A stretch of DNA of 64,000 nucleotides, taken from Mytilus trossulus. Lineage: Eukaryota. The stretch lies in NCBI RefSeq assembly GCF_036588685.1, contig NC_086384.1, positions 45,260,001 to 45,324,000 on the forward strand. The letters run 5' to 3'. The translations under genes and the position numbers were made by a program. Position 1 is the first letter of the stretch, and each line of letters begins with the position of its first letter. The notes under the pieces were generated by a model. The model searched no databases and was not told where the DNA came from. It was given only the letters and a program-made list of their open reading frames with translations. Shown one piece after another: positions 1 through 64,000 of this stretch.

Positions 1-311
1 GGAATAAACCCCAAAAGAGCTGAACACATGTTATTTAAATGACTTTTATGAGTATGCAAAACTATGGTTGTATTAAACAAATACTTAATTGAGGAAATGG
101 CAATATTTCAGTTGGCCGAGATTAATCTTGAATTAAAATCTTGGCAAGTCTATAAAGTCTTTGTGTTTTGCAAGCTGTTGGTAATACCGCACTAAGTTTA
201 AATTTAGAATTTCCGATCAACAAGACAACATTTGTTTTATGTTCAATTGTGCTAACATGCAATTTACACAAAAGATTTCAATCGTAAAACAGATATAAAT
301 TAATAATGCTT

Positions 312-1290
312 GATCATTTTCAAAACAGTATAGTACTATATAGAGTGCAATGATGTATAAAAACTTGAATATGTCATATCAAACATGCAGATTTTTATAG
401 TTCATTCTTATGTTGTACTGTTACACCACTGTCCCAGATAAAGGGGAGAGTTGGGATCCCGCTAACATGTTTAACCCTGCCACATTCTGTATGAATGTGC
501 CTTTCCAAAGTCAGGCGCCTGTAATTCAGTGATTGTCGTTTGTTGATGTGTTACATATTTGTTTATCTTTTATTTTTTACATAAATTAGGCCGTTATTTT
601 TCTCGTTTGAATTGTTTTATATTGTCATTTTGGGGCCTTTTATAGCTGACTATGCAGTATGGCCTCATTGTTGAAGCCGTACAGTGACCTAAAATTATTA
701 ATTTCTGTGTTATTTAGTCTCTCCTGGAGAGTTGTTTCATTGGCAATTATACCACATCTTCTTTTCTAAAGAAAATCTATCATTTTGCAAGTTTTTAAAT
801 TAATTCATTCTGCATATTAATGATTTTTTCAATTTTACAATTACTTGAGAGAAATCTATAATAAAGTCCTGAACAACCATAAAATCGATCATTTTGAACG
901 TTTTTGTGAACTTAACATTGACGGATATTATTTTAGCTATTCTGCAATTTCAAAGAGTTTTGTTTTTAATTTAATGATCATTTTCAAAACATATAGTATT
1001 ATATAGAGTGCAAGCCTATGGTGAATAAAAACTTGAATTATGTCATATCAAACATGCAGAAAATCTGTCATTTTGCAAGTTTTTATTTTATTCATTCTGC
1101 ATATTAATGATTTTCCATAAATTTTACAACTACTTGAGAGAAATCTATAATTAAGTACTAATAACAAGCATAAAATTGATCATTCTGAACTTTTTGTAAA
1201 TTTAACCTTGACCGATTTTAATGTGGTTATTCTGCATTTTTAAAGATTTTTTTTTTTAATTTAACTATTACGTGAGAAATATATAATAAA
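312..1290. repeat. ~290-bp local tandem duplication; first copy interrupted by an interspersed repeat
   Basis: gatcattttcaaaac...catatcaaacatgcaga...aaatct(a/g)tcattttgcaag occurs at 312-970 (with insert 392-770) and uninterrupted at 976-1260. Confidence 0.8.
392..770 (+). mobile_element. Mytilus-type interspersed repeat family A (Mg1-like, Nin-domain-like core), copy 1
   Basis: tcttatgttgtactgttacaccactgtcccag...tcattggcaat.ataccacatcttc; homologous copies at 17070, 42079, 54580(-), 62670. Confidence 0.8.
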
Positions 1291-3614
1291 GCACTTAATT
1301 CAAATTTTTCTTCCATCAAGCAGAAATTTCAACCTAATTTTATGTAACATTATGTAACATTTGTTCAAGAAACCTTGAAATTTAAATATGAAACTGACTA
1401 CTGATACATTTCATAATAAATTTATTTCATTGAATGACAAATAGGTATGCATGGTTAATTTTATCTTTTTTGCAACACAGCAAAATATATTTCTGCACAA
1501 ATTTACATTATAGTTAATGATACACAAATGTTTTCTGTCCAGTGACAAATATTACACACTATTCAAAGACAATATGCTATGTCATTTAATTAAAACGCAA
1601 TGTACAAGACTTTCCTGATGACTGAAAACTGTGCTAGTTCATGAGTGATATTTAGAAGGAAGATGCAATGTCAAACTTCCTGAATACATAATTCTGTTTA
1701 AGGCCTATTTCTGAGTGCAGAAGCAGCAAACAAGTACCACATTTAAAGTTGCATACATGTACATTTGTTAGGGATAATAAAATTGTTTCAGATTCTGAAA
1801 TTATGCAAGAATGACAGTCATTGAAATTGAATACATGTATCAGGTACATACGTTTACATGTCTCCAGGTACAAATAGATTTTCTGTCATTTTAATGTAAC
1901 ATTTGTTTACCAATTCTCAGTTCTGAAATATCTTTTTTCTAAATTCAATCTCCATGCATTATAAGCTTGTTTGAACCCATTAACTGTCAAGTTAGATTGT
2001 CAAAACTTGGTGACTTTACAGGGGGCTTTTATTAAAAAAATTCAGTGTTTTATGAAGTAAAACTTTTAAAATTTGACAATTATCTTTTCGTACAAAAAAA
2101 AAAAGATTATTCTGCACTCTGCAGGGTTTTTTTACTTAATCTAAGACCTTTACTAGGGTAGAAGACACTTCATCAATGTTGACAATTGCAAATTTTTCAA
2201 TGTCAATTTTACACATAATATTCAAGATCACTTATTCGAAATTGGGAAAGAAAAGGTTGACATTAAAATTAAATTTCTGTCTTTTTAATTGAAATTTTGA
2301 AAGAAAAAAGTTGACATTAAAATTAAATTTCTGTCTAAATTGAATATTTTAATAATAATTTATATTTTAATCTTGATCGCTCTTAAACAAGCAAAGACAC
2401 TTCAAGGTCAGGCTGACATTATTATAGAACATTTCATTTGACAAGTTTTTAATATTGAACCATGAAAGTTCATTTTGTTCATGGTAAGAAATATGTAAGG
2501 TTTATATACTGACAATATTTAACATTAAATATTAAAACCCATAATCATTTCACACATTAATTTGTACCTAATTATAAAGAGCCTGAGGCCCAGTAGGAGG
2601 GGTTTCATTCTGACTCCCCTCCTGGAAAAAACATTCTTTCCCAAATTTCAAAAAAAATTATCATTAATTCTAGTCCAGATAAGGGTAAATCTCGAAATAC
2701 TGCTAAGTCCAATCCTGAATTCCACAAAAAATATAGGTCTCATTTCTACCTCCCAAACATGGTCTTTCTGCCCCTCAATATAATACTTTTTGCTAATCCA
2801 TATTCATATGGCAATCACAAACGGAGATTATAACTCTAATCTTCTAGAGCATAATCATTTACTTTTAAGTTTCAAATGTTATATAACGATCGTAATACCA
2901 TTTTTTGAAGTTTAAAATTCTCTTTAAAAGGAATGCAGCCAGACTACAATAAAGAATTATTTATTTCCCTCGGAAGATATTTTAAATTTGTGCAATCAAT
3001 TTATGAAGGATCATATTTTTTAACTTAATATCTGTTACATGTATAATTATGTCATAAAATGCATTAAATCATCATCATGCACTATAATTTATACTTAATA
3101 CATGTAATACATAATATTTTAAATTAGTCTGGAAGTGTTCTATTTGAAATACAAGCACTCACTTTAGGTGCTGACTAATAAATTCACTTAAAGATCAAAT
3201 CGCGCTTGCTGAACTAGCTAGGCGTCATATAAGTTATGATGTTCATAACTCATATAAATTTTACATGTATTGACAAGTAAAATTGTCAAAGATCATAAAC
3301 TGTTTAAAATATATATAAAATTCACCATACCGTACTTTTATTTCATCAAAAGTAATCTGAACATGTGCAAACTTTTAGTTTTTAGCTACTGTAAAAGCAG
3401 GTTATTTTCCAAGTGTAAAATTTCGGGATTTTCATTGAATAAGGTAAACTAAGTATATTGGTGGTTATTAATTTGGCGGAATCAAAACTTAATCAATACC
3501 TTTGCATTTGCACTTTTAAAGGTAGTATTTCTTTTGGCAATTTGGTTCTATCCGCAAAAATTTATACCTAGTGAAAATAACCCGCTATACTTAATGTTTT
3601 TTAATATAAATTAC

Positions 3615-3728
3615 CTCCGTGTGCTGGTATAACTTCCACACATAGAGTAGTTTCTCTTCCTCTGTACATTCCAACCCATCTTCTAAAAGGCGACGATCAA
3701 TCTCAGCTGAAATCTCTGAAGGACTCTC
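3615..3728 (-). CDS. Second coding exon (ESPSEISAEIDRRLLEDGLECTEEEKLLYVWKLYQHTE), resembling the N-terminus of long CCDC30 isoforms; gene continues left of the window
   Basis: Polypyrimidine tract + tttAG acceptor (3730-3729), 114-nt open phase 0/0 exon, GAG|GTAATT donor; the L.EDG...E.L..LW.LYQ.TE motif is recalled from CCDC30-type proteins (not searched). Confidence 0.7.
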
Positions 3729-6700
3729 CTAAAAGAAGAAAAAGACATGTTAAAATTATTTTATTTACCAATATCCTTAATTTTGAGGGGTTGTTAGGGT
3801 AAAAAGAAGGCTTCAATATGATTATCTGTGTTTCATGTTTTGTACCTCTGAATGTTTAAATTTTAAGGGGGCGGGGGCGGAGGCCTGGTAGAAGCCATGT
3901 ACATATTTTATGCAACGTTACGATAATATCATCTTTACAGTGCCTTCCACTCAATAAAGTCTAAAAAATAGGGTTATAGTAAAGACATGTGTCCTGGACA
4001 CCAGATTTTTGGAAGCACCATTCCATGAGTGTGTCTGTTGTACTCATCCTAATGTCACTAGCTTAATAACGTTATCATCAGAAGCTACATATGTAACTAT
4101 CTGACTCCAAATATTCCTCATTTTGGTTTTCATTTAGAGGTGTAGTGTAGGTAGACAGAGGGCACAATTCACTGTTAAACCTTATATCAGATATGGAAGT
4201 CTCGTTTACAACTAAGGTGCAAGAGGAAATTGATACAGGACCAAATCATGTGATTATGGACAATTGGTGTTGATCATGAAGTTATTGCAAAATACATGAA
4301 AAGTACTTTTTTCTAAAAAAAAAAAATGTCAACTGTCGAACTGATATTAGCTATATAGTAATTTTAAAGAAAAATGTCAACTGATTTTAGTCAATTAAAA
4401 GAAAAATGTCAAAAAGTTTTTAAACATACCCCTGATAAATTACCTCAGATATTTTTATTAATTTAATATTCATTTGAAATTAGCATGAACTAAAAAGGGA
4501 AAAGAAACTGGACAGGTGTACATGTCCATGTACATGTACACCTGTGCCTTTTATGTCAAACAACACCTTTTAAGCAGGTACATTGTAAATTGCATTATCT
4601 ACTCTAACAAGGAAGTGAATTTAAATAGTACAATTTGAATAACTGGAATTTTTAAAGCAATTGATTTTTTAGGGGGTCGATAAAAAACTTCAAAGTTATA
4701 AAAATTTTGGTCTAGGCTTAAATGAAAAAAAAAAAATCCACTAATCAAAGATAATGAAAGTTACTGTGATCCCTGGAAAAAAGTAATGTACACTTCTATA
4801 TATATCTATTGCTCAATCATAAGTAATGATTCATAATGTTAATAGAGGTCTTCGTAGTAATTTACTTGGGCAAGTTCCAAGTAAAAATTTCAAAACCCTG
4901 GCGTGTATACCACCACTGAATTAATCCTGTTCTCAGACCTTTTAGAAATTTTCTCCAGTCAAACATGGTGAGTCATCTACTATACATGTAGGTGCTTTAC
5001 CTAGAACCCTGCATACATGTATGTACAGTACAGAAATTTACCTCTTCATAAATGATTTCCAACTCCTCAGGTAAAATAGAATTCAACACTTCCATTCTTA
5101 TATACCATGTTCAAACAAAAAACATGTTAATCCTCTTGTAATCACTTGATGTACATATATATGCTTACAAATCAAGCCAGCTATTTTGGACAATGCTGTC
5201 AACACTTTATCATATATTTGTTTATAGTAATCAATTCCACATGTCTTCACACATTCAAAAAATTCAATCAAATATACCTATATCATAAGTAAACATTCTG
5301 TACACACTTAAATCCTACATAATTCATTCATATTAAAGAATTTCACATGTATGCATATTCCCTAACTAAACAATTCATTCATATTAAAGAATTTCACATG
5401 TATGCATATTCCTTAACTAAATTCCATTTGTAAAATAAAATCGTTCACGTATTTTCAATTTCTTAAATTTCCAAACGGATGTTCTTAAATGTTCTAAGAC
5501 AATTTTCAAATATTTAAATAGAATCCAAACATCTGAACCAAATTTTATCGAAATCTCAGACTGGGTGTCTGTTGTACTGAAATAAAGTCCTTATAATGGA
5601 AGGAAAACAAAACAATCAAGTTCAAACTGTTTAATACATGTCTATCTTATAACAAAAGACTGTGTTTATTGTTATTTTGGATTAAAGTGTGAACTTTATC
5701 GTCATTCAAATTGTTCATGATAATCGATGTGGTATATCCTTTTGACACCCAGTGTTTTAATTATATATAACTTGCCAACTTTCAACAATCTACTTTCACC
5801 CCCTAGTAATTCTAAGGTTACATAGTTCAAATTACTTTATAATGGTTTTCAATTAACAACAAATAACACACTTTTTTTTAATATGTCTTACATATTTAAC
5901 TAAAAAAATGACAAATTAACTGTTCTTTGAATTCATGATCACTCACTACTGCCTAAAAAAAGCCATGTTTGCACTCATTGAATCGACCCTATTTCTAGTG
6001 TGTTAGTACATGTACCTGTAAGAATTTTGTCTTTTTTTAGAGAAAAAAAATCCTTTTTTTTTTAGTCACTGTTTCGGGAGTAAACCAGTCAAAAAAAATT
6101 TATACATGTGTATGTGTTTTATTGAGAGAGAAAAACAACTTTTCAGTCACCGTTTTGGGAGTAAACCGGTCAAAAACTGTTTTGAAAAATTAAATTCTTT
6201 GACACGTTACATTGATACATTTTCCGACACTTATCTGTTTTAAGCATATGCATCTTTGAGGAAATACAGGTATTTGTATTACATTTTTTGGCCTAACTTC
6301 ATACTCAGAAAGCTGTAACATGTACATGATGTACCGTATATCAAAACATTCATAAACAAAAAAGGTAATTACAATGAATTACAGGGATTATTATCCAATC
6401 CTAAAATGGCTATTTCTTGCTGAATATTTATCAGAAGTAAAAAATCATAAATTAGAGCTGCACGTACATGATGTGAATCTTCCAATTGATTTTAAAACCT
6501 CTTAAAAGACATTCAATACGAAGGTTCACAAGGCATTAACTATGCTAAATTTTGACAATAATGATAAGAAAGATAATCTAAACTGGGATTATATTTAATG
6601 CATCAAAGCTAAAAACTCAAAGCCTAAAGAATCTCCTTGTATATATGTAATTAAAGTTTCAGTAGTCTGAATAATAAAAAGCTTTTCAAGTTTTGACCAT

Positions 6701-7962
6701 ACATTTTTTTACATGTACAAGTATGTGTGTCTTCCTTTGCATGCACTAACTGTAGTCTGCTAAAGCAACTACTCAACTATGTAGATACTCAAAAGCATGT
6801 GTTGCTCCTCTTTATACAGCTAGTGTCTACTTAAACCTGACATAAATGACTTGTAAATGTTTATCTCAATCATGTTACATGTAGAAACTTAATTAAGAAA
6901 ACCCAGGATAAGAGCATTTTTGTAAAACTTTGTAAAAAATTTAAGGTACAATATGTGTCTGTAGACATACAAATGTAATAATAAAAGTCCCTATGAAGTC
7001 TGATTTCAATTGATGTCATGGTTTGTAAAAAGATTTTTTTAAACATCTATGATGAAAGCCTTAGCTAGGGTCTGATAAACATCATCTTTTAAAAAATAAA
7101 ATTATTAAAAAAAAACAGAAAATACAAAATACAAAAAAAGTAGTGTATGGAAATGCTGACTCGTCAAAATTTTAGGTACACATATAACTTTAACATGTAA
7201 TACTTATACTGGTAAAAACAGTAAAGAATTTTGACCTTAAATTCATTATATCTACACTTCTTTTCAAACTCAAATTAAATTACAGTGATTTCATACCACA
7301 CAAGACAAATATTTAGAGATTAACTCTTTTGTCTGGTAACGATTACTCCAATTTTCAACAGTACCCCCATTTACAAAGGGATATATTGTCAAAGAAAGAT
7401 TTAAAGCTATTATACCTAATTTTCATTCTTCGTCTTATCACTATACCTACCTAAGTCAACATTTACACTAAATTTAAAGGACTGGGGTTATATATATTGT
7501 TTATTTTCATAATCAACAATTTTAATTACCACACTTGAATATATATACATTTGTATATACAAAATCTGTGTGTAGATGTGAAATGAAGAATGCCTATTTT
7601 TCATCTCTATATTTCTATGCCAGGGTAAAATATATGGAATGTGCAAAATGTACATCTACCCATGTAATAGACATGATAGATATTGGTTCAGCCTAAACGA
7701 TAGTAATATAAATATTTCAAAAGGTGTGTACACGTACAATGTATGTAATAAATACTATAAATGAATCATAACAGAAAGCTCATGTCTCATCATACTCCTC
7801 AACACTTATGACAAACTTTAAAGAATATAAAGACAGATTTCTTAAAACAACTTGTATCTTACAGACACAGAAGATACAAAATAAACCAACACAAGGAAAA
7901 AAGTCTCAATCTGCTCGATCCGGATATCTTATTATATACAATAACATGTTATATATACATAC

Positions 7963-8155
7963 ATTAGACCGTTGGTTTTCCCGTTTGAATGGTTTTACAC
8001 TAGTAATTTTGGGGCCCTTTATAGCTTGTTGTTCTGTGTGAGCCAAGGCTCCATGTTGAAGGCCGTACTTTAACCTATAATGGTTTACTTTTTAAATTGT
8101 TATTTGGATGGAGAGTTGTCTCATTGGCACTCACACCACATCTTCCTATATCTAT
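7963..8155 (+). mobile_element. Interspersed repeat family B (related to the 3' half of family A)
   Basis: attagaccgttggttttcccgtttgaatgg...cacaccacatcttcctatatctat; near-identical copies at 15668, 17750, 55827. Confidence 0.8.
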
Positions 8156-10700
8156 GTATAGATAATACTACCTAGTTTCAAAGTTATAAAACTTTCAAAC
8201 TGTGCAGTGTGCACTGTAGGACATTAAATAATGTTAAGATACAAAATGAATGTGTATACATGTACGTACATGTATTATATTCAATGTGAATGATGGATTC
8301 ATTAACATTAATAAAAGGTTTTGCTCTATAAAATAAGTTTTAGATCTAGTCTCTACTGACCCACATGTACATTGACATCTACAAATGTACTTGTGCTACT
8401 CAATTTGGAGCCTTTTTGTCACTTTTTTATTAAAATGTTTTAAACTCTACTGTAGTACCACGACTTATCATGATTATGAGTAACTTATTTTTACAATTAT
8501 ACATTTCCTACGTTCACATGTGTTAAGAAGTTACATGTAAAATTGGAATTTTAAAATGTATTTAGGGAAAAAAGTAGTTCTCAAAAGAGAAATAGCTAAA
8601 TAGTGTCCTTTAAAAAGTGCTGTAACTTTAGAGGCCAGTAATTATACCTTGAATTACTAATACTTCCAGCTTATTAAACATTATTATGGTCAAATTAACG
8701 TGTTAATCACTCATTCAGGTCAAAAGCTCATTTGTAAAATACCTATTCTGTAAATCAACTGTGGCATGCTGCCCAAAGAAAACAAATAAAAGATTATGTT
8801 TATAAAATCTATGTAGGATAATTATGCCTTTATGCTTTTAAAATATTTTTAACTTAAGCTGTTGAATCATTGAATGCAAGTATCAATTTTCAGTTGACAC
8901 AAAAATTCCTGAGAAAAGTATGGAAGTCAAAGTTTACAATGATAAAAAATATATATACAATGTACATATACAGTGATAAATAGGTCACCACTTTAATTTT
9001 CTTTACATGTGGGTCTGTGTATAACACAATAAATCAGCCATTAAGGGCTGGTTCAGGTATTTTGGGAAATTTTTTAATAACTTATGCAAAGATACATCAG
9101 AACTGAAGTTGACTGCTGTATTTAATATGTGCAAACATTTATAGCTTTAGATTGCAGTCCATCTTTTTCATTTATACATGTATCTGTGTATTAGCACATA
9201 TATCAAGTTATTGAAAGTTACCATTCACCAATTATGGTAGTACAAATAGATGTATTAGTATACATATACATGTATTTACAATCTCCAAACTCTACAATGA
9301 AACTGGTTGGGTCTATTATTTTAATACATGAACATGTAGATAAGGAATATTTTTGTCATTTACAGAATTTTGTGCAGATGACGCTTTTCTATTAAATTTT
9401 TTAGTGGATGTTTATTTATGTATTTATCTGTATTTAAATTGGAATGAAATGATGTTTTAAAGAGAGAGGGTCACTTTTTTTTTGCCTGTAGATTAGAAGT
9501 ATCCCTAATTGATTTTTTAAAAATATGGGTTTTTCCCAGATACAATGTACAAGGTCTTTTTTGATTTATTGATATGTGTTCTACAACTTATTGATATGTG
9601 TTCTACAACACTTTCAACACCATTGTGTGATGTTGTGGGGTCAGTTTTTATTGATGCTAGAAAAATTTACACTTCTAGTCAATTAACAATCCAGTCAAGC
9701 TCACCTCTCATGTGCAGAATTTATTTCACAACCTGACATGATTCTATTTCACAACCTGACAGTGTTGACAGGTTAAACTTAGTGATACAGTATACTCAGT
9801 GGTACCTACATGTACTTAATAGTGTTGACTGCTTAGACCACTCAGCCACTGGGATTTTTTTTTAAACCCAATTACTAGTATATGTATACTTAAAGGTATA
9901 ATTATTCTTCATCGCTTTTGTCATTCATGTCATTCCTAAAAGTGATATACTGCCTACCAAATGAAATAAACCTTTTCCCTTTCAAATGTCAGAATGTAGT
10001 CATGTAGTCAATATGCACTATTGATTGTAATTGAGTTTTGTGGCACTTGCTAAATGTTTAACTTTCTTGCCCTATAATGTGTTTAATGTGGATTGTCTCT
10101 GCTTCTTTTTTGTTCTCAGTTAAACAGAAGTGTATGTAACCATTAACAAATTTACTGCATGTAAAAACGCCCATTATTATATCTCTTAAAATGTGGTTAT
10201 GTTTACATAAATGACCATAGCACATCACATGATCTGTGATAGTGTGCACATAAAGCAATGCAAATATTGTGCTATCAGCAATGTAAATAGAAGAGGCTAG
10301 CTATAATTACAAGGTGTATTTATTAATACAGTATAAATTTGCTCATGTTTACAGTTTTAGCATGTTTTGAAGTGAATATACTTTAAGATATAAATAAAAA
10401 TTTAAAATATCTTTTCTTTGAATTTGTGATGTAAATAGTAAACAGAAGCATGTTTGTGTGCAAGTTCATGCTTGTAAGGTAATCAATAGGTAATCACCTA
10501 CTTAAAAATTATGGTGTACAGGTGCAAATAAAGTAAAGTTGCAGGTAAAAATAGCAAAGTGATACAAGGCAAGATGATTTACTTCGGACTATTCATTCCT
10601 GTCTTAACGGGGACATAAAGAAAAAAAAAGAAACTTTTAAAATCACACTATGCATCTCTTGAAGTGCAATGCGTAATGTTTACCAACAAGGAAAACTCAC

Positions 10701-10730
10701 CAATAATCGTGGCGTTTCCGCAGTTGCCAT
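10701..10730 (-). CDS. First coding exon (MATAETPRLL) of a minus-strand gene, CCDC30-like
   Basis: aaacATGGCA start in good context; 30 nt ending at TTG|GTGAGT donor (10700-10695); phase 0 joins in frame to exon 3615-3728; promoter motifs lie just upstream. Confidence 0.7.
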
Positions 10731-10856
10731 GTTTTACGTCTCCGAAATTAATATATCCTTCAATTGTCACATTTTGTAAGTTTTTCTTTTACCCCAGAAT
10801 GTATTCGAAACTTAAAAAGACATGCATAACTGATTAATAGTGTTTGTTTCAACTCG

Positions 10857-10930
10857 CTACATGTCGGTGGTCGCCATTTTCAAACAATCAGTGTGTGTCG
10901 GTATCAACAATATTCCTGCGCACTTCCGGT
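10857..10930 (-). promoter_or_regulatory. Housekeeping-type promoter/5' region with YY1-like (AAAATGGCG) and ETS-like (CCGGAAGT) motifs
   Basis: cgccatttt at 10872-10880 and acttccgg at 10922-10929, CpG-richer patch ~150-200 bp upstream of the ATG at 10730. Confidence 0.55.
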
Positions 10931-11309
10931 ATAGATCACCTATTTTTATTTATTTATAAGGAACCAAATTTACTCTATTCCTCAAAAAATTTCAAGAAAT
11001 TAATATAAAATGTCTTAATGCGTATATTTTGATTACTTATCTACTTTTATTTATTAATAACATACGCACATCACTGTACTACTTTTCATTGAGGAGGACA
11101 TGATACTGGAAGTGCCCGTAGCAGACGAATTATCTTTGAGCTAGATAAACCCTCCCCCTTTTTGTTGAATAACCGGCTAATATGATTGATGTGGGATCTG
11201 AATAAGATTACCCGAAACAAGAAAAAACGGTAAAATTCGCTAGAAAAGGGTTTAAAAATAATGAAAAGAGATGAATTCTTAAAATTGGAAATATTGGTTA
11301 AAATACTTG

Positions 11310-11436
11310 TAAAAGTAAAATCCCAAAAATACCGTGAACTTAGAGGAAAATCAATTCGGAAAGTCCATAAACACATGGCAAAAATAACAAAACGCACCAA
11401 AAACGAATGGACAAGAACTGTCATATTCCTGACTTG
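11310..11436. repeat. Interspersed repeat fragment (family C), also at 63893-64000
   Basis: aaaagtaaaatc.caaaaatac...gaggaaaat...gaaagtccataa...atggcaaaat...aacgaatggacaa shared by both loci. Confidence 0.65.
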
Positions 11437-12179
11437 AAAGAATAGAGAATAAAACTGAGTGACAATGTATACCTCAGTCCTGGTATCAAATTTTTGGCGT
11501 TATTATATTTAGCATTTATCGTCGTTCAGTAAAAAGGTATAATAAAAACACCAAGGCAAATTCAAACAGGGAATATCCATAAAAACTAACAAAGTCAAAC
11601 GCTACAAATCAAAGGAACAAGTTAAAAACAACTGCCATATTCCTAATTTGGTACAGACATTTTCCGAGGAAATAGTTGCGGGTTAAATCTTGTTTTATAG
11701 ATAGTTAAACTTCCCATTTGTATGACAAGACGTAATAAACTAGTTTTAGCGTAGGTCTAAATCCAAGCAGAATTGTGTTAGAATGAAGCAATCAAGGACC
11801 CGCATCAGAACCATATATTTATTGAATAATTACTTAAATATTTTGAATCACTCTAGCTATAGAAATATCACGATGGACATATTGATGGACCATAAACCAT
11901 TTGTGTGTAATGAAGGAAGTCACGGATTTTTTCCAGTTCATGATAACTCTTGTTCAGATCCTAAAAGTTAACATTGAAGAAAATCAAAGTGTCGTCCTCT
12001 AATGTTCGCTGCTGTAACTTCGGGCCAAAACTGAAAACTGAAAAGGAGAAAAAATAACTGAAAGAATCAGGATCACCTTTAAAATGTTTTTATTCATATT
12101 CGCCAATACGTTTTAGTATTATCTTTGTCTTGTAACTGCATACAGGTTGTATGGATCAACTTGAAGTATGCTCTCAACT

Positions 12180-12805
12180 TATGAATAAAAACACTAAAGA
12201 ATGGGCTAATCACGTCCACGAATCCCATCAAAATTCGTGTCTCATACTGAAGGGTAAGCATATCCTACTCCACATGTGGCACCCATTTTGTCCTATGTGT
12301 GTAAGGACAGACTCTTAGAAAGGCATAAATTGGTAGATCACATTCGGAATAAAGAGGACGAGATAATGTTAACATATATGCTCTCAGCTTATGAATAAAA
12401 ACGCTGAAGACTGAGCTAAGTTAAACACGAACCCCATCAAAATTCGGGTTTGTTACGGAAGGGTAAGCATATCCTGCTCCACATGTGGCACCCATTGTGT
12501 CCTTCATGTGTAAGGACAGACTCTTGGAAAGGCATAATTTGATAATCACATTCGGAATAAAGAGGACAAGATAATTCGACCATATCAGTCATCAGCTGTT
12601 TAAAGGTATTCCATAACGGTCAACTAACTCGTAATGGTGTCTGTAAACTGTTCGAAGGGATACCACTTAGATCTCTTGGTTAAATAGCTTCCTCGTAAGC
12701 AGCCACCCTATACTAAAGAACTCATGATTGATTGGAAATACAATCTCAGGAATAACGTATCAACTGGGAGATATGTACTCCGTATACAGGCGCTGCTGGA
12801 GTGTT
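12180..12805 (-). mobile_element. Degenerate Penelope-like retroelement 3' fragment (RT C-terminus plus partly duplicated 3' region)
   Basis: Minus strand reads PAAPVYGVHISQLIRYS and, after frameshifts, HYELVDRYGI, matching the PLE RT thumb motif SNIP..PAYGVYISQLIRY; ~215-bp internal duplication 12180-12560. Confidence 0.7.
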
Positions 12806-15016
12806 GAGTGGTCGTCGAAATTAATCTGTATATTTTCTGTATTTCAATGATATTTTGGGCATATTATATAATTACGATAGTATTTGTTTATATAAATGCC
12901 TTCAAGCTTGGCCCGTTATAGTCTATGTAATTGGCTGATATCCCCATGTATTTTTTTTATTAAATGTATCAGTCTTCAATCAATCCAGGGTTAGTAGGAA
13001 AATGATACTTAAACCGGCGCTAACCCCCTATTTAAAGAAGTGTTTTGTATGGTGTGTCTCGACCCCTTCCGAATTCTCTTGTTAATGCAATTGGAGGAGG
13101 CAAGTTTTCAAAATGTAAAACAGAACTTGCAATTACTTTCCAAAGAGCGAACTCTCATGTGGCAATACGTCTACCGCTACCCAAGATCCCAATTTAATTT
13201 ATTTATTTTATGTCGTTCAACCACAATGCAAATCTATGTATTCGTAAAATATTTGACACTGGAGTTAAGCAACACCAATCAATCAAGCACAAGTATTTGA
13301 AATAACTTTTTTTACTCCAAATATATATAAGCCTTAATATTAACACAAATTCACATGATTTATTTTTCATACATTTAATTTGAAACTGTTTTGTGACAAG
13401 TATTATTATTATCCGTGTAATCATCCACGTCAGACTGACTGTCAATATCACAACTTTTTTTAAACCATTCCACCACTTTATAATATCCATTATAAGGAGA
13501 CACTTTGTTAATATCCATTTTTGAAAACTGTCGCTTTTTTGTGTCTGATGACCACTCAAAGTCCCACTGAAAACAGAAGTAAGATGATTTCTTTAAGAAA
13601 AATATCCGTGTTTTTAATTCTTTCTTGTATTGTGCATATTATTATACGGTTGATAGATGATAATTTTTATATATTTTTCCATTTATGCCGTTTTTTTATG
13701 GATAAAAAAAACCAAAAAATCTGTAATGTGCTATCTATATCTGAAACCTACACAACTTTGCATGTACCTAAAGAAATATGTACATATATATTTGTCAGAT
13801 TCGTTTTTTGCCATGCCTTTGACAGTTTCTCGACTTATGTATTTTTAATATTTCTTTGGTATTTTCCGATTATCCTCATACGTATATTAGTCCGTGACGG
13901 ATTTACAAGGACCTGTCATATGTTTGCGGCATTTCAAATCTCAACATTGATTATTCATTTATTCCGTGAACCTGTTTTTATCTTCTCGGTTTTTGTCAAT
14001 GAAGAAAAACAAAACCGATTCCTATCATTTTAACCTTTAAGCCATGATAAATCCAGACATAGTAATATATAATATAAATCTTTGTTTCTTCATAAAATAA
14101 CAACTTGTTTGTCTGCTCTTTGGTCGGTTTGTTGTCCCTTCGACATATTCTCAATTTCCATTCTCATTTTTTGTCGAGAAAACAACCTATTATTACAAAA
14201 TTAATATATTTGAAACGGGAATTGTCAAGATACCGTAAGTTTTCGTCTGCTTTAAATTCACACTGTTCATTATTACCTCTAGTTCTGGACTCTCGGAAGA
14301 CGCCGATTCCATATTTGTATCTTTATTTAATGCTGGGTTGATACCTTTGTCATGAAAAGCCTAAAACAACATTTAATTTGAATCATAATTTATTCATATA
14401 CATTTATATCTTAAATCATGAATATAACTAACAATGGTAACAAGTGTTTCAAATGCGATTGAGTAGATATTGAGTTTAATTTGTAGTTTTGCATTTAACA
14501 ATGCAGTGTTTACTTTTTTAACCTTTGTGCAAAATTGTGTACATGAACATATACCCAACAAGGAGATACACTATGAGTCTTTGGTATAGGAACATGTGGT
14601 CTGTACATGTAGATAACTGAATATGAAATTGATGCTTTGAAAGAGGGAAAATAATTATAAAATGATTAGAAAAGCTATCACTACTTCCACCATTCGAATA
14701 ATTTATAGACAATTTTTTTTATTTAGTATCATCATAGAGAAAATAAACTAATGATTACAAGAAGATACAAAATTTGTGCATGCCATTTAAAAATGATAAT
14801 TTGGAGAGAAATCTTTTAAAGGACCTCGCTAGTTCATTTGTCAACGAACATTTGTTACATTTGACATAAGTTGCCATATAAAATTTGTTATAAACACTGC
14901 CATTATACCAGTTCTTATTAGAAAAATTATTCTATACCCTTAATTTATTCCGCAATGAACAAACACAAATGGGAATAATAAAACAGAATTTTTCTTATCA
15001 GGACTTGGATCTGATA

Positions 15017-15218
15017 TTATTTCATGACAGTTTGAGTTATCTCCCATATAACAGAACATACTTTTTCTGAAACTCCTTTTTCATAAAGTGTTATTTCTTT
15101 GTCAAACAATGGTGAATCTCTGCAGATCATTTGTTTGACACTGGTCTGAAGATCACATGTTCCACAGATAACAGTACTACTATCATCTGACCAATCAGAT
15201 TCGTCAGATTTCCTGTTC
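15017..15218 (-). CDS. Possible terminal coding exon of a small unknown minus-strand gene (NRKSDESDWSDDSSTVICGTCD...QTVMK*)
   Basis: cttgtcttattcAG acceptor, open frame to TAA; phase 2 matches a GAG|GTGAAT donor at 17375/17374; no recognisable homology. Confidence 0.3.
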
Positions 15219-15667
15219 CTGAATAAGACAAGCGATGTTCTCTTAATTGGTAACAATGAACAAACTTCTGTAGGTACGTAATGTAAACGAGAAAAAAATT
15301 GTTACATAGAACATTCTTATACGGCAAGGTATCGTTTTTTAATTACATTTTGATTGCTTATTTGTTTTTTGACACAAGTTCTACAGCTTCTGCTTTACCG
15401 CCTATCTGTCAGAGCAGACGACAACACTTCTAGTTTTTGTTAGGGTTCGTGTTCCTCTTTAGTTTGTATAGAGTGGTTTGCAGATTGTTGTTTTTCTCTT
15501 CATCTATTGACGTACTCTCGGCCACAACTTTTTTTTATCCTGCCTTCGGTATAAGTTCCGCCTCTCTTTCACGTAACATATTATTTTTGAATAGTGCATC
15601 CGTTTAGGAATCTGCTTTGTCGTTTGTTTATGTAATTTATACGTGTTTCTCATTTTTTGTTATATAG

Positions 15668-15868
15668 ATTATACCGTTGGTTTTCCCGTTTGAATGGTTT
15701 TACTTTGCACTAGTAATTTTGGGACCCTTTATAGCTTGTTGTTCGGTGTGAGCCAAGGCTCTGTGTTGAAAGCCGTACATTGGCCTATAATGGTTTACTT
15801 TTTTTTTTATTGTTATTTGGATGGAGAGTTGTCTCATCGCCACTCACACCACATCTTCCTATATCTAT
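15668..15868 (+). mobile_element. Family B repeat
   Basis: Colinear with 7963-8155. Confidence 0.8.
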
Positions 15869-17069
15869 GTAAATAATAGGTTCAATTGCGAGAAAATACA
15901 AATTATGTCTTGCCCCTTTTGTGTATTGGAGACCATCGAAAGTATGTTTTATGTACATTTTCGTAACTATACATCAACATGTCTAAGCTGAATGGAGATT
16001 TAATGATCGGAAATCGATTTCACGAAATTCACAATTGCAGAGAATCATTAGACTATGAAACATTTTACTTATACTTGCACTGATCTCAGCTATAACTTAC
16101 TCTTTTAACAAAGTCACGTTGTCATCTGTTTGTTTTTGACCGCTAGAACAACTTCTTTGAAATATGATCTGTTTTTTTATATTAAGTAAAATTGATGTGC
16201 GACAGATTGACATTTATATATTATTCCATTTAGTTGAAAAATACATCGGTTTTGTTACGGACCTATGTAGATAGTTGAAATTGAGTAACCTGTTTGCATT
16301 GTTCTCCAAGCATGCGAGCTGCATTACACCATGGAATCATTATCCATCTCTATTACCGCTCTATAGGTATAACTAACACATCTAAACAAAATGTTTCTAA
16401 AGCAGACGACAAATAACTACAGAAATAAGTGACAATGACAACTGGAACATAGATTTGAAGTTTTGTCAGTCACAGGAGTGTCAAGAAACAGAAAACCCTG
16501 ATAAGATTTAAAGCAGATCTTCAAGCAATTAGCATCTCCTATTTAAAATTCCTTTCGAGTATACATTTTTTTTTTAATATCAAATTGATATTTTATAAGG
16601 TGTTTTTTTGTGAGATATTGCTGAAAAAACTATGAAGTACATTTAAAAGAAAATCATCATACTATGAAAATATGAAGTAAATATTTGCTACCATATTTGT
16701 AATTGTTGTTTAAGTACTGACAGCTAGGAAACATTGGTAAATGTAATGATATTGGTACAAAGGATACGCCAACGTGAATTCCAATTAAACCCAGTCTGAA
16801 AGAAAAGAGTAAGTTTACAATAAAATCATAAGTTAACAAAACCTATTAAAGCGAGCGTGCACAAGCAAATTGTAGACATATAGTAAGTTAACAAAATTTT
16901 ACAATTTCGTTAATTTTAAAAAGTTGTAAATAATTTTTATAACGCATCGACACATATTTTTGTCATATACAATTTAAAGATGCATGTTTAAATGACAAGT
17001 CTATTATCTATAATTGCATTTTCTTTGAATCTTTAGACAGCAAATGAAAACTACGACTTGAAAGACACT

Positions 17070-17305
17070 AGTTTATGTGTTACATATTTGTTTTTCGTTC
17101 ATTTTTTTTACATAAATAAGTTCTGTTTTCTCGTTTGGATTGTTTTACATTGCCTTATCTGGACCTTTTAAAGCTGACTATGCGGTATGGACTTTGTTCA
17201 TTGTTGAAGGCCGTACGGTGACCTATAGTTGTTAATGTTTGTGTCATTTTGGTCTTTTGTGGATAGTTGTCTCATTGGCAATCATACCACATCTTCTTTT
17301 TTATA
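17070..17305 (+). mobile_element. Family A repeat, 5'-truncated copy
   Basis: Matches the 3' half of 392-770. Confidence 0.75.
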
Positions 17306-17749
17306 TTATATTTTTTTATAAAACGTAAGTAAAATATAATTTATCATTTCTATTTGTTTCAAAATAGAATTCACCTCGCTGTACCTCGGATAATGCATAG
17401 AAAAAACTTTTTTTTCAAAATAAGGAATGAAAGGTTGACATAAGTAATTTTGTTTTTATTTGTATCAAGACTTGTTCTAACCTCGCCAGCGTCCATGGTA
17501 ATGTCTTTATTATGTATACAACTGTAGACATCTGTATGTATACCCCTATCAGATAGGTTGTGTCCCCTGTTATAGCTGTTAAATACATACATGTATGCAC
17601 CCCTCTATGCCTGGTCTGTCGATACTGTAAACATAAGGAATATCTGTATTAAACTTTCCAGGAATACAATGTATTTAGTTTCAAAACATTAATCTCTTGC
17701 ACTTGTAAGTATTTTAGCGTACAAATGCGACAGTAAAATATATAGTATC

Positions 17750-17928
17750 CCATTTGAATGGTTTTACACTAGTAATTTTGGGGCCCTTTATATCTTGTTG
17801 TTCGGTGTGAGCCAAGGCTCTGTGTTGAAGGCCGTACATTGACCTATAATGGTTTACCTTTTTTTTAAATTGTTATTTGGATGGATAGTTGTCTCATTGG
17901 CACTCACACCACATCTTCCTATATCTAT
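17750..17928 (+). mobile_element. Family B repeat
   Basis: Colinear with 7963-8155. Confidence 0.8.
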
Positions 17929-18284
17929 CCAAATATATTCTTTCAAAATCAGTAAAAGCACAATTAATACAAGCGCGCACTACGTTTTTGATATGATTGG
18001 CGATACTCTGGCAATTAAAAATAATGAAAATGTATATGTTGTACGTGTTGCAGTTCCAATTGTTTACGGATTTGCTGATGACATGGTACCATCAGCCCCA
18101 ACAAATTTAAAGAAACGTCAAACGTCAGCGCAAAATCGAACTATTACCCTGAGTGGTATCTTTTGATTATTCTTGTCAAATTTTATTAAAGTCTGGAAAT
18201 ATACTTATCTCGACTAATGTCGAACTTAATTTCGAACAGACAAAGCGTAAACAACACCAACAATACACAAGTATACACTTTTAT

Positions 18285-18540
18285 AAAAGAGGGGCGAAAA
18301 TTTTCAGGGGGACATTCAAACTCGTAGATCGAAAATATACTGATAACGCCATGGTCAAAAAAGAAAAAGACAAACAGACAAATAATAGTACAAATGACAC
18401 AACATAGAAAAACTAAGGACTAAGCATCACGAACCCAACCGGGCAAAACCTAGGGGGTCTCTGGTGCTCAGGAAGGGTAAGCATATCCTGCTCCGCATGT
18501 GGCTCACATCGTCTTGCTCATGTTATTACACACCCGGTAA
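18285..18540 (-). mobile_element. Penelope-like 3' region fragment (same family as 12180; further pieces at ~34550-34740, 37100-37490, 41750-41920, 55320-55460, 56040-56120)
   Basis: Shared ggaagggtaagcatatcctgctcc.catgtgg and caacatagaaaactaa motifs. Confidence 0.6.
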
Positions 18541-19992
18541 GTACCGATTATCAGGTTATCTACGCTCACTCGACAAAAAGCTTCATATTATGTCTCGCAG
18601 CTGATATATAGTCTTATTCGGTTTGTAAAATACGATAGAGAATGCTCTTAATTATGCCTGAGGAAGATTTTTTCCAGGTTTCCTGAAATCCCAAGAAGGT
18701 TTGGAAGAGGTTATTGAAAAACAGCAGAAGATGTCACAGTTTCTTTCATGATGGGTTCAACATGTTGAACAGAATCTGCTTACCCTTCAAGGGCACCAGA
18801 TATCGCTCCTACTTTTGTGTGCGGTAAGTGTATTTGGGTTTTTTTCTTTCTATTTTGTGTTTATTTTTTTGTTGTTATATTTTTGTCAATGATTTGATCC
18901 TTTTATACTTTTCCCCTTGTGTTGTCAGTTTATTTCCAACTTATGAGTTTGGATGTCCTTTTGGTTTCTTTAAAAAAATCTTTAACTGCGATAGCTATAT
19001 TCTGAATGGGTTTTAGAATAGAAAATAATGAGCTTTTACTGCAAAAAAATGGGAAAATATAAAGAACGGAGAATCATGGGGTGCTAAAATTGAAAAAATC
19101 TGAATAATGGGGAAGATAAATAGAAAGAATTCTGAGTAATGGGGTGCATAAATAGAAAGTATTCAATATAATCAATACTTATTAAGAAAAGAGAAACATG
19201 GTTAGAAATTGAAGGGCCCACATTCCAGACCCTCCTTCCTTCAGTTGACGAACGTTTATGATTCATAATAATTAATAAAAAATTGTGTTATTATTAATTT
19301 TTATTACATGATTCAGTAATTAACAAAAAGCAATTTCCAGTGTCAGAGCAAACGGTACACCTCGTAAATAATTCTGCAAATTCGTTTTTTTTTTCTTTTT
19401 TTTTTCTTCTAAAATTTCACTCATTTAGTTCGAGACAAAACATATGATAATATTATACATTGAACTTTTAAGTCAATTCTTTTAAGTATAAATGATCGTT
19501 TATAGTCAGAATCGTGGTTTAAGAGTTAAATGATATTTAATATCATGTTAGGTAATTCACCGATTAATTTAATGAACGATCTACATGTATAACGAATTTC
19601 AATTTCCTAGAATGCAAATAACGCTTCTAATTTTGGTTACGTCGTGTTTAAAATACAAAAGAGAGGTATATATGTAGATATTGACAAAGCAAGTCAATTA
19701 GTGGGAGTTGACATGTTTTAAAAAGTTCTATCTAATAATATAATTGAAAAATTCCGCAGTTCAAACTAGACTATGCACACGATTAACAGTTTTTTAAACT
19801 CAAAATATACTGAAAACCTTAAATTCTCATTAACAATAATAATATAACCGTTTGTATTTCCATGCATTTTTTTTAATGTTGTTACCGAGAGCACGTGCAG
19901 CCTGATTTGTTGCTCGGTCTATCAGATTGTGAAATAATAGAAATTCTATGTAATGTAATAATTCCAAAACTATGATTTGAAAACAGTATTTT

Positions 19993-20104
19993 CAGTGGCG
20001 GATCCAGGAGAGAGGTGTTTCAGGGTTAAACCCCTATCTACAATCAATGTTGAATTGGGACATATGGTTTGAAACCCTTTTTGAAAATGTCGTGATCCGC
20101 CCTC
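19993..20104. mobile_element. Degenerate MITE of the CAGTGGCGGATCCAG type
   Basis: cagtggcggatccagg...tgatccgccc; internal caatcaatg...gggacatat shared with 35150-35285. Confidence 0.55.
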
Positions 20105-20120
20105 GACTTTTTTTGTAGTT

Positions 20121-20320
20121 TGTTATATATTTAGATATATATGTTTTATATATGTGTGATTCAGTTTTATATGTTTTACGGAATTGTACAAGTGATGTCC
20201 GGAAACGCCTTTTTGTTTTACGCTCTCTTTTATTAAATGTCGTCAACGTAAGACGTGTTTTTATTGCTTGAGCTAGTCCCAACCCAAAATCTATAATTAC
20301 AACGAGGCGATATCGTTACA
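20121..20320 (+). repeat. 5' LTR (200 bp)
   Basis: tgttatatat...gatatcgttaca, identical by eye to 30176-30375. Confidence 0.97.
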
Positions 20321-20328
20321 TGGTGGAG
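20321..20328 (+). promoter_or_regulatory. Primer-binding site, tRNA-Ala-like (8-nt match only)
   Basis: TGGTGGAG directly after the LTR, complementary to a ...CUCCACCA tRNA 3' end. Confidence 0.6.
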
Positions 20329-22605
20329 TGACCCTAAAAAGATTATTAGGAGACAATTTAATGAGAATATTTGCTGTTTTTAAAAGACATTCATCGAAAG
20401 AGACTAGTTTGTCAAAATTTCGTTTCTGTTGTGACTTTAGGTATTTAAATTCCATGACTCAACACTTTTCTTATTCAATTCCTGATTTACAAGATCTCAC
20501 TGAATCGTTTTCTACAAAAACACCGAATTTTCTAACTTCAATAGACTTATCATCTGGATTTTTTCAGTTACCGATTTCAAAAGATAGTCAACGTTACACA
20601 GCCTTTAATACCTGTTTTGGTACTTTCAAATTTTTAAGATTACCGATGGGACTGAGCTCATCCCCAGCATCTTTTCAACTGTTGATGGATAAAGTACTTA
20701 AAGGATTAACTTTTAAATCATGTTTGTGCTATCTTGATGATATCCTTATTGCATCCGAAACATTCGATCAGCATATTGAAGATTTACGGAACGTTTTTCA
20801 GAGACTTTCGAATGCTGGTTTAAAGCTGGGACCCAAAAAGTGTACCTTTGCTCAGAACTCTTGTATATACTTAGGTCATAAAATTTCAAATAAAGGAATT
20901 GAGCCGCCACCGGACCGTGTTCAGGCCATCGTTGATTATCCTATACCAAAAAATGTGAAAGAGTTGCGCCGCCTTGTTGGTTTATTTAATTGGTTTCGGA
21001 AATACATAAAAAATTTCAGTGCTGAAATGGAACCTCTGACGAGACTTTTAAAGAAATATGAACGTTTTAGCTGGACCGATGAACAACAGCGTGCATTTCA
21101 GAATGTTAAATCACTTCTGCTAGATTCTCCTATTCTGGCCTTTCCAAACTTCAATTTACCATTTAGACTTGCTGTAGACTCTTGTTGTAAGGGGATTGGT
21201 TACGTGCTATATCAGAAAATGAGCGAAACTGATGAAATTCGTGTTATACGATTCGGATCTAAGGCACTTAGTAAATGGCAGAAATCATATGGCCCAACAA
21301 AGCTAGAATTACTTGGCATGGTTACCGCCGTTTTAGAATGTTCATCATACCTACGAACAAAGCCTTTTGTTATAGAATGCGACCACCAAGCATTGAAACC
21401 GCTATTTGGCAACCAACTGAAAGGCGCCATTTATGAGCGATGGATTGCTATTTTGCAGCAATATAATTTCGAAATTCAATACAAACCTGCGAGGGAAATG
21501 CAAGTTCCGGATGCTTTGTCACGATGCACGCAAGAGACTAGTAACGCCTTCGAAAGTCCAGACGAGCAAGATCCGTACTTCCCATATGAACCGGAAAATA
21601 CAGGTCAAATAATTGTTCCAGGAGGTATTCAATTGACCACTTTATTACATGACTCGGATACTAGCGACAGTAAAAATTTACAATTGAACAATATTGCTAT
21701 GTCTGTGACAGTTCCGATGTACACCGTCGATAATAGTGTTTCACGCAAAAATGTATTATTACCGCCACAAAATGAATATGATGCCGACACTGAAGACATT
21801 GATCAACAGTTTGCACGTGTAGCGAAGAAACGTAAACCGCGAAAAACGATACAACTTTACCCACGAAAGAAATATAACGTAGTGCAAAAATCAGAACCTT
21901 TGAATAAACTGACAGATTGTGACTCAAAGCATACTCAAATATCGATTTCTGATCAGTTGAACCAGTTTGAAAAAGTTTATCAACAAATCACTCAGTCGAC
22001 TAAACCAAAATCGAATCAAATATTTGATCAAAGTACTGATAGTGCTACTTCTCAATGTGATGCAACATTTTTCAATCAAAGCACTGAAAGTTCTCAAAAT
22101 GAAAAGTCAGACAAAATATTTAATCAAAGCACTGCAAGTGATAATGTACAGGATTTAGACAAAATATTTGAGCAAACGACTGACGTTAATGAAACGCAGG
22201 TTACTTATATTAGTGAAAATGAAATCACGAACAATTATACCAACAAACGAGACTCTGATACTGGTATTGATAGTGATCCAAATGTAAATATTTTGAAATC
22301 GATTGACATTTTTAGGGAAAAGGGATTTAGTATAGAGTCGATACATGAATTGCAGCGCAATGACACAAACTGCAGACCGTTAATTCAGTATCTTGAAAGA
22401 AACGAACTATCAAAGCTGCAGAAAGAAGCCCGCAGACTTCTTTTATTAATACCAAATTTTCACTTGATCAATGGAATATTATTTCATACACGAAATAGGA
22501 AATCAGTGCGTGCAAAAACAATGAATAATTTTCAGCTAGTTGTCCCGGAAATTTCACTGAAAACAATAATTGCATTACATCATGATTCGACATTAGGTGG
22601 ACATT
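20328..22605 (+). pseudogene. pol: Gypsy pol 5' part: N-truncated RT, RNase H, long linker, start of integrase zinc finger
   Basis: FRFCCDFRYLN, IDLSSGFFQ, LPMGL, YLDD, LAVDSCCKGIG, ELELLG-like KLELLG, CDHQAL, VPDALSR, ending HHDSTLGGH at the insertion point. Confidence 0.93.
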
Positions 22606-22947
22606 CACTGAAAAAAATACCTAGTAACTATTACTAGTTTGGCTAGTACTTCATTAAAAGTCCCTAGTAGATTATCAAACAACTAATTAGACTAGTATGT
22701 TTACTATCGTGGATGCCTCGTATTACCAGGAACCAGCTGTGCAACTGATAACAGGATTTCCCGCCGGACGATATCATATTCGCGTGGCCAAGTTCTGTTG
22801 TACATGAAGTGATGGCCGCAATCAAACGAATAAAGAACCTGGGTGATTTTTGGCCTGATTCATTGAAAAGCTGTAAGTATTTTAACTAAGTTGTGTTTTA
22901 TTTTATCGGCTTAACTTGTTTACACAAAAAAAGAACCACATCATTTA

Positions 22948-23290
22948 GGAGATAACTGTATTGTATTTTAAGCTCCGACGGCATCAATTGGGGATTTGAC
23001 GGTCGCAAATTAAGTTTACTGGCGACGCGTTAGCGGAGACAGTAAACGGGTATTTGCGACCATCAAATCCCAAATTGATGCCGTCGGAGCTTAAAATACA
23101 ATATTGTTATCTCCATTCTAATGAAACTGACAGAAAACAACGTTTAAAAATGTATTTAAAATCTGTCATGTGCCTTCTGCGCTTGCGCGGACATCCCATA
23201 GCATCAATTGTCAATAATTTATTGATGCCATGTAAGAAAGTGACGTTATCCAATCAAATTGAACGTTACAAACATTGTTGCATTAGAATT
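22948..23290. mobile_element. Palindromic non-autonomous element (Crypton-like architecture) nested in the CACTA element
   Basis: ~165-bp near-perfect hairpin 22948-23114 (ggagataac...gttatctcc), followed by cattctaatg...cattagaat. Confidence 0.6.
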
Positions 23291-24051
23291 CGCCTTTCAC
23301 GTAAATAAAATGTACTACAGGAAAGGTCAAGCTAACATTGTGACACGTGGAACAAACTTTATCTATTTAAGTTAAGATTTACAAGATGCAGATTTCGTTA
23401 TTATAATTTTAACACATTTTCTTCTTTTTTTAATACGAAAACTAATTAATGACCCCCCATTAATAATCCTTCTATTTCACCACAGAAAACCGTAACTTCA
23501 ATGCGAAACGTTTTATGATTATATAATTAAAGTGCGCCTCGTTATGAATATGATATGGCTGCGCCCATGTAGTGAGAAAATGAAACTGCCAAAACTTTAA
23601 ACACAGTCAATACATGGTATATCTTCAATATTTTCACATCAAATATGAAATTGAGAAACAATTGAAAGCACTACAGAATGTACTTGATGACATACATGCA
23701 CCATGTAGGTGTACACTTGCATCTTGACATTAGTGCACAAATGCATTCTAATTTCAAACAAGTTATAGCTTTTCTAAAAAGCTGACCGTCTCTTAGCTTC
23801 AAGATGAATGTAGAAAGAAAGGCTAATACAATTTTTCTTAATTTACTAATTTTTTTTGGATAATTTACCAACACTGGATTAGAAAGGGTGATGCCTTAAC
23901 TGTTTTTTTTAATTAAATATAAAAATATTTATAAAAGTATATTTTAAAGTTTAACATGGCTCTGGGACAATTATTTTTTTTGCCAGTATTTTAACTCTCT
24001 GTATAGCAGTATAATTGTAGATTTATTATTAATGCAAACATACTAAACTCG

Positions 24052-24206
24052 CAGAGGCAGATTTAGGGGAGGGGTGGCACCCCTCCCCCTTTTTGGGAAA
24101 AAATTTGGTTGCTTTTATAGGGACTCACTGAAGCATGACTGGAGCCGTCCCCGTCTTAGGTCAGTCAGTGGGCCCCCACTTATGAAAATTCCTGGGTCAG
24201 CCACTG
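24052..24206. mobile_element. MITE with 5-bp TSD (ACTCG), hAT5-like
   Basis: cagaggcagattt...gggtcagccactg flanked by actcg/actcg; same family as 32992-33112. Confidence 0.75.
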
Positions 24207-24499
24207 ACTCGTTAATGTTTTACTTTAAATACTTGTATGCAATTGCATTAAAAAGCTTTAAAAAAAAAAGCACATACAGTGTGTGTATCTCTATATGTCT
24301 GACATGATGACTCACCTATCACACATAAGAAACAAAGTGAAATATTTTTTTTTTTAAATACAATGTATTAGTAGAAATTGACAGTAGAGTTATAGGTAAT
24401 CTATATTAATTAATAAACAACACTACATGTAGTTTTAATATGCCGGATATTTGTATAATTTCAGGCTCTGAAAAAATCACAGGGGATGATAAATTTAGA

Positions 24500-24935
24500 T
24501 AAGAATGATCGACCACCAACATGCAACACTTACTGGAACTTGAAAAACCTACAATTTACAAGAACAAGCCAAAGACTAGTATTACTGTACAAAGTGGTTG
24601 AGGGTATGGTCCCAGCTATCCAAACCTGACAAATTATTGGTACAATGTAACAAGCAATCTTTACTAAAAGGAACATCAAGCCGACATGCTTTGCAGACTT
24701 TGAACGTGATTATTTACAAATTTGGTTAAGGCTATTGAAACAACAAACTGTGAAAACGAGTAATTTAAAAACTCATTCTTCTTCAAAACTGTGATTCATT
24801 GAAAGAAGACGTAGTGTGAGCCAAGTCAGTTGAGAGCTTTAAAACAGCTCACCAAGGTCGTCAATAGGAGTCCGCTCTCCCATCAAGTTCACACCAGAAT
24901 TGGGACCTTCGATGTAACAATGCAGATACATATAG
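24500..24935 (+). mobile_element. Decayed LINE (CR1/L2 group) ORF2 C-terminus and 3' UTR
   Basis: Frameshifted remnants RLVLLYKVVEGMVPAI, FKNSFFFKTVI, AKSVESFKTA, then a cagatac-type tail. Confidence 0.7.
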
Positions 24936-26978
24936 CATGAAAACTTTTATATAATGAACATTTATATTTATATCTATTGATGTTTCAGTACAAGTATGAT
25001 TATTTGTTTTTGTTGTGATATATGACATACATGTATAGTATAAACAATTTTGAGAAAGTGATATCTGTAAACATGCCAGTTCCTTGAAAATGTTAACAAA
25101 CTTTTGTGTCAACTTATTCATTCATCTAAAAAGTATTACAAGCCAATATTATAATTCAATAGATTAAGACTATAAAATCAGTTTTGACCTAGTCCTGTTC
25201 AAGTTTATTAAGGTCAAAATAAGATAAAACAAAGTTTCATAATATATAATTTCAATGTAGGAGCAAACGGTGAAAATAATTTAGATCCTAGTGCTATATG
25301 AGATGGGTGACATGTATTTAGATCCTGGTGCTCTAGAGGGGTGACATTGAGTTGGATCTGTTTGCTCAAACTAAAATTTACAGTGCTTTAAAAAATAATA
25401 AGTGATCATGCTTTATAAAGTTATAAACTGTTAGGTACAATCTGTATACTTACTTCCTGACAATTTTATTTTTACTTCTAAGTATTTTAAAATGTAAACT
25501 TTGAAGTCATTGGAAGTAGGAAGACATAAAATAACTGATAAATCTTACTTTGTTCTTTTTTTTTTAAATAAATATTCGAATGAGTGTTTATTCATTTTGG
25601 TTTTGCAGGGAGAGCGGATTTTTTTAAACAGGGGCCCATACAATAACTAGATGGGTTGTAATTTATTAAACTGACGTTTTAAATTTTTTTCATTGAAATA
25701 ACTTTAGAATTGTAAACTAAATATTCTAAATACATGTATGAAGTATTGTTAATATTGATTAGGGAACAGCTTATTAGTGGTTTTGAAACGTGAATTTAAA
25801 TGGTTACTTTGAAGTAAATTGAGAACATGTTACCCATTTGTTTGTAATGTTGTTGGTTGGACACCTTTTCCTATAATTGAAAACAACTACGTTGTATAGT
25901 CTACTCAAATGTATTGTGCATCTTATGTAAATAAAATATGTAGGATTTATCTTAAAAATTATTATGCTGAACCTCACACACTGACAAATTTAGTAAGGTA
26001 ACTGTAAAGCTTTCAGGCCTAACATGGCGAAATTTAAGTGAGAATATATGAAAGAGAAAACAGCAAGAACAAGGAGTGAAAAGAAATAGTTTTGTCTTTA
26101 TTGACATTGAAGGTCAATTATCACTACTTATGCAACAAATTTTTATCTGCATTCATTACCAACCAAAGTATACATTATAAGTCAATTCGTATTGAGGATA
26201 TTCTGACCTATTGCGAAGTTTTTGCTAGTCTTTTCAGGTCATTGTTGTATATTTATCTTTTACAATTATTGCTATAGTCATTGTGTTTCTTGAATAGAAA
26301 GATCACAAACACATATTATACCTACCTAGAAGCTTCCTGATTCCTGATGATTTTACTGAGTGATGGATTAAGGCCCCTTTCATGGGGAAAATTCATTGAT
26401 AATACAGTGAAAAATTGAACTATGACTTGAGTGAGTCCCCTTTTATGGCAGTCCCCCTTCTTAAAAATATTGGATTTATCATTTTGAACTTTGTACCAGT
26501 ACAATAGAAAAAAGCTGTTAGAAATTGCACTGCTATGAAACTATGCAGAAAAGAATCCTCAACTCAGTAACATTGCTACATGTAGGTACGAAAAAGAACC
26601 ACACGAGGATGACCTGGTACAAGTACTTATAGCTAGTAAAGTTACTAGCTGAAGGAGGTATTCCTACTAGGAAATGTTTGTAGGGTTACTTGAAGCTAGT
26701 AGAATCACTAGTCTTACCATGTATATGCCACTAGGAGGACCTAGTTATGTTACTAAAAGGTAGTAAAAATACTTATTCAGACTAGTAAAGTCACCAAGCA
26801 GTCTAGCAAAATTACTAGGGACTCCTAGTATAATTACTAAGTAGCCTAGTAAGTTTACTTTGATGGCCTAGTATAGTTACTAAGTAGGCTAGTAAATATA
26901 CTTCTGGCCTAGTAATCTCATGGACAGTAAGTTTACTAGTTAACCTAGTAGAGATTACTAGTTATTTTTTTCAGTGTT

Positions 26979-28471
26979 GTGGTATACAAAATACTCTTGA
27001 TTTAATCCAAGAACAGTACTATTTTCCGAATTTGAGTGAAAAAGTAACTGATTATATTCGTTCATGTCATGAATGTCAAAGCAGGAAAAATACCACACTA
27101 AAAACAAAAGCGTCCATTACATCATTTCCTACGCCGTGTGCACCATTTGAAGTTTGGGAAATGGATCTTCAATATGGACCCGTCCCTGTCTCTCGAAGTG
27201 GCAATTCTTACATTTTTACTGCAATTGACTTATTTAGTAAATACATGTTTGCAGAGCCGATACCTAACACTGATCCGTTAACAGTCGGAAATGCTCTTTT
27301 TAAATTAGTCACGCAATTTGGAGTTTGCCGAACTATCGTTAGTGATCAAGGATCGGAATTTATTGGTAAATGTTTCCGAGAAGTTTGTCGTTTATTGGAT
27401 ATTATTCAGGAATATACCCCTAGCTTCGCTCATCATTGTTTGGGAGCATGTGAGAGACCTCACAGAACTTTATCGGAAAGACTAACACCGTTTATTGTAA
27501 AAGGAAAACCATGGGAGGATGTATTACCGGGAATAGTATTTTCGATGAACAATACGCCAAACCAAAGTGTTGGATTTTCGCCTTTTGAAATAGTGTATGG
27601 GAAAAGACCCCACTTTCCGTTGTCTTTGCATATTAAGGACACAGACTTTTCGTCTGTACCTAAAGATTGTCATGCGTATCTCAAACAGCAACGTGAAAAG
27701 TTGAACCTTATACGTACTGAAGTCGAGAAAAATGCTATTAATTCACAAGTTAAAATGGTTGACCGAGTAAATAAGGACAAAATACCAAATATTTCATTTC
27801 ATGAAAACGACTATGTTTATTTGTCGAAAGAACCAACCGGGTCAGGACAAAAATTTAAGAATAGATTTGCCGGTCCATATGTGATCTCAAGAGTAAATAG
27901 TCCTCATATGTACACCTTAAAGGACCCAAACACGAACAAAATATTATCACAGCCAGTGCATATCAATAGACTGAAATCTGCGTATGTGAGAAAACCAAAT
28001 CCGTCAAAATATTTTATGGACCCTGTTCATACGAAACTAGACGATGTTAAAGTGCAAGATTATACATCTATGAATGAGGATAATACGCCTGTTCAGGAAA
28101 ACCAAAACACCAATTATGACAATTTATCTGATAATACTCCCGACACTGATAATACAAGCCAATCAGACAATATTTTGATTGTTGAAAATAGTACAACCAT
28201 GTCTCGCCCAAAGCGCACTAAGAAATTACCCGCTAGGTTCAAAGATAATAATTTCATTCATTTTAGTGAGGTTGACGTATCTAGCGATTCAAAGTCTGCA
28301 AGTCAGTTAAAAGTGAAAAGATTCCTAGCGCACAAAATAATGAATGGAAAAAGAACGTATCTTGCTCATATAGTTGGTGAACCAGCCCAACACGCTATGT
28401 GGCTTCAAGAACATCAGCTTGGACCGAAAGCCAAGGCCAAATTAACATCTCGACCTCCGCCAAAAATTTAA
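26979..28471 (+). pseudogene. pol: Gypsy pol 3' part: integrase (HHCC completion, DDE core, GPY/F, chromodomain-like tail)
   Basis: CGIQNT...CHEC, WEMDL, SDQGSEF, CERPH, FAGPY...VHINRLK; rejoins the 5' part in frame (GGA CAT TGT GGT) once the insertion and one TT are removed. Confidence 0.93.
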
Positions 28472-30175
28472 ACATTTTTATTGTCATAACATCTTTGTAA
28501 CAGCTTTGTAACTTGGGAAAGTATATACATTTCTCTTTTAAATTAAGAAACAGTTTATTGTAATAAAAGATAGTTTGTATTGATGAAACTTCTGACGTCA
28601 TCTATTGTTTATTATGCGTATTGTTTATATTGTTTGTAATATGCCATATGTATACATTGTACATGTAATTGATTATACTGATGAGCCGTAAGGCTTAAAG
28701 TTAATAAAGAATTTAGAATTTAGAATTAACATCATCTTTATTTAATTAGCGTCCACCATTTATATACTCTTTAGATTTATCTCATGAGTACATGCGCGAA
28801 ACAACTCACGGTAAATATATAATATATATTCACAAGTAGACTATTTGTCTGTGAGAGTTTTCTCATGACTACATGCGCAATATAACTGTATATATTCACA
28901 AGTTACTATTTGTCTGTGAGATTTATCTCATGACAATTTAATTAAGTAGCTATGTACAACGTCACATTTATCGAAATTTGGAACATCGACTCATGATATT
29001 CATAATTCGTCAAGGATCTGTGTGATATTTTTAGTGCCGTCTGTATTTTATTCTACCGCAAAATTACTTGTGAGATTTATCTCATAGTAAGATATCCGTT
29101 TACGGGATATCCGTAAATGAAGACCAAGAGGCAAAAGAGAAAGATTAATATGAACATTTATTGCATGTTCCCTATTGTATTTTGTATTTTTATGCATTGA
29201 TGTGTTTATTATATATGATTCCGGCATCACTTACATTTTTGCTACTTAAATATGATTATTGAAATATCGTATTTTGTATTCATTATTGATAACATGAATA
29301 ATATTGTTTGATTGATTAACATGTTTTTGTTTTGTATTGAAGCTTTTATTAGACTTTAAGGGCAGTTAGCCTGAATTACTTTTGAAAGGCAAATTCATTG
29401 ACTTTAGAACATGTAGCTAGAAGATTTACTTGTTGTTTTTCACCCTCCGTTTTGAATTTAGAATTATGACTATCGATTTGTGTGTAATTTTATAAGTTCG
29501 AAAGTTGCAAGGATTAGTTAAAGACTTAATCGAATTGTCAAAACTTTATAAAGGAAACTACATTTTATTTTATGAAATGAACATTGTTTTTTTTTCTGTA
29601 GTGCTGATTGGTAATGAAATAAGTTTAATAACCCCAAAACATGGAAATTGGAATAGTAAGGCATAGATAACCAAATGAGATTGTATGAATATCTGTCAAT
29701 GACTTTTATATGTTAATCACGAATAACCTGAGTAGTATTGCTGTGAGTAGTATGGTTCACGAGAAATTCAGAGTGCATGAGAGTTTTATGAGCTGATCTT
29801 GAATTGTATTTTTGTGTGAGACTCTTTGAAAGTGTGCATATTTTATCACGTTTAGCATTTATCTACAAAATAAGAGTAAGGACTCTGGTGATTTCATAGT
29901 ATTTTATATCATATGATATTTAACTGTCACGTTCATGACGAGCAAGATATTTTTATACATGTAGTACTCCGCAATTTGTTCCAAGATGCTTATTCCACCA
30001 AGTTATCCATACCAGTTACTTGTTCGTTAAGATATATATTGAAAGATCGAGAATTTTGAATATTTTGAAAGTTAGAAAGATAGTATTGTAATATTGATCA
30101 TGTATTTTTATTTGATTGTGAATCTGAATTCCATATATGCAAAAATTCATTGGGAATTTTCTTTCTGCCGGGGGA

Positions 30176-30375
30176 TGTTATATATTTAGATATATATGTT
30201 TTATATATGTGTGATTCAGTTTTATATGTTTTACGGAATTGTACAAGTGATGTCCGGAAACGCCTTTTTGTTTTACGCTCTCTTTTATTAAATGTCGTCA
30301 ACGTAAGACGTGTTTTTATTGCTTGAGCTAGTCCCAACCCAAAATCTATAATTACAACGAGGCGATATCGTTACA
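30176..30375 (+). repeat. 3' LTR (200 bp)
   Basis: Identical to the 5' LTR, followed by the AGTT TSD. Confidence 0.97.
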
Positions 30376-30665
30376 AGTTATAGAATCTCTATGTGTATCC
30401 GTTGTCCAATCAAAATTGTCTGCAAATGAAACAGCATTTGCCTTTTAATACTGCTCTCCGCGAATTTTTATTCCATGCACATGAAAGTATGGGATCACAG
30501 ATTGGGACCGTGCACGTAATAGTATCAAGCATTTAAAAAAAGAATCAAACAAAAAGATATACAGTGCATAGTATAAGGTATTAGCTAAAACTTTAAACAG
30601 GAAATTGCTTTTTGCAATAATCGACATATTATATACCAATGTGTTGTTAACGCAGACATTAATAA

Positions 30666-31186
30666 AGGAGTAGGTCCAGTAAGACCCTTTTTGGCCCCAA
30701 AATATAGCAGTTTTACAAAATTGTTAAAATGTAAACTTTTAGTTATTTATTGGAGAGGTACTAGCACCAATAAGTTATGCTAAATTACTGAAATCTTCAT
30801 AATTCTAGCATTTTAGCTAAATTTTAGACGATTTCCGTGTAAAACGAAAGTGGCCGCATTCGTGTTCATCCTAAATAATGAAATGTAAGTTGTATTTGAT
30901 GATAATTCATAACATATATATAGGTTGAGGATGAACACGGATGCGGCCACTTTCATTTATGACAAAAACCATCTGAAAAGTGACATTTTTCGGCATATTT
31001 GGTAGATTTTTCATATGTAAGCTTGAATCGGATCGTTTTTAATGACTAAAATAGTTAAAATCTTTCACATGAATTAATTGATTAAAATGAAATAGACACT
31101 TAAAAGTGTTTAAAAAGTGGTCAAAATCTTTCGTCCGTTGAATCTGAAATTTGAGGACAAAATCGGTCCTTACCGGACCTACTCCT
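30666..31186. mobile_element. MITE with AGGAGTAGGTCC(A/G)GTAAG TIRs (Kolobok-like)
   Basis: aggagtaggtccagtaagacc ... ggtccttaccggacctactcct; internal inverted repeat 30846-30956. Confidence 0.8.
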
Positions 31187-32129
31187 TTGTTATCTTTATC
31201 AAGTTGAATTTTAAAATTTACACCATTCTGTAATTAAAGGAGCACGGATACTACTTGTGTATGCTTTAGACAAACATAGCATGAAATACTCCCAAATGAC
31301 AAATTATAAAAGGAACACGTTTCTTTGAAATAACAGTTGTTAAAAGGTTTTCTACAGACAGTTTTAAATGCTCACTTGACAGCAAGTGTCACTGCAAGTG
31401 TCCAGTTTGACATTATTCATAAGTTTTCAGTCGAAATACCTTGTAATATCTCATCAGAGAAGCCAGGGTTATAATTTTTCACTCAAGACGCACGCTTCAT
31501 CTACACACGACTCGTCAGACTAAGAGACGCTCAAATTAAAACATTAAATTTGTATTGCGCAACACTTTTCGCTATATATTCATTATTTATACCACTTAAG
31601 AAGACAGCGAACATAATTCTCCTATACCTTTTTCATAAAAAGCATCCCAAAGTGTTGACCGATTAATTTTAGCCTCACTTAAGAATATTTTTCCTTTATG
31701 CTTCATCTTCGCCTGTCAACTATCCTTAGTGAGTATTTTATCATTTTGAAACATAAAAAAAATAATTAAGCTGTTTTCGTGATAATATTTTTGATTTTTT
31801 TTTTGGTAATTAACTACAAACAAATTTGTTAAAAGATATGTACATGTACATAAACCATTTTTCAATTTAGTAGCTGCACTTTTCCTGGTATCACTTTCCT
31901 AATTGATAGTTTAATATTTAAACCATGTTTCACCGAAATCCAGATTCATGAGGTTATATGTGTTTATTCATTATCAGACTTAATTATGAGATTGTTACAA
32001 TATGTTTCAATTTGACCAATATTATTTAAAGAACAATATATTTTACAAGATCCACTGCAGTGCACCTAGTAGAGCCAATTAAAGTTTTAGAAATGACATG
32101 TAGTGATTTGCACTTGTTTGCTGATTCGT

Positions 32130-33480
32130 GTTGGTGATTTGGTTATCTCCTCGACTCGTGTATATGCGCTGGTTCGATTCGTGCTTGTATGCTGGTTGTC
32201 TCCGCGAATCGTTACTTGTGGTCTGATTATCTCACATGCTCTTGCCTGCTCGCTGGTTCGCCCACCGACCCGTGATTGTGTGCTGGATCTCTCACCGATT
32301 CGTGTGTGTGGCCTGGTTCCTCATCGATTCGTTATTTGTAATCAGTTTCGTTATCTGTGGTCCGGCTTTCACATATTTGTTCTTCTGATCTTGTTCTCTC
32401 ACCGACTCGTTCTTGTGCTCTCATTGGTTCTCTCATCAACTCGTGCTTGTGCTCTCATTGGTTCTCTCACCGACTCGTACTTGTGCTCTCATTGGTTCTC
32501 TCACCGACTCGTACTTGTGCTCTCATTGGTTCTCTCACCGACTCGTACTTGTGCTCTCAATGGTTCTCTCACCGACTCGTACTTGTGCTCTCAATGGTTC
32601 TCTCACCGACTCGTACTTGTGCTCTCAATGGTTCTCTCACCGACTCGTACTTGTGCTCTCATTGGTTCTCTCACCGACTCGTACTTGTGCTCTCAATGGT
32701 TCTCTCACCGACTCGTACTTGTGCTCTCAATGGTTCTCTCACCGACTCGTACTTGTGCTCTCATTGGTTCTCTCACCGACTCGTACTTGTGCTCTCAATG
32801 GTTCTCTCACCGACTCGTACTTGTGCTCTCAATGGTTCTCTCACCGACTCGTACTTGTGCTCTCATTGGTACTCTTACCGACTCGTACTTGTGCTCTCAT
32901 TGGTTCTCTCACAGACTCGTACTTGTGCTCTCATTGGTTCTCTCACCGACTCGTACTTGTGCTCTCATTGGTTCTTTTATCGACTTGTGCGCATAGGCGG
33001 ATCCAAGGGGGACCCTCCCTTTCCTGGGAAAAAAATTTGGTTGATTATATAGGGAATCACTGAAGCATGCCTGGAGCGGGCCCCCTTATAAAAAGTTCTG
33101 GATCCGCCACTGGTGCGTATGTGCTGAATCACTCAACGACATGTGTGTGTCATTTTGTTTTCTAAGCGACTCGTGCTTGTACGCTGGTTATAAATTCGAC
33201 TCGTCTTTGTAATCTCTCTTGTTGTCTCAGCGACTCATGCTTGCGTGCTGATTCTCTCAACGACTCATGTGTGTGCTCTGGTTCTCTAAGCGACTCATGT
33301 ATGTATGCTGGTATTCCCGTTGACTAGTGCTAGTACGTTGGTTCTCTCACAGATTTGTTTTGATGCACAGTCCCACTGGCTATCTCACTGACGTGTACAT
33401 GTGTGCTGGTTGTCGCAACGACTAGTTACTAGTGTTCTCAATCCGACACCGACTAGCGCTTGTGGTCTAGATCTCTGACT
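32130..33480. repeat. 34-bp minisatellite (TCTCACCGACTCGTACTTGTGCTCTCAWTGGTTC): homogeneous core 32390-32985, degenerate flanks
   Basis: Direct tandem units, period 34. Confidence 0.95.
32992..33112. mobile_element. MITE with 5-bp TSD (GTGCG), hAT5-like
   Basis: cataggcggatcca...tggatccgccactg flanked by gtgcg/gtgcg. Confidence 0.85.
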
Positions 33481-33914
33481 TCATTAAACGTGTCATAGTT
33501 ATTATAAGAATTTCATTTACATATAGTATTTATTATGATTAAGAGATATACTGTCTAATTCGGTGTTTGAAAATGTTTTATTCATTTTTTCCATTGTTTT
33601 AAAATGATTTATGCACTTATTGGTTTGCCGTTAGTATTCACATAGAGTCGTAGATTGATATTCATTAAAATCAATAACGTTCATAGAATTAAAGAAACTT
33701 GAACATATGCTTTTTCAAGATAATAGAAAATAGGATCTGAAAAAATTATCTTAAAATCCGCTGCATTTTACTAATAAATAGACCGTGATCTTTGTTTGGT
33801 TGTCAACAATACATATTAACTTTAAACTTTATTGAAAAGCACGTTACGCCCATATGGGACAATGGCTTAAAACATTTTACACAATATACAGTTTACATAT
33901 ATATAAAACAATGA

Positions 33915-34380
33915 AAACAAGTCAAACTGCGAGCTACTGCTCACTGATGATACCCCCGCCGCAAGTGGATAATATTATAGTGTAAAAATATGCAAGTGTT
34001 CGGTAAACAGGAAGTTGTCGAGTGATGAATCTGAAAACGCATCACACGGTATAGCTTACTTATATAAATCCTGAAACCAAATTTCAGAAATCCTTGTATT
34101 GTAGTTCCTGAGAAAAATGTGACGAAAATTTTCAACTTGGCTATCATATGTAAAATCATACAAGTGTTCCGTAAACAGGAAGTTGTCAAGTGATGAATCT
34201 GAAAACACATCACACGGTATGGCTGACATATATAAATGTTGATACCAAATTACAGAAAGGGTGGATGTGTAGTTCCTGAGAAAAATGTGACGAAAGTTTC
34301 ATGGGACGGACTGACTGACGGACGGACGGACAGACAGAGGTAAAACAGTATACCCCCCATTTTTTAAAGCGGGGGTATAA
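33915..34380. mobile_element. Helentron/Helitron-derived non-autonomous element (HINE/pearl-like)
   Basis: Two ~160-bp internal repeats, GACG/GACA microsatellite, terminal hairpin tataccccc...gggggtata. Confidence 0.75.
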
Positions 34381-35149
34381 TAAACAATGCAGACACTTTG
34401 AATTATAACTAACACTGACAGTAGCAATTGAAGGCTAGACACAGGGTTCCCGAAGAACCTTTCACGATTTTAAGTACATTCTATATACATGCAGCACAGA
34501 AATGTTCTGCAAAGCTGAGATACATCAAATTTGCCTTAATTGCTTCCTTAGACAGGTGAAAGATACCAAAGGGTTTGTCAAATTTATACGTGGAAAACGA
34601 ACTGACAATGCCAGGGTAAAAAAACAAAAAAACCAACTGAGTGTACTATACAAAACGCAACATAGAAACACAGATATTGAGCAACACAAACCCAATAAAA
34701 AACCCTGGATGATCTCAATAGCATCCAAATAGTAAGCATATATGGTCCATACAACTTTTCCTATTTTTGTCCCAGTTGTCATGTCTTGCGTTCTTACATT
34801 CTTACACTGTATAAGATTTATCGAACTTAGTAAGTGTCTGAATGTTTCTCGATACTAGAAAATGCAATTTTTACCTACCGATTCCACTATTTCGTAAAAC
34901 TTAGAAAACCAGTAAGATACGGCACCAAAGCTGCCCAAAATATATCCTACTATTACTATGGTATGCGTGTAAGGCTGCAACTAGAAAATAAAATACATAA
35001 ACATTATAAACAATATAATATCAAATACAAAAGAAATAGCACATAGATATGAAAAAGAGCCATGGTATATTTTAAAATATCCTGTTTAATTATTCACAAT
35101 TGTTTAAGACTCGAATGACGAAGAGCTTAACAGGATGAATGACCACCCC

Positions 35150-35285
35150 GTTGGCGAATCCAGTGGGGGAGGGAGTCCGGGAGTTGAAACCCCCTTTTTC
35201 TGGCCAATCAATGCATTTGAATGGGGACATATAGTTGGAACACCCCCTTTTTATCCTGTTTATAAAATGGCTGGATCCGCACCTG
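35150..35285. mobile_element. Degenerate GGCGGATCCAG-type MITE
   Basis: tggcgaatccag...ctggatccgcacctg. Confidence 0.6.
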
Positions 35286-35914
35286 CTGACCCCATTTTGT
35301 TGCAGACTGCATGTCGCCCCCTAGATGTCTGTTGGTTATTCCTGTTGCTGAAACAATGTTTTATTGACGTTTAACCAACATCTCTTGTTGTTCATATATA
35401 TTAGTCCTTACTAGTAGGTCACATTCTAGGAAAAGATGCGGGGATTATAATTACGACGGAATTACGACAATTGGAACATACCCGTCGTCATCTGTCACGA
35501 CACCCTATTTGGGCTTCACGAATTTTATAATTATATCGAAATACAACATGGTGTGTTCTTGTTTAACTGGTCTTTTGGAACATGTGATAACATTATAGCT
35601 ATGCACAAAAAATACTTTAGCTCACCTTTGCAGAATTTTCATATACGATTTTATCATCAGATATGGTAAGGTATTGTGCGACGCACATGGTTATAAACAT
35701 TAAACATAATGTCAAACAGAAGGCTGAACACAAACAATGATATTTTTCAGTTACAGGCTTTCGTTTTGTTCCTTTTTGGTCGGCACCTATAGTAAAAAAA
35801 GTTCAACATGATCAAAATAACAATTAATAACAATACAAGGATGTAATGTGCTAGTTCAAGATAGTGCAAGATAACAGAACACAGGAACATATTATGCTAC
35901 CTTACCCGTGCACG

Positions 35915-36065
35915 GTATTCTGACCAATATTTTCTCTTACTCATTAATGCCGCATGCTAAGCGTAGAAGCAGCGAATACAAATAATCAAGTCTGGTTTGA
36001 CTAGACTTGGGTTCAAAACCACGACCTCCCGCACTCGAGACGATGACGAGGCTGCAATGAGACCA
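35915..36065 (-). mobile_element. tRNA-derived SINE remnant
   Basis: Minus strand: degenerate B box (ggttttgaaccc), then gtcaaacc and gctgcttctacgcttagcatgcggcattaatgagtaagag, as recalled for molluscan SINE bodies. Confidence 0.6.
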
Positions 36066-36227
36066 CTCAATCAGTTTAAATAACAAAAGAAATTTGGGGT
36101 AAACGTCAATGAGACAGCAACCCAGACTAATAAAAACACATTTAAGTTTAGCATTATCTATATTAATATAAAGCATAAGAGTCACTTCTTGAGGATTAGA
36201 CATTTTTGTTCCGAGTGAAATTGAGAT

Positions 36228-36445
36228 TGTTACTGAGCATGACAGATCCCACTCTCTTGACAGAGAAATCACTGAGCATGACGGATCACTTTCTCTTGAC
36301 ACAGAAATCACTGAGCATGACGAATAACACTCTCTTGACACAGAAATCACTGAGCATGACGGATCACACTTACTCGACATAGAAATCACTGAGCATGACG
36401 AATCACACTCTCTTGACACGGAAATCATTGAGCATGACGGATCGC
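36228..36445. repeat. 39-bp minisatellite, ~5.5 copies
   Basis: actgagcatgacggatcacactctcttgacacagaaatc units. Confidence 0.9.
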
Positions 36446-37340
36446 AGAAAGCCAAGTATAAATGTACCGTGTATTTTCTTTGCGGTTCGAACTGTCGTGT
36501 ATTATCTTATGTTTGTTTTGACAGTAATCTATTCAGTGTTTTCAATTAAAACACGCAATAAAAAACAAATATGTTAATAGAACGTGCATATTTATTTCAA
36601 AGTACAGCTGTACCTGGAAGTCGAAAGTTTATGTTGATTCATTTCAAAAAGTAAGTATAATTTCCAATAGAACAGCATGGCAGCAACACTTTTATCTTTA
36701 AACAAGTATGATAGTAAGTCCCGGAGCTTTAAGTTCACTATTTTGGAAAGAAGGCTGCTAGATATTGAAAACTATTGAACAAGGGCCCAGTAATACGAAA
36801 CTAACCCCATCTGTTCAACATGATACCTGGTTGCAATCATTATTCGACGAAAACATATGTCTAACAGATAGTCTTACGAATACGAATGTTTAATTTTGGT
36901 TCGGTTAACATATTAAAATTAACAAATTCCATTTTTTTTTGCTTTCAAAATTTCTCTCTTATTTCTTATTCATAATTTAGCAGCAACATACTATTGGTCA
37001 CCCAGGTTTTATAGTAAAACATCGATGCAATATTTTTCAAACTATCAAATTTGGAACAAAGATTTATTCTAATCAAAAATTTGATGCGAGATATCGAAAA
37101 AAATAAATAGACAACACCATTGCATAGCCAAAAACGAAGGCACAATGCCAAAAGAAAAACATAAGTTCACAAAACACAGCATAGAAAACTAAAGATTGTA
37201 CAAAACAAACCCATCATAACCGGGTTTGATCTTTAAAGGGCTCCAGAAAGGTACATAAATCCTGCTCCACATGTGACACCGGTCATGTTGCTCAAGTAAA
37301 AATAAACCCGGTGATGGGTCTATTTCGGTAGGTCACATTC

Positions 37341-37448
37341 GGAGAAAACAGGACGGGATTGTGGTTAGAGAAAACAGGACGGGATTGTGGTTGGAGAAAA
37401 CAGGACGGGATTGTGGTTAGAGAAAACAGGACGGGATTGTGGTTGGAG
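37341..37448. repeat. 26-bp tandem repeat x4 within a Penelope-like fragment
   Basis: gagaaaacaggacgggattgtggtt(a/g). Confidence 0.9.
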
Positions 37449-38241
37449 AGTATCTGTTGTCATTTGTGAGATTGCATAACGGTCAACTCCCCCTAAAATA
37501 ATCCTAAACGAGAAGAGAAATAGGTTGTCCACAGGTCCAGCACAACTTTCACGTAAAAACCTTATCTATGGAAACTACAAAATCAGATGAAGAGTTAACA
37601 TTTTCAAAACAGATTTATTACTTACCAATATTTTCATTCGATGGTGTTCTAGAACACCAACAGTGTAAACCAATAGCTGCATTAACTACTGTTCCAAACA
37701 GAGCAAAAATAACCTAGAATATAAAATTACAGTTAATTATACACTAATATATCAATAAATAAACGAGTACACATTTGTAGAAATAACATATATTAGGCCT
37801 AAAAAGAAAAAGTTATTATAATGACAATACTGTTGAGATGTTGCAAACATATTTTTTTCTTCTTTCAAATGAATCCTGCACAATTCAGTAATGTTTATCT
37901 AACCGCTATTGAATAAGTTGACCAAAATGGAACATGTCGTAAAATGGACCATGTCGTGCGATACAAGATAAAAGTTTCTTAAGAAACATATGAATATAAG
38001 TGTAATGGGCAAAGTTCGCGTAATAGAATGAAGTTAGAACTCAAGATGGTAACTACACACAGCCTTTTTCAAAAACTTTCTTTCTTTCGTTCTGTCAAAT
38101 AGTAATTGACAAAATGAGAAAACATTTTATGATTATTTATTTTGAGTTAAATCATTTTTCTAGACAAACTGATTAAATGCAAGGGAAACATATTATAATT
38201 TATCATATTATATATAGAAAACGCATGACAATCTTTAGTCT

Positions 38242-38345
38242 ACATATTGGCCTTTGTTATGGTATGAACATATTGGCCTATGTTATGGTATGAACATATT
38301 GGCCTATGTTATGGTATGAACATATTGGCCTATGTTATGATATGA
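38242..38345. repeat. 26-bp tandem repeat x4
   Basis: acatattggcctatgttatggtatga. Confidence 0.9.
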
Positions 38346-39289
38346 TTTCTTAGTGCACTAATATTCAAATTGAAACGCAATTGTTTTACTATAACAGGTA
38401 CTGAATTTCAAGATCAAATAACAATCAACGATTTAATAGAGTATTGTGTAAAATCGTTTCACCTGTCTATTCAAATACTATTTAGTAGTCATTTAAAGGT
38501 ATGTATTAATTAAAACAATTGAAACAAAGCAAAAGAAACAAAACAATACAGAAAAGTAAAACGATACAAATATAATTGTTCCAACTAAAAGGATTGCTTA
38601 ATTAAATGAAAAGCTCTAGTTGTATTTTACAAAGTGAAGGCAAGAGCAGAACGACACACCGTGGATACCACTTACAACAATTTTAAGTTGATTTGATTGA
38701 TTATATTAAATTGGATAAAATATTAATAAAACAGGTAGGAATCTCATTAAACTGCAATATTCAGATATTTTCTTTATAAAATGCTAGAACTTAAGGAAAG
38801 GGATGACAATGAAAAATGTTCATGTAGACCTCCCTTAGAAACATGCAGGATTAAATATACCATTGTGAGAAAAAATAACCAGTTGACTTTAAAACGTAAG
38901 CAGCTGCAATATCATGGATATACATATTTATATCAAAATGAATTAAGATATACCAGTTAGAAAGAGAACAAATTGCAATTGAATTTTAAATAGGCAACTA
39001 ATAAACATATAAATAACAGACATCATTTCACTTGAAGGTTAGTAAGTTAGATTAACGGTATCAAACATCATCTGATACCGAGAAATTAATGCATACTAGT
39101 ATTATAAAGTCTTTACACTAAATCCATTGATCGTGTACTGGATGATAATTTAGTCTGGGAAAACACAACTATTCATAATTGGGTTTTAACTAGCTTTCGG
39201 TAACAACGAGTTCTCTTAGATCACCGCCTTGTGTATTTTGTTTAGTAATTTAGAAAAAAAACACATTTATTTTCATTAATTTTTCAGAG

Positions 39290-41074
39290 ATGGGTCAAGA
39301 AAAACTCGAGTGCGACGCCTGCAAGCGAGTGGAAACGTCAGATATCGCTTACTGGTGGTGCGGTGAATGTTCCGAAAATTTATGTCACGATTGTCGAAAA
39401 TGTCACGAAAAAATGAAAACAACCACAAGTCACTCTGTTATTTCTATTGATGAATATCTAAAACTGAAACCGGAAATAGCATTACATCCGATTCATTGTA
39501 ATAAACACGATAGATCGATAGACCTGTATTGTATCAATCATGATATGGCTCTTTGTCGGTTATGCATGACTGAAAATCATCGAGGCTGTTTGAAAATGCT
39601 GCCTATAGAAGATGCCGCACAAAACTTTAAGAAATCTCTACACCTTAAACAAACGCTTGAAAGCCTTGAAAGTATGCGAGAAATGTTACAACGACTTGCT
39701 GAAGATAGACTAGAAAATATATCGGACATTGAACAATCGGAAAAACTCGTAAAGGAGAAGATATCGACAGTTCGAGACAGATTGATTAAACACATAGAGG
39801 CATTACATGAACAAATTCAAGAAGAAGTGTCTAGCGTTGTCTTCCAAAAAACACTCCAACTCAAGCGTCAACACAATGACATTCTAGAGCAACAAGAAAC
39901 AAACAAACTCTGGACCAAAAATATCGAAACGATGATAGCGATGGGTTCCGATATGAACTTGTTTTTGATGTCACAAAAGTATAGAGACGTTCGGAAAGGT
40001 CAGGAAGTTTTCGTGAATGAAAATCAGAGACAATCCCAACGATATCATATATCGTATCACGAAACTGAAAACATGCTCGGCAGTATTAAATCATTTGGAT
40101 ACATCAATGTCACAACCACACAGTCGAAGGTTGCTATGCCGACCGATGAACCGATGCCTCTGAAGTATTTCCCGCTAGATATGAACAGGTTGCGCATGCG
40201 AGACGGTTCAGCTTTACCGCCATTACCGTTGAGTAGATTAACGAATCGAACAAAATTCTCTCGAACTACCATGGGAACAAATAAAACACTAAAGCCTGAA
40301 AACTTCCGCTTGAAAAAGAAAATTGAGGTACCGAAAACGAGAAAAAATCTTGATTATGTATGGATTACAGGCATTCAATACATTCCTACGACGAACAAAA
40401 TTCTCGTCTGCAACAGGAACGATAACCACCTTTACCTGTATGATGATTATGGTAGAAAAATTAAAGAAGTGCCACTTAACACAAGACCATGGGGAATAAC
40501 TTTACTCATGGGAACTCAAAGTGCTGTTGTTACACTACCAGAAATTAAAGCTATACAATTCATCAATATCATGACATTTGCTCCAGCTAAAACGGCTAAT
40601 GTAGGAACATGGTGCGCAGGTATCACCAACGTGAGCAATCAGCTCATCATTGGTTGCGATGGTTGCTTTAAAGTCTTAGATGCTAGTGGTAACCTTAAAC
40701 ATACGGTACCAGTCAATGGCGGAAGAATATGGTATATTCATGCCTGTATTAACGGGACGATTGTTTATAGCGATACGTACAAGGTTTATGGTGTCACCAT
40801 TGATGGAGGAGAGATTTTCAAGTATGAAAGTGAAGATATGGATTGTTCTGAGGGGATTACGACCGATTATAATGATAACATTTATGTAGCTGGAAGGGAT
40901 TCCAATGATATTCACCAACTTTCTCTGAATGGCGAACTCTTACGTATCATACTGAGTAAATCGGATGGACTTGTTAAGCCGTACGCGCTTCATTTTCGAA
41001 AAAAGGCAAGACAACTTTACGTCTCGTTTGACGGGAAGTTTATTGCTGTATATGACGTCAAAAATAGTAGATGA
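39290..41074 (+). CDS. RING-less TRIM-like protein (B-box1, B-box2, coiled coil, NHL-like beta-propeller), 594 aa, single coding exon
   Basis: CDAC..CGEC..LCHDC..H..H and CNKH..C.NH..C..C..H..C B-boxes, heptad region, PWGI / SEGITTD..NIYVAG / PYALHF propeller motifs; splice acceptor ttttcAG 2 nt before the ATG implies a non-coding upstream exon. Confidence 0.93.
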   Translation: MGQEKLECDACKRVETSDIAYWWCGECSENLCHDCRKCHEKMKTTTSHSVISIDEYLKLKPEIALHPIHCNKHDRSIDLYCINHDMALCRLCMTENHRGCLKMLPIEDAAQNFKKSLHLKQTLESLESMREMLQRLAEDRLENISDIEQSEKLVKEKISTVRDRLIKHIEALHEQIQEEVSSVVFQKTLQLKRQHNDILEQQETNKLWTKNIETMIAMGSDMNLFLMSQKYRDVRKGQEVFVNENQRQSQRYHISYHETENMLGSIKSFGYINVTTTQSKVAMPTDEPMPLKYFPLDMNRLRMRDGSALPPLPLSRLTNRTKFSRTTMGTNKTLKPENFRLKKKIEVPKTRKNLDYVWITGIQYIPTTNKILVCNRNDNHLYLYDDYGRKIKEVPLNTRPWGITLLMGTQSAVVTLPEIKAIQFINIMTFAPAKTANVGTWCAGITNVSNQLIIGCDGCFKVLDASGNLKHTVPVNGGRIWYIHACINGTIVYSDTYKVYGVTIDGGEIFKYESEDMDCSEGITTDYNDNIYVAGRDSNDIHQLSLNGELLRIILSKSDGLVKPYALHFRKKARQLYVSFDGKFIAVYDVKNSR

Positions 41075-42078
41075 ATTAAACGTTTTTTATTCCTTTTTGT
41101 TACTGTTGATAATATCGGGTCAATATAGAAATAGTCAATATAATTTGTTTTTCTAAATTGGTTTAAGATTTATATGCTGACTAAATGCTTAACCTGTAAT
41201 GATTTTTGTTGAGCTAATATGGCGCCAATACAGCTTAGACCATCTGCAATCATATGTAGCATTATGGATGACATAACATATCGGTTGATTTTCATTGTCC
41301 GACGCTGGTTTGTGTAGAATCTGAAAAGAAAAAATACGATGTAACGTGTTACAATTGAGAGAGGATGAAAACAATGATGGGTGCTACCATTTGATTTCAA
41401 ATTTCATTATAGCCCCACAATAAAATCAAATGGTAACTCCCTAATAGTTTTCATTTAATTACGAATCCTCATCCTTACTTTAAAAGAAATATATCAATTA
41501 TCAAATCACTAAAATAAATATGACAATTTAAAAAGGCTACTCATGGAAACTATTATGTTTAACAAAAATAAGGCCTATGTGAACATATTTTATTGACATC
41601 CCATTTGTAATGAAAAGTCAACAACAGAGAGAACAAATGGTACACGCATTGATCACAACAGTTTGAAAAGTAAATAAAAGGTTAAACAGTCATCTCCTTT
41701 GTATTGTTATATAAATTTTTAGCTGAGGTTGGTTTATTATTTGAAGAGTAGATCACCCCCAGGTTTTGGTGTGGTTTGTGATCCCGCAGTAAGTCTTTAT
41801 TTTTTTATCTTGTGTTTTGTCACTTTTGTGTACTTTTTGTGTGTCGGTTTGTCTGTTATTTTTTGATTTTTGATTTATGAGCTTGAATGTTCCTCTGGTA
41901 TCTTTCGCCCCTCTTTTATGAGCTCTCAACTTTGTTTTAATGGCCGAAAACTTTCTACCCAAATATCAAAACTCTGAACATCACACAGGAAATTCGAATT
42001 GCCGAGATGCTGGTATCTTGCATCAGAACCGGTATATTTGTTGTTCACATATATCTGAACTCCATTTGTAATTTTTGT

Positions 42079-42497
42079 CAATCTGATGAGTTAAGCCTTT
42101 TTCAACTGACTTTTATAGTTCGTTCTTATGTTGTACTGTTATACCACTGTCCCAGGTTAGGGGAGGGTTGGGATCCCGATAACATGTTTAACCCCGCCAC
42201 ATTATTTATGTATGTGCCTGTCCCAAGTCAGGAGCCTGTAATTCAGTGGTTGTCGTTTGCTTATGTATTACATATTTGTTTTTCATTCATTTATTTTTTA
42301 CATAAATAAGGCCGTTAGTTTTCTCGTTTGAACTGTTTTACATTGTCTTATCGGCCTTCTATGGCTGACTATACGGTATGGGCTTTGCTCATTGTGGAAG
42401 ACCGTATGGTGACATATATTTTTTAATTTCTGTTTTATTTTGGTCTTTTGTGGATAGTTGTCTCATTGGCAACCATACCGCATCTTATTTTTTTTAT
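42079..42497 (+). mobile_element. Family A repeat, long copy
   Basis: Colinear with 392-770 and 62670-63047. Confidence 0.8.
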
Positions 42498-43854
42498 AGA
42501 TATTTAGTCTTTCTTTTTGCTAATTAATTTTAAATAAGTCAATACCGCTGGTTGAAGACTGCTTCCATTCCAGGAACTATATCTGGTATGGAAATATAAA
42601 TTGTATGTATAGAAAAGCAAAAGGTGTTATGAGTTTGCTTAAGAACATGGTCCACAGGATATTATAAATCTATTGGATACTTCACTTTTGATTTTCCCAA
42701 CACAATTCCAACAAAATAAGTATAACGACGAAAACACATAACACTACATAGCATGAAAACTAAATATTGATAACTTGTGTTCTCTTCGAAAATCCTGATA
42801 TTTTGGCGCGAATTTAATTTTATGACGCATTTTCGTCGAAATAGTCACCGGCTTCGATAATATTGGTACCATTTAATGTCCTCAACGACAAAGCGAATCT
42901 ACATAAGTCATTGTATTTGAATATATATAGCTGTTACTTACGATATATGTACAAGTGTCCAGAGGGCAGCACTAAACACCCCAAGCATAACCCCAGCCAG
43001 TTCCTGGTCATCGATACATCCATCTATATAGAATAGTATACGATGCACAGTACAGTTTTCCTCCATTTTGTTCCTTTACTGAATTTCTAACAAATATGAT
43101 TCACTTAAAGTACAAAAGACACTTCCATTTTCTTACTCATTTTTAAGTATGATTTATGATTTTTATCGTTGCAAATTCCATTGCAGATTTAAAAACAAAG
43201 TAAAATTAATCCGCAATTTGTTGCACATATAAAAGTAAATGTCAGTTTTCTTTTTCCAATACGTACATATGCTCACACATAAAAAGATGAAAACATAAGA
43301 GTAATAACCTTCCAACGTTCTAACTATTTTTAATATGAGTTTATTGTAAAATAACAACAAACTTCAAATACACATTGATCAATAATAATTTTCAGTTAAT
43401 TTAACATACGAACAAATATAATTTGACCAGTTTCTGTAAAGTACCATATGGTACATAATGTAAATATATATAAAAACCACATTTCCTCTTCAGAGATTTC
43501 AGTTATTATATCCGATTTGACACCTTTATGACAAAACTAGGATGCCAACATTATGTTGACAAAATTCTTATATATATATTTGTATGAGCTTTGGGACCGG
43601 CTGTTGCAATACTTAATCCCTATTCAATACATAAGTCGAAGGGCAAATAACACACAATCGCATACAGTCTTAAACGATACGAAAACGGAAAAAATCTTTA
43701 ATGATATGAAAAGCAACAGATTGGGACTTTTTCATCGATTCTAATCGATCTTAAACGTATGACGTCAAGACCTTATTATAATAATAGCTTGTACTCAGCT
43801 TGAGGAAGTAGATGAAGTAATGATCGATAATTGAAAAGAGCGAAAAAATAAATA

Positions 43855-46800
43855 GTTGACACAACCAAGGATGTATAGTGTAATGTTGAAGCATCCAAGA
43901 TCGTAGAGTGAAATGTTGACACAACCAAGGGAGTAGAGTGGAATGTTAACACATCCAAGGGTGAATATAGAGTGGAATGTTGACACAACCAAGGGGGAAA
44001 ACTAATTTGTTGACACATCCAAGGGAGAATAGTAGAATGTTGAAGCATCCAAGCGTGTAGAATGCATCCAATCGTGTAGAGTGAATTGTTAACACAACCA
44101 CTGACGAAAAAAGAATATGTTGACACATCCAAAGAAAAAGAGTAGAATGTTGAAACACCTAAGGGTGTATAGTAAATTATTTTTAAATCAATTAAGGGTG
44201 AAGAGAGGAAGGTTGAAGCATTAAAGAGCGTAGAAATGAATGTTTAAACACACAAGGGTGTAGAGTTGAAGGTTTAAACACATAAAGATGAAGAGTGGAA
44301 TGTGAATGTTTAAACACAAAAGGGTGTAGAGGGGAATGTTAGAAAACACTAGGGTGTAGAGTGGAATCATAAAACACACAACGGAGTAGAGTGGAATGTT
44401 AAAACACACAAGGGTGTAGAGTGGAATGTCAAAACACACAAGGGGATAGAGTGGAATGTTGAAACACACAAGGGTGTAGTGTGGAATGTCTAAACACATA
44501 AGAGTGTAGAGTGAAATGTTAAAACACACAGGGGTGTAGAGTGAATTGTTTAAACACACAAGGATGTAGAGTGGAATATTTAAACACACAAGGGTGTAGA
44601 GTGGAATGTTTAAACACACAAGGATGTAGAGTGGAATGTTAAATCACACAAGGATGTAGAGTGGAATGTTTAACCACACAAGGATGTAGAGTGAAATGTT
44701 TAAACACACAAGGATGTAGAGTGAAAGGTTTAAACACACAGGGTGTAGATTGGAATGTTCATACACACACGGGTGTAGAGTGGAAGGTTTAAATACACAA
44801 GGATGTAGAGTGAAAGGTTAAAACATCCAATAGATAAGAGTGGAATGTTTAAACCCACAAGGGAATAGAGTGGAATGTCAAAATACATAAAGGTGTAGAG
44901 TGGAATGTTGAAACACACAATGATGTAGAGTGGAATATCAAAACACACAAGGGTGTAGAGTGGAATGTTGAAACACACAAGGGTGTAGAGTGGTATGTTA
45001 AAACACACAAGGGTGTAGAGTGGAATGTTTAAACACACAAGGATTTAGAGTGGTATGTTAAAACACACAAGGGTGTAGAGTGGAATGTTTAAACACATAA
45101 GGATGTATAGTGGTATGTTAAATCACACAAGGGTGTAGAGTGGAATGTTTAAACACATAAGGATGTATAGTGGAATGTTAAAACACACAAGGATGTAGAG
45201 TGCGGAAATGTTGAAACACACAAGGGTGTAGACAGGAATGTTGAAACACACAAGGGTGAAGAGTGGAATCATAAAACATTCAAGGGTGTAGAGTGTAATG
45301 TTATAACACAAAAGGGCGTAGAGTGGAATGTCAAAACACACAAGGGTGTAGAGGGGAATGTCAAAACACATAATGGTATAGAGTGGAATGTCAAAACACA
45401 CAAGGATGCAGAGTGGAATGTTGAAACACACAAGGGTGAAGAGCGAAATGTGTAAACACACAAGGATGTAGAGTGGTAGGTTTAAACACACAAAGGTGCA
45501 GAGTGGATTTTTTTTAACACAGAAGGGTGTAGAGTGGAAGGTTTAAATACACAAGGATGTAGAGTGGAAATTTTAAACACACAATGATGTAGAATGGAAG
45601 GTTTAAACACACAGGGGTTAAGAGTGGAATGTTTAAACACACAAGGATGTAAAGTGGAATGTTTAAACACACAAGGATGTAGAGTGAAATGTTTAAATAC
45701 ACAAGGATGTAGAGTGGAAGGTTTAAACACACAAGGGTGAAGATTTGAATGTTTAAACAAACAAGGGTGTAGAGAGGAATGTTTAAACACCCAAGGGGGA
45801 AGAGTGGATTGCCTTAACACACAAGGGTATAGAGTGGAATGTTGAAACACACAAGGATGTAGATTGAAATGTTTAAACACACAATGATGTAGAATGGAAG
45901 GTTTAAACACACAGGGGTGTAGATTGGAATGTTTATACACACAAGGGTGTAGAGTGTACGGTTTAAACACACAAGGATGTAGAGTGAAATGTTAAAACAT
46001 CCAATAGATAAGAGTGGAATGTTAAACACACAAGGATGTAGAGTGGTATGTTAAAACACATAAGGGTGTGGAGAAAGGTTGAAACACACAAGGGTGTAGA
46101 GTGGAAGGTTTAAACACACAAGGGAATAGAGTGAAATGTTGAATAATCCAAGAGATAAGAGTGGAATGTTTTAACACACAAGGATGTAGAGTGAAAGGTT
46201 GAAACACACAAGGATGTAGAGTGGGAGGTTTAAACACACAAGGTGTAGAGTGGAAGGTTTAAACACATAAGGATGAAGAGTGGATTGTTTTAACACACAA
46301 GGATGTAGAGTGGTATGTTAAAACACATAAGGGTGTGGAGAAAGGTTGAAACACACAAGGGTGTAGAGTGAAATGTTGAATAATCCAAGAGATAAGAGTG
46401 GAATGTTTTAACACACAAGGATGTAGAGTGAAAGGTTGAAACACACAAGGATGTAGAGTGGGAGGTTTAAACACACAAGGATGTAGAGTGGGAGGTTTAA
46501 ACACACAAGGGTGAAGAGTGGAAGGTTTAAACACATAAGGATGAAGAGTGGATTGTTTTAACACACAAGGGTTTAGAGTGGAATGTTGAAACACAAAGGG
46601 TGTAGAGTGGAATGTTTAAACACACAAGGACGTAGAGTGAAATTTTTAAACACACAAGGATGAAGAGTGGAAGGTTTAAACACACAAGGGTGTAGAGTGG
46701 AATGTTTAAACATACAAGTATGTAGAGTGGAATGTTTAAACACCAAGGATGTAGAGTGAAATGTTTAAACACACAAGGATGTAGAGTGGAATGTTTAAAC

Positions 46801-49322
46801 ACACAAGGATGTAGAGTGAAATGTTTAAACACACAAGGATGTAGAGTAGAATGTTTAAACCCACAAGGATGTAGAGTGGAATGTTTAAACACACAAGGAT
46901 GTAGAGTGAAATGTTTAAACACACAAGGATGTAGAGTGGAAGGTTTAAACACACAAGGATGTAGAGTAGAATGTTTAAACCCACAAGGATGTAGAGTGGA
47001 ATGTTTAAACACACAAGGATGTAGAGTGGAAGGTTTAAACACACAAGGGTGTAGATTGGAATGTTTATACACACAAGAATGTAGAGTGGAAGGTTTAAAC
47101 ACACAAGGATGTAGAGTAAAATGTTTAAACACACAAGGGTGTAGAGTGGAATGTCAAAACACACAAGGATGCAGAGTGGAATGTTGAAACACACAAGGGT
47201 AAAAAGCGAAATGTGTAAACACACAAGGATGTAGAGTGGTAGGTTTAAACACACAAAGGTGCAGAGTGGATTTTTTTTAACACAGAAGGGTGTAGAGTGG
47301 AAGGTTTAAATACACAAGGATGTAGAGTGGAAAGTTTAAACACACAATGATGTAGAATGGAAGGTTTAAACACACAGGGGTTAAGAGTGGAATGTTTAAA
47401 CACACAAGGATGTAAAGTGGAATGTTTAAACACACAAGGATGTAGAGTGAAATGTTTAAATACACAAGGATGTAGAGTGGAAGGTTTAAACACACAAGGG
47501 TGAAGATTTGAATGTTTAAACAAACAAGGGTGTAGAGTGGAATGTTTAAACACCCAAGGGGGAAGAGTGGATTGCCTTAACACACAAGGGTATAGAGTGG
47601 AATGTTGAAACACACAAGGATGTAGATTGAAATGTTTAAACACACAATGATGTAGAATGGAAGGTTTAAACACACAGGGGTGTAGATTGGAATGTTTATA
47701 CACACAAGGGTGTAGAGTGTACGGTTTAAACACACAAGGATGTAGAGTGAAATGTTAAAACATCCAATAGATAAGAGTGGAATGTTAAACACACAAGGAT
47801 GTAGAGTGGTATGTTAAAACACATAAGGGTGTGGAGAAAGGTTGAAACACACAAGGGTGTAGAGTGGAAGGTTTAAACACACAAGGGAATAGAGTGAAAT
47901 GTTGAATAATCCAAGAGATAAGAGTGGAATGTTTTAACACACAAGGATGTAGAGTGTAAGGTTGAAACACACAAGGATGTAGAGTGGGAGGTTTAAACAC
48001 ACAAGGGTGTAGAGTGGAAGGTTTAAACACATAAGGATGAAGAGTGGATTGTTTTAACACACAAGGATGTAGAGTGGTATGTTAAAACACATAAGGGTGT
48101 GGAGAAAGGTTGAAACACACAAGGGTGTAGAGTGAAATGTTGAATAATCCAAGAGATAAGAGTGGAATGTTTTAACACACAAGGATGTAGAGTGAAAGGT
48201 TGAAACACACAAGGATGTAGAGTGGGAGGTTTAAACACACAAGGATGTAGAGTCGGAGGTTTAAACACACAAGGGTGAAGAGTGGAAGGTTTAAACACAT
48301 AAGGATGAAGAGTGGATTGTTTTAACACACAAGGGTTTAGAGTGGAATGTTGAAACACAAAGGGTGTAGAGTGGAATGTTTAAACACACAAGGACGTAGA
48401 GTGAAATTTTTAAACACACAAGGATGAAGAGTGGAAGGTTTAAACACACAAGGGTGTAGAGTGGAATGTTTAAACATACAAGTATGTAGAGTGGAATGTT
48501 TAAACACCAAGGATGTAGAGTGAAATGTTTAAACACACAAGGATGTAGAGTGGAATGTTTAAACACACAAGGATGTAGAGTGAAATGTTTAAACACACAA
48601 GGATGTAGAGTAGAATGTTTAAACCCACAAGGATGTAGAGTGGAATGTTTAAACACACAAGGATGTAGAGTGAAATGTTTAAACACACAAGGATGTAGAG
48701 TGGAAGGTTTAAACACACAAGGATGTAGAGTAGAATGTTTAAACCCACAAGGATGTAGAGTGGAATGTTTAAACACACAAGGATGTAGAGTGAAATGTTT
48801 AAACACACAAGGATGTAGAGTGGAAGGTTTAAACACACAAGGGTGTAGATTGGAATGTTTATACACACAAGAATGTAGAGTGGAAGGTTTAAACACACAA
48901 GGATGTAGAGTAAAATGTTTAAACACACAAGGGTGTAGAGTGGAATGTTTAAACACACAAGGATGCAGAGTGTAATGTTTAAACACACAAGGATGTAGAG
49001 TGGAATGTTTAAACACACAAGGATGTAGAGTGAAATATTTCAACACACAAGGATGTAGAGTGGAAGGTTTAAACACACAAGAGTGTAGATTCGAATGTTT
49101 ATACACACAAGGGTGCAATATGGAAGGTTTAAACATACAAGGATGTAGAGTGGAATGTTAAAACACATAAGGGTGTAGAGTGAAAGGTTGAAACACACGA
49201 GGGTTTACAGTGGAAGGTTGAAACACACAAGGGTGTAGAATGTAATGTTCAAACACACGAGGGTTTACAGTGGAAGGTTTAAACATACAAGAGATAAAAG
49301 TGGAATGTTGAAACACACAAGG
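43855..49322. repeat. 30-bp satellite array (~5.5 kb; AAACACACAAGGATGTAGAGTGGAATGTTT) with higher-order duplication
   Basis: Period 30; degenerate left edge; blocks repeated at a 1763-1764 bp offset. Confidence 0.97.
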
Positions 49323-50294
49323 GTAAATACTTGAATAGTGATCTGTTGAAACTCCTTAGAGTGAAGAGTTGAATGTTATCCATGTTGAAGGCCATGCAAG
49401 TACAGTTGTTTACATCCTCAGCATATGGTCTCTGTAAGATATTAGTCTCATCGGCAAACAGCTAATATTTTGTTACTTTACTCGTATGATAAAAATTGTT
49501 CGTGTGTTCGTATATTCATACGATCTTACAAAACTTATAAATGGATATTTGCTTGAAATAACCAACACGACGGGTTCCACAAGAGTGATAATACTTTTAA
49601 CACTTCGGAGTTTATTTCCTGTTCCTGAATGCAAAGTGAGGGATGGTGGTGTATGTCATTCCTCTGCTCTTATCAAGGGGGACATAACACATAAACAGTT
49701 TGGGTTTGTTACAAACATCTTTAATTTATTTACCACAAAATCCCCTTTTTCTATTAAATGCAACGACACAGTAAATAATAATGCTTTGCACGAAGTTTCC
49801 CTTGGTATATGTACAACAAGGCCAATCTCTGGTATTCGTTATGTTTGCTGTTTTGGTACTGTTGCAGTGTGAAAATTTCGTAATTCACATGGCTACAGGT
49901 TCAATTAAAAATTAAAATACACATTTTTGAGAAAGAAAACACACTCGTAATGTCGTCTTTTAGAGAATTTTAGAGCTGTAGTACAAAAGCTCGTTTACAA
50001 AGAATTTCATTATTATATTGTTTTGCCATTTTTTTGGAGGAAAGTTTGCTCAGCCTTTACAGTTGAAGGGCGTAACGTGTCTAATTCATGTTCACCGATT
50101 TGACTCAAATTCTTATATTTCATTTATAACATACTAAATTGGATATCCAAATAAAAAAAAACCAATAATTTTTTTATTTGATTTATAACATACTAAAATG
50201 TATATATCCAAGTTCTAAAAAGTCTAAGTTAAACAATTTACGATGCATGGGTCGATAATGTGTATCAGCATTTTGTGTGTATTTTGATTCACTT

Positions 50295-51915
50295 GTTGTC
50301 GAGTATCGAGTTGCAAGTTACAAAAGTCGAGTTTCGAGTTACGATAGTCGAGTTGCGAGTTACAATTGTCGAGTTGCGAGTTATGAAAGTCGAGTTACAA
50401 GTTACGAAAGTCGATTTGCGAGTTACGAAAGTCGAGTTGCGAGTAACGAAAGTAGAGTTGCGAGTTACGAAAGTCGAGTTGCGAGTTACGGAAGTCGAGT
50501 TGCGAGTTAAGAAAGTCGAGTTGCGAGTTACGAAATTCGAATTGCGGTTTACAAAAGTCGAGTTGCGAGTTACAAAAGTCGAGTTGCAAGTTACAAAATT
50601 CAAATTGCGTAAAAATTGGCAAACGAAACTATTTAAATTTTTGGTGTAACTGTTTAACATTTTGGAATGATAATTGCTTATAGAATTGTATACAGTATTG
50701 TTGAATTATTTTTTGTTTGTTTGGACTTCATCTGCGTCTCTTGTAAAAACAAAATGAATTTCTTACATAATCACTACGTATAATAGTATTTTCTGAAGAA
50801 GCAGATAGCCTTTTAAAACACAGCGGTAAACCGCTTTTTAATTTCGAGAAGAAACTGATCTTCTGATTGAAGATCGGACTCGTAGGTGCAAAATATGCGA
50901 ATTTGATAGCCCCATTTCAAACCTTTCAGATTGTTTGGAAGAAGCATCTGGACAAAAAAGTGTTCGACCGAATTGACAAGACAATGTCGTAGTTGGTTTA
51001 GTAGATGGTCTAACAATTGTATAGACCGATTTACGCACAACAAAACTGAACTTATATAAAACACGGAGACCTTTCTGACAAATCTTTCTTTCTTTAACTG
51101 TTAAATTATGGTTTTTATTTTTATTGGGCCATTTTCGTTTGTGCACGCAAGTGCGTTGTTGTGTCAATAGTAGCTACGCAATGAAATCCTCATTTTCAAA
51201 CGCATTGACTGTTGTTATTTAGCGATAGTCTATACACTTGTCTTCGTTTAAATGACTTATGGTGTATAAACCCCAAAAATGATTCATAAATCCAAACGAT
51301 TTTCCAATGAGCAACTCTTTTCTCCATGATTTTGTAATGTGTTATAATCCGTTAAGGGTACATTAAATAAGATCGATCTCGTCCTTTAAGGATATATTTT
51401 TTTTTCTTCAAATACTTCCAGAACCTAACTTATATTAGACTCTTATAAATAAGTTTAACATACAATGTATAACTCTTTCAAATCCCGCAAACAGGGGAAT
51501 AACTATATATATTCGGGTACATGCATGCTTTGTTTATCAAATGTCAATCAAACCTGAAATTCGAAGTCAAAAATATTTTTGTAACTCGCAACTTGACTTT
51601 CTTAATTAGCAACTCCACTTTTGTAACTCGCAACTCGACTTTCTTAACTCGAAACTCGACATTCTTAACTGGCAACTCGACTTTCTTAACTCGAAACTCG
51701 ACATTCTTAACTGGCAACTCGACTTTTGTAACTCGCAACTCGACTTTCTTAACTCGAAACTCGACATTTTTAACTCGCAACTCGACTTTTGTAACTCGCA
51801 ACTCAACATTCTTAACTCGCAACTCGACTTTCGTTACTGGCAATTCGACTTTCTTAACTCGCAACTCGACTTTCCAACTCGCAACTTGCAACTCGACGAT
51901 AAGAACCCTCCTAAA
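50295..51915. mobile_element. Foldback-like element: two inverted arrays of a 21-bp unit around a ~950-bp unique core
   Basis: (GTCGAGTTGCGAGTTACGAAA)n at 50298-50610 and its reverse complement at 51560-51897. Confidence 0.7.
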
Positions 51916-52844
51916 GAGACGTATTTTAGTCTATATGCAATCTAATTAACCATTGAGGTGACTTCCACTGACTTCCCACAGTCATGTAACCAGATATAAA
52001 TATAAATAAAGATAGGTAAAACGTGCAATTGGAATTTTCTAGATCTTAGTTTGATAAAACCATGGAAGTATTATATTGACACTTCCATGAAAAAACTGAA
52101 CCAAAATGACTGCAAAGAATGAATTATTATTTTATTATTTGACTTTCATTAATGATGGAACAAAGAAAAACATTATTTTTCGTTTTATATCGTAGCTAAT
52201 TTCCCTTTAAAATGACATTCTCAATAAAATTGAGAATGGGAATGGGGAATGTGTCAAAGAGACAACAACCCGACCATAGAAAAGACAACAGCAGACATTT
52301 TACGTTCGCGGAGTTTCTGTCTGGTTGTGATAAAAAGGGAAAACTTTAAATCTTAGTAGTGTTAGAACCAATAATTTCAATTATTGATAGAAATCATAAT
52401 ACAGTTATCATTATGATTTTCATTAATGATTGAAATATTTTGTTGAAAATAACCAATGTGCAAAATACATTAAGCAGAAATCAACGACCTACCAGATAAA
52501 ATCACAAACCTGACAACTGCTATTCATTTAATTTTCGTGGATAATTATAGTTGTGTTAAACATCAAATGTGTGGTTCATATATACTAGTCAACATTTTAA
52601 AACTTTAAAAATCAGCCTCTTATTTTGAATGGAATATGATAAAATATTTGTAAAATAATATTGAAACGTAGTTAGTGATAGCATTGGCATTAAAACGAAC
52701 AAAAATGTATGTCTTACCAAAATGCATTTTACAATTTTTACTGTAGTTGTAGTCGAACTTTACAATGTCAGAGATTCAAAAATAATCTTTAGATGATTGT
52801 TCACATCATGATTGATCGTTACACGCCAAAGAATAAGTAGACTT

Positions 52845-53475
52845 TGTGCGCAGCCTCCATTCAAACGGATAACCGCATCTTCTGATTCCTGCCATTAGTT
52901 GACTAATGTGTTGCTAACTTAGCAACAACCATTCCTGACGAAGGGTATTGTTTAATTCATGACGTGTTTAAACTGGGGTGCCCTATAGTGTCCCATATAT
53001 GCTGTTCAAATTTGGGCTACGATCGGGCCAAGGAAGATAAACCGAATTCCATTGGAACAATGCATCTTCCTTCACGATGCTAATTTCCAACTTTGGCGAG
53101 CTCTGCACTATATTGGATACGGGCAACTGTTTGTCTGTTCGTCGGCAAAGTCCCCGAAATGGTTTTATCCCACGATAACCAGTAGCAATGAGCCGATCTT
53201 GAACAGTTCTTGTTTAAAGTCTCCTGTATGTTCATCACTCTCTGTTTAGGATTGCATTGTTTGCAATGGGTTTCCTTCTGACTAACCTTCATTATGCTTG
53301 ATTTTCTCTAGCAGATGTTATATAGGGGGTCTTCTTGATCTCGGAAGGTCTTTAACATCGTTTGTTGCCTAATTTTTATTCTCAAACGACTTATTGTGGA
53401 ATGGTGATGACAAACAATACATGCAATTATCACAATGACATACCTGCTTCTCTCATGCTGATTATCTGCCATATT
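52845..53475 (-). pseudogene. Tc1-family transposase remnant (internally deleted, frameshifted)
   Basis: Minus-strand fragments WQIISMREAGMS, HHHSTISRL, DVKDLPRSRRP, TRTVQDRL, LPWPDRSPNLN, HIWDTIG, LRQEW, AVIRLNGG. Confidence 0.85.
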
Positions 53476-53589
53476 GCTGTAGTTATGAGTTGTGGATGAC
53501 CAATTACAAGGTGTCAATCACATAACTTTACAAACTTGATTATTTAAAGTGTTGAAAAATATAGTCCCTAGTGTAAACAGTGTATAACT

Positions 53590-53957
53590 TGCATGTTTTA
53601 TTTGATACATTTTCCCAATTTATTTCTTGATATCAAATGCATGAAATATAAAGTAGGGGGATGTTATTACATGTCAAAAAAATGTGGGTGCTGAATCTTT
53701 ATGTTAAGTAGTGAATTGGTCCAGTTCTAAAAGGTCAAATTTTATCACGTCTGAAGCTGTCAAACTGACTTTTACACCCCCTTAACACAGAATTGTCAAT
53801 ATTTTGAGTTAGAGCTGGTAGAGGTTTCTATAATTTTGATATTATTTGTCTCACTGGTAGTACACTACACTGTAAAAATCATTTTGAGAAAGAGCAGGTG
53901 CGATTTTTTTAATTTGAATTTATTGTCTAAAAGAAATGCACTACGAAATAACTGTGC
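53590..53957 (-). mobile_element. Diverged partial relative of the 58949-59379 MITE
   Basis: aaagaaatgcactacgaaataactgtg is the reverse complement of cacaattatttcgtagtgcatttcttt; internal similarity continues. Confidence 0.65.
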
Positions 53958-54579
53958 CAGGATAAAAGCATCTTTTTTATTGTTTACGAGTACAGTAGCT
54001 ACATGTGCAGATAAGAACTTATCGAGTCGATATTTATTGATTAAACTCAGGTGATATTTAAATATTGTTTAACTAGTTCTATTTCAACAAATTATATCAT
54101 AAAAAAATAAAGAGTGTTTTTTTAATTTGAATTTCAATTTGGTGTTGCAATACTTTTTTCCATGTGTATATTTCCCAAAATTCTCTATCATATGTTTTTC
54201 TTTTTGCTATATAGGGTAACAATTCAAATGAAATGCATATATAAAAAGTCTATAAAATTGTCCACCATTGATATTTACACAGAGGTAATACGCTTGACCA
54301 TATGTCCTAAATGTTGTGTATTACATTTTTTGTCACATAACGATCATATTTGTCGCTGTCAAATAGCCGATTAATAACTTGTACTTTTATGAAAATCTGA
54401 CAACTGAACAAGTATTTTGTTACTATGTGGTACTTATGAGTTAGTATCAAAAGAATACAATAGATAGTTCCTTTATATCAAAATGATTTAATTATATGTA
54501 AACAATCATATTGTCATATCATTTTCCTTTTTTCAAAGTGAGCTACACAGGAACTCTAGAACAGCAACGGTAGACAAAC

Positions 54580-54990
54580 AATATAAAAAAGACAACTCTC
54601 CACAAGATACCAAAAATGACACAGAAATGAACAACTATAGTCACCGTACGGTCTTCAACAATGAGGAAAGCCCATATCGCATAGTAAGCTATAAAAGCTC
54701 TCAAAATGACAATGTAAAACAATTCAAACGAGAAAACTAACAAGGAAAACTAACTGCCTAATTTATGTATATAAACTGAGTGAAAAACAAATATGTAACA
54801 CAGAAACAAACGACAACTACTGAATTACAGGCTCCTGACTTGGGTCAGGTACATACATTGAGAATGTGGCGGGGTTAAACATGTTAGCGGGATACGAACC
54901 CTGCCCTTAACCTGAGACAGTTCTATAACAGAACAACATAAGAACGAACTATAACAATCAGTTGAAAAAGGCTCAACTCATCAGATAGAT
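54580..54990 (-). mobile_element. Family A repeat, minus strand
   Basis: Reverse complement of the 42079-42497 type sequence. Confidence 0.75.
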
Positions 54991-55826
54991 AAAAAGACGT
55001 GGAACCTTTTTCAACTGATATTAATAGTATAAATCCAGTGATAAGTCAAGAAATCATCCGAATTGGTAATTTATAGAACATTTGTGTCACATATGACCAT
55101 GGACATGTCCAAATGTCATAGCAATATTCCGTCTTCTTATATTGCTATGACCATTGGAAGATATCCGTGGTCATCTGTGACACAAATATTCTATAAATTA
55201 ACAATTCGGATGGTTTCTTAAGCTTTTCAGTTGGGCCGTTCATTGCTAGTCTCTAGGGAGATGCCAAATCGTTACTAGTTTTATGTAATGTGTACAATTT
55301 TTTGGGATTCATTTCCAAACGGCTTTTTAGTTTTCTATGTTGTGTTTTGTGTACTATTATTTGTCTGATTTTCTTTTTTTTTTCTAGTCATGGCATTAAC
55401 ATTTTTTTTTTTCGATCTATGAGTTTGAATGCCCTTTGGTATCTTTTGCCCCTCTTTTACATCGTAAGTCGTTTTTCTACTGATTTAAAAAAAAAGAAGG
55501 TATGTGGAGTTGATTAAGTGCTGTTATGGTAAATATATGAATTTCAATTTTATTGTAAGAGTTACTGTATCTATGTTCATGAGGTTTTTTCATAGTTGCA
55601 CACAGAATACAGCACGTGTTTTAATATTCCTTCTTCATTTACTTCGAGGGGTTTCGGGCTTTTATTTAAATGGAAGAGGACCACGATGACGAGGTAGAGA
55701 TTGTGGTGGTGATTGTGACGTTTTTCCGCTCTTAATTTTTCATCTTGTGTTTGTTTTATGATCTTCTTATTATTAATACTCAATGTGTATATCAACCCAT
55801 GTGTTTCTTGATTTTCTTTTGTATAG

Positions 55827-56020
55827 ATTAGACTATTGGTTTTCCAGTTTGAATGGTTTTACGGTAGTTCTTTGGGGGCCCTTTATAGCTTGCTGTTCGA
55901 TGAGAGCCAAGGCTCTATGTTGTAGACCGTTCTTTGACCTATAATGGTTTACTTTTTCAAATTGTGACTTGGATGAAGAGTTGTCTCATTGGCACTCATA
56001 CCACATCTTCTTATATCTAT
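55827..56020 (+). mobile_element. Family B repeat
   Basis: Colinear with 7963-8155. Confidence 0.75.
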
Positions 56021-58948
56021 AAACTTATATACGATATTTTAGGGTGATCACAGGTGCTCCGAAAGGGTAAGCAGATCCTTCTCCACATGTGCCCCTATCC
56101 CCACCCGTCGTGTTGCTAACAGTATTTTCCAGGTTCAGTGAACAGTTCATTGATGACAAGACGAAGTTAGGAAGAAATTGAATATATTCCATTTTAATAC
56201 CGGTATATAAAGCTTAATAAACCAGTAAAAATGAGACAAGATTTATTCAATACATTTTATTTTAAACTGCAATTATACTTCTTTAATCACAAAATGTTAA
56301 CAAAATTACAGATCTCCTAGGTAAATTCAAGAATGGTCGTTAAAAAAAAAGAATACACATAAATCTATTAAACAAAGACACCAACAAACATATTATATAA
56401 TGGTTGTTTATTGTGTTGAATGCCACAAAATTAGTCTTGGTTTACACGAGAAAAGTTATACTGCGATATAATATACGAAAAAATTTCATATTTTTCAATA
56501 TTTGTTTCCTAAATAACTAGTGATGATAACACTGTCAGACAAACAAACACAAATATACCAATGACTACCCACACTGATCTGTGTCCACACTTGTTTCTTA
56601 AATAATAATTAAAAAGTTGAGAATAGAAATGGGGAATAACTTTTCGATAATACAATTATACATCTATGAAGAAAACAAAGAAAACAAAACACTTACATTA
56701 AACAATTAAAAACGACGAAAAGTAACCGGAAAAAACTTGATATAGACTAGTAAATACAACTTTGAACAATAAATACCGTATGTACAGTCATCTATAAAGG
56801 TCACCGTACAATCATTCAGGTTTATATACAACCAAAAAAAACACCTAATAATGGATAAACATTCAACACGAAACAAAAAACAAAAAACAAAAAACTTATA
56901 TCGTTATGTACTGTGATCGTGAAAAAAACTTATAGCTTTTGTACCACATTTGTTCATTAAAATACCACAATAAATAATAGGTATGACATAACAATGTGGT
57001 TTGTTTAAAACAAGCGTGTGGGTTAACATAAGACCAAATCAGTAATGAATAATTTTAATAAGATTTAACACTATCAGTCTTAGGAGACGATCATTTAACA
57101 GTCTTGGAGGTTTTGTTGCGAAAGTTGTCTTTCTTTTCAAAATTTGGTATTGCAGACTATCAATTTTCTTCATGCTATTTATGTCTTTTTTTTTATTTTC
57201 AGTTCTTTTATTTAAAACATGGTATATAATTTCAAAATCCTTCGCCCCAAACTGAAAATTAAACGGTCGCCCCAAAATAGAAAAAGTAAATGAAATGTAA
57301 CTGGTGTATTGTTTTAATCAAATAATAAAACTCCAAGATTAGTTCATCCTTTGATGAAAAAAACCCACACAAAAGTAAGGGTTCATTTCTTGTTAAACCC
57401 CGTGATGTGGATCAGTTCCATGTCAGTATTCTGGTAAGTGGTTGGTCCTTTCTCGTTATGGTATTGTCTACTGTTAAATTTTCATTTAAGAATCTGAAGC
57501 ATTATGGATTATTGTTTTCAAAAGCGCACAACAAAACAAAGTTGGTAACCGATGTCCCAAAAACGGAAATTCGACCAAGGAAGTGATTATACTTTTATTT
57601 TTTGGAGTAAGCAACAATGGAATTATCCCTAGCCCTTAGATAATAAGTTTTAATAACCTTCTGGAACAGGGGGAATTCCAAGATACCAATCAAACATATA
57701 AATAGATGACGGTATTGTCCAAAGATTGTTATCAATATTAACCCACAAAAAAAACCACCAGAAAACACATTGGTTTTTAAAAAAAATTATGTATTATAAC
57801 AATAAATGCATTATGTATCATTATAGTGTTAATTTGTCCTTACATGCACATGATAGATGACGAAACAATAACCTTTTGACAGTATGGTTAGAAACAGATT
57901 TATAGAACATATACATGTAAATTGCTATATTTAATGGTAGAACATGACATTTCTCGTCAATAGTTACAATACTATTTTGTTTGACTATTTTGGAATGTCT
58001 TCCTGTAATATTTTACACCTGACGCGGATCCCGCCATCTTGAAAAGGGTGGTGGTTGTGGGAGAGGGGGCATGTGTGCAATCAACGAATCACCATGTAAA
58101 GTTCCAAACCTAGGTCACTTAATGGATCCGTCTATGCACACAGATTCCATGTACAATAAGAGTCAGTTCATTCTAATTGGAAGAAATATATATATAAAAG
58201 GTTCATTGGGTGTTTGTAACTTTTCTGTTTATTTTACTTTACTTCTGACGAAATAGGCGCATGTGTCATTGATTGGATGCTGTTCACATAACGTCCAGTG
58301 GCAAATTTTTCATTCATAAAATAAAAATCAAGATGAGAATAATACCATAAAGGAGTTTCACTTTATGCGCTACCAGAAATCAGGGTCGACTATTTAGATG
58401 ACAAGAATAATATTTGATAGAGACAGAAAATTTGCCCTGCAACAAGCCTACTACAGAGCATTAAGCCTTTTTTTTTTTAATTTACAGAGCGTTACATCTA
58501 CCTACTTGAGGGATTTTATTTAACGTCCCCATTCCGACTGGACGTAGCTGCATATTCACACATTCAAAGCAAATAAACAGAATACTTCGTATGGGTCTAC
58601 TGACAGATAGGGAAAGTCCATGCCTTTTAGTCATAAAACATAGTTAGTAGTCAGAGTACAAATAAACTCATCATAGATGTCAGGATTGAAATTGTGTAGT
58701 TATAATTTTGTACGCCGAACACCCGTTTGTCTATACCATCAGTCACGCACCAAATAAAGGAAGTTGAGCATTGAGTACACAAAATTCCGAAAGGTTTTGC
58801 CAAATACAGTTAATGTAAGCCTGGAAATAAACCGTGATTCTAAACATTCGTAAAATTCAAAGTTTTGATTTATGAGTCTGAGTACAATAATGACCATACA
58901 TATTATAGTTAACCTGTTGTGTATTGTCATGTTTGACATGACATATCT

Positions 58949-59379
58949 GGTCCGAGACCACAATTATTTCGTAGTGCATTTCTTTTAGAACATAAATGAC
59001 AATAAAAAAAATCCCTTCTGCGCTTTCTCAAAAGAATTTTTTACAGTGTGTTGTACTACTTTTGGGACAAATTATAGAAAACTTCATCGGCTCTAACTCA
59101 AAATATGGACAATTTTATGTTTAGGGCGTCTTGAAATCTTTTGACAGCTTCCGAAGTGCTAATTTTTAACCTTTTTCAGCTTGAACAAATCACTACTTTC
59201 CTTTAAAATTCTGGACCCAAATTTTTTTACAGTGTAATTTCACCCCCTACTTGCAATTTGAGGCATTTAATATGGAGAAATAAATTTGGAAGGGGTATAA
59301 AAATTAATGGCAAGTAACCCACTGTCAACACTAGGGACTATATTCGTGAACAACGGGACGACAATTGTGGTCTCGGACC
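58949..59379. mobile_element. MITE with 17-bp TIR GGTCCGAGACCACAATT
   Basis: Perfect inverted termini; TSD not clear. Confidence 0.8.
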
Positions 59380-60348
59380 TAATACTATATATATAAATAG
59401 AAATTATCACCGCTAGTTCACGTTTAACGTGATGATGAAAATTTCTACAGAAGTAATCACATGTTAGTGCAGAAAGTTAGAAAAAAATAATTTAACATCA
59501 TGTTTAAAATCATACAAGGCGCTTATAAACAATATGATTAATCGATTATACCAATGTTATGAATATAAATTACATATGTATTACTTTTTTTCGCTTGTTA
59601 TCTGGCTAAAATGTCATAATTTGCTAACAATTAAATCAATAATATACACTAATAGTAATATTTAAGAACACCAACATGCATAAAAAAAAATGCAAGCTAA
59701 TTTGTCACTGAGTAATGTGGGTTTCTTTTTTAATACTCCTTCAATGCTGATTTTCAACTTGTTGAGCCGTTATTTATTTTAACAACATGAAATTCGATCG
59801 GTTAAGATTTCTTGTGTTGAGTAAATTGTTTTGTTAATTTGTTTGACATCATCAGACAATCAGAAAAGCCTCTATTTCTTCGGAGGATACAATATTAAAT
59901 CAAAACATAGATGAAATAAATAAATCACAAAATTTTTTAAATCTTGGTATAAAATTCTGAGAACATTATGTCTACATTTCTACATTGTGTACGTACGACT
60001 TTTCTACAGTTTCAAACAGAGCACATTTCGATATATCTAAAAAGACTTAAAATTTGTAGAAACTGAATATTTATGCATTTTTACCCTTTTTGTAACCCTT
60101 AAATGACGATGTCGACGAATTCATATGATGCGTAACACAGAACATGTAAAAAGTATCTTTCAATGACTATCAGCACCAAAAGTCTACAAAACTTGAATTC
60201 GTATGATGCGTCACACAGAATAACATGTAAAGAGTATCTTTTAGTGACTGTCAGCACCAAAAGTCCACAAAACTTGATAATACTTGAATATTTGTTTTAG
60301 CTCAGAAAGTACATGTGTTTAATAGTGTTCAAAACTAGCCCATGTAAA

Positions 60349-61453
60349 TTAACTTGTAAACCATTCCGTATTTACTTGTTTAACTTCAAATCCTACATCT
60401 GTGTCTTTTCCAACCAGCCATTTTGATTTTACACAGATACCCAGTGTTGAAATAGAAGTAAATTCCCAATACGGAGATGACGGAAATTCCCGAACGGAAC
60501 CTGCCGGATAAAAATGACCTACATTTCGTATCGATTGCGCAGATATTTCTGTATTATTTGAATTGAAACCTAAATTATCAGCTCGAATCGCCATTATATG
60601 GTTATCATTTTCTTTAACTATAATTCTCACTGAACTCCCGTGTGATCTCACGGAATCAATCAAGTCTTCTTTTGATTTTTTAGTTACAGATTTTGAGTTG
60701 AAGGTTGATATGGCTCGTTTCCAATGCCTGGTATCCATGAACCACTTGACCGAATGTCTTCCCCCGGACATTCCTTTGTATTTGATATCACCTACAAATG
60801 GACGGATTGTTTCTACTTCGCCAGTCGTCGCAACATGTTGCCAGAACCAGTACACATCTTCTTGAAAAACATCAACGTCTTTTTTCGAAACATGGCCCAA
60901 TAATTGAGCACTAACTTGTCCATCTTTAATAAGAAGATTATCTGCTTCAATACTGTATGGACCTACAACAATTCTAACTCGATGTCCAGATAATATTCCA
61001 GCTTTTAAAAGATCAAGAGATCCGTCAATTGGCTCACCGTTGCCATCATGACTATAGGCTAACTGCCAACACGAATCAGCATACCACTTAATGTCAAACT
61101 TTGACTTGGAATGGCCAGAATTTTTATGTTCCCCAATACTCCATCTTGACATATCGACCTCACCTTCAGACGACCATAACGTAAACCACCAAAATGCGTC
61201 ATTAGTAAATACAGCATGTTTATCGACTGCGACTTGACTAACAGCCCAAATGCTTTCTGCACCAATAGTGTTTTTTCGTTTGGAATATGCAGCATGCTCT
61301 ATACGTGTGGCGTATCCGAGTCCTTCATCGACAACCCGTAAGTCTGATCCGGAAGCAACGGCGTCGAAAAGATTCGATTTCGGACCACAAGCAATCTCAT
61401 TGGTGCAGTATATTGGAGTTGTTCCGTTCTTATAGTCATCACAATTGATAGTC
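60349..61453 (-). CDS. Terminal exon of a protein made of tandem ~130-aa repeats of an unnamed domain (three repeats in this exon)
   Basis: tttctcgattttAG acceptor (61455-61454), phase 2, matching the upstream donor (AG|G = Arg); open to TAA; recurring GS..L...V..G..VR, YW.F...TTG.V, W..G and W(F/Y).D motifs. Confidence 0.88.
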
Positions 61454-62669
61454 CTAAAATCGAGAAACATATCAATTGTGATTTGAATATTATCTCTCTT
61501 ACGTGTATAGTAATCAGCATTGTCCCTTATTGTCATTGTATTATAATATTTAGTTGAAGACCGGTTTAACTCATTGTATGAACCATGTTACTGTTTTTTG
61601 TGTCGTTGTTTGATAATATTTAGTTGAAGACCGGTTTAACTCATTGTATGAACCATTTTACTGTTTTTTGTGTCGTTGTTTGATAATGTTTAGTTGAAGA
61701 CAATTTTAACTCACCGTATGAAACAGGCTAATCGCGTTCTCATTGTTGTACGATATCATTTAGATTCACCATATGATGTACCACGATATGTTTTGTCGTT
61801 GCATGAGTACATTTAGTTGAAGACAGGTTTAATTCATCGTATGAACCATGCTATTGGTAATTTTTGTCGTTGCATGAGTACATTTAGTTGAAGACAGGTT
61901 TAATTCATCGTATGAACCATGCTATTGGTATTTTTTGTCGTTGCATGAGTACATTTAGTTAAAGACAGTCAGGTTTAATTCATCGTATGAACCATGCTAT
62001 TGGTAATTTTTGTCGTTGCATGAGTACATTTAGTTGAAGACAGGTTTAATTCATCGTATGAACCATGCTATTGGTAATTTTTGTCGTTGCATGAGTACAT
62101 TTAGTTGAAGACAGGTTTAATTCATCGTATGAACCATGCTATTGGTAATTTTTGTCGTTGCATGAGTACATTTAGTTGAAGACAGGTTTAATTCATCGTA
62201 TGAACCATGTTATTGGTAATTTTTGTCGTTGCATGAGTACATTTAGTTAAAGACAGGTTTAATTCATCGTATGAACCATGTTATTGGTAATTTTTGTCGT
62301 TGCATGAGTACATTTAGTTGAAGACAGGTTTAATTCATCGTATGAACCATGCTATTGGTATTTTTTGTCGTTGCATGAGTACATTTAGTTAAAGACAGGT
62401 TTAATTCATCGTATGAACCATGCTATTGGTAATTTTTGTCGTTGCATGAGTACATTTAGTTGAAGACAGGTTTAATTCATCGTATGAACCATGCTATTGG
62501 TAATTTTTGTTGTTGCACGAGTACATTTAGTTGAAGACAGGTTTAATTCATCGTATGAACCATGCTATTGGTAATTTTTGTCGTTGCATGAGTACATTTA
62601 GTTGAAATCAGGTTTAATTTACCGTATAAACCATGTTATTGGTATTTGTTGTCGTTGTATGAGAACATT

Positions 62670-63047
62670 GTACTGTTATACCACTGTCCCAGGTTAGGGG
62701 GAGGGTTGGGATCCCGCTAACATGTTTAACCCCCGCCCGCCACATTATTTAGGTATGTGCCTGTCCCAAGTCAGGAGCCTGTAATTCAGTGGTTGTCGTT
62801 TGTTTAAGTGTTACATATTTGTTTTTGGTTTATTTTTTTATATAAATCAGGCCGTTAGTTTTCTCGTTTGAATAGTTTTACATTGTCTTATCGGGTACCT
62901 TTTATAGCTGACTATGCGGTATGGTCTTTGTTCATTGTTGAAGGCCGTGAAGTCCGTACGGTGACCTATAGTTGTTAATGTCTGTGTCATTTTGGTCTTT
63001 TGTGGACAGTTGTCTCATTGGCAATCCTATCACATCGTCTTTTTTAT
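62670..63047 (+). mobile_element. Family A repeat inserted in the 71-bp minisatellite
   Basis: Interrupts a unit at gagaacatt|...|ttagttgaa. Confidence 0.8.
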
Positions 63048-63212
63048 ATTTAGTTGAAAACAGGTTTTACTCACCTAATGAACCATGTTATAGTCATTAT
63101 TGTCGTTGTATGAGAACATTTAGTTGAAGACAGGCTTAACCCACCTTATGAACAAGGTTATTGATATTTGTTGTTGCTGTATGAGAACATATAGTTAAAG
63201 ACATGTTTAATT

Positions 63213-63372
63213 TTTTTGGAATTTTGGTCCTCAATGCTCTTCACCTTCGTACTTTATTTGGCCTTTTTAACTTTTTTTGGATTCGAGCGTCACTGTTTAG
63301 TCTTTGAGACAAAACGCGCGTCTGGCGTATATACAAAATTTAGTCCTGGTATCTATGATGAGTTTATTTAAT
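63213..63372 (+). mobile_element. Retrozyme/Penelope-associated repeat fragment with a mutated type I hammerhead; other fragments on the minus strand at 31465-31540 and 58655-58870
   Basis: gagcgtca-ctgtttag-tctttgagac-aaaac-gcgcg-tc-tggcgt keeps the hammerhead topology with core substitutions; apparent tttaatt target duplication. Confidence 0.6.
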
Positions 63373-63476
63373 TCACCGTATGAGGACAAGGTTAATCTAA
63401 TTCTTGTCTATGTAAGAGAACATTTAGTTGAAGAATTGAAAATATTTTAAATTGGTGGAAGACAGGTTTTACTCAC

Positions 63477-63843
63477 CTAATGAACCACGTGATTGTCATT
63501 CTTGTCGTTGTATCTGCTTCCGGTTTGCTATGGTCGCCAACATACCAGCGAGCTTGGTTTACATGACCAGTAGTACAGATTAAGAGAAATCTCCAGTAAA
63601 CATATCTTGTAAATGTATCCCACGAATCTTTGCCAATATGCATAATTGATTGACAGCAGATTTCATTGTCAGTAACGTAAGCATTGTTTACATCCATTAG
63701 AACATCTGCACCAAAATCTAATTTATGGACTTTAATGCGCATGTCAGCACCAGATTGCACATATTTTATTAATTGTTCTTTGCTGCCACGTGAATTTCCA
63801 TAATCATCGGTTTCCAGAACAGACTTCCATTTACTGTTACAAA
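63477..63843 (-). CDS. Penultimate exon of the same repeat-domain gene (one repeat); gene starts beyond the right edge
   Basis: ctttttgtacAG acceptor (phase 1), CNSKWKSV...GSKEQLIKYVQSGADMR...YWRFLLICTTGHV...WFIR, TTAG|GTGAGT donor at 63476. Confidence 0.88.
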
Positions 63844-63892
63844 CTGTACAAAAAGACATGTTTAATGAAATCATTGTTTTAAGAACATCAAG

Positions 63893-64000
63893 GTCAAAAG
63901 TAAAATCACAAAAATACTAAACTCCGAGGAAAATTCAAAAAAGAAAGTCCATAATCAAATGGCAAAATCAAAAGCTCAAACACATCAAACGAATGGACAA
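63893..64000. repeat. Family C repeat fragment running off the right edge
   Basis: Homologous to 11310-11436. Confidence 0.65.

Follow-up and report, generated by a model that had tools for sequence, protein, structure and literature searches.

Why should a minisatellite that consists of copies of its host gene's own exon/5' splice-site junction be dominated by a unit in which the splice donor is dead? The question is posed by the last intron of LOC134692661 of the mussel Mytilus trossulus, a gene on the minus strand of the window (the whole 64-kb stretch of AT-rich mussel DNA that was analysed). An earlier interpretation made from the letters alone (the sequence-only reading) had offered several answers: selection allowed only a donor-dead unit to expand, or the array acts as a U1 decoy or an AS-NMD switch. 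Here we weigh these against neutral decay followed by a recent expansion.

The host gene and its last intron

The array lies between the last two coding exons of the gene, which are delimited as follows.

63477..63843, minus strand: penultimate coding exon of LOC134692661, ending ...TWFI-AG (phase 2); RNA contigs cover 63476-63846
61454..63476, minus strand: last intron of LOC134692661, 2023 nt, GT..AG, absent from the spliced contigs X6 record 17 and X7 record 24
60349..61453, minus strand: coding portion of the last exon, in which the split codon is followed by 367 codons and a stop

The spliced frame of the two exons reproduces the last 489 residues of XP_063409198/XP_063409199 (489/489 match), and 476 residues match when it is compared with four M. 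edulis and M. galloprovincialis records; the last exon (61453-60349) matches Mytilus proteins at up to 98%. The protein belongs to a bivalve family with relatives in other mussels, in oysters and in one ark clam. It carries four internal tryptophan-rich repeats of ~120 residues each (P0032 and relatives) and, judged by eye, an N-terminal hydrophobic stretch. Pfam returned only a sub-threshold match for one of the two exon peptides and no family above threshold, and the ESM Atlas gave no usable match for the protein. With an alignment of 7 proteins as query, JGI metagenome contigs yielded 0 relatives among 154 pattern matches and hence no orthologous intron.

The authentic donor reads TAG/GTGAGT (the slash marks the exon-intron boundary) with its GT at 63476, and the acceptor AG ends at 61454. 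The last 37 nt of the penultimate exon are the exonic part of the repeat unit. Read-through of the real donor runs into AGG TGA, whose stop codon occupies 63475-63473, just as the sequence-only reading had predicted. A genomic open reading frame of M. galloprovincialis type (P0034) runs ...WFIRLV through the junction without a stop there, so the donor sequence must differ in that allele or species. An 81-bp duplication (window 60117-60277) lies 3' of the stop codon and is likely part of the 3' UTR, since RNA contigs run 728-812 nt beyond 60300.

Four of 24 sequencing runs were compared with the window, namely X1 and X4 (DNA) and X6 and X7 (RNA type, two studies; both were taken as RNA by guess, and their contigs leave out precisely the intron). 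In X6 and in X7 alike, one contig has 61452 and 63476 at adjoining record positions, which is the predicted junction with one ambiguous G. The spliced contigs of two studies thus join at the donor that had been assumed to be in use, and the most upstream donor is the one mainly used in both RNA assemblies (2/2), minor use being invisible in contigs. Among the matches listed for X6 and X7 there is no other junction of the penultimate exon, in contigs that by their nature drop rare isoforms.

A minisatellite built from the junction

Used as an ungapped query against both strands of the window, the 55-nt junction finds 17 matches within the intron (32-50 of 55 positions identical), and no position elsewhere in the 64 kb, on either strand, reaches 30/55. 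This bears out the proposal that the unit derives from the gene's own exon/5' splice-site junction. Adding two more, degenerate copies, with donors at 63376 and 61769, brings the number to 19 intronic copies of a 70-71-bp unit, homologous to exon end plus donor, together with one partial copy. From the junction to the acceptor the intron is built as follows.

63416..63513, minus strand: first monomer, which straddles the junction and has an additional 28 nt between two CTTC words
63183..63415, minus strand: copy with the weak donor ACG/GTGAAT (63376), split by an inserted repeat; its tail is 63212-63183
63213..63365, no strand assigned: inserted high-copy repeat 1, borders approximate, placed by DNA-run depth and border comparison
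63112..63182, minus strand: copy with AAG/GTGGGT (63144), identical in X1 record 4
63046..63111, minus strand: copy nearest to the real junction, TAG/GTGAGT (63074), tail broken by repeat 2, identical in X1 record 4
62668..63045, no strand assigned: inserted high-copy repeat 2, with 8 further matches in the window
62590..62660, minus strand: copy with the weak donor ACG/GTAAAT (62622), closest kin of the central block (62/71)
61805..62589, minus strand: homogeneous block of 11 copies, 71 bp each except one of 75 bp, ACG/ATGAAT throughout, mean identity 98%
61753..61804, minus strand: short degenerate copy with ATG/GTGAAT (61769)
61682..61752, minus strand: diverged copy with ACG/GTGAGT (61714)
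61542..61681, minus strand: two 70-bp copies, 68/70 alike, both ACA/ATGAGT (61644, 61574)
61454..61541, minus strand: partial unit, then the unique intron end and the acceptor

A tandem period of 71 holds for 12.3 copies at 95% over 61791-62669 and is flanked by arrays of 70-71 bp, head-to-tail. Units cover 1343 of the 2023 nt of the intron (66%), and the two inserted high-copy repeats take 531 nt (26% of the intron), which corrects the earlier statement that about 20 copies fill most of it. What had been quoted as the 71-bp unit comprises 57 of the 71 bases, and the remaining 14 correspond to intron sequence at 63429-63416. Copies have diverged by up to ~30%. The GT is retained in 6/19 copies and reads AT in 13/19. 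One GT copy has the exact 9-mer of the real donor; this copy (63074) is 51/56 identical to the real junction and groups with it in the unit tree (91/90). The eleven central copies differ among themselves by just five point or indel variants, and ACG/ATGAAT in 11/11 confirms that the dominant unit is donor-dead. All five GT sites named by the sequence-only reading (63074, 63144, 63376, 62622 and 61714) are correct. Its statement that copies at the array edges keep GT holds for these five and fails for the two 3'-most copies (61644 and 61574), and a sixth GT at 61769 had been missed. A decayed partial duplication may account for the 28 additional bases in the first monomer. Within this monomer DNA run X1 has a variant at 63457, CTTCCACC -> CTTCAACC on the gene strand, which is nearer to the unit.

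Could the unit be a dispersed repeat, or an assembly artefact, that merely resembles the junction? The intron does hold two dispersed repeats, and the central block is spanned by no contig. Depth in DNA run X4 tells the two kinds of sequence apart: the unit contig has a depth of 462 vs 53 for the exons (~9-fold), while the inserted repeats reach ~1e6 (1e4-1e5-fold), which marks the unit as local rather than dispersed. (Across the DNA runs the inserted repeats have depths of ~1e5-1e6 vs 10 and 53 for exons.) Contigs collapse the central block, and their depth is no measure of copy number. Furthermore, the exonic part of the unit encodes part of a protein whose family is shared with other mussels and oysters, nothing else in the 64 kb matches, and edge copies are unchanged in X1, a run that differs from the window at 1/1273 and 1/577 bases: X1 carries 63007-63238 with donors 63074 and 63144 unchanged, and its record 2 is identical over 61543-61642, which includes AT copy 61574. 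X4 shows 0 differences in two long pieces and may not be independent of the window. Two bins (61664-61787 and 61912-62159) have no DNA cover in X1 or X4, which is not evidence either way because repeats collapse and records were filtered. An origin of the unit outside this gene, as a dispersed family or an artefact, is hardly credible on these data. Since the two inserted repeats sit inside units, they would postdate the older copies.

Other repeats occur in the window. A 5.2-kb satellite at 43850-49324 repeats a 30-bp unit 173 times and is strongly strand-skewed; no link to an exon was seen at its ends. Two 21-bp arrays of ~14.5 copies (50306-50609 and 51582-51886) lie 1 kb apart in opposite orientation and would seem to resemble a transposon with subterminal repeats. 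The plus strand has three long open frames, at 20277-22637 (786 codons), 26888-28471 (527 codons) and 39254-41074 (606 codons).

Pseudo-donors, U1 pairing and mRNA decay

Donor strength was scored as a crude duplex energy against the consensus 5' end of U1. On this scale the real donor pairs at -12.2, the 3' AT pair at -2.6 and the central AT unit at +1.1 kcal/mol, the last being weaker than the median random 11-mer (-0.5 kcal/mol). With no predicted U1 pairing, the homogeneous block is not a simple U1 sponge and would make a poor decoy. The decoy proposal is therefore contradicted for the variable part of the array. Three pseudo-donors are strong (-9.4 to -12.2 kcal/mol), at about the top 0.3% of the 7877 GT sites in the window.

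As a rule, nonsense-mediated decay (NMD) acts when a stop codon lies upstream of the final junction by more than 50-55 nt. Use of any GT pseudo-donor would place the read-through stop 96-1758 nt before the resulting last junction, beyond that distance. The read-through product is a likely NMD target, which would make any leak cheap to clean up and does not in itself imply regulation, of which no sign was seen.

In each of the first two copies an AG has arisen behind a pyrimidine-rich stretch and a GT stands at the end, which makes them candidate micro-exons on the minus strand (63407-63377, 31 nt; 63176-63145, 32 nt), both with in-frame stops. Neither was seen in the RNA contigs of X6 and X7. 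A 100-nt contig of X7 (record 25, depth 2.8) lies within the intron at 61576-61669 with 3 differences and ceases to match at position -1 of copy 61574. An allele whose donor state differs, a different register of the unit or a rare splice form could explain it.

A regulatory role, with an AS-NMD switch supplied by the GT copies or by the two micro-exons that break the frame, or with U1 bound in proportion to array length, could draw on the three strong pseudo-donors and on the candidate exons of 31 and 32 nt with their stops. What speaks against it is the lack of predicted U1 pairing throughout the homogeneous block and the absence of any alternative junction among the matches listed in 2/2 RNA assemblies, which as contigs drop rare forms. 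We regard such a role as very improbable. As to the AS-NMD switch suggested before, its premature stop on read-through is real, and no alternative junction appears among those same matches.

Founder mutation or selective filter

The eleven central AT copies are 98% alike and have to be counted as one event. Under a selective account, copies with a working donor leak into stop-bearing mRNA, so that only donor-dead variants reach high copy number. Several observations are in line with it. AT is found in 13 of the 19 copies, including both groups of adjacent near-identical copies; of the states of the central unit that are absent from all GT copies there are two, and +1A is the sole one that is common to the 3' AT pair; with any downstream donor, the last junction comes 96 nt or more after a stop; and an amplified intact donor, present in many copies, is found nowhere in the LOC134692661 array. 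A post-hoc test of the association between AT and recent duplication gives, at best, p=0.036, if two independent hits are assumed. The same test gives p=0.11 when a third duplication, that of the junction/63074 pair, is included, and 0.14-0.29 for one origin.

All four combinations of states at +1 and +5 are present among the copies, so that one of the two positions changed twice or was converted. Such conflicts between columns are common in the array (52/171 informative pairs; 11/31 near pairs). The 5' half of copy 61574 is closest to the central units (30/37), which fits a shared origin of the AT groups. With 9/12 inner branches of the unit tree open, one and two origins of +1A are not separated. 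The link between AT and duplication deserves mention but is too slight to bear a selective claim, which is weakly supported.

Other observations speak against a filter. Compared with the lineage majority, 13/72 cells of the donor 9-mer differ vs 63/361 in the rest of the core (8 lineages, p=0.87; the test is rough, the majority having been built from the same 8 rows), so that the donor columns are without excess change. GT is kept in 6/8 lineages vs 4.6-5.4 expected under neutral decay. The chance that a hit falls in the GT is 0.24 given the 9 differences between the block and its nearest GT kin, and 0.14 given 5. Copy 63074, potentially the strongest competitor, has kept its -12.2 kcal/mol donor, in X1 as well. 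The three GT copies with +5A reach only -5.4 to -5.6 kcal/mol, near the top 5% of random GT sites, and the central block would therefore be a weak donor even with GT. Add to this that one or two events are all there is to explain, and that human arrays with up to 25 pseudo-sites are reported (PMC1557585), and a filter of this kind becomes unlikely. The claim that selection let only the dead unit expand comes down to one, at most two, mutational events. Its wider form is about as unlikely: mussel junction minisatellites would amplify only after the donor has been switched off, +1 G>A would have arisen twice, each time licensing duplication, and the filter would be seen genome-wide as loss of GT in amplified units. 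We consider it most probable, at roughly 0.75, that GT>AT in the commonest unit is a neutral founder mutation that was carried by a recent expansion.

The history of the array under the founder account can be sketched. A tandem duplication of ~71-98 bp across the junction would have started it; unequal exchange or conversion would then have multiplied the units, and copies would have decayed equally fast inside and outside the donor. The last to be amplified was probably one copy whose donor had already been weakened by +5 G>A and killed by +1 G>A. If splicing works as in human F7, the most upstream donor would be the one picked by the spliceosome, so that downstream copies, intact or not, should cost little. 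Any leak would be removed by nonsense-mediated decay owing to the AGG TGA stop.

The analogy is to a known class. Minisatellites whose first monomer spans an exon-intron boundary are described in human genes by Borensztajn et al. (2006, PMC1557585). In F7 intron 7 a 37-bp VNTR has 5-9 monomers, in which 4-8 identical pseudo-sites go unused and the first site is used (PMC1557585). As in F7, the mussel array opens with a monomer lying across the boundary, the intron repeats the donor, and splicing in the RNA contigs mainly uses the donor furthest upstream. Unlike in F7, with its identical functional pseudo-sites and 4 exonic bases, the mussel unit has 37 exonic bases, its 19 copies differ by up to ~30% and 13 of them read AT, and two repeats are inserted. 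LAMIN B2 (LMNB2; 100 bp, 10-15 copies) and PDGF intron 4 (81 bp, 16-18 copies), which both use the authentic site only, have the same layout as the mussel array and are close to it in unit size and copy number (PMC1557585). Two pseudo-sites are also reported to be used in interferon-inducible 6-16 (IFI6) intron 2, out of 25, and in CBS intron 13, out of 15-20 (PMC1557585), whereas none is seen in use in the mussel RNA contigs. Judged by these two genes, a leak, and a cost, are possible. The dominance of a donor-dead unit sets the mussel array apart; no such unit is described in the passage of PMC1557585 that lists the human arrays. In human duplicated genes, tandem repeats at exon-intron boundaries can change how a gene is built and spliced (De Grassi and Ciccarelli 2009, PMC2812944); those repeats give rise to alternative transcripts and new introns, whereas no changed transcript is seen in the mussel RNA contigs. 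The accessible text of PMC10078293 has nothing on such a layout, and the papers listed by a search of open-access literature include no report of the mussel locus or of a donor-dead dominant unit.

The mussel array belongs to the known F7-type class and is an ordinary example of it. It extends a known oddity to a bivalve and fits a preference for the first donor outside mammals, scanning for the first donor having been tested in mammalian cells and not in molluscs. With intact and dead donor copies of differing age side by side, it is a handy case for studying splicing constraint on minisatellite turnover, a subject for which one locus is insufficient. If a filter against working donors were true genome-wide, it would amount to a measurable cost of cryptic donors on the evolution of non-coding repeats.
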